Source of the DNA: Pelomyxa schiedti
Lineage: Eukaryota > Protista > Evosea
Assembly: GCA_020536535.1 (NCBI GenBank)
Contig: JAHLWZ010000790.1
Span: 62,001 to 126,000, forward strand
Reading direction: 5' to 3'
DNA length: 64,000 nucleotides
Shown: one piece after another, positions 1-64,000 of the stretch
Layout: each line of letters starts with the position of its first letter
Numbering within the stretch: the first letter of the stretch is position 1
Notes under the pieces: model-generated
The model's input: the letters and a program-made list of their open reading frames with translations, nothing else
Database searches by the model: none
Told to the model about the DNA's origin: nothing
Program-made: the position numbers and the translations under genes

Positions 1-300
1 TGTAGTAGCAGATGTAACGGTCGTCATCGTTGATGATGATGTTGTTGGTGTGGTGGGGAGGGCGGGGCTCCGCGGCGACCTCGTTGATGGGCCAAAGTAG
101 GGCTTGTGCAACGAGAACCACGATGGGTTGCGCAACCGGTGCCCCACGAGTCCCTCGTCGATCTGCTCGACAGCATCCACGAAGAGGACAACATTGTGGG
201 ATGTGGCGGGTGGCGCAAGGGACGAGGAACAAGAGGTAGCAGTAGGGAGTCCCCCAATTGGGTGGTCGGCGTTGTCCTCCTTTTCGCCCCCGCTGCTCAT
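1..300 (-). CDS. Hypothetical protein, 5' part only (runs off the window edge)
   Basis: ATG at 300 opens a stop-free frame to position 1: MSSGGEKEDNADHPIGG...HNVVLFVDAVEQIDEGLVGHRLRNPSWFSLHKPYF...; divergent from the calmodulin-like gene. Confidence 0.55.
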   Translation of the reverse strand, partial: MSSGGEKEDNADHPIGGLPTATSCSSSLAPPATSHNVVLFVDAVEQIDEGLVGHRLRNPSWFSLHKPYFGPSTRSPRSPALPTTPTTSSSTMTTVTSATT

Positions 301-358
301 CACTTTGGGTTTCGCAGAAACCAGTCACTGGCACGTTTTTGGTTGGAATCGTAGAGGA

Positions 359-1054
359 ATGGCCAGTGCAACGGCAACTTCAACGGCAACAACGAGCGGG
401 CGCCGTGCGCATCAGATCAACGAGGACCAATTTGATGAGCTAAGGGAGGCGTTTATGTTGTTTGATGGGGACGGTGACGGCTCTGTGGATAAAAAACAAC
501 TTCACTCCATAATGCTCTCTTTGGGTTGGTTTTTCTGCTTTTGTTTTGTAACTTACAAAGCTGATGGTGGTCTCAACACCAAATGACAAATGAAAACTAG
601 GACAGATTCCTAGTGAGAGAGAATTGAATCAGATGATCCAAACTGCTGTTCCCGCCGATGCTACGCAATACACCTTTGACGAATTCCTCACAATGATAGA
701 AAAGAAATTGCAGACTGAGAACACTGACGAAGAAATCAAGGAAGCATTCCGGGTATGTAATTACTATTATAATTATACTGTGTGTGAAGGCAATTAGTGA
801 CTCCACCCAATCAACACTTACCCTAAAAGATATTCGATAAGGACAACAGTGGGTCAATATCATCACAGGAGCTGCGTAATGTATGTGCTTCATTTGTTTC
901 CTGTTGCCACTGTAACTTTTTTCCACAGGTTCTCAACAACCTGGGTGAAAACCTTAACGAGGAAGAGATTGAAGAACTTGTTAAAGAAGCTGATGTTGAC
1001 GGGGATGGTCAAATAAACTATGAGGAGTTCCTCAAGCTCCTCAATGTCAATTAA
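359..1054 (+). CDS. Calmodulin-like EF-hand protein (4 exons)
   Basis: Spliced: [17 protein letters not shown]...EEIKEAFR|[17 protein letters not shown]|[34 protein letters not shown]; GT-AG introns; TAA at 1052-1054. Confidence 0.92.
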
Positions 1055-1133
1055 CACTTGTTTTGAAAGATTAAAGTAAAGAATCCACATGTACTCTTTT
1101 TTTCTTTTTTTTTAGATTTGTTGAAGTGATTAC

Positions 1134-2889
1134 TTAGTGACCAGTTGAAGTTGAACTAGGTTCTGAGGGTGTCGAGATTGTAGTTGTAGTTGTGGAACTT
1201 GTTGTGCTGGTGTTTGATACTGAGTTATTGCCTTCTAGGGCTAGCTTTGCATGCTTTTCCTTGGTAACAACATGCCTCCTAAAAGTGAACCCCGTTTTAA
1301 TCTGATCGAGAACAACTGCTGGGGGAGGACCTTCAAAAAATGAATGTGTGACCATAAATTGGGTGAATACCGTCGTCGGCCATTGTAGATACATTGTACT
1401 TTCTCATTACATATTCAGCATCAGGGTCTGGAATTAGCCTGGTATACTCCCGTTTAACCATTTCCTCATCCACGGCTGTTGAGAAAGCAGGAACAATTAT
1501 CCCCAGACGATGCATCAGCTTCTTCATGAACTCGTCAATGTCTGAAAATACACGGACGCCTCCAGAACTGAGGCAATCGGCATCATAGCTGGTCTTCTGA
1601 AGATTCACAATCTGTAGCCAAAATGAACACATTAATGGATAAATTGAAGACCATACACAGAACTTTCCTCCATTATCGTAAGACAGTGAAGGTAGTTCAC
1701 AAGCTGGTGATACCCTCATGCTCGAGCCAAGGACAACTGTAAGGTCGGCTATTTTTGATTCTTCTGTGGCCTTTTCCAGAGTTGCGGGTGGCAATTGTTC
1801 TCCAAAGTTAATAATCGAGTCTCTCAGCAAGCCCCGGCAAGGTTGTCCATCGGCCTATATATATATCTTTGGCTTCAACCCAGAAGAGAGGTGTCTGATA
1901 CCTTTATTGACTCACATAGCCTACCTGTTAGCCTTTTCAACTGAACAAATTGACGTTTGTGAGCACCTCGAACATCAAACAAGCGCAAGTGCTCATCACC
2001 ACATTTGTTGCACACCTAAAAATGGTCTGAGTACATGAAACGTAATCCAAGGATTTATAATATGCACCTCCAAATATACATTGCCTGTAATGGGCAATAA
2101 ATTTACTTGTTTGGGAAGGATAAATTGAAGTACCATGGAGCTCGGCCAGCGAGGTTGCAGGAATGCCACTTCTTCTGTGGAGTCCATCTACATTGGTGCT
2201 TAATCATTTGTAAGCCATTAATTACTCCGCAATGTAGGAACCTAACAATAAACTTCACAATGCCTCTTTGTACAAGTTCCACCAACGCCATGTGGGTGTA
2301 TCTATAACAAGTCAAAAATGAGAAATACCTGCCAGATGGAGTGACTTACGTTGGTGTTGCCATATCTAGAGATATTTTTACAGTGGGAGCCAGGCCCTGT
2401 GCCAATAGGGTCCAAATACCATTGGGCCCTCTGTAATCTACACATTTGTTTGTTTGTTTTGTTTTTTTTTAATACCGAAAGTACTCACACAATGACAGAT
2501 AGTTATCAAACCACAAGCCCCTGACATCACTCACACTAAGAAAGAAGGGAATTGATATCTCATACCCGGAATTGATGCAGCTGTGCTCACGCCTGCTCCA
2601 GTATAAAATACAGCGCGGCTAGAAGATGTAAGTAGAGCCACCAGTGCATCGGCCTTGGCTTCCAGTTCGGCGTCCGTGTCGTGATACTCTACCACTTCAG
2701 CCCGCGTGGGTGCCGCTGTGGGGTTGCTGTCGTGGCTTGATTCTAGTGTCCCATAAGTTGTGGCAGGGACAATTCACTTGGGGGTTAAGAGAGAGCGGAA
2801 CCAGGGACAACAGGGAGGGTCTTTTCCACTGTGGTGGTTGGGGCCAGGTTGCTGCGGTCGAATTGCACCAACTCTCCCAGAAACGCCAT
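1134..2889 (-). CDS. NAD-dependent sirtuin, class IV (SIRT6/7-like), with terminal beta-thymosin/WH2-like motifs
   Basis: Motifs YTGAGVSTAASIP|DYRGPNGIWT, THMALVEL, STNVDGLHRRSG, ELHGN, LRDSIINFGEQLP, VLGSSMRVSPA and IVNLQKT reconstructed across introns. Confidence 0.9.
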
Positions 2890-2995
2890 TCTTTCGGTTT
2901 TTTTTTCGTCGAACAGTCGAGGCTCTCGCTTTTTTTTTTTTTAAGATCTCAGGCTTCAGATAGACCATAGGACGAGGAATAAGGGAGACGAGACG

Positions 2996-4154
2996 ATGTG
3001 GATCTGTGTGGGATCTGCGGCAGCATGTTGCGTGTTGGTGCTGTATTTTTTGCCAACGTGCCGTACGGGGTCACGTAGTTTGTTAGAAAATATGTGAGTC
3101 GCCGAGGTGCCTTTGTTTTGGGTTTTTTTCCTCCCTTTTTTTTTTTCCTCTTCCTTACTGTTGTACTGTGCTCAGACTGCAATTTGTTCCCAAGGTGCTA
3201 CTCCGCACTTTGGCACAATCTTCTTTGAGACGGCATGAGGTACTCGGTTTTTGCCCCTACCTTGCTAGTGCTCAGAATTAATTGCCTCGTTAGGAATTTG
3301 ACTTTGACACATTCAAGGGAAAATGTACCCTGTCACTCCTACGGGATGCAGACTTTGCTCACCCAGGGGGAGAAACGGCGGTTGATTTGATGCTCAAAAC
3401 TTGCACCCGAAAATGCACCCCGGCATCAATTGTTGATGTCGGTTGTGGATTGGGTGGTACTGCTGCTCTTGTAAAGGAGAAGTACTATAGAGACTCCACA
3501 GTTGTAGGAATAGACATTGATGACGCGGCAATCGAGTATGCTAAACTGAAATATTCTGGTGAAGAAAGTTCCCTTGAGCAATCACAACTGTGACACTCAC
3601 TTCCAGAGGTGCAATTCGAGACATGCGATATTATGCATATAACTGCCAGCAAGAAGGTCATTCTGGATAAAATAGACACCCCAGGATTCCATCTGGCCTA
3701 CATGATAACCTGTTTCTATGCAATTCCTGATCAACAGCAAGGATTGCGGTCCCTAGCTGATGTTTGCATACCTGGGGCAACTTTACTCCTTCTGGATTAT
3801 TCTGATCCCCGAGGAGTTTGGCCAAGGAATACAGATAAACTACCAGGTACCTGGAGCTAGCCTGTTCCCACTAATTTAAAATTAGATAGAACGCATTTCT
3901 TTTCTCCAATTAACCCGCAGACCATCGCATCTGAGCTGGACGCTGCCGGCTGGTGCCTTGACTGGCAAATGGATGTTACCCTCCATTTCAAGAGATGGTA
4001 CCACTCAATGAATGACGAAATCAAAAACAAGCAAAGCAAACTCAGCACTGAACACTACAAGTGCTTGGTGCACAAATACGGGCGCCAGATGCCCTTTGCG
4101 CTCTCCACAAACCTTATTGGTGGGATTCTTCTTCAAGCCCACAAGAAATGTTGA
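2996..4154 (+). CDS. Class I SAM-dependent methyltransferase with N-terminal hydrophobic anchor
   Basis: FAHPGG...IVDVGCGLGGT...VVGIDID motifs and a PGATLLLLD strand; first exon MWICVGSAAACCVLVLYFL splices in phase through a GTGAGT donor. Confidence 0.85.
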
Positions 4155-4334
4155 AGGGAACAAACAAGTCCTGTGAGCATTTCGTCGCCAGTTTTTAGGT
4201 GCAGAAACCAAAAAAAGAAACATAGGCCTTAACGTTAGGAGGTTTCGGTCGATATAAAAAGAAAACGTACAAAGTTCAAAGTGAAAAAAAAAAAACGATA
4301 GTAACGCAATAACCAACTAATACGAACAACGTCG

Positions 4335-4918
4335 ATGTCGTGGCACCATGGCTTGTTTGACGTAAGAAACAAATTACATAACGACACGCTTTTTTGTCTT
4401 ACTTTTTTTTTATTTCGCAGGTAATGGCCGATGGATCAAAAACATGTATGTATCTTGTCTTCGAGTTACTACACCAAATTTACGTTTCATAGGCCTATAT
4501 GCTTACTTTTGCCCACCATGTGCACTAGCCTCAGCACGATCGGTACGTCAAGTTTCCCCGATCAATAATATAATGTAAATACTATGTTACTGGCTTGAAT
4601 GAATAATGAAGCACCTCTTATGTAACTGATGTTGCTTCAGGATTACGATAACAGCCCATTTGCTTTCAACCTTCTTTGCGGAAGTGGTGTTTGGTTCCGT
4701 CACACAATTAGAAAGGGCTATGGCATCGAGGTAGCCATTTTATTTTTATTGCTCACTTGTAATTATTATATTTTGCACTTTAGCAGAACCTTACATTCTC
4801 CTAGGGAAATTGCTGTTTGGACATACTGACAGCACAGTTCTGTGGTTGTTGTTCTATAATACAAATCACTGCGCAAGTCAAAAAAGCGGGGTCTAAGCAT
4901 GATGCTGCAAAGCACTGA
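4335..4918 (+). CDS. PLAC8-family Cys-rich protein
   Basis: Spliced MSWHHGLFD|VMAD..TC|LYAYFCPPCALAS|...RHTIRKGYGIE|GNCCLDILTAQFCGCCSIIQ; typical PLAC8 pattern. Confidence 0.8.
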
Positions 4919-5279
4919 CCCCCCAACAAAAAAAAAAACCTATAAATAGCATATGAGTTAAAATTTAAAAACCACCCTCTTCATGTCATGAAGCTTTGTG
5001 GGTGATAGAATCAACGTGTCATTTTTTCGGAATCCTCGTCCCTGATACCCACCCCACACCGGTGTGGAGTTTTTTCTCTCCCACGCACACTGGGTGCTTT
5101 GATTGATTTTCGTTACGAAAAAGTGCACCAGGTTGATTGGTTGTTCATTATTGGACAAGTTTTCTCCATAAAAGGGAAGAACACCTGGATTTCGGAGTAG
5201 AGAAAGAATTCTCGGCTACTGATAACCTGTTCAACACTAAAAACCAGGAACTTGGTTAGCCCTAGTGCCGTGTGTGAGG

Positions 5280-8200
5280 ATGATGCGTAAAAGAGACGAG
5301 GAAGAGGGCCAAGGGGAAGTGAAGGGGGAGGAGGTGCTCAAATGTGGGCCAGTGACAAAGCAGGTTGTGCACATGCTGAAGAAGAAGAGCAAGAATAGGC
5401 AACCCAAGGAGACAAAAAGCTCGGCTGTGCGTCACATAATGTACAACAAGTGGACTTTGATGATCTACGACCCTAAACTTGCCAGCATTTTCAATAGCAC
5501 TAGCAGAGTAAGCCTTCTTACAGCTGGTAGCAGCTGTGTTTCCATCTCGTTTTTACATTGTGGGATACCTTGCAGATGAATGTCGTTGCAGTCATGATAT
5601 TGATGGCGTTCTACGTTTCCACCAACGCAATACCGGGATTGAACCGTATATGGCACCCCGACGAGCGATATCACGCTTCTTGGCAGCTACTGCGAGCTGT
5701 CTTTTGTGTGTTTGTTATGTTTCCAGCCCTTTTCATTCTGAAGAATAATCGGACCCTCAAAATGTAATTTTTTTTTTCCCCCCCCTTCCTAATATCGTCA
5801 ATTAGGCTGGCAGTGTGTTGCATTTTGATTGGAGTAACTCTTTCGACAGAAATTATTGAATTAGTAAATGCACAATCTTTTTCTGTGCATTCATTTATCT
5901 CTCTCCAGTTCACAAGAGACCTCACATTTGTGCCAGCTTATCAAGTCTATCCCTTCTTTGTATTCATTTTCGCTGATACGTGGTGCTTGTGCTTTATTGT
6001 TACTGCTCCCATTGTTCTTATCTTGATGGTTCTTGAGTTTGTATATCTATTATCAATTGGTAATATCAATGTAAATTTCTAACCAAAACTCATTGTGTGA
6101 AGAATTTTATCCTACAAATAGCTTATACTTGCTGGTGCTTGGCATCTTCGGACCTGCATTTTTCTCTATCATAACTTCCTACTGGCTTGAACTTCAGTCG
6201 CTTCAGTATTACATCAGAGTTCTACTCTTTATCTCACTTTTTTCGAGGCTATTTTTCCAAAACTACGAACTAGAAATGGAACAAAATTCACTCAACATTG
6301 CATACAATCGGAAAGCAAAGTTGATGATGAATGTTTTTCCTGCAACGATTGCCAAAAATCTTCTCAAGTATGATAAACTCGACCCCTGTTGCCAGGTGGA
6401 TTTCTGTATTTCTCAACTGACACCTGACCCAACACTGCAACAGGTCTATGAGTGCTCTGTTGTGTTTGTGTCTCTTTCAATTACCCCCCCTCTCGAACAG
6501 CAAATCAAAATCTCGGCTATATGCTTTACCATGATGGACGAGGTATTATATTTAATATTTATTGTTACCAGTCGCACTAAGTATTTCAAGGTTGTAAAAA
6601 CGTACTCCAAAGTAGAAAAGATTAAAACGACAGGTTTCAGGTTAGGGTAAACTACATGTGCCCTTATTAACAATTGTCAAAAGATACATTATTGGTATTG
6701 GCCTCCCCGAACCTGTCGATTCTCACACAAATATTGCATTTGAGGTGAGTTTCGCATATGTTTATCTTCTACTGAGAATCACAAGGTGGCTTTCGCTATT
6801 CAAAAAGAACTGCTGGCATTGGCTGAAAAGTCTATGTTCACGTTCAATATTGGCGTAAACAGTGGCCCTGTGGCTGCTGGTATTATAGGTTTGCACACTC
6901 TTCCTTTCTTTACCCTTAAAATAAACATACAGGAACCATTGCCGAGACATTTGATGTCTGGGGAGACACGATCAATGTATCAAGGAATTTGAGTTGACGT
7001 TTAACAACTAATTTTGTTAGGTAAGTGCTAGACTCGCCTCTCTGGCTCCAGCCGACTCCATTTTGTGTACTCAAGTAGTTTATGTGAAAAGTCAATTCGA
7101 TCTAACCTAGTTTAGGAAACGTTCTCTAAATGTTCCTCCGGAATACTACAAGGAGAACCAGAAATAATGTATATTAAAGGAAAAGGGGATACGAATGTCA
7201 TTGGTGTCAAAGAAACGACACAGCTGCGGACAGTACACCACTTTCCATGAAAGGAACTGCTAATTTCTAACCAGAATCCTGAGAGGGCACGCAGTGAATC
7301 GTTAAGTATCACAACGAATACTTCAGAAGGTGTATGTGCAATCTCTGACTTGAATACGGACCGAAAACCAGATGTAGGTGGTATTCTCCCTTTCCATTGT
7401 CACTTACTTCATTCAGTGTAGCGAAAAACTACGTAATTTTTTTTTACTTCAGCAACACGGCAGTCAAGAACTTCAGAATAAATTCTTTGAGCACTGGGTC
7501 AAAACTAGTGGGACTAGAGGTGTTGTACTCCTGGTGGCGTATAATCTTGGGTATTGGATATCTGATTTCCTGATTTTCCAGGGGTACTTCCCGTTCCCAG
7601 TTCGGCGGCAAATAAGCTTCAAATAGAGCTTTGGCACAATCGGTCCGCCTTCTTTGTATTCCAGTTATCCTTTTTTGTTACGTTGTGCGTTTTCGTAAGC
7701 AGGGTCCTCAGAGGGTAGCATAGATATTGTCTATACCCTATTCTAATCTCACTAAGCTCTCTGGCCCCATTTCCACCCTTGCAACTTTGTTGCTGCCGTT
7801 AGTTATTGCCATGCTTACTGCCCATTCTTCAGTGGAGGGAGCAAATGAAGTCTTAAGAACGGTAACTGAATCTTTTTTTAATTTATAACTCACAGCGTTA
7901 GATTCCAATCACTTATATTATATGTGTCGCGGTGCATCAAATTGAATTTGTATGGAGCTTACTGCTCGGAATCCCTATGGTGCTATTAACGGCTGGTGTG
8001 GGAATTATCTTCAAGGTAAATATGAATGCTGACAAGCAGCCTTCATAACAGAAACAATTTCAGATTTGGGCTAGAAAAGATTTTTTCCTCAGTCTTGAAT
8101 GCCTGGCGTACTTTTATTTCTTGGCTGCAGTTGCAAGCCGAATGTGCCACAACATAGTGCTTCAGAGTTGGAATGTATCTCCATTCAGTCAGGGGCAATT

Positions 8201-9252
8201 AACTCACTCAGCGTTTCAAAGAAATCGAACAAAATCCGGCAAGCTAAAAAGGACGCACTCGCTCACATTGAAAGATCTGGGAAACTGTTGCGTAGTGTCA
8301 TTCCCCCAGAAATCTGCAACGAACTTGCTCGCGGAGAACTGTACGAACTTATCGACAGAGACGGGTGAATTGTCTTTTTTGGTTTTCTTTTGTTAATAGC
8401 CTTTTAGTACCAAGGAAGTGATCAATGACCACCGCTATGGATCGTATTTCCATCGATACGATTGCGTCACTGTAATTGTAGCCGATATTGGTGAGTCAAT
8501 TACTAAAATATCTGGTCATAACACGGATTTTAGTGGAGTGGACAAAGATGTGCGCCTCTATGCCCCCAATGTCAATGATCGAGATTTTAAACAATACTTT
8601 CCAGCTGTATGGGGTTTTTTTGTGCCGTTCATCCTTTAACACACATAGGCTTGACAATATTGCTTCGAAGTATAACCTAGTTAAAATTAAGGTTTTTTTT
8701 TTTTGTCAATAAGCCTCACTTAATTTCCATCCAAAGACAATTGGGGATGCCATTGTTTACGTATCTGGGCTGAAACACTTGAATTGGAGAAAAACTGATT
8801 GCAAATCCAATGACCCCATTGAAAACGTGGAAATGTCAGGACTTGACCAAGAGCGAGACAATGCCCGTACAGCTGTAACGTGTGCCTTAGAAATGATCAG
8901 AACAGTGGCTACTGCCAGTCCTCCGCCACACCCCACTTCCAATTTAGAACCTATCGCTGTGCGTGTAGGATGTGCCACAGGAACAATCCTTGGTGGGATA
9001 ATCACCAGATTCAAGTAAGATTGGCATACCTTGCATCCAATTCACACCTTTGTCGACAGGTTTGCCTACGACATATTTGGAGAACCCGTGGAGTATGCAG
9101 AGATGCTCTCCAGTGTGGGCAACAAGCTCACATTGACTTTAGCCGAACAGACCCAAGAACTCACTCACGACCTGCTGACCCACGTCTCAGGTTCCAGGGG
9201 AGTAACACCGGGTGAAGCTGGGTGCCACTATTACTCTGTGCCATACGTGTAG
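5280..9252 (+). CDS. Multi-pass membrane class III nucleotidyl cyclase with two catalytic domains
   Basis: Two TM blocks; C1 has VEKIKTT, IGVNSGPVAAGIIG and FDVWGDTINVSARL; C2 has VTVIVADI, IKTIGDA, VRVGCATG and FAYDIFG. Confidence 0.88.
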
Positions 9253-9378
9253 GAAATGCCAGGTATTCAGAAAACCCACACATTTCATACAAGGAATTTA
9301 ACTTCCTTCAGATGATAGATGCATGGAGGGATGGTTGGTGGGTATGTTTGTACTGCTATTTAAAAAAAAAAATTCTAT

Positions 9379-10712
9379 TTAATATGTCTCCAATAATTCA
9401 AACACCCTTCTCATAATCACATCATTCCTGCCAGCAAACCCCTCAAATGTAAGTGGTCCGCCGTTTCGTTCCTCAATAAAATAAGCCATGGCACCATGAA
9501 GGTGAAGTGAAGTGGTCCCTGTCTGGTAGTCCCTGAATACAACTATGTACAAGTCGTAGGAGGAAAGCACTGTGCATTTGTGTTAATTGATAATGCAACT
9601 TGGGGGGTTGGGAAATACATCTTTCTGCAATGTATTCTGTGACTCGTTGCAGTGCACAAGTCACTGAATCAGAGGCTTTTCTTTTAGCTTCCATTGTGGA
9701 AGTTCCAATTCTGAAGTTTTTGAAGGAGTATTTCTTTAAACCGTTGGTTGCAAGCTCGTTTGTTGGGGTGTCAATGAAGTCGACATCATGCACAGTGTCA
9801 TTAAGTAAGGTGTGTTCAGTGATCTGATGTCTTGTTACCCAAACGGGATACCTAGAAAAAAAAGGATAGGGAAATACATCAAGTTCTAATCTCCATTCTT
9901 TACCTTTCTCCCTATCACTAGGGATTGTGCTTGATGAGAGTAAGCAGCATGTGTCAACATACAATGCATACCTGCCACTATGTTAGTTACTGTATATTTA
10001 TTATGTAAGACTGGGTTCTATGGCTCACAATGCTGCCTTCTTGTGGTTTCTATGAACAGGGAAGCCAATATCCTCCATTAACTCCAAGACTACCTTGAAA
10101 AGGCTTGGTTTCAAGGTACTCACTCAACTTGAACTTCCCGCACCCCCTCGTCTCTTCTGTCTTGCTATTATTATTATTTGTGTATTTACCATTGATGCAC
10201 ATCCGGCTTCTTTGACGCGTCTGAACAAAGCTGGTACCATATCGTCATCGTGGTGGTCCACGATGCCAAAAATGTTCAAGTCAGTTCTCGTGGTACCAAT
10301 ACTGTCCTTCAGCCTGTTGTGGTCCACCAAAAATAACTAAAATAAAAAAAAAGCGTGACCAACGAAGGGGCATTAAGGTAGTCAATACCCACGAGTCAGC
10401 GATCAACGATTCAAGTGGTACAACGTTTGTGAGCCTCGGAACACCCGCGGCTTCACATATTGCCCTCGTTTCGCTCCCCTGAGGAGTCAAAACCGCCGGC
10501 ACAATGTCGATGCAGGAAACGTTGCCGTTTTGCACGAAGCACCAATTGAGAAGCTCCGTAGCCAAAAACGTAGAAACAGAGCTGTCCACGTCGGGCTCGG
10601 TATGACCAAGCACGTAAACCGTGGTGCTTTGTTTTATTGTTTGTTGTCGAGTGTGTGCGACAGCAACCAGCTTCTCAGCCTGAACAAGAAGATCTCGCGC
10701 ATGCATGCACAT
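9379..10712 (-). CDS. DHH-family phosphoesterase resembling Mn-dependent family II inorganic pyrophosphatase (PpaC-like)
   Basis: YVLGHTEPDVDSSVS, ETRAICEAAGVPRL, LVDHN, IVDHH, AGCASM, YVDT and a DHHA2-like C-terminus (KKYSFKNFRIGTSTME). Confidence 0.8.
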
Positions 10713-10861
10713 CCCAACTGCGCCTTGTTGTTTGTTTTTCTATTATTTATTTTATTATGTGTGCGAACGAAAATGCCAATTATGCTGTAACAGCGCAGGT
10801 AAACGAAATCAAATTCATTTCGGCTTCCCGAAAAAAAAAATACGAAACTCGAGTGAGAAAA

Positions 10862-13800
10862 CTACGAGCTTTTTTTGGAGGTGGGAATTCGTTGGGTTTT
10901 CGCCCTCATGGCTTCTGCCCTTTCTGGCATCCCTTGTGTTTCGTAGAGGTCGGCCAAGTTGGTGTAGCACAGTGCCATGTCCGGGTGGTTCTCCCCAAAC
11001 ACCGATTTGACCACTTCAGCAGCTGCGGGTAAAAAATGCATTTTGATGCATGCAGTTAGCCACACGTGTTCCGTTGTTTGTTTTGTTGTTGGTGGTGAGT
11101 ATGTTTTGAGTACAGGACTTACCGTCGAGAAGGCTCTCTTCAGCATCAGAGAAGCTGTTGTGATTTAGACGGAGAACCCCGAGGTCATTTAAAGTTAGAG
11201 CAATTGCGGGGTGCGGGGGCCACTTGGGCGGCGGCTCTTTCCCGAAACTGAGGCTGCTGTAGGCCGCTGACAACACTGCGAGAGCTCGGATGTACATTTC
11301 CTGAATTTCTTCAAATGGTCTTGATTCTCTCTTCCAGGTTGTTAAAGGTCCGCGTTACAATGGTTCAATTTATAACCTGATACAGGTTAGCAATGCTATT
11401 CATAACTTCAGCAACATCGGGATGGTTGGATCCAAAATTCTTCTCATATATTGCAAGGGCCTGACTTGGAGTTAAAAATGAATTGCGTCATATGAATTTG
11501 CGCCGGCTCGGGGTGGAGACCAACCTGGAAATACATTGCCTCAGATTCTTCATAGGAACTTGTGTTTCCTGACGAAGCCAACAGGTCAGCCAGGTTACTC
11601 AATGATTGAGCTGTATCTGGGTGCTCATTACCAAGAGACTTCGTTCGAATTTCAAGTGCACGACGATATAATGGCTCCGCTTTTTCCTAGTAGTTGGAAA
11701 GTTCAATAACACCATGACGAATCGCATACAGGTTCATTGCGACGAACATGAAGGACGGCAATATCGTTACATGTGAGAGCTTGTACAATTTTACAATCTC
11801 ATTTTTCGACTAAAAATGAACATACCAATTTCAGGTGCGGACTCTCCAAGGAGTTGTTCTTTGGTAGCAAGAGACTTAAAAATGGTGAGCAAAGCTATCA
11901 TAAGAAGGGAAATTGAAACCAACCATTTGGAAAATCTGCAAGGCCTCATCATAGTATCCCAGATCAAGTTTACCAGCAGCAATTATGTTGAGTGTCTGTG
12001 CTACATTTATATGTATAGGTCCGAATAGTTTGCGCTCAATATGTAATGCTTTGGCAAGAAACTGTTCGCCTTCTGTGTATCTAAAACGAAGATGTAGAAA
12101 GTGAAAAATCGAAATGTTGTAACCTTCCAATAGAGATAAACAGTCCACCAATGTTACCCAAGGACTAGAGTTGACAGTCGGAAAAGGTGAGATAGATGTA
12201 AGATTACTTGAGCAGTATCAGGGTGATATGTGCCGTACACATTTTCCCTTATCTGCAGAGCTTTTTTATAAAGCGTTTCAGCAAGTAAACATTGCCCTCG
12301 GTCTTGATATAGACAAGCTGTACAAAGGTAAGTATCATACTTGGCTTCAAACAAGTGATTACCCAAAGAATTGTAGCTCTGGGCCAGATCGGGGTGCATT
12401 TTACCAAGAGTTTTTTCTCGGATTTGCAGGGCCTCATTGTACCTATATGGATGAGAGAGAGCCGAGCAGAAATTTTCATTACAGTGGTTCAGCTTCAATG
12501 TATTTGCCACGTAGTCTGTAAAGAATTGCTAGATTATTGAGTGCCTGCGCCAGATCTTCATGTGCCTCAGGGTGTGATTTGCGTATGTCAAGTGCTTGCA
12601 AGTAGAGTGGCTCAGACTCGGCAAATCTGTTTAAAAGAGTTACACTGGTATAGTTCCGGACTGTAACCTGCCAGCTTCCCTATAAAGAAAAGCCAAGTTC
12701 TCTAGCCTACCTGAGTTCATTTGTTAATGAGTTATTAAAGGGGAGAAAAAAAAAAAAGAAAACCAGCTAGAGAGGCCGAGTTTAATTCTGATGCATGCAA
12801 GTATTTAGCAAGTTGTAGTGCCCACATATGTAAAGTCTCTGCAGGTTTGAATCGGGACATCTCTGTTAAAAATTTTGCGATGACAGTGATTCTGTCACAA
12901 TCCTACTTGAAACATAAGGGAAAAGAACAATATCGAAGGAGCCACTTTTTCACCCAAAGTGCTGCTTTCTAAAGATTGAACAACTTGTAACACTTTGTTG
13001 TCAATATCAATGTGATCTGCGCAGTCTCTCCAAAGAACAGTAAGTTCGAACCGCAGGTCATCTCCTGCGAGATGCTCCAGGAGCTGTACAAAAATTCAAT
13101 AAACTCCATGAGGTAGGACAAAAGAACTTCGAGGTTTGATAGAACGAGGGCTAGATCTTGCCAATTGCCCAGCCGATGTAATGCAAATGGTAGTTCATCA
13201 CAGACCCTTGAAGTAATGTTCGACTTTTTGGAGGATGAAAACCATAAATTTCCAAAATACGCAGCAATTGCACGTAGGCAATACGTTTGCCTGTCTCCTA
13301 CAGAGGCATATGTGGCAATTGCAGCTTCTCGAACACAAGCATGAGTGCAAGTTAATAAGCCTGATAACTTCCCCCTCGAAATGAGACCTCTCATCATCAA
13401 CATCACACGTGAAAGAGAAGCTTGGGGAATTCCAAGCAAATCACACAGTTCAGCCTCACGTAGGCCTTTCCTTGAAGAGACAATAAAGCACAGAACACCA
13501 GCGAGAATATTTTTATCTGCATATTCGTGCTCCATGCGCTTGAACATGAATGAAATAAGCTCTCTTGTGTTGTTGGCAGAAAGGTAGTAGGACACTTGAT
13601 CATTGAGATTTTCGAAAGTACCTAATAAGTATCTTGGAATAGAGCAAGACTAACTGAAAATTTACCAGAGTATTTCAATTCCTATTATCGGTTTAACAGT
13701 ATTGATAGAAGTAGGCACTTACTTCAAGAAGCAAAGTGGCGTACAAGGGGGTGGCCAGTTTCCGATGAAGACCTGTGGCAATCAGAGAGACCATTGACTC

Positions 13801-16241
13801 GGATATTGACTTCCCACACTCTGCCAATCGTCGTTGGAGGAAATCAACCCAATCAGAGACACCCAGATGTGGTACCTAGAGAAGTTAGAGGACGAAAGTT
13901 GTAACAAACCACTACCCCAACTGTCTTAAATCCCCTTTGCTTGGCAACCTCACTAACAGGGGATCCAGTATTAGCAGAAATTATCACAGTGACCAGGCTT
14001 GAACAGTAAATAATAGGAAAAAAAAAACTGCCGGAAGTACCTGGGAAACTGGGAAGGTAACCAACGGAGTTCGTGGCAATCATGTTTGTTTTCCATTTGG
14101 TCTAATCCTGAAAGAAGAAGAAGGACAGGTCCCCTTGTGCTGGCACGGAAGAGCATTACCTGGAACTGCAGGGAACATAAGTGTTGAGTATGTTTCAATA
14201 AGTTTCATTGAAACTAACTTCCATCGCCAGGTTACTGACTGATTTGTTTTGTAAGTCAATACATTCTTCTCCAAGGAAAAAGCTCAGCTGAGAAACGAGA
14301 CTTGAAAGTAGACTGTTCAGATCAGTTCTTGATCCATTCAAGCCACAAAAATAGGCTATTTAAATTTAAACATTTAAAGAAGCGAGGAAAAGATACCTAA
14401 AGGGAGGACCTCAGGCACATCGCTAACAACTGTGGAAAAAAATGTAGAAAGCAGTGTACTCTTCCCTGAACCTGCCTCTCCTTCCACAAGAATAAGGGGA
14501 GAGAGATCAGCACTGCCTGATTCACTGCTAGACCTCGCCGTTTGGAACCCAGCAGAGTTAGCACTGAGAGAGTTCTTCAACGTTCTAAGAGTCGTCTCTA
14601 GGCCAACCACGATTTTGGATCTTGTTGAAACAAAAGCATCCTGCTCAAGCATATCCCGGGTAGCAGGGGTTAGAGTGCTCTCTGACTTAGAATGAAAATC
14701 CAGATTTTTATGGACTGATTACTTGGGAACTGGGAAATGAGGATATTGTGTAGTTCTCTGTGAATGATACTTGCAGCTTCCTCTGGGGAGCAGTACGAAA
14801 ATACTGGAGCACCGCAACAACGAACTTCATCTTTTAGTTTCTGGAGTTTCTGTCCTTCCTCACTGTCACTTTGAAAGGTCATTCAATATTTTTCACAAAG
14901 CACACACGTTTCAAGGCACTCTTTAATTAAAAATAGAACTCCAGTAGGCACATGTCCGGCTTCAAAATTGAGTGCTGCATGTCTATAAAAGTTTGACTAC
15001 AAATAGAAACATAACAGGATGCAAATACCTAACTTCCAGCTCAGTTACACTCCTGTCCTTGAACTTCGCTATCCATGGAAACTACAAAAAAAAAAAAAAA
15101 ATTGCAAGGGGCCAGATACAAAATTTACCTGTTGCTCTGCAATGCTAAAGGTGCGAGCAAGAAGAGCGTCTTGAGGAGTCCCATTCACATATGACTGATG
15201 CCAGCCATACCTTTCACCAAGGAGACCTGGAAGAATCTTCAAAAGTAAACAGTTATGTGCTCTTACATACAGACGAAAAAAGGGAGACATTTGTCAACTA
15301 TATAGTATTAAATTAGAGTTGTAAATTCTACAAAAAACAACTTTCATTGAGGCAAATCTGTAAGGTTTGTCCATCCTGAGACTGCTCGGTAGTCACACCC
15401 CACCTCAAATCAACCTTGAAACTGTAAGTAAATGAAAAAGTAAAAGTAGAAGCAGGTTCCTACTGGTGATATCGTCACGCCTCTATCCTCAAATTCTTCA
15501 GATAGTGAAGGGAAAACTCTTTTTCTAAGGGAAGAATAGTTATACAATAGAGGAGGAAAAAATGTTAAACATCAATATTTCGCGTTCAGACTGCATATCA
15601 AGGAATCTAGGTGTGTTTTACAAAGGACATTCAAATGAAACAAACACACGTGCTAGACAAAAAAACTCTTGCAGTCCGTTCCAAAGAAGCCTCACAAGAG
15701 GTGCTGGCTCTCATATCCAACCTAGTAGATGAATCAGCCCACCCAGATGTGCTTCCAGGAAGCAATGATCCAGCTGGATCATAAAAGTTAAGTACCAGAC
15801 ACAAAAAAACCAAAACCAAAAAGAGAGCGAGAACGCACTGGATGCAGGCAGTCCCAGAGACACCAAAGGGTCATCCCCGCCACCAGAACCTTGCAAGTTC
15901 CCAGAAGGCGAAAAAGACGAAGAAGACGCCATGGCTAACAGCCGCAGCTGCTCCTCGTGAGCCTTGCACTTGGCCTCATACTCCTCCTGCTCCGTTCTGG
16001 TCTGAGAACCATCGCGCGCGACGTCGCGCTCCTTGGCGCCTCGGTGCAACGACGATGCCGATGAAGACGAAGATGAAGATGAAGACAGCCGGTTGGAGAT
16101 CGTGGATGGTCGGTTTTTCGGGTGCGGGTGTGGTTGCGTGTTCGCGCCGCTGCTGGTAGAATTAAGTGCCGATCTCGTTAGGAATTTCCGGGCCGCGAGA
16201 CCGCCGGTCGACTTTCGGGCTGTTTGTTTGGTTCGCGCCAT
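10862..16241 (-). CDS. DUF4062 - STAND/NACHT-like ATPase - TPR protein (NPHP3/TEP1-like) with an N-terminal histone H3 tail
   Basis: N-terminus [51 protein letters not shown] and SVTELEV (DUF4062); GEAGSGKST P-loop; SRKGLREAEL winged helix; multiple HPDxAQSxNxL kinesin-light-chain-type TPRs. Confidence 0.88.
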
Positions 16242-16632
16242 CTGTTTAATCAACAATCTGGGAAATAATCGGAAAATACTGGCTCGCTTAAAAAGGGCCC
16301 CCGTTGCCTTTTTCGCGTTTCGGAATGCGTGCTCAACAGACTCAGTCCTGAGGCTCTTGGACTCACAAAATTTGGCACAGGTCTACCCCTTTCGTTGTAA
16401 CGGCCACTGGTATTCAGATTGGATTTCTCCTTCCTCTTAGGTACTGTTGAAGCATTCCATCTTCTTGATTCCGAATGGGAACCGAGTACGTGCTTACTGC
16501 GCATGGGTGGAGATATTCACTCAGGGTAGAGGGAGATCTGATCCCAGTGCTGCATCACTTCAGTTGACAAAAACGAAACCCAAACATCAAACATTTAGAA
16601 AAACAAAACAAAAAAAAGCATTCAAAACTTCG

Positions 16633-17533
16633 ATGAGTGCACCCCCAGTGCCCAGTCGCGGCCGACGTACGTACCTACAAGATCTCCGCCTTTTCTTTGT
16701 GTTCGTGAGTCGTTTGCTTGGCGTTTCTTCTCCACACTGTCTTGGGAGCGACAAAAAAATAATATTTATACTGTATGCATCTGTTTTTTTTTTTTATAAC
16801 CCTTAACAAGCTGCTCCTCCGGCGCCGCCTAGTGGGTCACGTCCTCCTCCACCTCCTCCAAGAGGTATTTCAGTATTCTTTTAGCTACTTAAAAGATTTA
16901 TTTTATTTACTTAAAGAAAAGATGATTTACATTGTTAGAAGCGTTAGGGGAAATTAATTTTGTTGGTGTTGGGAGGAGATGCCACAATTCATTCTCTCAC
17001 TCATTGTAGAAGATGATCAAGAAGGAGATATGGAGCGTGAAGGGCGGTGGAGCTTTCATCCAATATCCGACTTCCCCCCTCCCCCGTCATTCAATGTAGC
17101 ACACAAAGAGTATAGTGGAGGCGGAGGCCCTGCAATTCCTGCACGGCAGCCGTCATCGCAACCACACTCTCAAAAGCCAGCACCACCTGGCACCAAGCCA
17201 CCGCCACCACCCACTGCAAGCAAACCACCCCCTCCATCAAGCAAACCACCACCTCCCCCATCTGGAAACAAACCCCCGCCGCCACCACAACGTGAATCCT
17301 CTGAAGAAAGAGTTCCTCCTCCACCCCCACGCAACAACACAACTCAGGAAGCGCAGGACCCTCCTCCTCGTCCTCCCAGGGACAATGGACAAGCTCCCCC
17401 CAAACCCCCGCGGTCAGACAATGCCACTACAAATGGCAGTGGTTCCAACGGAAGACCGCCGCCGCCTCCAACAAGGCCTAGTGGTCCTAGTACAAATAAG
17501 CCGGCCCCACCTCCACCACCCAGAAATAGCTAA
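16633..17533 (+). CDS. WIP/verprolin-like proline-rich protein
   Basis: EGRWSFHPISDFPPPPSF resembles the WIP WASP-binding segment (RFYFHPISDLPPP); many PPPPxR SH3 ligands; 2 introns. Confidence 0.75.
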
Positions 17534-17668
17534 ACTGTAGGAGCCCCACATACCCCCCCACAAATATCAACCTAACCAGACACCACCACACTTTTCTCTG
17601 GCTTGTTTTTTTTTTTCCAATTCCAAAATAAAATACCAAGACTTGTTAACTTTATTGGCTCTTTTGTG

Positions 17669-18979
17669 TTACAATTCTTCAGAGGAATTTCCTGGTTGCA
17701 GAGGTTCATGTGTTTCTTGTTGGATTGAACTTGTGGTGTTGTGTTGTTCAGTCCGTGAATTTGTGTGTGTTGATGTGGTTGTTGTTCGGGCTGACAGGGG
17801 AGCAGCAGCATGCCTCGAAGGGAGAGGTGCTTTTCTGGGAAGAGGCATTGTGGCACTGAGGTTGTAGTGGTGTGTGACATGTACAACCTTTTCTGTTGTC
17901 ATAGTGTGGGAGCTCAGGCCGGAAGCGAGTGCTGACGGGAGCGGTGTGTGACGGGCGTGTGTTATTAGCTGTATCTCTCGGTTGCGGGATGAAACTTCCC
18001 GGGTGAGAACTACATTTTGGGCTTCAAGCTCTTTTTTGGTAGCCTCCAGGGTGCACACTTTTTTATACAGTGCATCTCTCTTTTTCATGTCAGATAATTC
18101 AAGAGTGGAGAGGGAAGAGGGATGTACATCTCTCATAAGACGATTTAGATCTAGGGTAGCCTTGGTAGGGCGAGTGGTTTTCGTCTCAATATCTTTGAGT
18201 TGCCTGGCAGTGAATCAATGTACTTCCGCAGGTTAATTGATGTTGGCATACCTATGTAAATTCACTTTGTCGATTTCGAGTTCTCTATTTCTATGCTCTA
18301 GATCTTGCACCCGCGCGAACAGTTTATCAAGTTGCGCCTTGTAGCTAAAGCTTGTGAGAGCGGTACAAGATTGATATTACCAACGCTTTCTCCAAAAATG
18401 TGGCTTCAAAGGGGGAAGCTGGATGCTTATTGAGAGTGACACGTGAAGACTCCAAATTTGATGCAAAATGAGGGGAAGGCTGGTCCTATCATGTCCATTA
18501 GACAGATACAAGAGGTTGTGAGTATTATTAGTAGGTATAAAAGGGCAACGCACAGCAAAGGACTTGCTTTTTAAACCCAGAGACTGAGAGTGGGGTAAAA
18601 ATCAGTGACTAAGGGAAAAAAATAACAAAAGGAATTTGTACCTGGTCAGTGCTCAGTGGCGTTTTGATTCTATGAATATCAAGTTGAGCCTGCAGTTTCC
18701 TTGTGTTTTTTTCAAGAGGAATAAGCCACTATTTATGTGGTATTATTTTTTCCTTACAAGGCTCGTGTGTGGCTTTGAGCAAGTTGCTTTTTCAAGTCCT
18801 CGTTCTCTTTTCGTAGAGTTTCCCTAGTGCCATTTAAGATTGTTTTCACTTTTCTTTAATAAAGTTGTCAAAGGCAACAGTCAGTGGCCTGCCAACTACG
18901 AAACGCAAAAAATTTCCACTCACATTGCCATTCCACCACCTGCGTTCTCGTTAGCGTCCGTAGATCCAGACCCCGACAT
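17669..18979 (-). CDS. Coiled-coil protein of unknown function
   Basis: Spliced exons with heptads (RETLRKENEDLKSNLLK; LEATKKELEAQNVVLTREVSSRNREIQL) and a low-complexity tail; exact exon structure uncertain. Confidence 0.6.
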
Positions 18980-19142
18980 TTTGATGGGTTTTGTTTCTGT
19001 TTTCTTTGGAATTACCGTAAAAGCGAGGTTTGAAACAACCGTGGCAATCAAATTTGGCAGATCTACAACTGGTTGTACTTTTTTTTTATTTGTATGGTTT
19101 GGTGGGCTTTGTGATTTCTCTGAGTGGGTTCTTCTTGTTTCT

Positions 19143-20678
19143 TTAGCGGGATTCTTTTCTGACTTTGGGTGGTTTGATTGGCTTTCCAGTTGTTGTCACT
19201 TTGGGTTTTTTGCTTTTGGGACCCCCTCCTTTCTTGGTTACAAACTCACGCCATGAGGCCACTCTTTCACTTCGACGTTCTTCCCACTGTATTTCAGTAG
19301 AAACGTGAGTGACTATTCTAGTAGTTATTGTGTGGTTCGTCTACCTTTTTTTCCTGTTCTTCTTGCTGTTTTATCTGCTCCTGTAGTTTCTGTCTTTCCT
19401 CTTTTACCCGCTTGTCGTTCGCACGTTGCATTTCGTCGGCCTTCTGTAGTCTCGCTTCAATGTCAATGATCATTGCATGTGTTTCACGTCGAAGGTCATA
19501 AAGGTAGGCCTCCTCATTTTCTGGGGTTCTTTCAAGGCCTTGTGACTTCCAATCTGCATTGACCTATTACGGAATCAGATGGAGGTGTTTTCCAATAATA
19601 TTTCCTCACCTTTTCGCGGGATTTCTCCGTAACCTCAATAAACGGGAGTCTTTGAGTGGGATTTTCACAGATTTTTATAGCCTTGCTCAGAGCTTTTAAG
19701 GGTAAAAGATCAAGGTTGTCCGAGACAGTCTGTCAGTCAGTAACAGAATGTGAGGAGGGGGGGTGGGTGTGTGGATGTGGCCGGGAGGGAAATTATACTT
19801 ATATAATTATAAAGAAGTAAGGTTTAATAGACCCCATGTCCCAGTTTTATAGAAACACTACACTTGAAGTTGGAATAGGCGTACCGGCAATTGCTTCACC
19901 ACTTCGAGGGTGGGCACATTTGTCAGGGTGTACAATCAAAGTAAGCTACAAAAGGAGAAAAGTAAGTTTTTTTGGGGGGGAAGTTACGAAAAAAGAAGAA
20001 GAAGAAAAAAAAAAAAAAAACCCCACAATTTCACAAGCTAAATCTCTCACGCGCATACGCGCGTTCACACACACACACACACGTGCATACCCTCTTGTAG
20101 TGGGACCTAATTTCGTTGAGGGCCATCTCCGGGGTGCTCTCCAGCTGGTCGTACGGGTTCTTGAAGAAAAGTATCTTCCTGATGAGCTTGTCCGTCTCCT
20201 CCGCGGTCCTCTTGGCGTGGTGCACCCCCGCGCTCCCCCCGTCGCCGCCCTCGCCCTCGCCCTCGCCCCCGCCCCCGCCCCCCATCGACTCCCTCACCGC
20301 CGCCATCGCCTCCGCCACGACGTCGATCCCGCCCCCGGCTCCCGCCGCTGCGGCGTCCTCCGGGGGGGCCGCCGCCGAGTCCGCTGTTTCGGCTGGTGCC
20401 GCCGCCGCCGACGACGACGACGACGACGTGGTAGTGCTCGTGGATGTGGTTGTTGTGCTGGTTGCGGTCGATGACGCCGCTGGGTCGTCGCCCACTGGGC
20501 CCCCCGTCGGTGCACTCGACTTGGAGGTCGAGGAAGAGGTTGTGGTGCTGCTGGATGACGTTGTGGTGCTGCATGCGGTGGTCGTCGCCGCCGAGGTCGA
20601 CGACGCCGATGACGTGGAGAAGTCATCCGCAGGGGACGGAGACGCCGACGAAGAGGATGTCGTTGTGGTGTTGGACAT
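19143..20678 (-). CDS. DNAJC8: J-domain protein DNAJC8/Spf31-like with a long Ser/Thr/Ala/Gly-rich N-extension
   Basis: NPYDQL...IRSHYKR|LTLIVHPDKC (HPD motif); C-terminal WEERRSERVASWREF...KPPKVRKESR matches the DNAJC8 signature. Confidence 0.85.
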
Positions 20679-20962
20679 GCGAGGGTGTTGGTTTTTGGTT
20701 TTGTTTGAGGTCAGATCTACTATCTCTTGGCCTGAGCCTCCGTAAGGCCTTCGCCTTCACGCGACAGTTTTCTTTTCTTCCGTAATCGACATGGTTTATG
20801 GAGGTAATTGGATGATGGTCATTCGACTGGTTGGAGTCACGTCGAGTTGTTCCAGAAGAATAGAAAGATTGGAAGTGTTCTATCCAGAGCAATAGCAGGG
20901 AGGCAGCATTACCCGGACGTGTGTACTCGAAAAGAAATTGGAAAGGGAAAGCTCAAAAGTTT

Positions 20963-20989
20963 AATAAATAAATAAATAAATAAATAAAA
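20963..20989 (+). repeat. (AAAT)n microsatellite
   Basis: taataaataaataaataaataaataaa. Confidence 0.9.
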
Positions 20990-21036
20990 AGTAAAAGGAG
21001 AGATAGAGATCCACACTGTCATACTATATCTTTAAG

Positions 21037-21546
21037 ATGCTACAGCAATGCCAAGTGAACTCAACAGCTCCAACCTTTCCTGCAGTTCCACCACAAGGAG
21101 TTTCACGCATTCTGTGGAGCACTACGGATGCCCAGACTCATTCTCATCTGCGATCCAGTGCCGCTCTCTCTAAGGAAAAACGTTGCCACATTCCATCAGA
21201 TAACGCCACCGGCAATGTGGCAGAGATTCATACAATGGAGCCGCTGATTTCAGTCGCAGAGGCAGAGCACATGACAGACCCTCCACATGCCATAAGGTTC
21301 ATGACTGGTCGCGGCGAAGTGGCGCGCTCTGTATCAGAAATGAGTATGCAGCGGGCCTGTGAAGTCATATTTAGCGAGAATGACCAAGAAAGAGAAGCCA
21401 TGATAGACGCTGTTGTGGGTACTGTGCCTCCAGTTTCCTTACACCTAACTCACTCCACATCGGGTCCAGAAAGATTGGTGGTTCCTTATCAAAACATGAC
21501 GTGTGTTCCACTGTGGAGACATCTCAACACTAACGCTGAGACTTAG
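21037..21546 (+). CDS. Possible intronless orphan ORF (169 aa)
   Basis: Uninterrupted ATG-TAG frame with protein-like composition; no recognisable motif. Confidence 0.3.
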   Translation: MLQQCQVNSTAPTFPAVPPQGVSRILWSTTDAQTHSHLRSSAALSKEKRCHIPSDNATGNVAEIHTMEPLISVAEAEHMTDPPHAIRFMTGRGEVARSVSEMSMQRACEVIFSENDQEREAMIDAVVGTVPPVSLHLTHSTSGPERLVVPYQNMTCVPLWRHLNTNAET

Positions 21547-21785
21547 GCTTGTCATTTCAGATGTGCAAGGCGAACCCGCTATTGCCTGGGATGCCCCGCC
21601 TGGGACTTTGCCGACACACAAAGAGGAGTGAGCCACTGGCCGCTTTCTTTCTCACGACGTTTATTTATCCATTGCCGACTGTTTCCGAGAAGCGATCCTT
21701 GGTTTTTTGTCCCCCAGCTCAACCAAACAAAAACAGAGACAAAAACCAAAACAAACTCATTTACGCGTGCTACTGTACACACACC

Positions 21786-24121
21786 ATGAGCGCCCCACCC
21801 CCCGAGACCACGCAGCAGGTGGTGCGGAGGCACCACAACAACAAGAACATGGTGCCTGCTGTGTCTTCCATATTCACGAGCATCACACCCCCCAACGGAG
21901 ACCCAGGCGACTCTCCCCCGGTGTGTTCTGTGTGCGTTTTACCTCTTGCCTTTTCTACCCACCCCCACAACGTCGTTTGCTTCCTGTGAGCCTACGTTTG
22001 GCTTGCTTCATTTTTCGTGTCTTGTGTTGCTGGGCTGGGCTGTTTGTCTGACATTAGCCTCGTTGTTCTTGTTGTCAGGCTGCAAATGCTTGTGCTTTTT
22101 GCGGAAAGGAGTTACGCCCCGAGGATCCTAAAGTCGAAATCCTAAAGAAAGGTACGTATGGCTGTTTCGTGTTTCAAGAGTAAATTGGAAATTCAAAGCC
22201 TCTAGCTAGTTTATTTGTTTTTTTTTTTTTTTTTTTAACCGTTCTGTTCTGATACAGCCTACCACAAAACCTGCTGGCTTGGGGCCTTGTTCAGCGGTCA
22301 AGGGGCTGCCCCTAAAGTAAGCCCCAGGACACAATCCATGGCTGTAATTACCACACCATCCGCAACCCAAGTTCCACGTGCCCCATCACCCAGAAACAAT
22401 GGCAGTGCCAATACCGGTGCTGCAGCAGCAGCGACCAGTGCCGAACCGGCTGCCTCAGAACCCACACCACCCCTGCCAACAACCCCATACCCAACGCCAC
22501 CGCCGCCTCCTCCCCCGCCTACTACACCACCTCCTGCTCCGCCTGCTTCGAATCCTGCACCACCCACTGGAACAACTGCAACAGCTTCTGCTAATCCAGT
22601 AAGCACCTCGGCGGAAGTGAGAGAGGAGGCCAGAGTTCGAGCGGGTACACTTGCCACGCTTTTGGGTTCTGGGTATATACTTCGTAGGAATAACGCTCGT
22701 TATTTGCAGAGGAACGGACTAAAGAGGGCATATTTTCCAACATTTTCAAGAAGTCTAAGGAACCTATGAGTCTGGAACAGAAAGCGGTCCTTGAACGCTC
22801 GTTCAAAAAATCGTTTGTTGATGTAGATAAGATAACACTCGAAGGTTATTGAGCTTGTACTATCTCTACTTACGTTACTTATCCAGACAACCCAATTGGA
22901 GAAGGGGCAAGTGGCCTTGTGTATAGAGCGGTATATAAAGAAAAGCTAGTGGCAGTAAAAATGTTGAAATACGTTGATAGTATGACCCAAGAGCAGAGAG
23001 ACGAGTTTGTCAGAGAAGTCATGCTACTAAAGAAAATCAAGAACCCTCATATTGTGTATGCAAACTTGCTCTCTGCACAGCATGTCTAACTTACAACACC
23101 TCATAGGAGGTTCGTTGGTGTCGTCTTGACTGATGCAAAGGTCGTATTTGTCAATATTTTTATCCTTCAAACAAACTGTTGTCCAGTTGTGGCTAGTGAC
23201 AGAGTTCATTCCCGGAGGCTCTCTGACAAAACTTTTGCGCAAAGGCCCTCTGCCTCTTTCCTTAAAGATCAAAATTGGATATGACATTGCTTCCGGGATG
23301 CAAACACTTCATCAGACTCATATCATTCATCGATATCCTTTTTATAACTTCTCCTACTGCTGATAACACCCTCAAACAAAGTTTTCCTTTACTTATAATA
23401 GGGACTTGAAAAGCGATAACTTGGTTTGTAGCCATTGTGCCAGACATTTTCAGGGTAACACTTTATTAGCTAGTTGCTTCCACTGAGGTCGATGCCCCAA
23501 CTACTGTGAAACTGACCGATTTTGGGGTTTGGAACAACAATTCACCCCAATATTCTCTCACAACATTTGAAGACTGGTAGAATAATCAAAGACAATGCCG
23601 TGAGAGCATACACAAAAGGTTCTTGTTGTTACTTAAGTTTCCATGATTGATTTGCTTCATAGGAATTGGGACACCAATATGTAAACATCACTTTTTTATT
23701 TTCTTTCTTCCCAATCCCAATAGACATGGCACCTGAAATTCTCCAAGGGCAAAAATATAATCAAAGTGCCGATATGTTTAGGTATTTGTTTCTCCAACTC
23801 CCCTTATGAGTTGTCTCAAAAAACCAGTTTTGGTGTTCTAATGTGGGAAATCCTGGCCCAAGTGGAGCCGTACCATGAGTTTGAAAAGGCTTGGCATGTA
23901 TCCACTTTTGTTGTATCAGGAAAGCGGCTGGAAATACCCGAGACTCCATTGCCGGAACTATCTGCTCTCATTACGGAGTGTTGGGCGCACACACCATCGG
24001 AAAGACCCTCTTTTGTGAAGGTATAAAGTACCCTACCCATCTTTCACATGCATTCAACACTATTCAGGTGGCTGCCAGCCTTCACACCATTCTCAAGGCA
24101 GCAAAGAAAACCGGCTTGTAA
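21786..24121 (+). CDS. Tyrosine-kinase-like (TKL) protein kinase with a Pro-rich N-terminus
   Basis: IGEGASGLVYRA, VAVKML, HRDLKSDNL, KLTDFG, GTPIYMAPE, SFGVLMWEIL and CWAHTPSERPSF. Confidence 0.93.
23333..23401 (+). other. U12-type (minor spliceosome) intron with AT-AG termini
   Basis: 5' end ATATCCTTTT, branch site TTTTCCTTTAC at 23382-23392, 3' end TAG; removal restores the catalytic H-R-D-L-K. Confidence 0.85.
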
Positions 24122-24256
24122 CACTTAAATGATGATAATTTTAGCACAATAAGTGCCCGTGGTAAAACGAGGAATACAAACATAAACTGATGAAACTCAT
24201 TTCTATTTTTTTCCCTTCAGAGTACACACAGGGTAATTCTTTTCTTCTGGTCGGTC

Positions 24257-27200
24257 TCAGTGGCCCCCATTTTTAGTGCACGATTCTTGTACGTCGGTCA
24301 ACATTCTATCCACTTCCTTCTCCATTTCCCTTATGGCTTCTGCCTTTTCTTTCCTGCTTCTATTTAGTACTGCCTGTTCCTGTGTGAGTAACCTCGCCTC
24401 TTCTTCTAATAGCCTCAGTTCCTCCTTTTTCACGGCGGCCTTCCTTTCTACTTCTCGGTTCTTTACCGTTTCTCTCATCGCCACTTCTCTCGCCCTGAAT
24501 GCTATCATTTCCCTTTCCCTTAACCTGTCTTCCCTCTCCCTTTCTCTTTCTCTCTCACCTCTCCTTTCTTCCATTTCCATCTGGCACCTGCTTTGTGTCT
24601 TGTTCTTGTACATAGAACTTGCATTGCGTAAGCATTCAATTTACAGTACAGAACAGAAACCCACCTGTCGTGAGTAGCGCGTTGTTTGGAGTGGGATTCT
24701 CGCTGCTGTTCCATGTATTGGTGCCCCCGTGATTCATAATCGTGACGGTTACCAACATTGGACCTAAATTAAGTTATTTTTTTTCTTGAGTTTCACAGAG
24801 TGAATACCGGGCTCTTGCAAGGTCCTGCGAAAGAAGTGCAGAACTGGGATCATGTGATGTACATGACCTACTAATTGATTCTTCTGCCTCCTTTAGAACC
24901 TGACATAATTGTAAACAATGGCTAAGTGTAGCTTTTGAAATATGGAAACCAACCTGTTGTGCCTTTTCGAAGCTGCTTTGTGATGCTAAGGTTGAGGCAG
25001 ATTTCAGGGCCTCAGTAACTGCAATACGATTTCTTTGTTTGTCTACTTCTGGGTGTGGCGTCTGCTTAATTGGGAGGTCTGCTCGACTGTATTTTAGAGA
25101 CAATTAGTTGAGTGTTCAAAAGTGGAGAGAATGGTACTTGAGGCATAAGGTAGTAGTACAATTTTGCACAGTCTCCGTCACTGGAATGAAATATTCTAGA
25201 GTTCCACACAGAATTGAGCTAGTGGGAGTTGTTGGAATTACATTTGGTGGGGTTTCAGCGGAAGTTGACGAAGTCGTAGTATTGGTGCTAGGACTTCCAA
25301 TAACTGCCGGTAAATGCAAATAGAACGGGATATCCTTTGTTTCATCACTGAACATATCGGGAATTATTATAGAAAGAGTAGTTGCTGTTTCTGTGGAATT
25401 CCTGTCAGAAGACAAAGAAAACTTACAAACCTACCTCTGAAAAGGGAATATTCCGTCAAGACTTCCCCAATGGCGGCACCATTAACTGCCGAAAGCGTGA
25501 CTTTTACCTTCGTTGCATACAAACTCAATATTCCACCCAAGCAATTGCCAAATGCTTCTCCCACCTTGGTTTCAAGTGAGGAATAGCGGAGAAGATGGAG
25601 GAGAACCTTATCAACACCGTCAATGAAGTAAAACATGCCATTTCCTGTCTAAAGAGCATTAAATCATTTCATATGAAGATAGGGAACCTTAGCAACAGCG
25701 TTCAAGGCAGTTGCTTTTAATTGATTAATAACGAACTGGGGAAAAAAGTTTTAACATACCATCATGGTCGGCACCAAAACCAAAAGTATATAAAGTGTAT
25801 GAATCTACAGTGCTTGACATGAGGTTTTTAGACATTGCAGGTAAGTTGGAATTTCCATCTCGCCCTGGGAGATTGAAGACATTAAAAATGGAGGAAACTT
25901 AATCTTATACCGTCAGTTAAAAGAAGAATAGAGGAGGTAGAATTTTTCTGTTTGCGTGCTTGAAGAATATCAACTGCTGTCTGAAGTCCTGACATGATGT
26001 CTTTCGAGGATCAGAACAAAGTTATTCTTGTTGCTACATACATGTACCACCAAACGCCGCAATGCTGCTGATAGTTGACTGGAGTTGTTGTTTATTTGCC
26101 TCATTTCTGTAAACGTTGGTGCCCGATTCTCAATTAGAGAAGCTACTTACAAACACTTCAATGAAGAGAGTCGCGTTGCCGTCGTGTTAAACGTGACAAT
26201 GGCCAACCTATCGGCGCTATTCAATTGTGAAACAACGAACTCCAGTGTCTTCTTCACCATGGCGAGTTTTTGGCCTCGCATTGATCCAGAGATATCAATC
26301 TTTGGGAACATCATAAGTGGAACATGTTATAGCAGAGAGGAGGTGGTGAGTGGCATTGTTTGGTAGACTGTACCACAGCAACGATGTCGGCACCTGGGCG
26401 CGGGCCCTGCTCAGAGACAGGTGCTTTGAGGTGGACAATAGAAAAAATCTTCGAGGCACAGCACGGGACTGTCTCGAACTCTGGTATGATTTGTATGGTC
26501 ATTGCTTCTGGAACTGTGTAATATTGGTTTTAAGAAAGGACGTAATGTGATCACTTGGAAGAGAACTGGAAGTTGTAGACTCCATCGGTGTTGCAATGGG
26601 GAGAACCATGGTTGCAATAGGTAAGGGATCATCATCCCCTATTGCTTGATTTTCATCTCCAAGGAACTCTCTTGTCTTCTGGTTAAGGTTAGATTTTACT
26701 CAATTAGAATCCACACATTATCTCTTTCACGTTGGGTCCTTATCACTTTATTGTGATGTCTCGCCTCTGATTGCCTGCGAGTAGCCTGCTCTTCTACTAG
26801 AGGCCTTGCTACAGCTGCTGTCTCTTCAGTAGTCTGTCTGTGTTTCTTTTGTGGCACCCACCGGTTCAGTTTGTTTACAGTATTGAGGTAGTACATACAC
26901 TCACTGACGGTCTTTGTTGCTCTGGTGGTAAATGTCTGGAGATGGGGTTACATGGTTAACAAACATTGAAAGCATAATCTCGCATTCACATGCCTGCACA
27001 GAGGACAAGTAAGTACGCCTACCGAGCTAGCATTTTTAATGCAAGTGTACTACACGGTACCCAAAGGAAAAAGAAAAAAAAACATAAGTTGAACCAAAGG
27101 AAAAAAAGAGAAAGACATGGAATTTGTGACCACAATCAGTAACAAAGAGTGCCTTCCCAACTTCCATTGGATCCTTATGAAGTCAAACAAAAAAAAAGAA

Positions 27201-27288
27201 AAAAAAAAAAGAAAGAAAAAAGAAAAAGGAAAAAAAAAACCACCAGACAAATAGGACATTCTTCTGTTTGTTGCGTTACGTCCGACAT
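24257..27288 (-). CDS. RING-H2 - vWA - Vwaint E3 ubiquitin ligase (WAV3/EDA40-like) with a charged coiled-coil tail
   Basis: CPICL|DPMEVGKALFVTDCGHKFH|YTCI...CPLCR; MIDAS DISGSM; LLTDG, TFGFGADHD; EVDKQRNRIAVTEAL and SHSKQRA (Vwaint). Confidence 0.85.
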
Positions 27289-27522
27289 TACTTCCTCTAC
27301 ACAACTCAATTAACCGCCAGATGAGACGCGGTTCCAATCACAGAAGTGGACGATTTTTTTCTAGATCCAGAGAATGAAAATTAATGGTGCCTTTTCCTGG
27401 CCCCCTATTGTTGCCCCAACTAGATCAGGGATGTCGATGTGCTCGAAAGCAAAAAAGCCCTTTTTCAATACCATTACAGTGGGGACAATGAGGGTAGAAC
27501 CCCTGGTATTTGTATTCTACCC

Positions 27523-27785
27523 TCAGAACAAGGAGGTGGCCTGGAGCATCCTCCTCTTGGCCTCCACTTGTGCAGATTCAGGCGATCCCGTGGGCAGCGT
27601 CGCCGCCCACGCCGAGTAGAAAGACTCCAGTGCCCTGCGCTGCTTGTGCACGTCCCGGTGCGCCTCGTCCTTGAACACGGCGCGGTTCACCGCGAGTGCC
27701 TCGCTGAAGAGCCCCTCGGCCTCGCTGAAGCGCGACGAAAGCTGGCACAGAACAGCCATGTCGTTGAGAGTGAGTGCAACTGTGT

Positions 27786-27830
<45 letters not shown>

Positions 27831-30800
27831 GTCAAAGTCAGTGCGTGATCATGTTGATGTTTTGTGTGTTTTGCGGGAAAACGTACCGTCTGGGTGGGTT
27901 TTTCCGAGTGTGGCGTGTAGGATTTTAAGCGCCCTCTGGTATATAGGCATTATCTCTTCGAATGGCTTGTGTTGTCGCTGTGCCACGTTTGCCATGAGAT
28001 TTAGTGTCGAGGCCACATCTGTGTTTTTTTTTTTTTTTTGGGTGAAATTTAGGTGAGGGTGTTGGCTTGAATGACTTACTGCAGTGGTTCTCCCCAAATA
28101 AGGACAACAAAGTATCCAAGGATTCCCTATACATCAACTCAGCTGCCTTGAAATCTCCAAGCTCCGCTTTGAGTTCAGCTAGGTTGTTCATTGATTGAGC
28201 GGTATCTGGGTGTTTCACTCCAAATGCCTGTTGGCGAAAGTATGCAAATCGAAGGAGCGGCTAGAGGAACTACCTTAGTCCTTATCGCCAAAGCTCGTTC
28301 GTACAAGGGCTGTGCCTCAGATCGTCTGTCCTGCCTGGAGAATAGCACTGCATAATCGTTGAGTGTAAGAGCAATATCCTTTGTTGATAATTAACAAAGT
28401 GCGGGAGGTTGATTGGCAATGGGGGATATAATTTACAGGGTGGTCTGAGCCAAGAAGTTGCTCTTTTATCTGAAGGGATTTCTTAAAGAACTCTTCTGCT
28501 TGGTCGTACTGTCCTTTTTCCATACAATTCCCAGCCATTTCATTTAAAACGCGGGCAACATCTGGATGCAGGGTACCAAACCTTTTGTAAAGGATACTGA
28601 TGAAAAGGAACAAGGGAATAAATAAAGGGACATACAGATACTCGTAGATATCCAGTGCCCTTGTCAGGAGAATCTCTTAATTATGTTAATATGGGGTGAG
28701 ATGTACTCTGAGGTACCGGCATCATCATAGCGACTCATATCAATGAGTAAACTTGCTAGGTTGCTAAGAGTCATTGCCACATCAGGGTGCTTGGGTCTAT
28801 TTTTCAGAATGTTGTTGAGGCTCCACTTTTGAGAATATATCTGCAAACCCATGTGAGGCCTCTCTTATTTGAAGGGCTTTGCGGAAGTTGGACTCGGCCA
28901 GTAAGTCGTTGTTGAGATCTTGGTAAAGACACCCTAAACTGTTATAACTGTGCCCGACTTCTGGATGATTATACCCAAATTTCTTTCTCCGTTACAGATG
29001 ATAAGGTGGAATTCAACTGTACCTTTTCTCGTATTTTCAATGCGCGCAGATACAGAGGTTCTGCTTCTGTGTATCTGCCCAACTTGCGGTATACAATTGC
29101 CAAACTGACACAGTGTCAAACTGACAAGTATACTACCTGTAACCATACTTATTTAAAGACAAAGCAAGCTCCGAGCTTTCAAGCCCCAAATTTTTTTCTT
29201 GTATTTCTATTGCCTTGTGATAATAAGGTATTGCTGCCTTGAAGTTTCCTGCCAAACGATGGACATAACCAAGATTTCCACTAAAGGGATGAGAATAAGG
29301 CACAAGAAAAAGGAAAAATACCATATTTCTCCCAGTTGTACTGCCAACGTACTGCTGTGCTGAGCAATGTCATACGCATTAGAATAGCATGTGATGGCCC
29401 AGTTGTACTTTCCAAGTTCCTGGAAGTATCAAACTGAAGATAGGCAAATGCCTAGGAGCCACACTTGTAAGACTTTCCCAGATTTTATGTAAAGATCAAC
29501 TTGTGAGACACTGTTAGGGTTTTCAGCAATATAACGAGATAAGTCAGAGACCAGGTTGTTGTCAGTAGGTGACTTTGCCACTATCTGACAAGCATTAAAA
29601 CTATGGCCTCACCAAGACTAGGGATAAAATACATGCCTCTCGCCAATACAAGAATAAATCAAATTTGGTTTCTGGTGATGCCAACTCAAGGAAGGTTTTG
29701 GGGGAAGTGACAAATGAGGCAAGGTGGGCAGACTCACCCTCCACATAATATTGGTATGAGAGCTCTTGTGTTTGTCTGAAATTAGTTAGTGAGACAGGAG
29801 AGACGAAAGAAACCTTGGGGAGGTTGTGCAGCTGGAAAAGTATTCAATTAAAATGTGATGGGCTTGACGTTCTTGATTACTTGAATGCAAATAACGTTCA
29901 CGGACAGCATCCCGCACATACTCATGGGAAAATGACACAAGACCCGCGTGCACAAAAAAGAGCTCCTTTGGAAGCATCAGATCAAGAATTATTGTGGTCT
30001 TCTTACCTTTAGAGAGAGAAGCACTGTTGACCAGAGAGCCTGAGAAATGGCACAAATTTCAAGTATCTCCTGGTCATATAAACCACGGCGAGAAACATAA
30101 ATTGACGACAACACGTTGCCAAGGGTGCCACTAAGTTGGGGTTACCCAAGATAACACAGTGAGGGGGAAATGCGATTGTGGTCCAAGATCAGACTCCACT
30201 CGTGTAAATACATGGCCAAAGAGACTAGAGAGAGATGTGCTTGAGAGACAAGTAGCTATTCTGTTACTCAGTTCTTCATAAACCTGGACGATGTGAGTTA
30301 CCAAGTCAAATGAAGTACTCTTCACTCAACTCCAAAGGAATGGAGTTCATCTAAAAGAGTTTTGAGGAATAATGGCATTTGACATTGCTTGGTGTCCTGA
30401 ATCATTTGTAACTGGGAGCTGGCAAGAGATTTCCCATATTGGTTCAAAATACTGGTGATACATATCTCAGAAGAGGACTCGTAAGGATACCTAACTACCT
30501 CTGGGCCATACAAGCAATGTCTAACCGGGATAAGGGCTCAACTTGCATAACCGACCATAGTCGTGATCTAGCCACCTCAACAGAATGAGATGGTCTGCTT
30601 GATAGAATAACTTGCACTCGAGGTGGAAACTGGGGTGGCAGCCAATCTTGTGGCCAGGTTAATTGTGAAGAGAGATTGCTGGTACTTACTGAGTTCTTGT
30701 GTGCTTTCATCTTTTAGTTGGTCAATAGCATCTATTATAAGAACAAGTCCTGTTTTACTTCCAGCCTCAGCCAGCCAATTGGGGAATTCTTCAATTAGTT

Positions 30801-32960
30801 TGTGTTTGTCGGTTGGAATATCCCTAATACATATTAGAGCCGTTTCAGGAGGTGTAAATCACACCTGGAAAACTTATACAGCAAGGAAATTTCGCACATC
30901 AGGCGATGCAACATGGAGTTGAGACTTGTGCTGGAAGAAGTACACCCCACATAGTGAGTAATAACCTTGAATCTGTGGGAAAAAAAAGTATGGAGGTGAA
31001 AATTTGGGCTATACCACTTGATCGGGGTGAGATTGTTCATATTGGGCTGCGAAGTTTGCAAGAAGGGCACTTTTCCCTTGGGAAAAATTCAGAAAGTAAC
31101 TCGAGAGACGTATGTATACCAGTGCCAGATTCTCCTGCAACTACTATCGGACATGGATGCCCAGTCCCACTTGAAATTGAACTTGAAGTCTGCAGTATCA
31201 AGGATTGGATTGTAGATTCCCTCCCAACGTAGATTCGAGTCCTTGAAACTTGAAAAGCATCGTGAGCTTCCTTTTCAATCTCCTGTGGTGTGGGAATTGT
31301 TTCTTCAGGAAAATCTCTATGATGCTCTTTACAAAGAGGAGATGAGCAGGAAGGTGCCTTACTTATCTAGAAGTTGTTGCAAAGCAGACTTTATGGTCAT
31401 AGCCGCTTCTTCAGGAGTTCTATACTCATGGACTGCAGAAAATTTCCTGCAATGAATCAGTTGTCGTTAAGCAAGTCGAGATATTTTCCTGATTTCCTCT
31501 TTTAAAGAAGAGAGCCTACTGCGTGAGTGATCACTTTCTGATTCAAAAACACTTCCTCGTTTCTTCGAGTAAGATTCATCGCGGAACAAAAATACAGCAT
31601 GATTAGATTCTGAAGGAGCATTCAAAACTGAAAAGAAATTAGGTAGGTAAGAGGGGCTGGTTTTCTCACAAGAGTGTCGTATTTCAAGCTCTGTCACAGA
31701 TGACAAAGGATAACTACTTACCCAGGGGAAGTCTACAGAGGCACGATCAAAAGTCTTCTTCAGAAGGATGTCTGAGGAAAGTTTTACTTATGCAATGGGA
31801 AATTGACAACATTCCTGGGGCGCCTGGAGGTTGGTGCCAACCATAACGTTCTCCAAGAAGGCACACAAACCATGGTCTGCATTTGTCCACTGTTTTTTTT
31901 TTATTTTTATAGAATTGTTCCTCTTAAAACAATGAGAAGTACCTTCTTGTAAACACAGGCAAAGCGTATTCCCTTCAGAGGATTGCTCAGACTAGGAATA
32001 AATGAATTGCATGGCAAAAAGGATTCAAATACAGTGATTCCCCAACGCAAATCGATCTCACTGATGAAAACACCACGCTTCAAATAAATACTTCTCAACT
32101 CAGGCATGACCTGCATTCCATTATTACGTCCCCTTCCCAACTGGAGGATTACCTTCTTTATAATAAGCTCTCTTTCATCATTCATATCACGGAAAGTGGA
32201 GGAAAAAAATATTCTCACAGCTCTATTTCTTTGTCTCAGTTGCCGTTTAGAACGCACAATGCGATGATAGGGCACCAATTCATCGGCATCAATAGAGGAA
32301 ATACTTGGCTTATAGGAAGAACATGATGATGGCATAATCAACCTACCTCATAGTCAATAATAAGAGGGCCCAACGTTTAACTCAACTGAGAAAAACTTAG
32401 GGAAGGTGGAGGGCTGAATGCATCCATGATGCTGTATTGCTCATTGATGAAGGATGAACGAGAGGTTTCCCACTCACACTCAATAGCAGCAACATCAACG
32501 GACTTGTGGTCATATATTGATGGGGCAGAATCTCGGCTTTCCGGAATAGATTCAGATGCTGCTGTTGAATTTGAGGCTACCCAATTATTCCACACAGAAG
32601 CCAGTGTGCCTGAAGATACAGGGGAAGGCAACTCCGCATTCAAATTAATTGTTGGAGCCGCGTTTTGGGGAGCCAATTGAGCAGTGGATAGACACTTTCT
32701 TGACAAAAATCCTGTGACACCATGAATAATACAGAACGCCGTAGAACTAGATTGTCCTGTTAAAAAAAAAAAAAAAAACGCCAACGTGGAGTAATAGTGT
32801 TTGAAACAAGCATGGCCATGATATCTTCCGATACTGGAGGCAACTGCACACTCCCTGGTAGCGCCTGGTTACTGTTGTCGTCAGTATGCTTGTTCGGATC
32901 CACCTGGTCCGCGGTGAGAACTTTCCTCGTACTGTGCCCAAATGCTGCCCTTCGTAACAT
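27523..32960 (-). CDS. DUF4062 - STAND/NACHT-like ATPase - TPR protein, paralogue 2
   Basis: RIFFSSTFRDMNDERE, IDLRWGIT, LLGERYGW, SVTELEI; P-loop GESGT|GKS split by an intron; Walker B LIIDAIDQL; HPDVA/HPDTA TPRs. Confidence 0.88.
27781..27828 (+). repeat. (TG)10 followed by a run of about 29 G, intronic
   Basis: Read directly from the sequence. Confidence 0.9.
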
Positions 32961-33115
32961 CGCCAGTTTTACAAACAACGGGAAAAAAAAAAAACGAATT
33001 CCGACCTGTTGATGCTAGACAAGAGAAAGAGGGAATTGAGATGTCAAACCCGACAATTATCTCTGGTGTATGGACAAAACACCGAACACCTCGGTAGAGC
33101 CCCCACACCACAGGC

Positions 33116-34280
33116 GTCGACGACGCCGAACTGCCACAGAAACGACGCACCAATCCCACTGAATGTTTATTTGGGATAATTTCCTCCTGACAGTTGTGAG
33201 CACAACTACTTTGAGGTGGCATCTCCACTTTTCAATGGCCCTCTCACTATTAACAAAATACCATTTTTACTTGGAAGTCCTGAAATAAGACACATCCCTC
33301 AGAGCTGAAAACCCTGGTGCCTGCTAATGACATAGCTGCCAATCAACCCCTAGAATTGAGTGGGCTTGAGATTTGTGATCAAAAGCCTAGATTGGTAAAT
33401 TCAACTACAACAACCACTACAACAAGTACATCATAATCAACTTCTTCTGGGGGTATTACCATTTTGGGAAATGAGTGGATACCTGTCATTGTGAGTGCAA
33501 TCCCTCTTACTCCCCTTACAACACCAACAAGCTAAAGAACTGCAAAAATGGGACACTTGCATTACAGTTTTGATTCCTGTTAGCATAGGAGGTTACCTCC
33601 CCACTTGCAATGCAACGCCACTGCACAGGCCTCAGTGTCACCTCCCCATGTGCCATTTGAACAGGGAAATCCCAAAAGGGAGAAACATCTCAAAATGCGT
33701 CACAGCGATGCCCGCCATGACACATTCTGAGCAGGATTCATCCCAACCTTAAGCCAGATGGCACTGGGCCTGTATGCACACTCCAGAAAAAAGTGTTGTT
33801 TTTTTACATGTTTTATTCTCCACACAAAAGTAGCTCACATAGTTCACACACTTTTGTGTGGTTTCCCCTTTTTAACTCCCTTCACTTTGCCCTCATGTAT
33901 ATGCCCTTCCTCCTCCTCCTTCACACAACTCCCTGCATTTTATGTTGTTGACCCACACTCAAAACAGTACTAATTTAGCAATGAACAAGAAAAGTAACAT
34001 GGAATTTCAGTTGCTGATATGGTATCTGTCTATTTCATAATATGAGAAGGCAGATGAGTACAACTAGGTGTTTTTTGCAGTGAACAAGGAACCACCACCT
34101 AATACTACCCATAATTCCACCTTAATGAAGGTCCACAGTCAAAGTTTTTGTGTTGAGATTGAGCCCCCTGCAGCCTTGTTGTTGTTGATGTGCTATTGTT
34201 TGTTTGTACTACTGTATTGAGGCAAACTATGTACCACACACCACACTGATGCCCTTGAGCATCAAAAGACTGTCGACGAC
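33116..34280. other. CpG-depleted, non-coding-looking segment bounded by the 9-bp direct repeat GTCGACGAC; possible decayed insertion
   Basis: Only 4 CpG counted between about 33150 and 34270; the repeat is at 33116-33124 and 34272-34280; no TIR or recognisable ORF. Confidence 0.4.
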
Positions 34281-34374
34281 AACATGATGATTCCAATGAG
34301 AACTCCCCCATTTAGTGTATCTCGAAAACAAAGATTTATTTTAGATTTATTTTGCTTTTCTGGGGGTGCTGTTC

Positions 34375-37077
34375 CTAGTCCTCGTACAAGGAATAGGACT
34401 CTATCCACGTGGAGCCCGGCTGGTAGGAGCTGCTCAGGTCGTCAGGGTCGGCCACGTCGCACCAGTCCCCGGTCCACCCCGCCGGGCACGCGCACGTGCA
34501 CGTGGCGCTCACGAACGTGCCGCGCGCGCAGTCCGCCTGCGACTTCCCGCAGCTGCAGCCGTCCGCGGCCGCCGTGGTCGCCGTGAGCAGCAGCGGCACC
34601 GGCGACTGCTGCCCGGACGAGTGCACGGCCGCCACCCTGATCTTGTACTGCTGGCCGTACCGCAGCCCCGTCAGCTGCGCAGAGGCCACCGCGCCCACGG
34701 CCTTGACGACGGGCCCGGGCTCCGCGTACAGGACGTAGCCGGTCCACGTGCCGCAGGCCAGCGCCGGCGCCGCCAGCGTCACCGTGATGGTGTTGCACGA
34801 GACCGACGCGGCCAGGCCCGTCAGCAGCGGCAGCGTGATGTTGCGCTTGTAGAAGGTGAAGGACGAGAGCGTCGGCGACTGCAGCAGGTAGTTGGCGCCC
34901 AGGCGCATCTCGAAGCTCATGTAGCGGCCGCGGGCGGAGGTCACCGACTTGCGGTTGTATATGGACGTCGTCGGGGTGGTCAGGGCGGTGGAGGTCTCGG
35001 CCCACGCGCCGTAGGCGAAGAGCTCGGAGCCCTTGGGGATCTTCTCGTTCCATGTGAAGTATATCCAGTTCATGCACTGGGTCTTGGAGTCGATAACGAA
35101 TTGCCACAGGCCCCACGGCTTCATGGAGTTGAGCCCGACGAATCCAGTCATATCTGTGTGTGTGTGTAGGTGGGTGGGTGGCGTGAGGAAAGGAAATTGT
35201 GGGTCTAGTTTGTGGGGAGACACTCACCAGAGTATGTGTAAGGACAGGAGCCTGAGGGGAGCTTGATGTACTTTGTATCTGAATCGGTGCCATTGGGGAG
35301 TATGCGGGCAACACCGCCGTTGTAGTAGCAAGGGGCCCAGACATATAGGTCTTGATCGATACTCACTCCCATGGGGAAGTTGCAGAGGCCACTGTTGAGC
35401 GAGAATATTTTGAACTGGCGGGATGTGAAGTTGAAGCGGGCAACTTTATTGGATTCTCCAAGGGCCATCCAAATGTCGTTGTTTTTATCCACAGACATAC
35501 CGCGAACATATGTAATGTCACCGGGAAGGCGAGCGAGGTCCAGCCTGGCTAGATTTTTGTTACACAAACCTATAAAGTTGAAAACGGGTACACACTTCCA
35601 TTAGGATGGTATCTCTGGATCCAGTAGCTTGCACCTCCCCAGAAACACCCGTTCTTATCCACAGTCATTCCATAAATTCCATATTGCAAACTGACACATT
35701 TGACAGGCACACTAGCACTTGGATTGTATCTTTTTTACCCAATGAGAGGAATACCGTAAGATAAAATCACATAGTCTAGTAGGAAATAGATCACGTACAT
35801 CAGAAGTCCGCCGGCACTCCCGACAACATTGGATGATGAAGTGGCACCACCGTAGCCACCGCACGAGGCGGTGAAAGAAACTCCGGGGATAGTTTCTCCA
35901 GTTGTTGAATCTACTTTATAGAAGTACTTTCGGGAAGTGTCACCAACACTTTGAGCATAGTATGAACCAACCCACACATTGTTATCTGGTGTGATACTAA
36001 TGTGCCTGTATTTATGTGAGTGCCATAGTTTTCCTTGGACTATTGGGATTTGAAACTACCTTACTCCAGTGCCATAGGGAATCTTAATGTAGTGCAACAA
36101 ACACTCATCGGTAGCATAACGTGGAGTACCTGAGGTAGATTCATAGCTCCCGGATGGTACAGTCCAAGGCTAGTTATCAAAGGTGTGACTTTAAACTTCT
36201 GGTGCTTTGATACTGTACCATAAGATGCGAAGAATTCCTGGAGGTATCAATTTTTCCATTTCCGTTTCGATCCACGCACTGGCCAGCCTCGAGCAGCCCA
36301 ATGTGCGTAGCTGAGCCACAGTATGGGGTTCCTGTTGTGTACGGCTTCCCGTCTTTGTTGAGGCATGTATTGTCATTCCTGTTGCCTGTAGCGAATGAGA
36401 TAATAAAAAAGAACGGTGAAGTCAGAAGACATACCAACCCACACATTTCCGTGCAAATCAACAGTTGTTCTGGAAGGATTCGAGGATGCTGCATTGGGAA
36501 TTGTGTAGAAGATCTGCTTGACAGCCATTTCAGTTGTGGAAATCTTGGCTACTTTGTTGAGATTTGACAGGGGGACCCAAAGTGTGGGCCAAGGCCTGAC
36601 TACCTTTTTTTTTTTTTTTTTATTAGGCTCCCAAATGTGGAAAATGTCAACTAAGGTATTAGCTAATAGTAAAAGTACTTACTTTGCTGATAGCCAATTC
36701 GTAGGTTCCTGGTTCTCCAGAAGGAAGAATTTCAGTGTTATGACCAGGCATCCCAGGCATATTCGGTGCCGTGTACGATACAACAGAGATAGGAGGCGCT
36801 ATGGAATCACATACTCCCGTAGACACAACACATTCCGGGCAGTACCTTACGACTAGTTAACGACAGGTTGAGCTTGAGAATTAAAAACAAAAAAAAAATC
36901 CAGGAAGGGAAAGTTCGGTAGTACACACCATTGCTCGGACAGAACAGTACCGACGCATTTCACGTAAGTTGTCTCGTCCGCGCAAGCGTAGTAGGTGCCA
37001 GTTTTTGTACAAGGGGAACCACCAAAAACACTGAGAACCCAACAACAAACCAGTAGCCCCAGCACAATAGCCTTCAT
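34375..37077 (-). CDS. Secreted protein: signal peptide, bacterial-type beta-propeller (Vgb-like), FN3 and EGF-like domains
   Basis: MKAIVLGLLVCCWVLSVFG; PSRTTVDLHGNVWV, CVDRNGNGKIDTS, DECLLH, RGMSVDKNNDIWMA, PYTYS|DMTG; LTGLRYGQQYKIRVAAV (FN3); CACPAGWTGDWC (EGF). Confidence 0.8.
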
Positions 37078-37350
37078 TTTGGCGCTTTTTTTTTTGAATT
37101 TTTGCCCCTTTTTGTTTGTCAACGATCGAGCGACGGTTGTTCGTTTCTCCTTAAACCCTGGTTTGATAACGGTTTTTTTTCAGACATCCACGGTTTTACG
37201 ATATGGACCTACCATTCCAGGATGGATGTACCGCCCGCCGTGTTTAGAATTAGATTACAACCACACCACAGACTGTACGGTTCGATTTACAAAAGAATCC
37301 TTTTGTGTTGGGCAAGGTAAAGGCAAAATTTCAAAATTGGGAGGTATCCT

Positions 37351-40300
37351 TCAGTCAAACAAGTCGGTGAGCATAACTAGTATCTCATCAAACGCTTTGG
37401 TCATCAGATAAGAAACTTTGTTTGTAATGTGAATTTGATAATACTTGGCCTTGCTTTGGGATCGTCGGCCCAACAGCAGCAGATTATCTTCGAAATGGGT
37501 TCAGGTATTCCTTCCAGTGGTAGTCTCTAAAAGGAAATTAATTATACTCAAGTATTGACCATTGTTACTTTGCCACTGAGCACGAATTCAGTAATTTCTG
37601 GAGTTGATGTTACCCATTCAGGCTGCGAACTGGAATAAGAGACACATACTCCATAGTGAATTAAAATCCTCGTAAGGCTCTTTCTCGGTCATGACTTGAT
37701 GCAACATAATCGAGAAACTATTTCAAGAGAAGTAATTACGGAGGATGTCGGCTTGAGAGGAGAGTTTAGTACCTATAGACATCTGCACTTTTGGGGGGAT
37801 AAAGGGTTAAATGAGTGAGGAGATAAAAGAGGCTACCTTTGATGGTAATTTCCCCCAGAAAGTTGTTCCTTTGTTTTTGTCACACAATAGCTAAAGAAAA
37901 GTAGGGACTCACTGGTGCCATAAAAGCAGGAGTCCCTATCCCTGCTGTAAAGGTCTGATCCACAGAAACTGTGGATACACCTCTCGTGGTTCCGAAATCT
38001 TGAATGCGGAATAGGACACTTGGGTTAAAGGTTAACAATATTACCGGATATTTTTGCGTTCACTTTGGCATCCTCATCCAATGAAGATATCTTTTTTATG
38101 AAAGAAATCTTGAGTAAACAAAGCTGTGGCACTGAAAAGACTTCTTTAGCGGGCACACCAAAAGGTTATCAGTCTATAAAAGAGTTAGATTAGCCCTTTA
38201 CAAGAGTGGGAACAAACTTTCAGATCCCGATGCAATAAGTTACTGTGATGAAGGAACTTCATCCCTTCGAAGAATTATTGTCAATTACTGAGAATTCAGG
38301 GTATACCTTTTGCACAATCGATCATGCATTTCAATTTAACTACTAATGAAAGGTTGTGGTGCTTCAAACATGATCTCAGGTTCCCAAGTGGGAAAAATTC
38401 CTTGACGAGTAAAGAGAGTTTAATGGAAGAAAACAAAATGGAACACGCACTGTTACGATAGCAAGTTTTCCTGTAGTCCGCACTGCGCCATAAAACTGAA
38501 CAATCTGGTATGGGTTAGAGCTGCATTTAGCTCAATAAGAGCAAAAACGGGACACCTGGGGGCACCTAATTGTATCACAAATTTGTACTTCGTTATCAAA
38601 GGCCGTGAGAGTATCCTTGCTTTGTTGGTTCTAATGTGAAGTAAGCTTAACGATAGCGCTTTGGTTCCATACCTTCACGACTTTAATTGCAACTTCCTGG
38701 TTTCTCCTTCAGGCGAAGTTAGCTGTTATCATTCTGAGAGGCAACACACCATCTTCCCTTGTACACAATACCATAGGAACCTTCTCCAATTGGTGGCTCA
38801 ATATACTAAAAATATGAAAAGCATGTAAGGATAAACGAAGAAGTAGAGTCCCTTACTTCTAACTCTTTGAAATCTATCAGAGCAGAGAGTATGGACTCCA
38901 AATTAACTTTTAATGCTATGTAATATTTATCTCCTGTGTTCATATTAACTTCAAGTGAGTAAGGAAGAGCGGGACCCTCATATTCTGTCATAAGGATCAA
39001 GTCTGTGCTGATTTTGGTGGTGCAAAGAATAGTGATCTTTAGTGTAATTGTCCGTTCAGCACCCTAGGATAATAGGTCTGATTAGTAACAAAGTCGGACA
39101 GAAATTTAGAACCGGTTCGATGGCCACAGTTCTGGGTGTTGGAGCAAATGTATACTGATGACTCTTGGGCATGAGCACTTGTAAGGTGCAAGATTTTTTC
39201 TTCTTTTTCGCTTCGTTTCTTAGTACGAGTTCTTGAAGTAAATCGGTATTCACAGGGGCTTGCCTTGATCCCAGTCCAAAGTCAAACTTGACTGGGGAGA
39301 CCTAGGACATGTTAGTGGTGTTGACCCTTTCCCTATGGTACCATCAGAGGGAAGTCATCAACACTGCACAATCTAATTATATCGATTCGGGAAACAAGAG
39401 AAATGTCAAAAAACAGTGTAAGGTGGGGCATTTGTACTTGGCTTGCTTCAGCATTGGGTATAATTCCTCATCATATTCCGTAAGGCTTGACACTTCTTCC
39501 AGTTCTGCCAGGTCCTTGGGTTCTTCTCCTTTCCCTCTTCTTTGCCTGGAATAAGGATATGGAGAAAGTAAGTTGGGAGTCTAAACTTCCTTCTTCCTAC
39601 CACAGCACCGCTGCTGTTACAAATCCCCCCACCACAGCTGCAACAAGAAATAAGGCACCCACAATAGCCACAGGGATAACAAAGCCGGGCAGAGAGTCAT
39701 CAGCTATGCTGGAGAAAGGGAGCCTGCACCCCTCATATGTGCTATTGACAAAAGTGCCCTTGAAGCGCCCCGGCACATTCCCAAGGAATTCTAGAGTGAG
39801 GTTCGGATGAACCACATAGAACTCGGAGTAATCCTCCGCACTGTAAAAGCAGTACATTGTGTTGAACACCCTGTTCCGCGAATGGTCCGCGGACATTCCC
39901 CCTGGCCTGGCCGTGACCGCAATGCTCGCAGGTCCCACAATCTCGTACGAGTAGTTGCCCAGCCACCTGGAGCCCCTGATTTTCTCTGTAATCTCGGTGA
40001 CGTCGGCGCTCAGGCCGGCCACCAGGGGCTCCCCGGGCCTGCAGGTCGCCCCCTCGAGCGGCTCCACGGCCCCGAACATCCCAAAGCGGCTCTCCGCGTC
40101 CGCGAGCAGCCGTGTCTCGCGGGTGAAGGGGTTGATCCGCATGATGGCTGTGTGGCTCACCCCGACGTTGCAGAAGGTCGCCAGGAACGCCTGCTCGCAC
40201 GAGCTCCACACCAGCGACGACGGCGTGAGGGACAGCGGCGCGCCGGGGACCGGGAAGAGGGCGCGGACGGGGCAGACGTCGACCGAGGCGGACGCCGGCC

Positions 40301-40721
40301 CGACGCGGAATATCACCCCGGAGGTGTCCACGGCCCACAGGGTGTACTGCGAGGACTGCTTGCACAGCGCGTAGATCGTGGTGTAGTCGCAGCCCGCGGC
40401 GCCCATGGAGCACTCGCTGGGGAGGGCCTCGCTGAGATTGCACATCGTGTGCATCTCGAGGAGGGGGACATCTGGGGGGAACCCAATAATCCGGTTGAGT
40501 TTCTCGGTCTTCTGCTTGAATGCAAACGCAAAGGCGTAGGCCAGGGGCTGATTGTGGGACGACGACGACGAGGCCGTCGTGGATTCAGATAGTGATGTGC
40601 TGTTTGTGTTGCCGGCGGCTTGGGGGATTATTAACACATCGTTTGGTTGGGGTGTATTGTGGCACCCCCCACTCGTGACAACAACGGCAAGAAAAAGCAT
40701 GCACAGGAAGAAGCCCCTCAT
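37351..40721 (-). CDS. Single-pass transmembrane receptor-like TKL kinase (Entamoeba TMK-like layout)
   Basis: Signal peptide, Cys-containing ectodomain, TM VIPVAIVGALFLVAAVVGGFVTAAVLW, juxtamembrane beta domain, IGEGSYGIVYKG, HRDLK, DFG and GTPAFMAPE. Confidence 0.88.
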
Positions 40722-40911
40722 TGCGACGTAGCAAAACTTTCTTTTTGTACTTCGTTTTGCTTAAAAGGACTGATCGTTGATTTGAAATCAGCTACTTCCA
40801 CGGGAAGAATCCGAATTCGACTTTCTTGAAGTACTACTTAAAACGAATTTCTTGTACGCGAGTGGAAAAACAACCACGGCGTGAGAAAAGGATACACAAA
40901 AACTAAGTTTT

Positions 40912-41986
40912 TTACATGTTCATTATCATTTTGGCTATGTCGCGGGATATGTCCTCACAAGCGGCATTGGTGTCAGCAGCTAGCTGCCTGCACTTGGCCT
41001 CAATCTGCTCTACTTGCGAGTTCATTTGGACTGCAAGCTGAGGTGACTCTGGAACATCCACACCAGACAGTTTGGTGGATTCTGTGGTCTGTGGAAAGTG
41101 AGTGCGTGCTAAAAAGTAAATAGCAAAGAAGGAAGTGGAATACCTGTGAAGAGGTAGTTGCACAGGAATTGCTAACATCGTGGGATAGTGTGTTGGTTTC
41201 GTCGACGAGTTTGGTTACACTGGAACTGTGGGAGTTGACGACTTCGGCACATAGTCTTTTGCACTGGGCAGCGATCTCATTGGAAAGCTTTAGGAATGTT
41301 AAGGTGAGTGCGGGTAGAGAAATTTAAATTCACAAACATTTTCAGTGTAGCGTGGCAGTTCTTGAGAAACCAGTGCGCAGCGCTGAGCAATTTCCTTTGA
41401 GTATGCTGCAGTTGTAGATATAATCTTATCATCAGGTTCTTATGGAGAATTAGGCGGTTAACGGAGCTAGACATATAAACCAGGAATGGTGTGAAGCTCT
41501 GTGAGCTTCTCGACAATCTTTTCTTGAATCGCGTCTAGGCAGGCCACCCGAGTCGCTGCAACTGGAGCAAGGATCGGGGACGTTGCGGGGCGAATGTACT
41601 CTGCTATTTTGGGAGGAGAAACGGTTGGCTTTCTGTAAACATTGAGTTCAGGCTTTGTGGAAAATGGGAAGCATACTGCCCAGGTTCAACAACAACCAAG
41701 TTGAGTCGCAATATTCTTGGGTCGGATCGTGCAGCAATGCTCAAAGCCTCATTAAATTCCTCGGAGGAGGTGATGGTAACGAGGTCCCCCTCGTCATCAG
41801 TGTATTGCATGCAAATGTTCACATTGGGGTACAACTTATGAAGAACGCCAACAAGGTCTTTACCACAACAAGTGTTACAGAGAGAAATGAATGAGTTGAA
41901 GTGATACTAGAGAAATCGCCAGTTTCAAGAGAAAATCGCCTCACATCATCTGCAAGTTTTGTCTTAACAACTACAGGCTTCGACAT
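40912..41986 (-). CDS. PB1-domain protein with a helical C-terminus
   Basis: VVVKTKLADDVRRF (basic PB1 Lys) and YTDDEGDLVTITSSEEFNEAL (OPCA motif). Confidence 0.8.
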
Positions 41987-42276
41987 GTCTCTGATGGTGG
42001 TTTATTATTAAATAATACGGTTTAATCTCCCCGGATTTTTTTTAATTTAAATAAAAAAAAGTTGGTACTTGACATTTTCGCGGATTTCTGATTCCGAAAG
42101 TGTTTCTTTGTTGGGATTGGACTGTGCGCCAATTGGCGGCAACATCGCCAGTCATAAATGGCACCTGTTATTGCAATGGCAACTTGATTTCCCGGACACC
42201 ATCGTTACTTTCCTTTTTTCTTCAAGATCTCAAAACGCAAAGAATTCTGCAGAGTTGAGGGGTGAATGGAATGCTC

Positions 42277-44021
42277 TTACCACTGGTTACGGAGAATGAG
42301 GGTGGTTGGGGCAATGACTAGAAGGTGTTCGACAAGCTTAGAAATGTTCTTTGGGTGCAAGTGTTGTGGCCTTGGCACCCCAATCAGTGTGGTATCACTT
42401 TGCAGAACGGATTGTACCCAGGCCTGTGGGATCCCACCAACACCTTCGCAGGAGCCCAGCACGCCGCCAGATATCATGGCATTTGTGTCTGTGTCTCCCC
42501 CAACAAGAAGAACTCGTTTGATATTGTGGAGGTAGTGGGGTCTGCCTTCCCCAAGTAAGCACATTGCAATTCGAAAAGAAGTCTCCACAGAGCCCTGCTC
42601 CCCATTAACTGGGAAATGTTCAAAAGTTCCTCCTTCTGGGCAGGTCCCACATTGCTCCATCCACTTAAGTACAGTTTCATCACGTTTGGCTGCGTATTCA
42701 CGTGCTGCTTGAAATGCAAGTTTTTGTCGGCAAGGATTTTCCCAATGACTAATGAGAGTTGCCACTGCAATGGCATAACATGCGTTGGCAACACAACAAC
42801 TGGGATACGCATGCGAGAGCCCAGCATCCAATTCGGCACATTTTCCGAGATCATCTGGAGGAAGTTTGTGCCCCCACACCTGATAGCTTTTAATTAGTAA
42901 CGCAGAGGAGAATCAGCATACAGCAAGTGGCAGAATGCGCATCATTGCACCGTTACCTTGTGAATGTTAGAGATATTAAGGAATGAACTCTACCAGACAA
43001 AGGAGATGCAATTAATGAAGCCGCCGCGTGCATAGCCTTGCCAACACCACCCAACTTTGCCACGTTCAATGCACCGTTGTGTGTAGCTGGATATCCCAGA
43101 GTTTTACGACAAGTCCCACCAATATCAAATGGAGCACTTTTTATCCATCCCAGGTAGGACTTTGCAACTTCTTCAACGTCATATGCACTTAATGACTGAA
43201 TCAGTGCATGGATTAGACAGAGCGTCAGCTCTCCATCATCTGTTATCTGACCCGGAGCGAGCCAGTGTATTCCCCCGCCGGGCATTCCGAAGGCACTAGA
43301 AGCGCATTAATCTTGATGCAAGTTGTTTGACTTACGTACTGCTCAATCATCTCTGGTTCAATACGCCGGTGGAGACCTTCGAGAGGGCCACCCAGTGCTT
43401 CTCCCACTAACCCACCCAGAAGGGAACCCAAGGCGGCATCAAACAGCGATTCCGGATTTCTAGGGTGAGAGATTGCCTCGTCCTGCTCACAGACTGCTCT
43501 TCGGACCTGAGGCACTTAGTTCATGAAGAATAGGAAACACATACTCTAGCGGCTCCCAGAGAGACGAGCTCAGAGCTTCTGTACTTTTGCACAAACACCT
43601 TTGACGCGTGATGCAACAAATCATTTAACTCTGTGTGGGTCTGGGCGAATAGCTCCACATCTCCACAGAAGGAGGTGAGCTCATTTTCACATGAACACCG
43701 CAATGAGATGTCATGTGGTGCAACCCTGTATGGCTCAGAAGAGTAGTTTAGGCACCAAGTCCATCGTTTCCCACAACTGCAACTAGGAGGAGGTATCGTA
43801 GTTTCGTGACAGAACCTAAACACCAACACTCTGCCTTCTAGTGCCACACCAGTGGCCTGTTGCATGGCTTGTGGTTCCAAGTCATTCACAAAGGATAACT
43901 CGGCAATGTTCCAGTCTTTCAGGCCAACAAATTCCCGAGCGGCCAGTGAAAGCCTCCTGTCAATATCGCGGTACCTAAGAGCCAACATTAAGTTGGTAGG
44001 TTGAGCGGGCCTTGATGACAT
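42277..44021 (-). CDS. ADP-ribosylglycohydrolase (ARH/DraG family), probably with an N-terminal Cys-containing extension
   Basis: GSLLGGLVGEALGGPLE, GQITDDGELT, PFDIGGT, GNGAMMR, LSHA and GGDTDTNAMISGGVLG. Confidence 0.88.
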
Positions 44022-44148
44022 TCTCACTCAAAACTTAGGAGAAAGTCCAGCGATCAATAATCTTTTTATTTTTTTGGGATTCCAATGGAAGGTTATTCCA
44101 CGGAGGACCATAACAGAGTTACAAGCACACTATGAGAGGAGAGTGATC

Positions 44149-45079
44149 TCAGGCGTCCGAGAAGCAGAGGCTGCGAGACTTGAAAATTGGTGGTGAGGAG
44201 CTGACTCGCCGCAGTTTTGAGGATTTGGATTGTTGGATGCCTTGGTTCATTTGATCACTGAACCTGTCATCTCTCATAGTGACATACTGCTTTGGTTCGC
44301 AGAGATCCTATCCGGATGTTAGAATTGCGATATCTTTCGAATTGCAAACAGACCTTGTGGGTACTGAAGAATTGACGGTATCCCCCTTGAAGGACATAGG
44401 CTTCGGGATAGAACAAGGTGGGGTAGTTTTCGAGGTTGAGAACCCTATCCATCTTCCTGAGGTACCTGAATCTGCGGGGTGGTTCAATTAAATGGGAGAG
44501 GCCAAGGGAGGGATACCCATCAGGACCCCGCTTGGAGGAAAATTCACAATGGAATACTACAACTACATCACTTGGCACCCTCTTGTTGTTATTGTCAAAG
44601 AAGTACTCAAGTATCTGCTCTCTGGTGTGCAGGTTGACAGCGTTTTCAATATGTCCTCCCTCGAATTCATATGGGAACCTACAGTCCACAATCACCAGTT
44701 TGTTTGGCTCCTCCCTCATCAGCGAAGCAACCTAAGACAACAAATGTCAAAAACTGACACAACTGACACTTTTTACAGGAAGAAGAAGTAAGTATCCAAA
44801 ACGACAGCATACAGTCTCACACGTCACACAGACGATGTCACACTCGGTGCCAGGCACAGTCGGTACAGAAGGCCGGAGCTCAATGCAGCTCTGTGACGGC
44901 ACCGACATGTTGTTGTTGTTGCCGGAGCTGGCGTCGGCGTTGGTGTTGTTGGTGGTTGTACTCTCGTCGCTGTGCACCTCTGCACTCGGTGGCAACACAT
45001 GCGGCGGAGAGGACACATTGGACTCGGGTTCTGTGGTTGGGGGCTGCTCGGTGGTGGTACTACTTTCGCGTTCGCTCAT
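44149..45079 (-). CDS. CDC25: Cdc25-type (rhodanese-fold) phosphatase
   Basis: IVDCRFPYEFEGGHIENAVNL, VFHCEFSSKRGP and YPTLFYPEAYVLQGGY. Confidence 0.92.
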
Positions 45080-45359
45080 TTCTTATCTCGTTGGTGGTTT
45101 GGTTGGGCGACTGGACCCGCGTAGACTTAATGGAACGCAGTTTTTTTTTTTCCTTTTGTTCTTTTTCTTCGCCCTCTTTGTTGTCTTGTTTAATTGTTCG
45201 CCAAAGCAAAAAAAGATCAGTATAATATTCATTTAGGGGAATGGCTGTTTAAGTCTGGTTTTGGGAATGGCGCCGCAGATCTAGGTCGCGTTTGGTGTGT
45301 TGGGTTGCTGCTTTGGTATAGAGTGGAAATGTGTGTGTTTCGTTTGTTTTTGTTTGGCT

Positions 45360-48300
45360 TCAGGATTTCCTGGGGGTGCCCTGGGCCAGCTGGACGAGTT
45401 CGAGGCACCTTCGGCATACCTTTTTCCTCGCTACAGGGACTATCCAAGGCGGCTGGCATTGTGTGAGACAGTGCTTGCATATGTTCTTGTGACATAGGTC
45501 ACACTCGTACTGTGAAGGTAAGTCGTTAGCAAGAGCAAGGTACTTAGTCTTGGTTTACCTTGTGGCGGGTGAAAGAAAACTTGGTGTTACAATCAGAGCA
45601 CATTTTTGTTTGTGTTATTGTGTCGGCCGAGACTGTTCTATCTGTAAAAGTGAGATTAAAACTTTCTGAGGGAAAAACCTGAAGTGGCAAGAGAAATTAA
45701 TCGTTGTTGAATGTCCCCAGTGAGGGAGTTTGATAGCCCTTTGGTTCCCTGCCGAATTATTTTAACAAAAAATAAATTTAAAATATAAATATTTCATACC
45801 AATTTAAGGTCTCCAGCATGTCTGACTACCCATGTGATGCACTTGTCACGTAACTCCTGCTTAGAGGTCATTCACTGAAATGAGTAAAACTTACAAGCCT
45901 GATTGTGAATGCGATGTGAGGTTATCATGATATTGATAACTTCTTCTTTTGTAAGTGCTGCACATGAAGGGGAATCAGCTGAAGCAATCAACTCATTAGC
46001 CTGAGTTTATTCGATAAAATTTAGTGCATGGCCACCTTACTTTCACATACTTCTTTTATACATGCAGTGAGGTTGTCAGTACACTTCAGAACAGAGGACA
46101 AAAATAGGCGGGACGAAAGAGAGAAGTCTTTTGATGTTGATGTGGTGCGTATAATGACATCGATGAGGGCAGGGTGCCAATGTGAGATCATTTCAGTTTT
46201 TTGATGAAGTTCTGAGACATGTTTCTAGAAGAAAATGAACTAGCGCCTTTAAGAGAAGGGTTCTCTACAAATATATAATCTTCGCACTTCTTAACCAAGG
46301 GTTGTGCTGAAGGGCTATACGAATGACCGTTGGTAGCTAACTCCCAAAGTAACCCAGCTAATTGAATGCTGAGTCTTCCAGACTGGTCTAAGAACTGTAG
46401 ACAAATGCCAGCAAGATTGAACTTGACCATCATGAAAGAAACTGTTAGACGGAGAACATGTATAGTTGACTCATACATCCTGGAAAAGTAACGAGAAGCC
46501 ATGAAGTGCAAAAACTTGAGTTGATGTGGACATATGCCCATATGACTCTTGTGTTGAAACTCGAGGGACTTCAGTAAGTTGGTTTGAGTGTTTTCCAGCA
46601 TACGGGTATAGAAAATCTTCTCAAAATTCCGCCCAGAGTAGATAAACCTGAGAAAGGATCCCAAAACGAATTTGTTATAGTATTCATCTTCCTCCAATTC
46701 CAGTGTGCGGGGTGCCTGATTATTGTTACCAATACTCAAAAATTGAGAACTTACATGAGAACGTATTTGCTTAGCAAATAAGTACTTTGCTTGGTTATGC
46801 TTTTGCACCATAGCAGCGACTCTTTCGTCATGTTGTATAGTTCTGGTAAAAGAATAAATCAACACCAACCCTATTGTTTGTGTAATGCAAACCCTTCTTC
46901 CTGAGAGAGGTCAATCGAGTTCTTATTGAACAGTTTTCCAATTTTCTCATAAACTGTTAGAGCAGGAAGCCCAGAAGTACAGTCGGCCACCGGGCAGCAT
47001 ACAGAACCTCCCTGTTTAAAGGCTGACTTGCCTAAGACCCACGCAGCCGATTCTTGTCTTTCTATCATTTTATGCCAACAATCTATGCATACTGCATGCC
47101 CACATACTGCACTGAGTACCTAAAGGCGAAGAAATTCATTCCTCCAACAAAAAAAAAGAGAGAGATTCACCTCATTGGAGGTCAACACAGACTTACAAGC
47201 TGTGCAAACAAAAGATTCTGAGGTTTCAGGGGTCTGCTCGTAGGTAAAGAAAAACTCTTTACAAGTTCGGAAAACATACCTCGGGTGTGTAGTGTTGCAT
47301 GCCAACAGGTATCGTATACTTGATGTTCACAGGATTCGGAGCAGATACCACCTTCGTGGCAGTACCTGTTTTGGGTACCCACTTGCCTTTGCCACTGGGA
47401 GAAATAATTCTAACCCATCCCGTTTCATCCCCGTCCCTGTCCCCAGCCCCTGAAGAGGTTTCCCCTTCTGGCCCTTCACTTGTTTCCTTGATGTTTGGTT
47501 TAATACCAAGACGCTCAAATCCTGGTTCCCGAGTGGAGAGAAGCCAATCAACTGCCATGTTGATGTCTCCCTAGGTTACTTGCGTTATTAATTGCAATTT
47601 CTACTTCCAGGCACATACATCATTAATCAGGAGGGCTTCAATAACTCTCCAAACAGGAAAGCCCAGCTGCGTAAGAGTGTTTACAGTATCTTCAGAAATT
47701 CCATTTGATACACAAAAGTCTGACATGTCACTCTAAATTGAGTATCAGTTGGTACAAAGAAGTTTGGGTTTTTGTTACTTCAGCATCAAAGTGCGGTACA
47801 TGAGGAGTTTCTCCCGGCGGAGTGGCTGCAGGAATTGAGGATGTGGTAGACGACGTTTCCGTTGTTGCTGTTGATGTTGATGTTGCCGTTGTTGCTGATG
47901 CTGATGCTGTTGCTGTTGCTGTTGCCGCTGCCGTTGTCGTCACTGTTGTGGTCGCTGCTGTAGCTGGAGTTGCTGACGGGGTTGTTCCAGGGATTACTAA
48001 CAGGGGTGGGCCAACAACAGTTGTTGCTGTAGGTGGGGGTGGTGGGGCGACAACTGCGGGAAGAGATGGCTGTGGTTTTTTTTTAGCTAGGAAGTAGGAC
48101 TTAAAATATGTAGGAGAGATAGCCATTAAAATGGGACGATGTGCTCTAGCCAGGATAGTAGGTTCTCCTCTAAGTAGTTTTACTACAATATATAGTGGCA
48201 ATAACTACTTCACAACAAATTCAAAGTCGAATCCAGATTGTTGCAGCATGCTAAGCATATCTCGGGACATTTTAGAGGGGTCCTCTTTTATCTCCAGTAT

Positions 48301-50181
48301 TACTATGATAAATCAGAGTGGAGTGAATGAAAATAAATTCTGAGTTGTACCAGGTGACGTTCGCCTGTAGTACTGCCAAGCTGTATGAGTTACTTTCAAG
48401 TTCAATTTATCTGGCTCTCCCAGGATATAGCAATTTGAAGGAAGTTCGTAGACTGGGATTTTGCCTGTGTAGTGATTTGGGTCTCTCACAACATTTATAA
48501 CTCTGGTTTCATGAGGGGAAAAAAAAACTGTAAGGAAGTTACTGTTTTGTTTTGTAACAACGACTTGAATCACCCTTCAATACTTCCATAAGCAAATCCC
48601 ATCGGTCAAATTCAGTTTTTTGTTTTCCAATACGGCTGAAGTACGAGTAGGCTTTGTTTTTTTTTTTTTTTCATGATAAGTTATTTCCATAAAAAAACTA
48701 AAAAAAAAAAACCAGATTGTATGGCCTCCTTGCCCACAACTAGAGGCATCAAATACCGATAGAGATATTTGCAAGATTGAGCTAGCGCGGAAAGAGATTT
48801 TTTCTTTGTGGAAAGATATGTGTTGAAAATTTTGTAAAGAATTTCTTCAGGGAGGTCAGAGAAAAGACCTATCTGATCAGGATCCCCAACCCAATGGGAT
48901 TCTGATGCACCTTTGGTAGGGTTGGTTATTTCAGGAATCAAAAGATAAGTTCATACTGAAAAAGCCTGAGCCGAATGACTCATTGATGACCTTTTCATAG
49001 TGAATTTTTCGCAGTAGATTGTATCGAATAACCTACCCTCACAAGGGTATCAATAGAATAAGCAGAGGCAAGTGCGCAAAGTCGATGAGCAGCCTCTTTT
49101 CCTTTAATTTCGACTTGACCTGAGAAGATAAGAACAAAAAAAGTAAAGTGTGCAACCTGTGTAAATAAAATCGAGCATTGAGCGGAACGCAGCAACATCT
49201 CCCCCTACTTTTATTTTCGATATTTTTTTTGCATGCAGCCTTGTGGATTCAAACATCATGGCAAAATGCATTGAACGAGCACTAGCAAGAGATTTTGTGT
49301 CAAAACAATGTAAGAGCAAAAAAAAAAAAAACCTCAAAATGAAGCTATGGGCAAGTATTGTATGTGTTGAGTCGGTAAAAGTGAAGCAGACATCAGGTAG
49401 GAAAACAGGGTTATCCAGAAGTGTGGAAAGAGAGGCAGTCAGGTCGAAATTCGAAAAAGAACCCTTTAAGAGTGGAGGGTCAGAACTCATGGAAGCAGTA
49501 GGTGAAAGCTTTCACCAGTAAAGAAATGGGTTCGTAAACAAAAGGTTTCGTGCCGAAGTTGACACCAAGTTCTCCCACATTCTTAGTTAATGTAATGGCT
49601 GGGTAATATCTCTGTGAGGGAAGGAGAGGATAAGCTCCTTGGGGAGATTGTGAGAGTTTGGTTGGAAAGTGTGAGAACTTACGAAGAGGTATGCCCTTTA
49701 CAACAAAGAATACAAATTGTTGTTGATGGTCAACCATACACCCTAAAACATCTCCATCTGAGAGAGCTGTTCCGTAGGGAATGCCTTTATGGGAATTGTG
49801 CAACAAATTTCCGTTTCTTCCCCTATAACCAATCCCATATCGTGTCCAGCCAAGAACCCCCCCAGTGCACTCGGCTGTACAGATTCCAGCAATAAGCTGG
49901 TGACTGGTAATGGCAATCAATTATCAATGGGAAAACTGCATCGGGAGCACACCACTCTTTTTTCACAGTGAGTTCGAAATAAAAGCAATTCCGCGGCAGC
50001 CTTGTGCGCCTGGGAATCATCGTACTACTGCGCACGAAAAAAGGCGCCCCGGGGTAAGCTACAGTGCGTAACGCGAATGAGAAAACGAGAGATGGAGCCG
50101 TATGTATATAAACAAACTGTATTTCAGCTCGCCATTCGGGAACACTGACGCAGTGAAACTCGGCAACGATTCATCTTCCAT
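45360..50181 (-). CDS. Multidomain ubiquitin-system adaptor: SPRY - BTB - F-box - (split) BTB with UBA and RING-like insert - BACK-like - FYVE-like zinc finger
   Basis: FYFELTV, GDVLGC, VNFGTKPF (SPRY); DVCFTF..AHSFIL..ARS..FRSMLDFIYTG (BTB); FSDLPEEILYKIF (F-box); LTQLGFP..AVDWLL (UBA); CSDCNTKFSFTRHK..CDLCHKNICKHC..KVCRRC (FYVE-like). Confidence 0.75.
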
Positions 50182-50271
50182 AACCCACCGTTGTTCGGTT
50201 TGTTTGAGTTTTTATTGCTTTTTCAGAAAAACTGTGAAAGGAGGTTTTTTTTTCTTCTTTCAATGTGACAA

Positions 50272-51722
50272 ATGCCACGAGCGCAGGGGAATGCTGTCAA
50301 AGGGCAAAGAAAAGAAGACCCCTTATACTGTGCTCAGATCTAAGTCATTCATTGTTTTAAACATACAAACACAACGTCAACAAGGGCCGGCATGCAACAC
50401 CACAAGGTGACACTCGATGAATGTGACACCATTTCACGAAGGCACACTGCCAGCGAATTGAGCAAGCTAGAAAATGATTTCCTCACTTCGCCTACTGCTT
50501 TTGTGCGTTTGCCCGAGCCATCCTGATCTTTCTTCGGCTCTCTTTATTGAGACATCTGTATTTTGCAGGAGAAGTGTGTCAGGCTACACTTGAGCCTCTA
50601 CGAATTTGAAACACGTGGTGATGCCGTTCACATGGTGATCGCTACTGTTGCATTTGTCGTTGTGCTATTGCTTCTTTCCGCCGCTGACAAGAACTACAAC
50701 ATGCTCCTCGTTGAGTTCTATCAGCCCTCTGCTTTGCCAGCAACGATTGTGTACTTGTACAAAATAGCCAGCAATGTAGAGGGCATTATTTTCATGGCTG
50801 GTGAGACTCCCCGCATTTTTAGCCCTCTACTCATTCGTCAAGGACTAACTGTGTTTACTGTGTGGATCTCTATTTGGATGAATTGTATGCGAGCAAAAGC
50901 TAGAAATCTTATCTTCTCTGTGGAGAAACACACCTTTTTGGTAAACTCATAAAATACGGGTTCAACCTCAACAAGTTTTAGGAGCTCATGGAAGTTATCT
51001 CCAATTACTTGACCTGGGTAGTAATTTCATACATCGCCATTGTAACAAATGCCAAAATCACGAGCGTTGAAGGTGACCCCAGTAAAGTGGCCGCCTTCCT
51101 TGCTGTTGTGCGGCACAACATAGTATGGGATGTAGTACTGAGCAGCAATGCTCTTGTTGTTCTTATCCCTGCACACTTATTTGGATTGGAGTACACTATG
51201 ATTTGCCATACACTTTCTGTGTTACTTATCATGTACACTGCCTTCGTTTTGTGGGATACTTCCACAAGCTGCTTCTCTTTTTTGAAAAAGCCTAAAGCTC
51301 TATGTACTTCTCTTGTGGTACCGGCAGACCACATATGGCAGCAAAAACTGTGCAGTATGCTATTTATTTGGCTTTATTTACAGCAAGCTCATCTCAGATT
51401 ATAGGACATGAATATCTTCATTCGGCTACAGCAATAATCACATTGTTTTTCTACTTGGTGGCTCTTTCTCTGGTCGGCATTTTGTCCCGCGGTAAGTAAA
51501 TCTTCAATAAATACCACCAATGGCTACTCACGTGAATTGCCAGGTACCGCCACTGACCAGATCCCTCTTGTACTCTATGAAGGTTTTGCGGCTGTAATTT
51601 ATGGGCTTCAGATCATCCGAAGGCTCCTAGATGTTAAGCTCCGACCCACACCACCAAGACTACCAAAGGACCCACCCATAGAACCAGACTTTGACAGGCA
51701 GTTTGACTACCCTAAGCACTAA
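50272..51722 (+). CDS. Multi-pass membrane protein, family unassigned
   Basis: Successive spliced exons with many hydrophobic helices; terminal exon ends ...DFDRQFDYPKH. Confidence 0.65.
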
Positions 51723-51775
51723 AGGACCTTTTTGTGAATAAAACAATTGTAAAGAGAGAAACTACTGAACTACTT

Positions 51776-54363
51776 TCACGTTCTTTTTTGTGGGTTCATG
51801 AAAAACTGTGCCCAGTCCTCTTGGTGACCAAAAAGTTCCAGTAACTGTTGTTGAGAAAACAAAAGTGAATGTGTGAGAGAATGGGAAAGGGAAGAACAAC
51901 CTCAAGGTCAGTGATAAGGGGTGGGTTAGACTCATAGAGTAGCTTTGCAAGTGCCGCAGCACCAACCAAGTTTGATTCTAACATCGACTGGATTGTGGAT
52001 ACCCAGCCTGGATCGATGCCAAAAAGTACGCACACTCTGACAAGACCCTGATAGTCTCCAAGTTTAAATAGGGATTCATAAATCTGGTACGGGATTAGCA
52101 TTTTGTTGGGATGCAGAAGCCAAACCTTATCAATTGAATGCACATGTAGGAAGCAATGAAGTGCTAGATCGTAATGACCAGAGGCAAGTAAGGCATCCCC
52201 AAGTCCAACTGATTTTTCTAACTTTTATTTTTTGTGGGGTTTCAGTGTTCTGGCAAAAAACCAAAGGAGAGCAACCTTTCCTTTTAAAATGGCTTCCCGT
52301 AGTAAAGTAGCAGACGAAAAGTCACCAAATTTTGCATTCATATTTGCAAATGCAATACTCTCTTGCTTGTTAAGTTTTCCTGATCGGAGAAGGAACTTCA
52401 AGTAGTCAAAGAAAGGGTTTGAGCCAGTCTGGTGGGCTGCGGCAAATTTTTCGATCAAAGGAAGGGCTGAGACCCTCAATGGGGAATCCTATTTTGACAC
52501 AAGAGGGAAAGGGGATTCACAACAAGGAGGGTAAAATCTCACAGTTCAACCAAAGGGTGCGATCCTAAAATACGATAGGCCAGCAGGGCATTTGGAGTAG
52601 TTCCAAATAAAAGCTCCTGAAATTTGACCAAGGTCTGCTCAGTAGAAGTAGCCATTGATATCTCTGTTGCGACTTGCTCCTAGAAAGTATGAATGGCCAA
52701 AACAATCAAAAGTGTTCAACCTCCCAGTGTTGGGTTGCATATTGTTGGAAAGTGTACCGCTTTTCATCCAAAGTCATGGACGAGAAAGTGGGGATTGCAC
52801 ACAAATCAACAGCAGGCTTTCGTGCAAGATCGTTCCAGTGTACGTTGTTATCCATCATGCTTCCTAAAAAGTTGGAATCGGTGAATGCATGGTGTAGCAT
52901 AAGTGACTGGATACTAGGTCCTTTTAAACCCCCTTTAAACGGTTATTTGAAGTGAAATGCTAGAAGTGAATGAACCATAGGGTACTCCCAGTACTTGCAC
53001 CCTTTCAAGACAGGTGTAATACAACATGTCATTGTCCTGCGTCTTTTTTTGATTGTTGGGTTTTCCCACCACAGAAAACGTAGGATACTTGATAACGTCC
53101 TCTTAAGAGTAATCTTATGTACCCACCAAAAACAAGTGTTTGGGAAATATTCAGTGTATAAACGCCTGGAAGCTGTGAGATAGAGGGTATTGTATAATTG
53201 CATGTACAGTCTGTGTTCTGTATAGGGAATTCCTTTGAAGTGAACTTCCACTCAGTAGGGGAGACACCAACTGAAACAACAACGCTCTTAGGGGCATAAA
53301 TGGGCATTCTAGTATATATCAGTTTAGATTCTGTGACTTTTGAGAAAAAATACCCTCTTTGATACACTGCCTTGTATGGCAAAATTTTAATTTCGTGAAT
53401 GATGCACAGAGGTTGAATGAGACGGTAAATAAGCCATTCACTGCAAGTAGGATTAGTGGGAAACAGCTATATAGCAGAGCAAAGAATCAAGCATCACCCG
53501 CTTTCAGGATCAGGGGATCCTTTTGAACTCCAAAAGGTGTCATCTCTGCTACAAACTTCATCAGAAGGAATTGGCTAAGAGGAGTAGCCACTTTTCAAGT
53601 GTTTCCTTAATATCCTGTTCAGGGCAGTCCACAGAGGAGCACGCAATGCCTTCTGCAGCAACATCCATCTTGTCACAGTCAAATCATTGGGAAAACCCAA
53701 GTCAGCCATGACAACTTAAATACCAAACATAGGGACCTAGCCAACACATGCAAGTCTCGAAATATATCCTTCTTTTTGGTAGCATTCGCCACGTCACCAA
53801 GCTTCTGCACACCAAAAATTTCAAGGCATCGCAGTTGCAAGTTCCACAACACGTCACTGTCAGCAACTCTTCTCAATGCCTTGGGTGCATGCAAAGGTGA
53901 GGTTTTTTTGTTGGTGTGTCTGGAAAATGGACCAACGGGGCTCTTACTCTGCATGTTTGGGCAACATTTGCGATGTCTTTGCACTGCAACACCGACAAGA
54001 TCTGAACCAGCAAGTCGAACGAAAGATCCAACAGGCACGACTCGCTCATCACCCCAATCTTTGCCAGCGAAAAAAAATGATGATGGGTTTGATCACCAGC
54101 CATTCTGGAGGCCGATGTCGCATCCGAAATGTCACAGATCCAGAGACAGGGGGAAAACGCCCACAACCCCCGAGCAAGGAATAGATCTTGACAGCATAGG
54201 GGGAAGGAGATAACCCACACAAGTTGATGTTGCAACTTGCGGGTGACGCGAAGTCAAATGATTTGCACCTCCCGGTGACAAATGGGGCACAAGATGGCAC
54301 CATATTTAGCCACTGTGGTGGAAATGCCACTTGCCAAAAAGAATTCCCTGAGCGGAATTCCAT
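51776..54363 (-). CDS. F-box protein with a C-terminal clathrin heavy-chain linker-like region
   Basis: LLDLSFDLLVQILSVL..VAQTCR..SDVLW (F-box); NPFFDYLKFLLRSGKLNKQESI..LGDAL..LALHCFL..DPGWV resembles the clathrin H-link [31 protein letters not shown]..TPDW. Confidence 0.72.
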
Positions 54364-54446
54364 TTCCTTCCATTCGTTAAATTGCTAGTGAACTCGCGGT
54401 AGACAACCGTTGTGCACTGCGCACGTGGGTCCCAGAGTCACCCATA

Positions 54447-56214
54447 ATGCGGTCAGATGGCCCCCCGACCACAACACCAGCAACTGGCACTTCTTCGCGG
54501 GTCACAACCCCGCAGCACCAGCTGCAACAACAAACTCTCCCACAATGCACTTCCCCACCGCCTCTTGCCCTCAACGCACCAGCCCGCACATCTTTGCCAC
54601 CGCCGTTTGAGCCGACACATATTACACATATAACACAAATGCCATCACTGTCGCAACTGCAGAGGCAAATGCAACTGCAACAGCACACTCTCCCTCCCCC
54701 ATCTTCTCTCCCTTTCCTTCCTTTACAGGACGTTCCACGTCCAATACTTCAACCTCTTTCACCTTCACCTTCACCCTCTCCCTCACCCTCTCCCTCACCC
54801 TCACCTTCACCTCCACCTTCACCTCAAACTCAAACACAGACACAAACACAAACTCAAACACAGACTCAAACTCCAGCACAAACACAAACTCAGACTCAGA
54901 CTCCACATCGACCTCGGCAGCGTTCATATCAGCGCAGGCATCACAGTCATAATAACAATCAGTTGCAACTTCCGCAGCAACCACGTCGACAACAAACAGT
55001 GGCTCTGCCTGGCACACCCACAATTGGGAACCCTGTCGTTATTATTCTTTCCGCTTACAAGATATTCAGAAACCAATCCTTTACAGTGTGTTGGAACCTC
55101 TTCTCTTATATCTTTTACCAACCCGTCGACTCTCCCTCAGTCATTACTTATATCTCGTTTATTACTGTTATTTGTTAATGAAGTTGTACTATCAATAGAT
55201 CTCCATAGTCTTTCTGCGAGGGTGGAGGGTGGAGCATGGCATAACTGACGAAGACGTGAACAGATGCGGCACAAATGCTGTGTGTTGTCCACCTGATTCA
55301 AATGGTCTTAAATTCAATCCAATCACTGGAAACTACACTACAACCACAAAAATAATTCACTGGAAACCCCAAGAAGCCCTTACAACATAAAAGAGCTCCT
55401 TTTGTGCTCTCGATGTTCCACAGTCAAAGTACCACTCATAACAGTGGGCTCCACTGGGCCTGTTGTTCCGTATCTCATGGATGATGACTCGGAGATTTTT
55501 TCTTTCGATATGTGCAGATCAAACTGCAGCTCATCCAGGTTCTTTTCTCATTCGCATTGCATTTTTCCTTTCTAGTAAAAAAAAAAAAAAAATAACCCTA
55601 AATCACAAAGAGATCATATCAACTCGAGCATCACACTCCAAGTGAAAGGTCTTTGCTTTCCCCCTCCAAGGTCTGCTACATTCGATCTACTTTCACGCCT
55701 GCATAAAACCAAATGTGAGTCTCCCGCCCCCTACTATTCCTTTGGCTCACACCATCCAGTCTTTTCACAACGGAAAGCCCAACAACAAAAAAGTAGCAAA
55801 CCCTCTCAATCACGCGCTCACCAAAATGAGCATTCCACAACAACTCCCAGTGCGGGAATTTTGGTTCCACCCCCACCTCTTCCAACAACGACTACCTCTA
55901 GTACATCACGCACATCATCATCTTCACGAAAACGCCCGCCAACAACCCCGGTACTTACTGATTCTCTACATTCCACACTAACAGGTTTTCCACAACAGCT
56001 CGATCCCAATGGTGCGCGGGTGCAGTCCGAATCCACACCCATCACAATTCCAATCCCAGTATCTGCCCGGCGATCCACAACACACAGGACAATTCCACCA
56101 ATTCAACATCTACTACCGCAAATACAAACTCCGGCACTACCCCCACGAACGCAAACACCAACTCAAAATCAAAACAACAATCAAACTCCAACACCAACAC
56201 AAAACCCTCCCTAG
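54447..56214 (+). CDS. Q/P/T-rich protein with a central Cys/His domain; possible transcription factor
   Basis: Low-complexity termini; spliced core with LLCSRC...FSFDMCRSNCSSSR|DHINS...SATFDLLSR. Confidence 0.55.
54758..54903 (+). repeat. Coding hexamer repeats (SP)n and (QT)n
   Basis: tcacc(t/c) units followed by ca(a/g)ac(a/t) units. Confidence 0.85.
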
Positions 56215-56391
56215 TGGCAAGTGTCACAGAGATGATGGTATCCTTCTATTCATACGACTCTACTATCTTGTAAAAAAAAAAAGAAAAGAAAAAAGCATTT
56301 TTTTCAAAAAGTGCTAAATTGACTTGGTATAATACAGTACAAAATTGTGATACAGACATGAGGAACCCCAGGTTCCAGTAGCTATGCTATG

Positions 56392-57267
56392 TTACAAAGA
56401 GGTGCTCCTTTCCCCTCCAGGTTGGTCTGGTCCCACAATTGGTTGCTGCTGCGCTGACGGCTGTGGAATTGCAGCCGACGCCATGGTGTTGGTGTTATTG
56501 TGGTTGTTGTTCATGGCCCTTAGTTTCTCCCAGAAGTGTTTTCTCGCTTCCCTCTGGGCTTCCCTCTGGAGCTTGAGTAACTTTCCGTATTTCTGCAACT
56601 GATTCGCGAATCCCATATTCGGAAATACAATAGGCCTCTCGCTTTGAACACAGCGGAGTGCTGGCAGGAAGTCCATAGAGAGGGCCTGCATCACATATGC
56701 AATTACTATGGATGCACTGCGGCTCATTCCCCACACACAGTGCACTAGGACGGTTCCCCCCTCAGCTCTTGCTTTGTGAATGAATTCCACCCCCGCTGCA
56801 AAGTGTTGTGACAAATCTGCGGTGGTATCATCTGGAATGCTGTGGTGGAGTAAGTTAGGTATCCAAAGAGAATAGGGGAAAGAAAAACAAGCATACTGTA
56901 TGTGGCTGAGGGAAATGTCAGCACTGAAGTGGGACACATGGTCTTCAATATCATCTATTTCCATGACTGAGAGAACATGAGTGACGCCGAGTTGTTTCAG
57001 TGTCTAACCACAAGGGTAAGTACAGTTGTTGTGACAGTGATTGTTTAAGCCACCGCGCGAAAAAAGAAGAAGAAGAGACAAATGCAATACCTCGGAGTCA
57101 TAGGCATTGCGTTCATCACCAAGAAAAAGCCCCTGCATTATCTTATCTGGTGACGACCTTCTCCTTGGCGACCACCTGCCATCCTCCCCAGACCACGTGA
57201 AATTCTCTGCAAACTGCTTTGGTGCCAACATTTCTAGTGTCACTTCGCTCTCCCCGTTATGTGACAT
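56392..57267 (-). CDS. Dual-specificity protein phosphatase
   Basis: GLFLGD, LGVTHVLSV, VLVHCVWGMSRSASIVIAYVM and RPIVFPNMGFANQL. Confidence 0.92.
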
Positions 57268-57551
57268 GGGTGTTGTGGACAGGTGACCAAGTACCCGTAT
57301 TTGTTTATTTATTTTGTGTGGTCTGTGAGGTTTTTAGGTGGCGAATGGAACTGACGAATAACCAAAAAAAGACAACGCCGAAAGTTGAGTTCGCGAAAAC
57401 GAGGTTCCGGTTTTCAGTGAGATCTCTCCATGGAGAAAATCAACTCGATGGGGTGATCAACGATATTGTCATCGGGAGAATCCCGATTTTTCCGCGGATT
57501 GGAAAATTCCGTTTCTGTAATCGGAAAATACAACACTTGCTTTCTTTTAAT

Positions 57552-60500
57552 TTAAGAGTTGGTTTGTGTTGGTGTTGGTGTGGATGTAGGTGTTGGCTCT
57601 GGTGTTGTTATTGCTGGGGAATTTGAGTGAGATAGTGTTGGTGATGGGGAGTTGGTGGCACCAAAGCTTGGCCTTCGCTTGAGAACACTTCTGAAATCGG
57701 TTATTGGGGGTGTGTTGGTGATTGGTGGAAGTTCGGTTTTGGATGGTGCCTTCTTGAGTGCGACTCGTTTGGTTGATATTGTGTGATCTGCAGTAGGTGA
57801 CACAGAGATTTCCGTGTCAAAGGACTTGGATTTTGTCTTGGTGTCGCCTGGATAGGAAACGCAACCGAGCCGGTGTTAGAACGGAATAGAAAGGAACTTA
57901 GTGGGATGTACCTGGCGTTTTTATAGGTTCGGTGGCACTCCCGTCTTTGGCTGCGTTTCCGGTGGCGCTGGAAACTGCAGGTGAAGATGTTGATTGGGGT
58001 AAAGAATTTGTGGAGTGGGAAAGAGCTTTGCGCTGTTTAAGAGCAGCAAGTGGATCACGAGGTGCGGTACTGGCGTTGGGGTTGGTAGCCTGCATGGGAT
58101 TCCAGATTCCCGGTTTCACTTCTCTCACAATGGAGGCCATTGTAGGCTTCGTGGGTGCTGTGGTTGGCTTAAGAGTAGGTGATGGCACCTTTGCAGGGAT
58201 ATGTGCATGTGTAGTATTATCTTTTGGCGGCGGCGGTGTTGCTGCTGTTTCTGGTACTTCATGAGGTTTTGGTGTTGCTGTAATGTTGGAAGATGCGGGT
58301 GGTAAGTTGGACGTACTCTGGCTTTTGATATTTCCTTGGGATACAGAGCGTAATTTAACTTTAGAGAGATCCACCGGTCCATTAACCATTGAGACACCAG
58401 TTATTGGTCGCTTGACACTGGGAGCGGGACTTTCTGACTGCGGGGGAGATGATTCTGTCGATGTAGAGGGAGAACTTGTTGCCTCAGGCTGCACTGTTTC
58501 TTCCGCACCAGCCATGTTTATTTCCTTTGTTTAAATGTCAGATGAAACTTAGGAAAAAAAACCTTACTGTTGGGGAAAAGGAGCCCGATAATCGGGAGGC
58601 TTTGTAGGTACTAAAACGTTTTTGATTCTTGGGTCGTGGAGCACGCCCAAGAGTTAACTACAAATAGATGAGTGCCAATGATATTATTAGTAATGTGCAA
58701 TTTTGGTGGTAATACATGTCTAAGTTTCTTCCAATTATCAGGGATATCTGAATCTTGTGCCTCTTCGGTTTCTGGTGTGTTTTCACTGTCTGCGTCGTTG
58801 TGTGTGCTGTCTACAGAGTTACTGCTTGCATTGGACGCCTCAGCATTCCCCAATGGCTTTTCTAATTCGATAGTGGAGTTGGAAACCTCTTTCTGTGCCA
58901 ATTGGAGATTTGGTTCAACGGCCTCTGTTGGTAACTCTGGCACATTCGAACTGATAGTAGGCTGAGAATCACTCTTAGAATCCGTTTCTGCAGACTCTGC
59001 TTTCCTTGGCTCTACCTCAGTTGGTTGCACAACAGACGGTTGTGGAACGGGTAAATCACTTGGTTTTTCACTGGATACCCCAAGCTCTTCTTGCTTGACT
59101 GGAGCAAGTAGTACAGTTTGGTTTATACTTTCGAGAACAACTTCGGTTTCTTTAGCAGGTGCTGTTTCAGACTCCTTTGGTATGACAGTTTCTGTATTGG
59201 ATTCAGTGCCTAGTACAGATTCTGGTTCCTGTTTGGTAACCAGGGGCATTACTGTAGAAGTTGTACTCAATTCAGGTTCTGGAGTGTGAGTTGCTTGCTG
59301 TTCACTGGCTTCTGCCTCTTTTACTGGAGCTGTTTCTGGCGTTAGAGAAATCGTTGATATCGGTTCCTTTAGAGAGTCGGTTACAGAGTTTTGAGTGGGA
59401 GCTACACTCTCCTTGTCAGAGAGGCTCTCAGAAGTGTTTGATACAGGTTCTGCTTCAGAAGTACAGATTACGTCAGGCTCTTGATTGGATGTAAGGTTCC
59501 CTTCAGCAGTAGATACCACTTCCAGTTCTTTGTTTGAAATCACTTCTTTCCCAACCGAGTCTTGGATAGCTTCTATTTTTTCAGAGGCCACTGCAGTCTC
59601 TGTAGTAGGGGCTTCTTTGCTTACAATTTCGGGTTCAGGAACTGAGGCCACATCTTGCCTTTCGACCTGCGTTGCCTCTTGATCTTTAACGATGTCTACT
59701 TCCTGTAAGGACTCCTTTTCTGGTTCTGGCACTTTCTTCTCCACAACCAGTTCTGTTTCCCTAGGTGCAGGTAATTCTTGGGATAAAATTTCTGGTGCTG
59801 TTTCCTTTATTTCTTGTGCTGCTTCCTTTATTTCTGGTGCTGCTTCCTTTATTTCTGGTGCTGCTTCCTTTGAGCTCGTTTCTGGATCCAGTTTAGGGAC
59901 AGTACTCAGTTCTTGGGGAGTCTCTTTTGCAAATGCCTCAGGTGTTACCTGGGCAGTCAAAGAAAGGTCTTGTGCAATTTCCTTAGTTGTGAGCATTTCT
60001 GAATTGTTTTCTTTGACAGGCTCAAGTTGTGGGGATTGCTCAGCAATGGGTTCTGGGTTCTCGGAAGGTACAATGGAAACTTTTTCTGTAATAAGTTCGA
60101 CAGATTCCACATGGTGGACGACTTCCATGTTTGGCTCTTTGGGGGTACAGTTCGGTTCAGCGTGATTTGGTACTTGCTCGATATCAGATACATGTTCCTT
60201 TTCCAAAGTAGCCTGTGGCTCTGTAACAGAAGGAATTTGTTGGTCTTCTGGGCATGGCTTTGGTTCCTCGAGATGGGCTTGCTCTTTCATGTCAACGTTT
60301 GGCTCTGGAGTTCTAGTATGTACCTCCTCAGGAGTATTTCGGGAAAGCAGTTCGGCACCTATAGATAGCACCGAGATAGTCTCCGGTTTTGTTGGTTCTG
60401 GCGTTTCTATGGCACCCACATCAATGTGAGACTTGGGGGGAAGCTCCACTGTGGTTGGTACTGCCAAAATCTCCTCAGGTTGGACCTCATTCTGCGATAC

Positions 60501-62082
60501 ATTTTGTTCTAAATGGTTTTCCTTGTTCACTGCAGTGTCTCCTTCTGTCTTCACAACTGGGGAAACGTTACCCTCACATAGAGGTGATTCTATGGAGGTT
60601 TTAACAGGGAGTTGGGCGGCTTCCTCTGTACAAGCAATTTGAAGGTGAGTTGAAGGTACCTCTGTCTCTTGGAGCACCACTTCAGGCATTGCCCTCTCAG
60701 TTGTTTTTGGACTCTCATCCAATGGCACAGGGAGTATACTGTCAACTGTCTTATCTTGGATTTGCCCAATAAGGATAGGCTCTTGGGCTAAAAAGTGAGT
60801 TGGTGTTGGCTCTGCGGGAGTTTCCTTGATCGATTGTACTTCCTTGATCTGATTTGTTGTCGAATTTGAAGGAGTGTTTTCTTGTTTTACTTCGATTGGA
60901 ACTGAAGTGGATGATTCCTCTTGAGCCTTAGCTTGTAGGGGCCTATCGCATGTGATTAAAAGAATAGAAGTACAGGTTTCATACATTTCCATTGTAGTAT
61001 GGGCGTGGGAGAGTACGGGTTCTTCTACACGCAATTCCGTTTCTTGAACTGGGAGAAGTGTTTCTATTACCGATTGTTCTTCATCGACCAGCTGTTCACT
61101 TGGGGTTTCAGGCTCCAAAGTGACAGAAACAGAGTTGAGCTCTTGAATGGACTTGGGTATAGCTGTAGGTGGTGCCGGGGCTTCAGTGGTTGTCTGGGGG
61201 ACAGAAATGGAGGGCTTGACTGTAGGAAGTTGCACTGGGGGTGGACTTGCTATTAGAAGTACCGTTGGAGCCTCAGATGTTGACGGTGAAATGGTTGCAG
61301 TGGGCTGCACCATTGGAGTGGGGTGAATAGTCTTGGCCACTGGTGCGGGTAAGGGGCAGATTTCCGCCCGTTTGTCAGACAATATTGAAGCTGATGTGCT
61401 GATAGGTGTAGGAGCCTGAATGGGCTCTGGTGGCGAAGCTGCAATGCTTTGGCTAGCATTCGTGTTTGTGTTCGTGTTGGTGTTGGTATTTGTGATTGTG
61501 ATTTGAGTCTGTGGTGCAGTGTTGGGTGGAAGTGGTGAAGGTGTTATCATGGGGATGGTTTGTGAGGCAGGGGGAGAAAGAGTGGGTGTGGGGTTCATGT
61601 TTGGCTGTGAAGTGGTTGCAGAAGAAGAGACACTCACAGAAGCAGGGCTCATTTGAGAGCTTGTAGTTTTGGCAGGTTCCGGATCCAGAGAAGTGTGCAC
61701 CACTGGCATGAGCTGCTTTTGTACTGGTGGTTGTTGCTGGACTTGGTTGGTTCCCTCAGTCTTAAAGGCTGCAGCAAGCTTTCCATGAGATAAAAATTCT
61801 GCTATATTTCATACTATAGAGAAACACACGACGCATAGACACGGAGAGATAGATATAGAATATAGAATATAGAAATTGGGAAATAGAAAATAAGAATGAA
61901 ACGAAACGAAACGAAACGAAAGCCAAACCTGCAGCCACAGTGGCCTCAGCAACGCCACCGTCTTTGGTTTCGGGGAAGCCGCCGGGCGAATTTGCCGGCT
62001 GGTCGGTTGGGACACCGCCTTCGACCAAGTGGACGGTCTCCTCCGGGGGCTTCATCCCACAACACGGAAACGAGTTCCCCAT
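57552..62082 (-). CDS. Large acidic Glu/Pro/Thr-rich disordered protein with an N-terminal acylation motif and C-terminal putative actin-binding motifs
   Basis: MGNSFPCC start; an exon of more than 1000 codons; DLSKVKLRSV and TDFRSVLKRR near the C-terminus. Confidence 0.75.
59790..59870 (-). repeat. 21-bp coding tandem repeat (KEAAPEI, about 4 copies)
   Basis: Plus-strand units tttctggtgctgcttccttta repeated with few mismatches. Confidence 0.85.
61845..61922 (+). repeat. Intronic (ATAGAAT)n and (AAACG)n short tandem repeats
   Basis: Read directly from the sequence. Confidence 0.8.
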
Positions 62083-62500
62083 GGTGGTAGGTAGTTGTTG
62101 TCGCGGCCACCAATCTCGAAAATGAAGAGTATTGGTTACGGCCCGTAACCTTACGGTTTGTTGTTGTTTCGGGGGCAGGCGATTTTTTTTTTGTTTGTTT
62201 GGGTATTTTGTTGGTGAAAAAAATGAAATGGACGTGTGAGTAACTTCCTGATCTGGAAGCTTATTTTTTTGTTGCTGTTAGCAGGCGGGTTCAAACCGGA
62301 ACTCCGGTGAGTCCAAACTTGCAATATGGTGGTACTATGTCTCTAGGCATGCATTTCAACATCAAAGACGCTGTGTAATCTTTGCCAGCTGGAAGTCGCA
62401 TTGTACAGTTTAAACTATAAATCATACAGGAAAAAAGACACCCAACCTTCACAGAGTGAAAAAACGAAATCGGATATAATTATCTTCTTGGGCTCTTCTT

Positions 62501-63713
62501 TTATTCATAAGATTGCGTGCGTGATGTGGGTATCTTGAAGGAAGCGAATCCAGTACAGTTGGAGTCTCGTTCCTGTGCTTCATAGAAAAGGAGTTGCGGA
62601 GTTCCCCGATTCAGGAAGTGTGACAAGTAAACCATGAGGATTGTGGGCCACATCCCACACATGCCTTTGTCAAATACCATTCATTATTTCAAATATGTGT
62701 TTATGGTGTCGATGCATTTGCCCTCGGTTTTTTTTTTTTTTGGGAGGGGGGTTATGGCATACTGCATTGGATTCCTCTGTCAAATATCATTTGAGGGTCT
62801 CCAGCTTGTATGGCTTCAAGAACTGGAGCGTCTTTGAGACTTAACAGTAATTACACTTTCAGTATAAAGGTGAAACAAGAACTTACCGGACATATTCCGT
62901 TACTGTAAGCCCTAGTTGGTCATGGTAATATTCAGGCTTCTCGTAGTAGGCAGGCCCTGCATGAGTAAAGTCCGTAGTTGAAACCACAAGTACAGAATCC
63001 CTCGAAGATTCCATTGAGCGAATCCATCCACCAAGCACAGCAGCTAGTCTCAAAGCATCCTCTACGGCAACCAGGTCCCCAACAAGAACCGGTACAATCC
63101 GGAACCGCCTTCCTAAGCGCTCAAACGCAACCATCAGCATAGGCAGCTGGTTTTCCACGCTGTGTTCCCTCTGATGAGCCTGCTCATCAACCACCAGGAA
63201 CTCTTCTGCCCCCCGGAATTCCAGCAGTGATGACACCGCATCGCAGTCGACCTCCACGTCCCCCATTGGTGTATTCCACACATCACATCGAGATAACATC
63301 ACCCTCCCACAGCCAGCACCACCGTGGTTGGTTCCAAGAATCACAATAGTGGCTGTCATTCCACAGGAGCCTAAAAACTCCGCATTGGTGACCAGCCCCC
63401 TCAACACACAACACCCATAATATCTACGCATAGACAAGCAAGTGGCGAGTGACCTTGGGCCAGGGTCCCAATGGCCAAAGCGGCCGCCCTTCCCGATGGG
63501 TCTTGATACGCACCGTGAGGCACAATTACACCCCACAACGACTCCGTGCTGCTGCTGCTGCTTCTTGTGATTGTGATTGTGACAGCGGTGGTTGTTGGTG
63601 GCTTCTGTGTTGTGGGGTGGTAGGAGGGAGTGTACTAGTGTGCCCAGTGGAATGGCACTGGACGGGAAGTAGTGGCACAAGGCCGTTCTTGTGTTGCAAG
63701 CGGCGTGATGCAT
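62501..63713 (-). CDS. MEMO1 / AmmeMemoRadiSam protein B family
   Basis: GVIVPHGAY (alternate frame), ILGTNH, WNTPMG, AHQREHSVENQLPML, TTDFTHAG, MCG and GFAS. Confidence 0.85.
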
Positions 63714-63864
63714 AGTGTGTTATGGGAATTTAAAATTTATTCTCTTGGCGAGTATTTACTTTGGCTTTTTGTTTTGGTTTGGTTTTGTGACTCCTCGAAA
63801 GGCATGCCTGGAATGCCTCCATGCCTTTTGGTGAGGCACTGTTTTTTCAAGTTATACAAGGAAA

Positions 63865-64000
63865 CTACTTGGGATCCAATGTGACATAGAAAGAGGAAAC
63901 CCAACTGGGAATTGGTAAGAAATGGATAACCTTGAGGAGCAATATACCCTCTTTGGCCGTTGAATTCGGCAGCCCACCAACCATCCTGGTCCTCCTTGTC
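63865..64000 (-). CDS. 3' end of an SH3-domain protein (partial)
   Basis: DKEDQDGWWAAEFNGQRG|WVSSFYVTLDPK* after splicing a GT-AG intron. Confidence 0.75.
   Translation of the reverse strand, partial: TRRTRMVGGLPNSTAKEGILLLKVIHFLPIPSWVSSFYVTLDPK

Follow-up and report, generated by a model that had tools for sequence, protein, structure and literature searches.

In the anaerobic amoeba Pelomyxa schiedti, an NLR-like gene on the minus strand of contig C790 is preceded by an open reading frame that begins with a look-alike of histone H3's N-terminal tail (positions are those of the window, the 64,000-nucleotide stretch analysed, and all features given lie on its minus strand). As the best explanation we put forward, tentatively, that this gene, a STAND gene of the NPHP3/TEP1 type, gained a lineage-specific 5′ coding exon whose first 21 codons come from the tail part of an H3 gene, and that its most likely function would be mimicry of the H3 N-terminus. 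The parts of this reading differ in strength: the splicing of exon 1 to the gene, giving a tail–STAND fusion, we regard as somewhat probable from the features of the DNA; translation from the tail ATG, together with any mimic function, is doubtful when taken as a whole.

The tail is formed by an ATG and 20 codons resembling H3 residues 1–20 (16179..16241; read from 16241 to 16179, ATG GCG CGA ACC AAA CAA ACA GCC CGA AAG TCG ACC GGC GGT CTC GCG GCC CGG AAA TTC CTA). Direct translation confirms the 17/20 identity to canonical H3 and the K14L, P16A and Q19F changes described in the initial annotation; the score is also 17/20 against the amoeba's own H3 (position 19 then reading Q/H19F), and 13 consecutive residues match. 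Judged by its sequence, this likeness cannot be chance, and the tail is H3-derived, homologous at both the protein and the DNA level. A search of the whole genome with degenerate DNA patterns found seven H3 gene copies plus two identical 75-nt modules that carry the tail, and the tail shares 71–83% DNA identity with the seven real copies over codons 1–14. Within codons 2–14 every DNA difference from the real H3 genes is synonymous (7/7 against the closest H3 gene). Residues 1–13 show no change and residues 14–21 show four (p ~0.012, hypergeometric, post hoc): the codon of K14L differs from H3 at all three positions, and residues 16, 19 and 21 are changed too, as expected for a simple relaxation of constraint. 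This pattern of 0/13 against 4/8, coupled with the synonymous differences, points either to a constrained extreme N-terminus or to a capture, not long ago, from an H3 gene outside the sampled ones; the argument for constraint no longer holds if the tail is a recent acquisition from an H3 variant that the incomplete single-cell assembly lacks.

No ATG precedes that of the tail in its open frame of 223 codons (16382->15714), and it has A at −3 and G at +4, which would place the tail at the N-terminus as had been claimed. M-A-R-T-K at this first ATG provides the Met-Ala start, Arg2 and Lys4 found in H3 N-terminal mimicry proteins. The absence of a histone fold after the tail also stands: exon 1 matches no Pfam family, and the PF00125 profile found 18 places in the genome, none of them on contig C790.

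Downstream of the tail, the gene is expressed and has roughly 30 exons, encoding DUF4062, an NPHP3-type P-loop NTPase and kinesin-light-chain-type TPRs. The source being an amoeba, the host proposed in the initial annotation was correct, and so was the NLR-like order of effector-like domain, STAND NTPase and repeats, which is borne out by domain and exon matches (HMM scores for the NTPase and the TPRs, exon alignments for DUF4062). Exons 3–9 encode DUF4062 (14908..15649; 15606-15571, 15524-15464, 15414-15342, 15297-15271, 15226-15129, 15081-15029 and 14982-14908). In exon-wise blastp they are colinear, at 63–76% identity, with the DUF4062 that Pfam annotates in the Mastigella protein P0003, aligning to the domain found at residues 9–139 of P0003 and P0004 (Pfam, 61 bits); PF13271 gives no match on the separate exons because, at 20–40 aa, they are too short. 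The DUF4062 of the Mastigella eilhardi orthologue (P0173) matches the solved TEP1 domain 11gz_A with E = 6e-24. The STAND P-loop NTPase (NPHP3_N/NACHT-like; 13723..14868) is defined by HMM matches and its introns are RNA-proven; Walker A is GEAGSGKS near 14481-14458 and Walker B is LLLLSGLD, with NPHP3_N scoring 37.0 bits (cut-off 24.8) and NACHT 26.6 bits, just below its cut-off of 26.7. A 16-nt micro-exon (GAATTGAAATACTCTG; 13666..13681) follows between introns of 41 and 44 nt, represented by 14 extra letters in the RNA contig at the 13622/13722 joint and by ELKYSG in P0001. The helical/winged-helix region (NPHP3_hel-like), together with the first part of the NPHP3-type TPR domain (12946..13621), is assigned by homology, with 513 homologues at E <= 0.001. 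Finally, the kinesin-light-chain-type TPR array (TPR_12/TPR_10/TPR_NPHP3; 10862..12902, all introns RNA-proven) runs to the stop codon at 10864-10862 and scores 264 bits for TPR_NPHP3 (cut-off 100) and 238 bits for TPR_12; the TPRs of P0173 match the solved kinesin light chain TPRs with E = 1e-42.

Three single-cell RNA runs were compared with 10700-16500. The RNA contigs show splicing from 15191 through the 3′ end, including three DUF4062-proximal introns, and one contig joins 15191-15129, a 53-nt exon and 14982-14908, then continues from 14868 onward. The gene thereby extends upstream of the public model KAH3758205.1 into DUF4062; by the same contigs, that model begins inside an intron and lacks DUF4062. 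All of the RNA contigs end at 15191, and transcripts with the join of the tail exon to DUF4062 that the initial annotation assumed were not found in these runs. The coverage gap (15192-16241) begins within DUF4062, so the missing reads over exon 1 are uninformative, speaking neither for nor against its transcription. The link from the tail exon to DUF4062 is thus a predicted one, made by a GT-AG intron of 65 nt that keeps the frame and has a normal branch site.

Predicted coding exon 1 (15839..16241) is an open frame of 134 codons plus 1 nt, composed of the H3-like tail, a disordered stretch rich in Ser, Thr and Pro, a run of Ser and a short, charged, helix-like segment (EQEEYEAKCKAHEEQLRLL). 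Its length is modest evidence, since this part of the DNA is GC-rich and has few stop codons in any frame. By codon usage the proposed frame is the best of the six, weakly so, and GC3 is 0.62 in exon 1 versus 0.41 in the gene body. Predicted intron 1 (15774..15838; GTGCGT...TACTTAAC...CAG) connects exon 1 to exon 2 (15650..15773) and keeps the frame; exon 2 holds the start of DUF4062 and an alternative, family-canonical start. The donor, T-richness, TTAAC branch-like motif and CAG acceptor of intron 1 all fall within the range of the gene's 23 RNA- or protein-verified introns; exon junctions were checked by scripts that joined 10-codon windows and compared them with P0001. We favour the fusion because the tail sits at the first ATG, the in-frame intron resembles the verified ones, the codon frame is the best, paralogues carry extensions, and a DNA contig spans the junction. 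In a database of 5.8 billion proteins (length ranges 74–235 and 107–341 aa), exon 1 retrieved only real H3, at marginal E-values, and no self match; no protein containing exon 1 occurs in the public annotation, and exact look-up of P0001 and of the 176-aa ORF obtained without splicing returned nothing recorded.

The Mastigella orthologue (EukProt EP01105_P028100) is transcriptome-derived, full-length and the only one available; P0001 and P0173 share 40% identity from end to end, over 996 residues. It starts 19 residues before DUF4062, with neither a tail nor a long N-terminal extension, and P. schiedti keeps a Met (15714) at the equivalent position. Conservation of the tail among orthologues, on which the initial annotation depended, is therefore not seen in the sole orthologue, and H3-like starts in other non-histone proteins did not emerge among 149 homologues (0/149); a scan of metagenomes with a tail-coding pattern likewise gave 0 matches. 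The tail-less orthologue, the homologues and the retained canonical Met together weaken any conserved role. The NPHP3/TEP1-type DUF4062-NACHT proteins and the Mastigella orthologue share the DUF4062, NPHP3_N/NACHT P-loop, NPHP3-type helical and TPR domains with the P. schiedti protein, but the orthologue and all 149 relatives lack its predicted 166-residue N-terminal extension along with the tail, the family norm being 0–30 residues ahead of DUF4062. P. schiedti itself has at least 12 DUF4062 paralogues, many with open Ser/Thr/Pro-rich N-terminal extensions of 65–250 codons; such an extension is thus normal in this genome.

The tail could quite plausibly be a leftover fragment of an H3 first exon, stranded in the STAND gene's 5′ leader or promoter, the protein starting at Met 15714 and exon 1 being untranslated, an upstream ORF, or never transcribed. 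The start of the Mastigella orthologue and the short leaders usual in the family fit such a relic, as do the composition of exon 1, unlike that of the gene body, and its lack of RNA (in a gap that starts inside DUF4062), annotation and homologues. Retention of intron 1 would close the tail ORF with a TGA (15713-15711) overlapping the canonical ATG (15714-15712), and the identical 75 nt elsewhere in the genome belong to an obviously dead ORF of 27 codons. The frame nevertheless stays open for 112 codons past the tail and through a well-formed in-frame intron, a first AUG in good context would capture scanning ribosomes if transcribed, the distribution of residue changes is not that expected of a decaying relic, and long N-terminal extensions do occur in paralogues. 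The unspliced ORF, 176 codons ending right at the canonical STAND start, could also be read as a small gene of its own, independent of the STAND gene, whose product would be a disordered protein of ~176 residues with an H3 tail. This is improbable: the final 40 residues (AFSLSFWFWFFCVWYLTF...) translate T-rich, intron-like sequence, the product has no homologues, and no space is left for a terminator and a promoter ahead of the next start.

An artefact, either a mis-join at the 75-nt repeat or a chimera from whole-genome amplification of single cells, is very improbable. The genome does come from amplified single cells, the 75-nt module is a repeat node (the Logan contig of this locus stops at 16204, and another contig, of 191 nt, branches into C762 sequence), and 16205-16500 has no aligned DNA contig. 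Against this, that Logan contig, independent and from a DNA run (depth 41.5), continues without a break from the gene body across the junction and 30 nt into the tail, and has no alternative predecessor, so that the chimera allowed for in the initial annotation is not found at the junction of the tail with the sequence downstream. The DNA run contains 100% of the sampled 31-mers of 10700-16500, SPAdes k of up to 121 exceeds the 75-nt repeat and was complemented by Nanopore reads from seven cells, and an exchange of upstream flanks would leave the coding sequence unchanged. The module itself (16175..16249) consists of 8 nt of leader followed by the ATG, 21 codons and 1 nt, and G000:C762:59477-59551 matches it at 100% identity, these being its two copies in the whole genome, with unrelated flanks. 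On C762 the ORF reaches a stop after 27 codons and no donor site lies ahead of it, which rules out the tail as part of the kinase gene there. That copy lies within a 183-nt patchwork also holding a MITE-end fragment; the patchwork is absent from a 97–99% identical paralogous copy 24 kb away and has TTAAA microhomology at its junction. On these grounds C762 was rejected as the origin of the tail and C790 favoured as the template: the C762 copy, as we read it, is a by-product, a dead-end patchwork filler insertion templated from the C790 locus, and not an assembly chimera of this gene.

Under the preferred reading of a lineage-specific coding exon, the gene would have acquired its new 5′ exon from the tail-coding part of an H3 gene; after splicing of the 65-nt intron, translation would begin at the first AUG, and removal of the initiator Met would expose a free N-terminus identical to H3 residues 1–13. 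A disordered Ser-rich linker of ~150 residues would separate the tail from DUF4062. The tail could then offer a place to dock, or a substrate, to proteins that recognise or modify the H3 N-terminus, unmodified or modified at K4, K9 or S10, and H3-tail mimicry would couple the STAND switch to enzymes or readers of chromatin. Mimicry of the H3 N-terminus has been documented as a mechanism in human proteins (PMC8166343), and viral histone mimics exemplify the wider class (PMC6028506). In the H3TMs of Chen et al. (2021; PMC8166343), as would hold here, a non-histone N-terminus reads A-R-T-K after Met removal and is open to H3K4 readers and writers. The H3TM motif, however, spans 4–6 residues, whereas the P. 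schiedti tail matches over 13 consecutive residues (17/20) by descent from an H3 gene; it would be carried by a STAND NTPase instead of a chromatin protein, as a predicted product.

A more specific function, distinctly unlikely in our view, is that of an integrated decoy: the fused K14L tail would be bait for histone-modifying effectors of intracellular bacteria, and its binding or modification would switch on the STAND NTPase. Plant NLRs use integrated decoys, for example RRS1-WRKY and RGA5-HMA; Legionella RomA acts on H3K14, mainly an acetylation site; and oncohistone-type Lys-to-Met/Ile substitutions inhibit SET-domain methyltransferases, the documented traps being K9, K27 and K36 to Met or Ile. 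The NLR-like architecture agrees with the decoy, as does an extreme N-terminus that looks constrained next to a position 14 changed throughout its codon, and Pelomyxa houses intracellular prokaryotes (PMC10579272). A free-living amoeba with such residents might, with the same low probability, have built an H3 tail, intact over residues 1–13 and with K14 replaced, onto an NLR-like STAND NTPase as bait reporting attack on, or misuse of, its histone-tail-modifying machinery. Against this, the three RNA runs yielded no transcript of the fusion, the tail is absent from the orthologue and the 149 relatives, PADLOC recognises only the TPRs of the gene, and no documented trapping activity was found for K-to-L at K14. 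Both plant decoys and the P. schiedti gene would join a fragment of a host protein, here the H3 tail, to an NLR-type switch, but the plant fragment is a folded domain and the tail short, N-terminal, unstructured and not conserved; plant NLRs moreover combine NB-ARC with LRRs, the present protein an NPHP3/NACHT-like NTPase with TPRs. Oncohistones likewise place a hydrophobic residue where H3 has a modifiable lysine; they differ in the lysines and residues concerned, P. schiedti having Leu at 14 and further changes at 16, 19 and 21.

An expressed fusion would, to our knowledge, be the longest natural H3-tail mimic on a non-chromatin protein and the first on an NLR-like switch, connecting chromatin-tail recognition with STAND signalling in a protist and offering a simple, testable peptide bait. 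Were the decoy to prove true, it would be a non-plant case of an integrated decoy, with an unstructured histone tail as its material. Should the fusion not be expressed, what remains is a stranded H3 exon fragment beside a mis-annotated gene, of value for correction of the gene model alone. Recent capture of the tail together with an H3 promoter was rejected: H3 upstream regions and the tail locus share no similarity beyond homopolymer runs. The H3 tail in P. schiedti occupies its own short first exon; this would ease shuffling and suggests a possible route by which such fusions arise.

The minus-strand translation at 16241-16179, which we call the tail, matches histone H3 over 13 consecutive residues and is 17/20 identical overall, likewise 17/20 against the H3 proteins of the same P. 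schiedti genome. Its ATG is the first in the open frame running from 16382 to 15714, with A at -3 and G at +4. Pfam gave no match on the tail exon, with no histone fold after the tail, and a PF00125 search of the assembly (52,367,397 bases, 5337 contigs) found 18 places, none of them on the contig considered here (C790). The initial annotation of an H3-like tail lacking the histone fold thus holds. The genome (52.4 Mb, 5337 scaffolds) comes from seven micromanipulated cells and was assembled from Illumina and Nanopore reads with SPAdes in single-cell mode, k up to 121 (PMC8887013); the organism is described as an anaerobic archamoeba harbouring prokaryotic endosymbionts (PMC10579272).

Downstream lies the STAND gene (10862-15773). 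Three single-cell RNA-seq runs yield contigs that cover 10902-15191 of it and reveal over 20 GT-AG introns, each 39-100 nt long. In public databases its product is KAH3758205.1, “tetratricopeptide repeat protein [Pelomyxa schiedti]”, and maps onto the window as 22 exons. Its start ATG at 14882, however, falls within an RNA-proven intron (14907-14869), and one RNA contig joins 15191-15129, a 53-nt exon at 15081-15029, 14982-14908 and then 14868 onward; the 5′ end of the public model is thus mis-annotated and cut short, with none of the DUF4062 exons (14908-15773) included. When the spliced model was searched for homology exon by exon, these upstream exons proved colinear with the Pfam-annotated DUF4062 of homologues, with identities of 75% (VDLRWGVTTEQSQDGQTLQICLNE), 63% (a second exon) and 76% (FPWIAKFKDRSVTELEV). 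The body that follows is an NPHP3-type STAND NTPase (GEAGSGKS, LLLLSGLD; NPHP3_N, 37 bits) with TPRs of the NPHP3/kinesin-light-chain type after it (TPR_NPHP3, 264 bits), and together these matches confirm the proposed DUF4062-STAND-TPR architecture. The gene also has an RNA-supported 16-nt micro-exon, GAATTGAAATACTCTG, at 13666-13681, flanked by introns of 41 and 44 nt, which the RNA alignment rendered as an unusual TA..TA junction enclosing 14 letters.

The tail would be connected to this gene by a predicted exon 1 (16241-15839, minus strand) and a predicted 65-nt intron 1 (15838-15774, minus strand). The donor of this intron is GTGCGT, its body is rich in T, TACTTAAC lies 17 nt from its end and its acceptor is CAG; the predicted junction with exon 2, which starts at 15773 on the same strand, is in frame. 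Intron 1 is similar to the 23 introns verified elsewhere in the gene. In the three single-cell runs the RNA contigs end at 15191, leaving 15192-16241 uncovered; since this gap begins already inside DUF4062, which is necessarily in the mRNA, the libraries are incomplete at the 5′ end, and the gap says nothing for or against exon 1. Codon usage ranks the proposed frame first of six, though weakly; all frames of the stretch are poor in stop codons, and GC3 is 0.62 in exon 1 versus 0.41 in the gene body. In public protein database searches, exon 1 was absent from proteins of 74-341 residues and had no homologue beyond the tail. At least 12 further DUF4062 loci occur in the genome, and in many of them the domain is preceded by an open, Ser/Thr/Pro-rich stretch of 65-250 codons, so that a disordered N-terminal extension is typical in P. 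schiedti. With intron 1 retained, the tail ORF would span 176 codons and stop at a TGA that overlaps the canonical STAND ATG (ATGA, 15711-15714).

The DNA run speaks against an assembly chimera at the tail junction: one of its Logan contigs, at depth 41.5, continues unbroken from the gene body past the junction and covers the tail's last 30 nt, and the run contains all sampled 31-mers of the tail-gene stretch. The tail is thus joined to the downstream exon in real DNA. The contig stops within the tail because a 75-nt repeat forms a branch node there; 16249-16175 is 100% identical to C762:59477-59551, with unrelated flanks, and a 191-nt Logan contig leads on into the C762 sequence. A swap of the upstream flank would not affect the coding sequence. 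In the C762 copy the frame closes after 27 codons, and no donor site precedes the stop; the copy sits in a 183-nt patchwork of H3-tail module, spacer, 35 nt from the end of a MITE-like element and another spacer. This insertion (C762:59357-59551, compared with C762:35162-35204) occupies one of two 97-99% identical segment copies; the paralogous copy, at a distance of 24 kb on that contig, lacks it and has 31 other bases in its place. The left junction shows TTAAA microhomology with native repeat sequence. The patchwork resembles filler DNA for which the C790 locus served as template in break repair, or is possibly an amplification chimera; the primary tail copy would then be that on C790. The duplicated C762 segment lies upstream of protein-kinase-like exons. 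Upstream of the tail copy on C762, 250 nt (C762:59552-59801) belong to a dispersed repeat family, with pieces 81-91% identical on more than 10 contigs, including C757, C53, C1296, C792 and C826. The MITE-like element is about 270 nt long, ends in inverted repeats (CTCTTTGAGTTGGATAACACAAT...ATTGTGCNATCCAACTCAAAGAG) and has at least two nearly identical copies (L032, C1264:~9700-9950; L033, C417:~16100-16370).

Seven real H3 gene copies carry their tail on a short first exon, which would be easily shuffled. On C867, C226/C2036 and C240/C5202 (loci L012, L013, L017 and L018 are on C226, C240, C867 and C2036) the first intron is in phase 1 in codon 15, so exon 1 of these three genes encodes exactly M plus 14 residues; on C712 and C137 it follows about codon 26. 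The pieces on C2036 and C5202 appear to duplicate the genes on C226 and C240. Over codons 1-14 the tail DNA is 71-83% identical to the seven copies, which are 69-83% identical among themselves excepting the near-identical pairs C226/C2036 and C240/C5202, and no similarity to the H3 promoters extends upstream of the tail; the tail was therefore not copied recently from any of the assembled H3 genes. Across codons 2-14, all seven differences from the closest H3 gene are synonymous. Residues 1-13 have no change relative to H3 and residues 14-21 have four (K14L, itself three base changes, P16A, H/Q19F and S/A21T), a split with a hypergeometric p of about 0.012, computed post hoc. This pattern fits selection on the extreme N-terminus in a new setting; if the tail was captured recently from a divergent H3 variant missing from the incomplete assembly, that would explain the pattern equally well.

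Mastigella belongs to the same family as Pelomyxa (Pelomyxidae). The 174-residue helical exon has 513 relatives among 1.84 billion cluster representatives, and the second-ranked non-self match (P0003) is from the Mastigella eilhardi transcriptome (EukProt). Its longer isoform, P0173, is 40% identical to KAH3758205.1 end to end across 996 residues and begins MALQQDPCCGTRPQGGNLG-VRVFVSSTF, 19 residues ahead of DUF4062; in P. schiedti a Met occupies the corresponding position (15714). An H3-like N-terminus is absent from all of the 149 best homologues. The tail with its 166-residue extension is thus either a novelty of the P. schiedti lineage or outside the protein. Lack of conservation in orthologues, which the initial annotation named as a result that would refute it, is what M. 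eilhardi, the sole orthologue available, shows. On balance we lean towards a transcript in which exon 1 joins the DUF4062 exons and translation begins at the H3-like ATG. That the protein starts at Met 15714, the tail being a stranded H3 exon fragment or an upstream ORF, is an appreciable though lesser possibility; an artefact and a separate small gene are jointly improbable.

If the fusion is expressed, its free N-terminus after Met removal would be that of H3 across 13 residues. The best-precedented function would be H3 N-terminal mimicry (PMC8166343), in which the tail might be bound or modified by readers or writers directed at H3K4, K9 or S10 and so be coupled to the STAND switch. The integrated decoy or SET trap first put forward would be a speculative special case of such mimicry; our literature search found no paper in which a histone tail serves as the integrated domain of an NLR. 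Among the DUF4062 paralogues, L039 (C807:27296-30427) has TROVE/vWA-like sequence upstream in the same open frame (...FVSVDLSGRG...ILVSGFSDAILRFIAERG...), and may, by this likeness, be a TEP1-like (telomerase/vault-associated protein) gene in an archamoeba.
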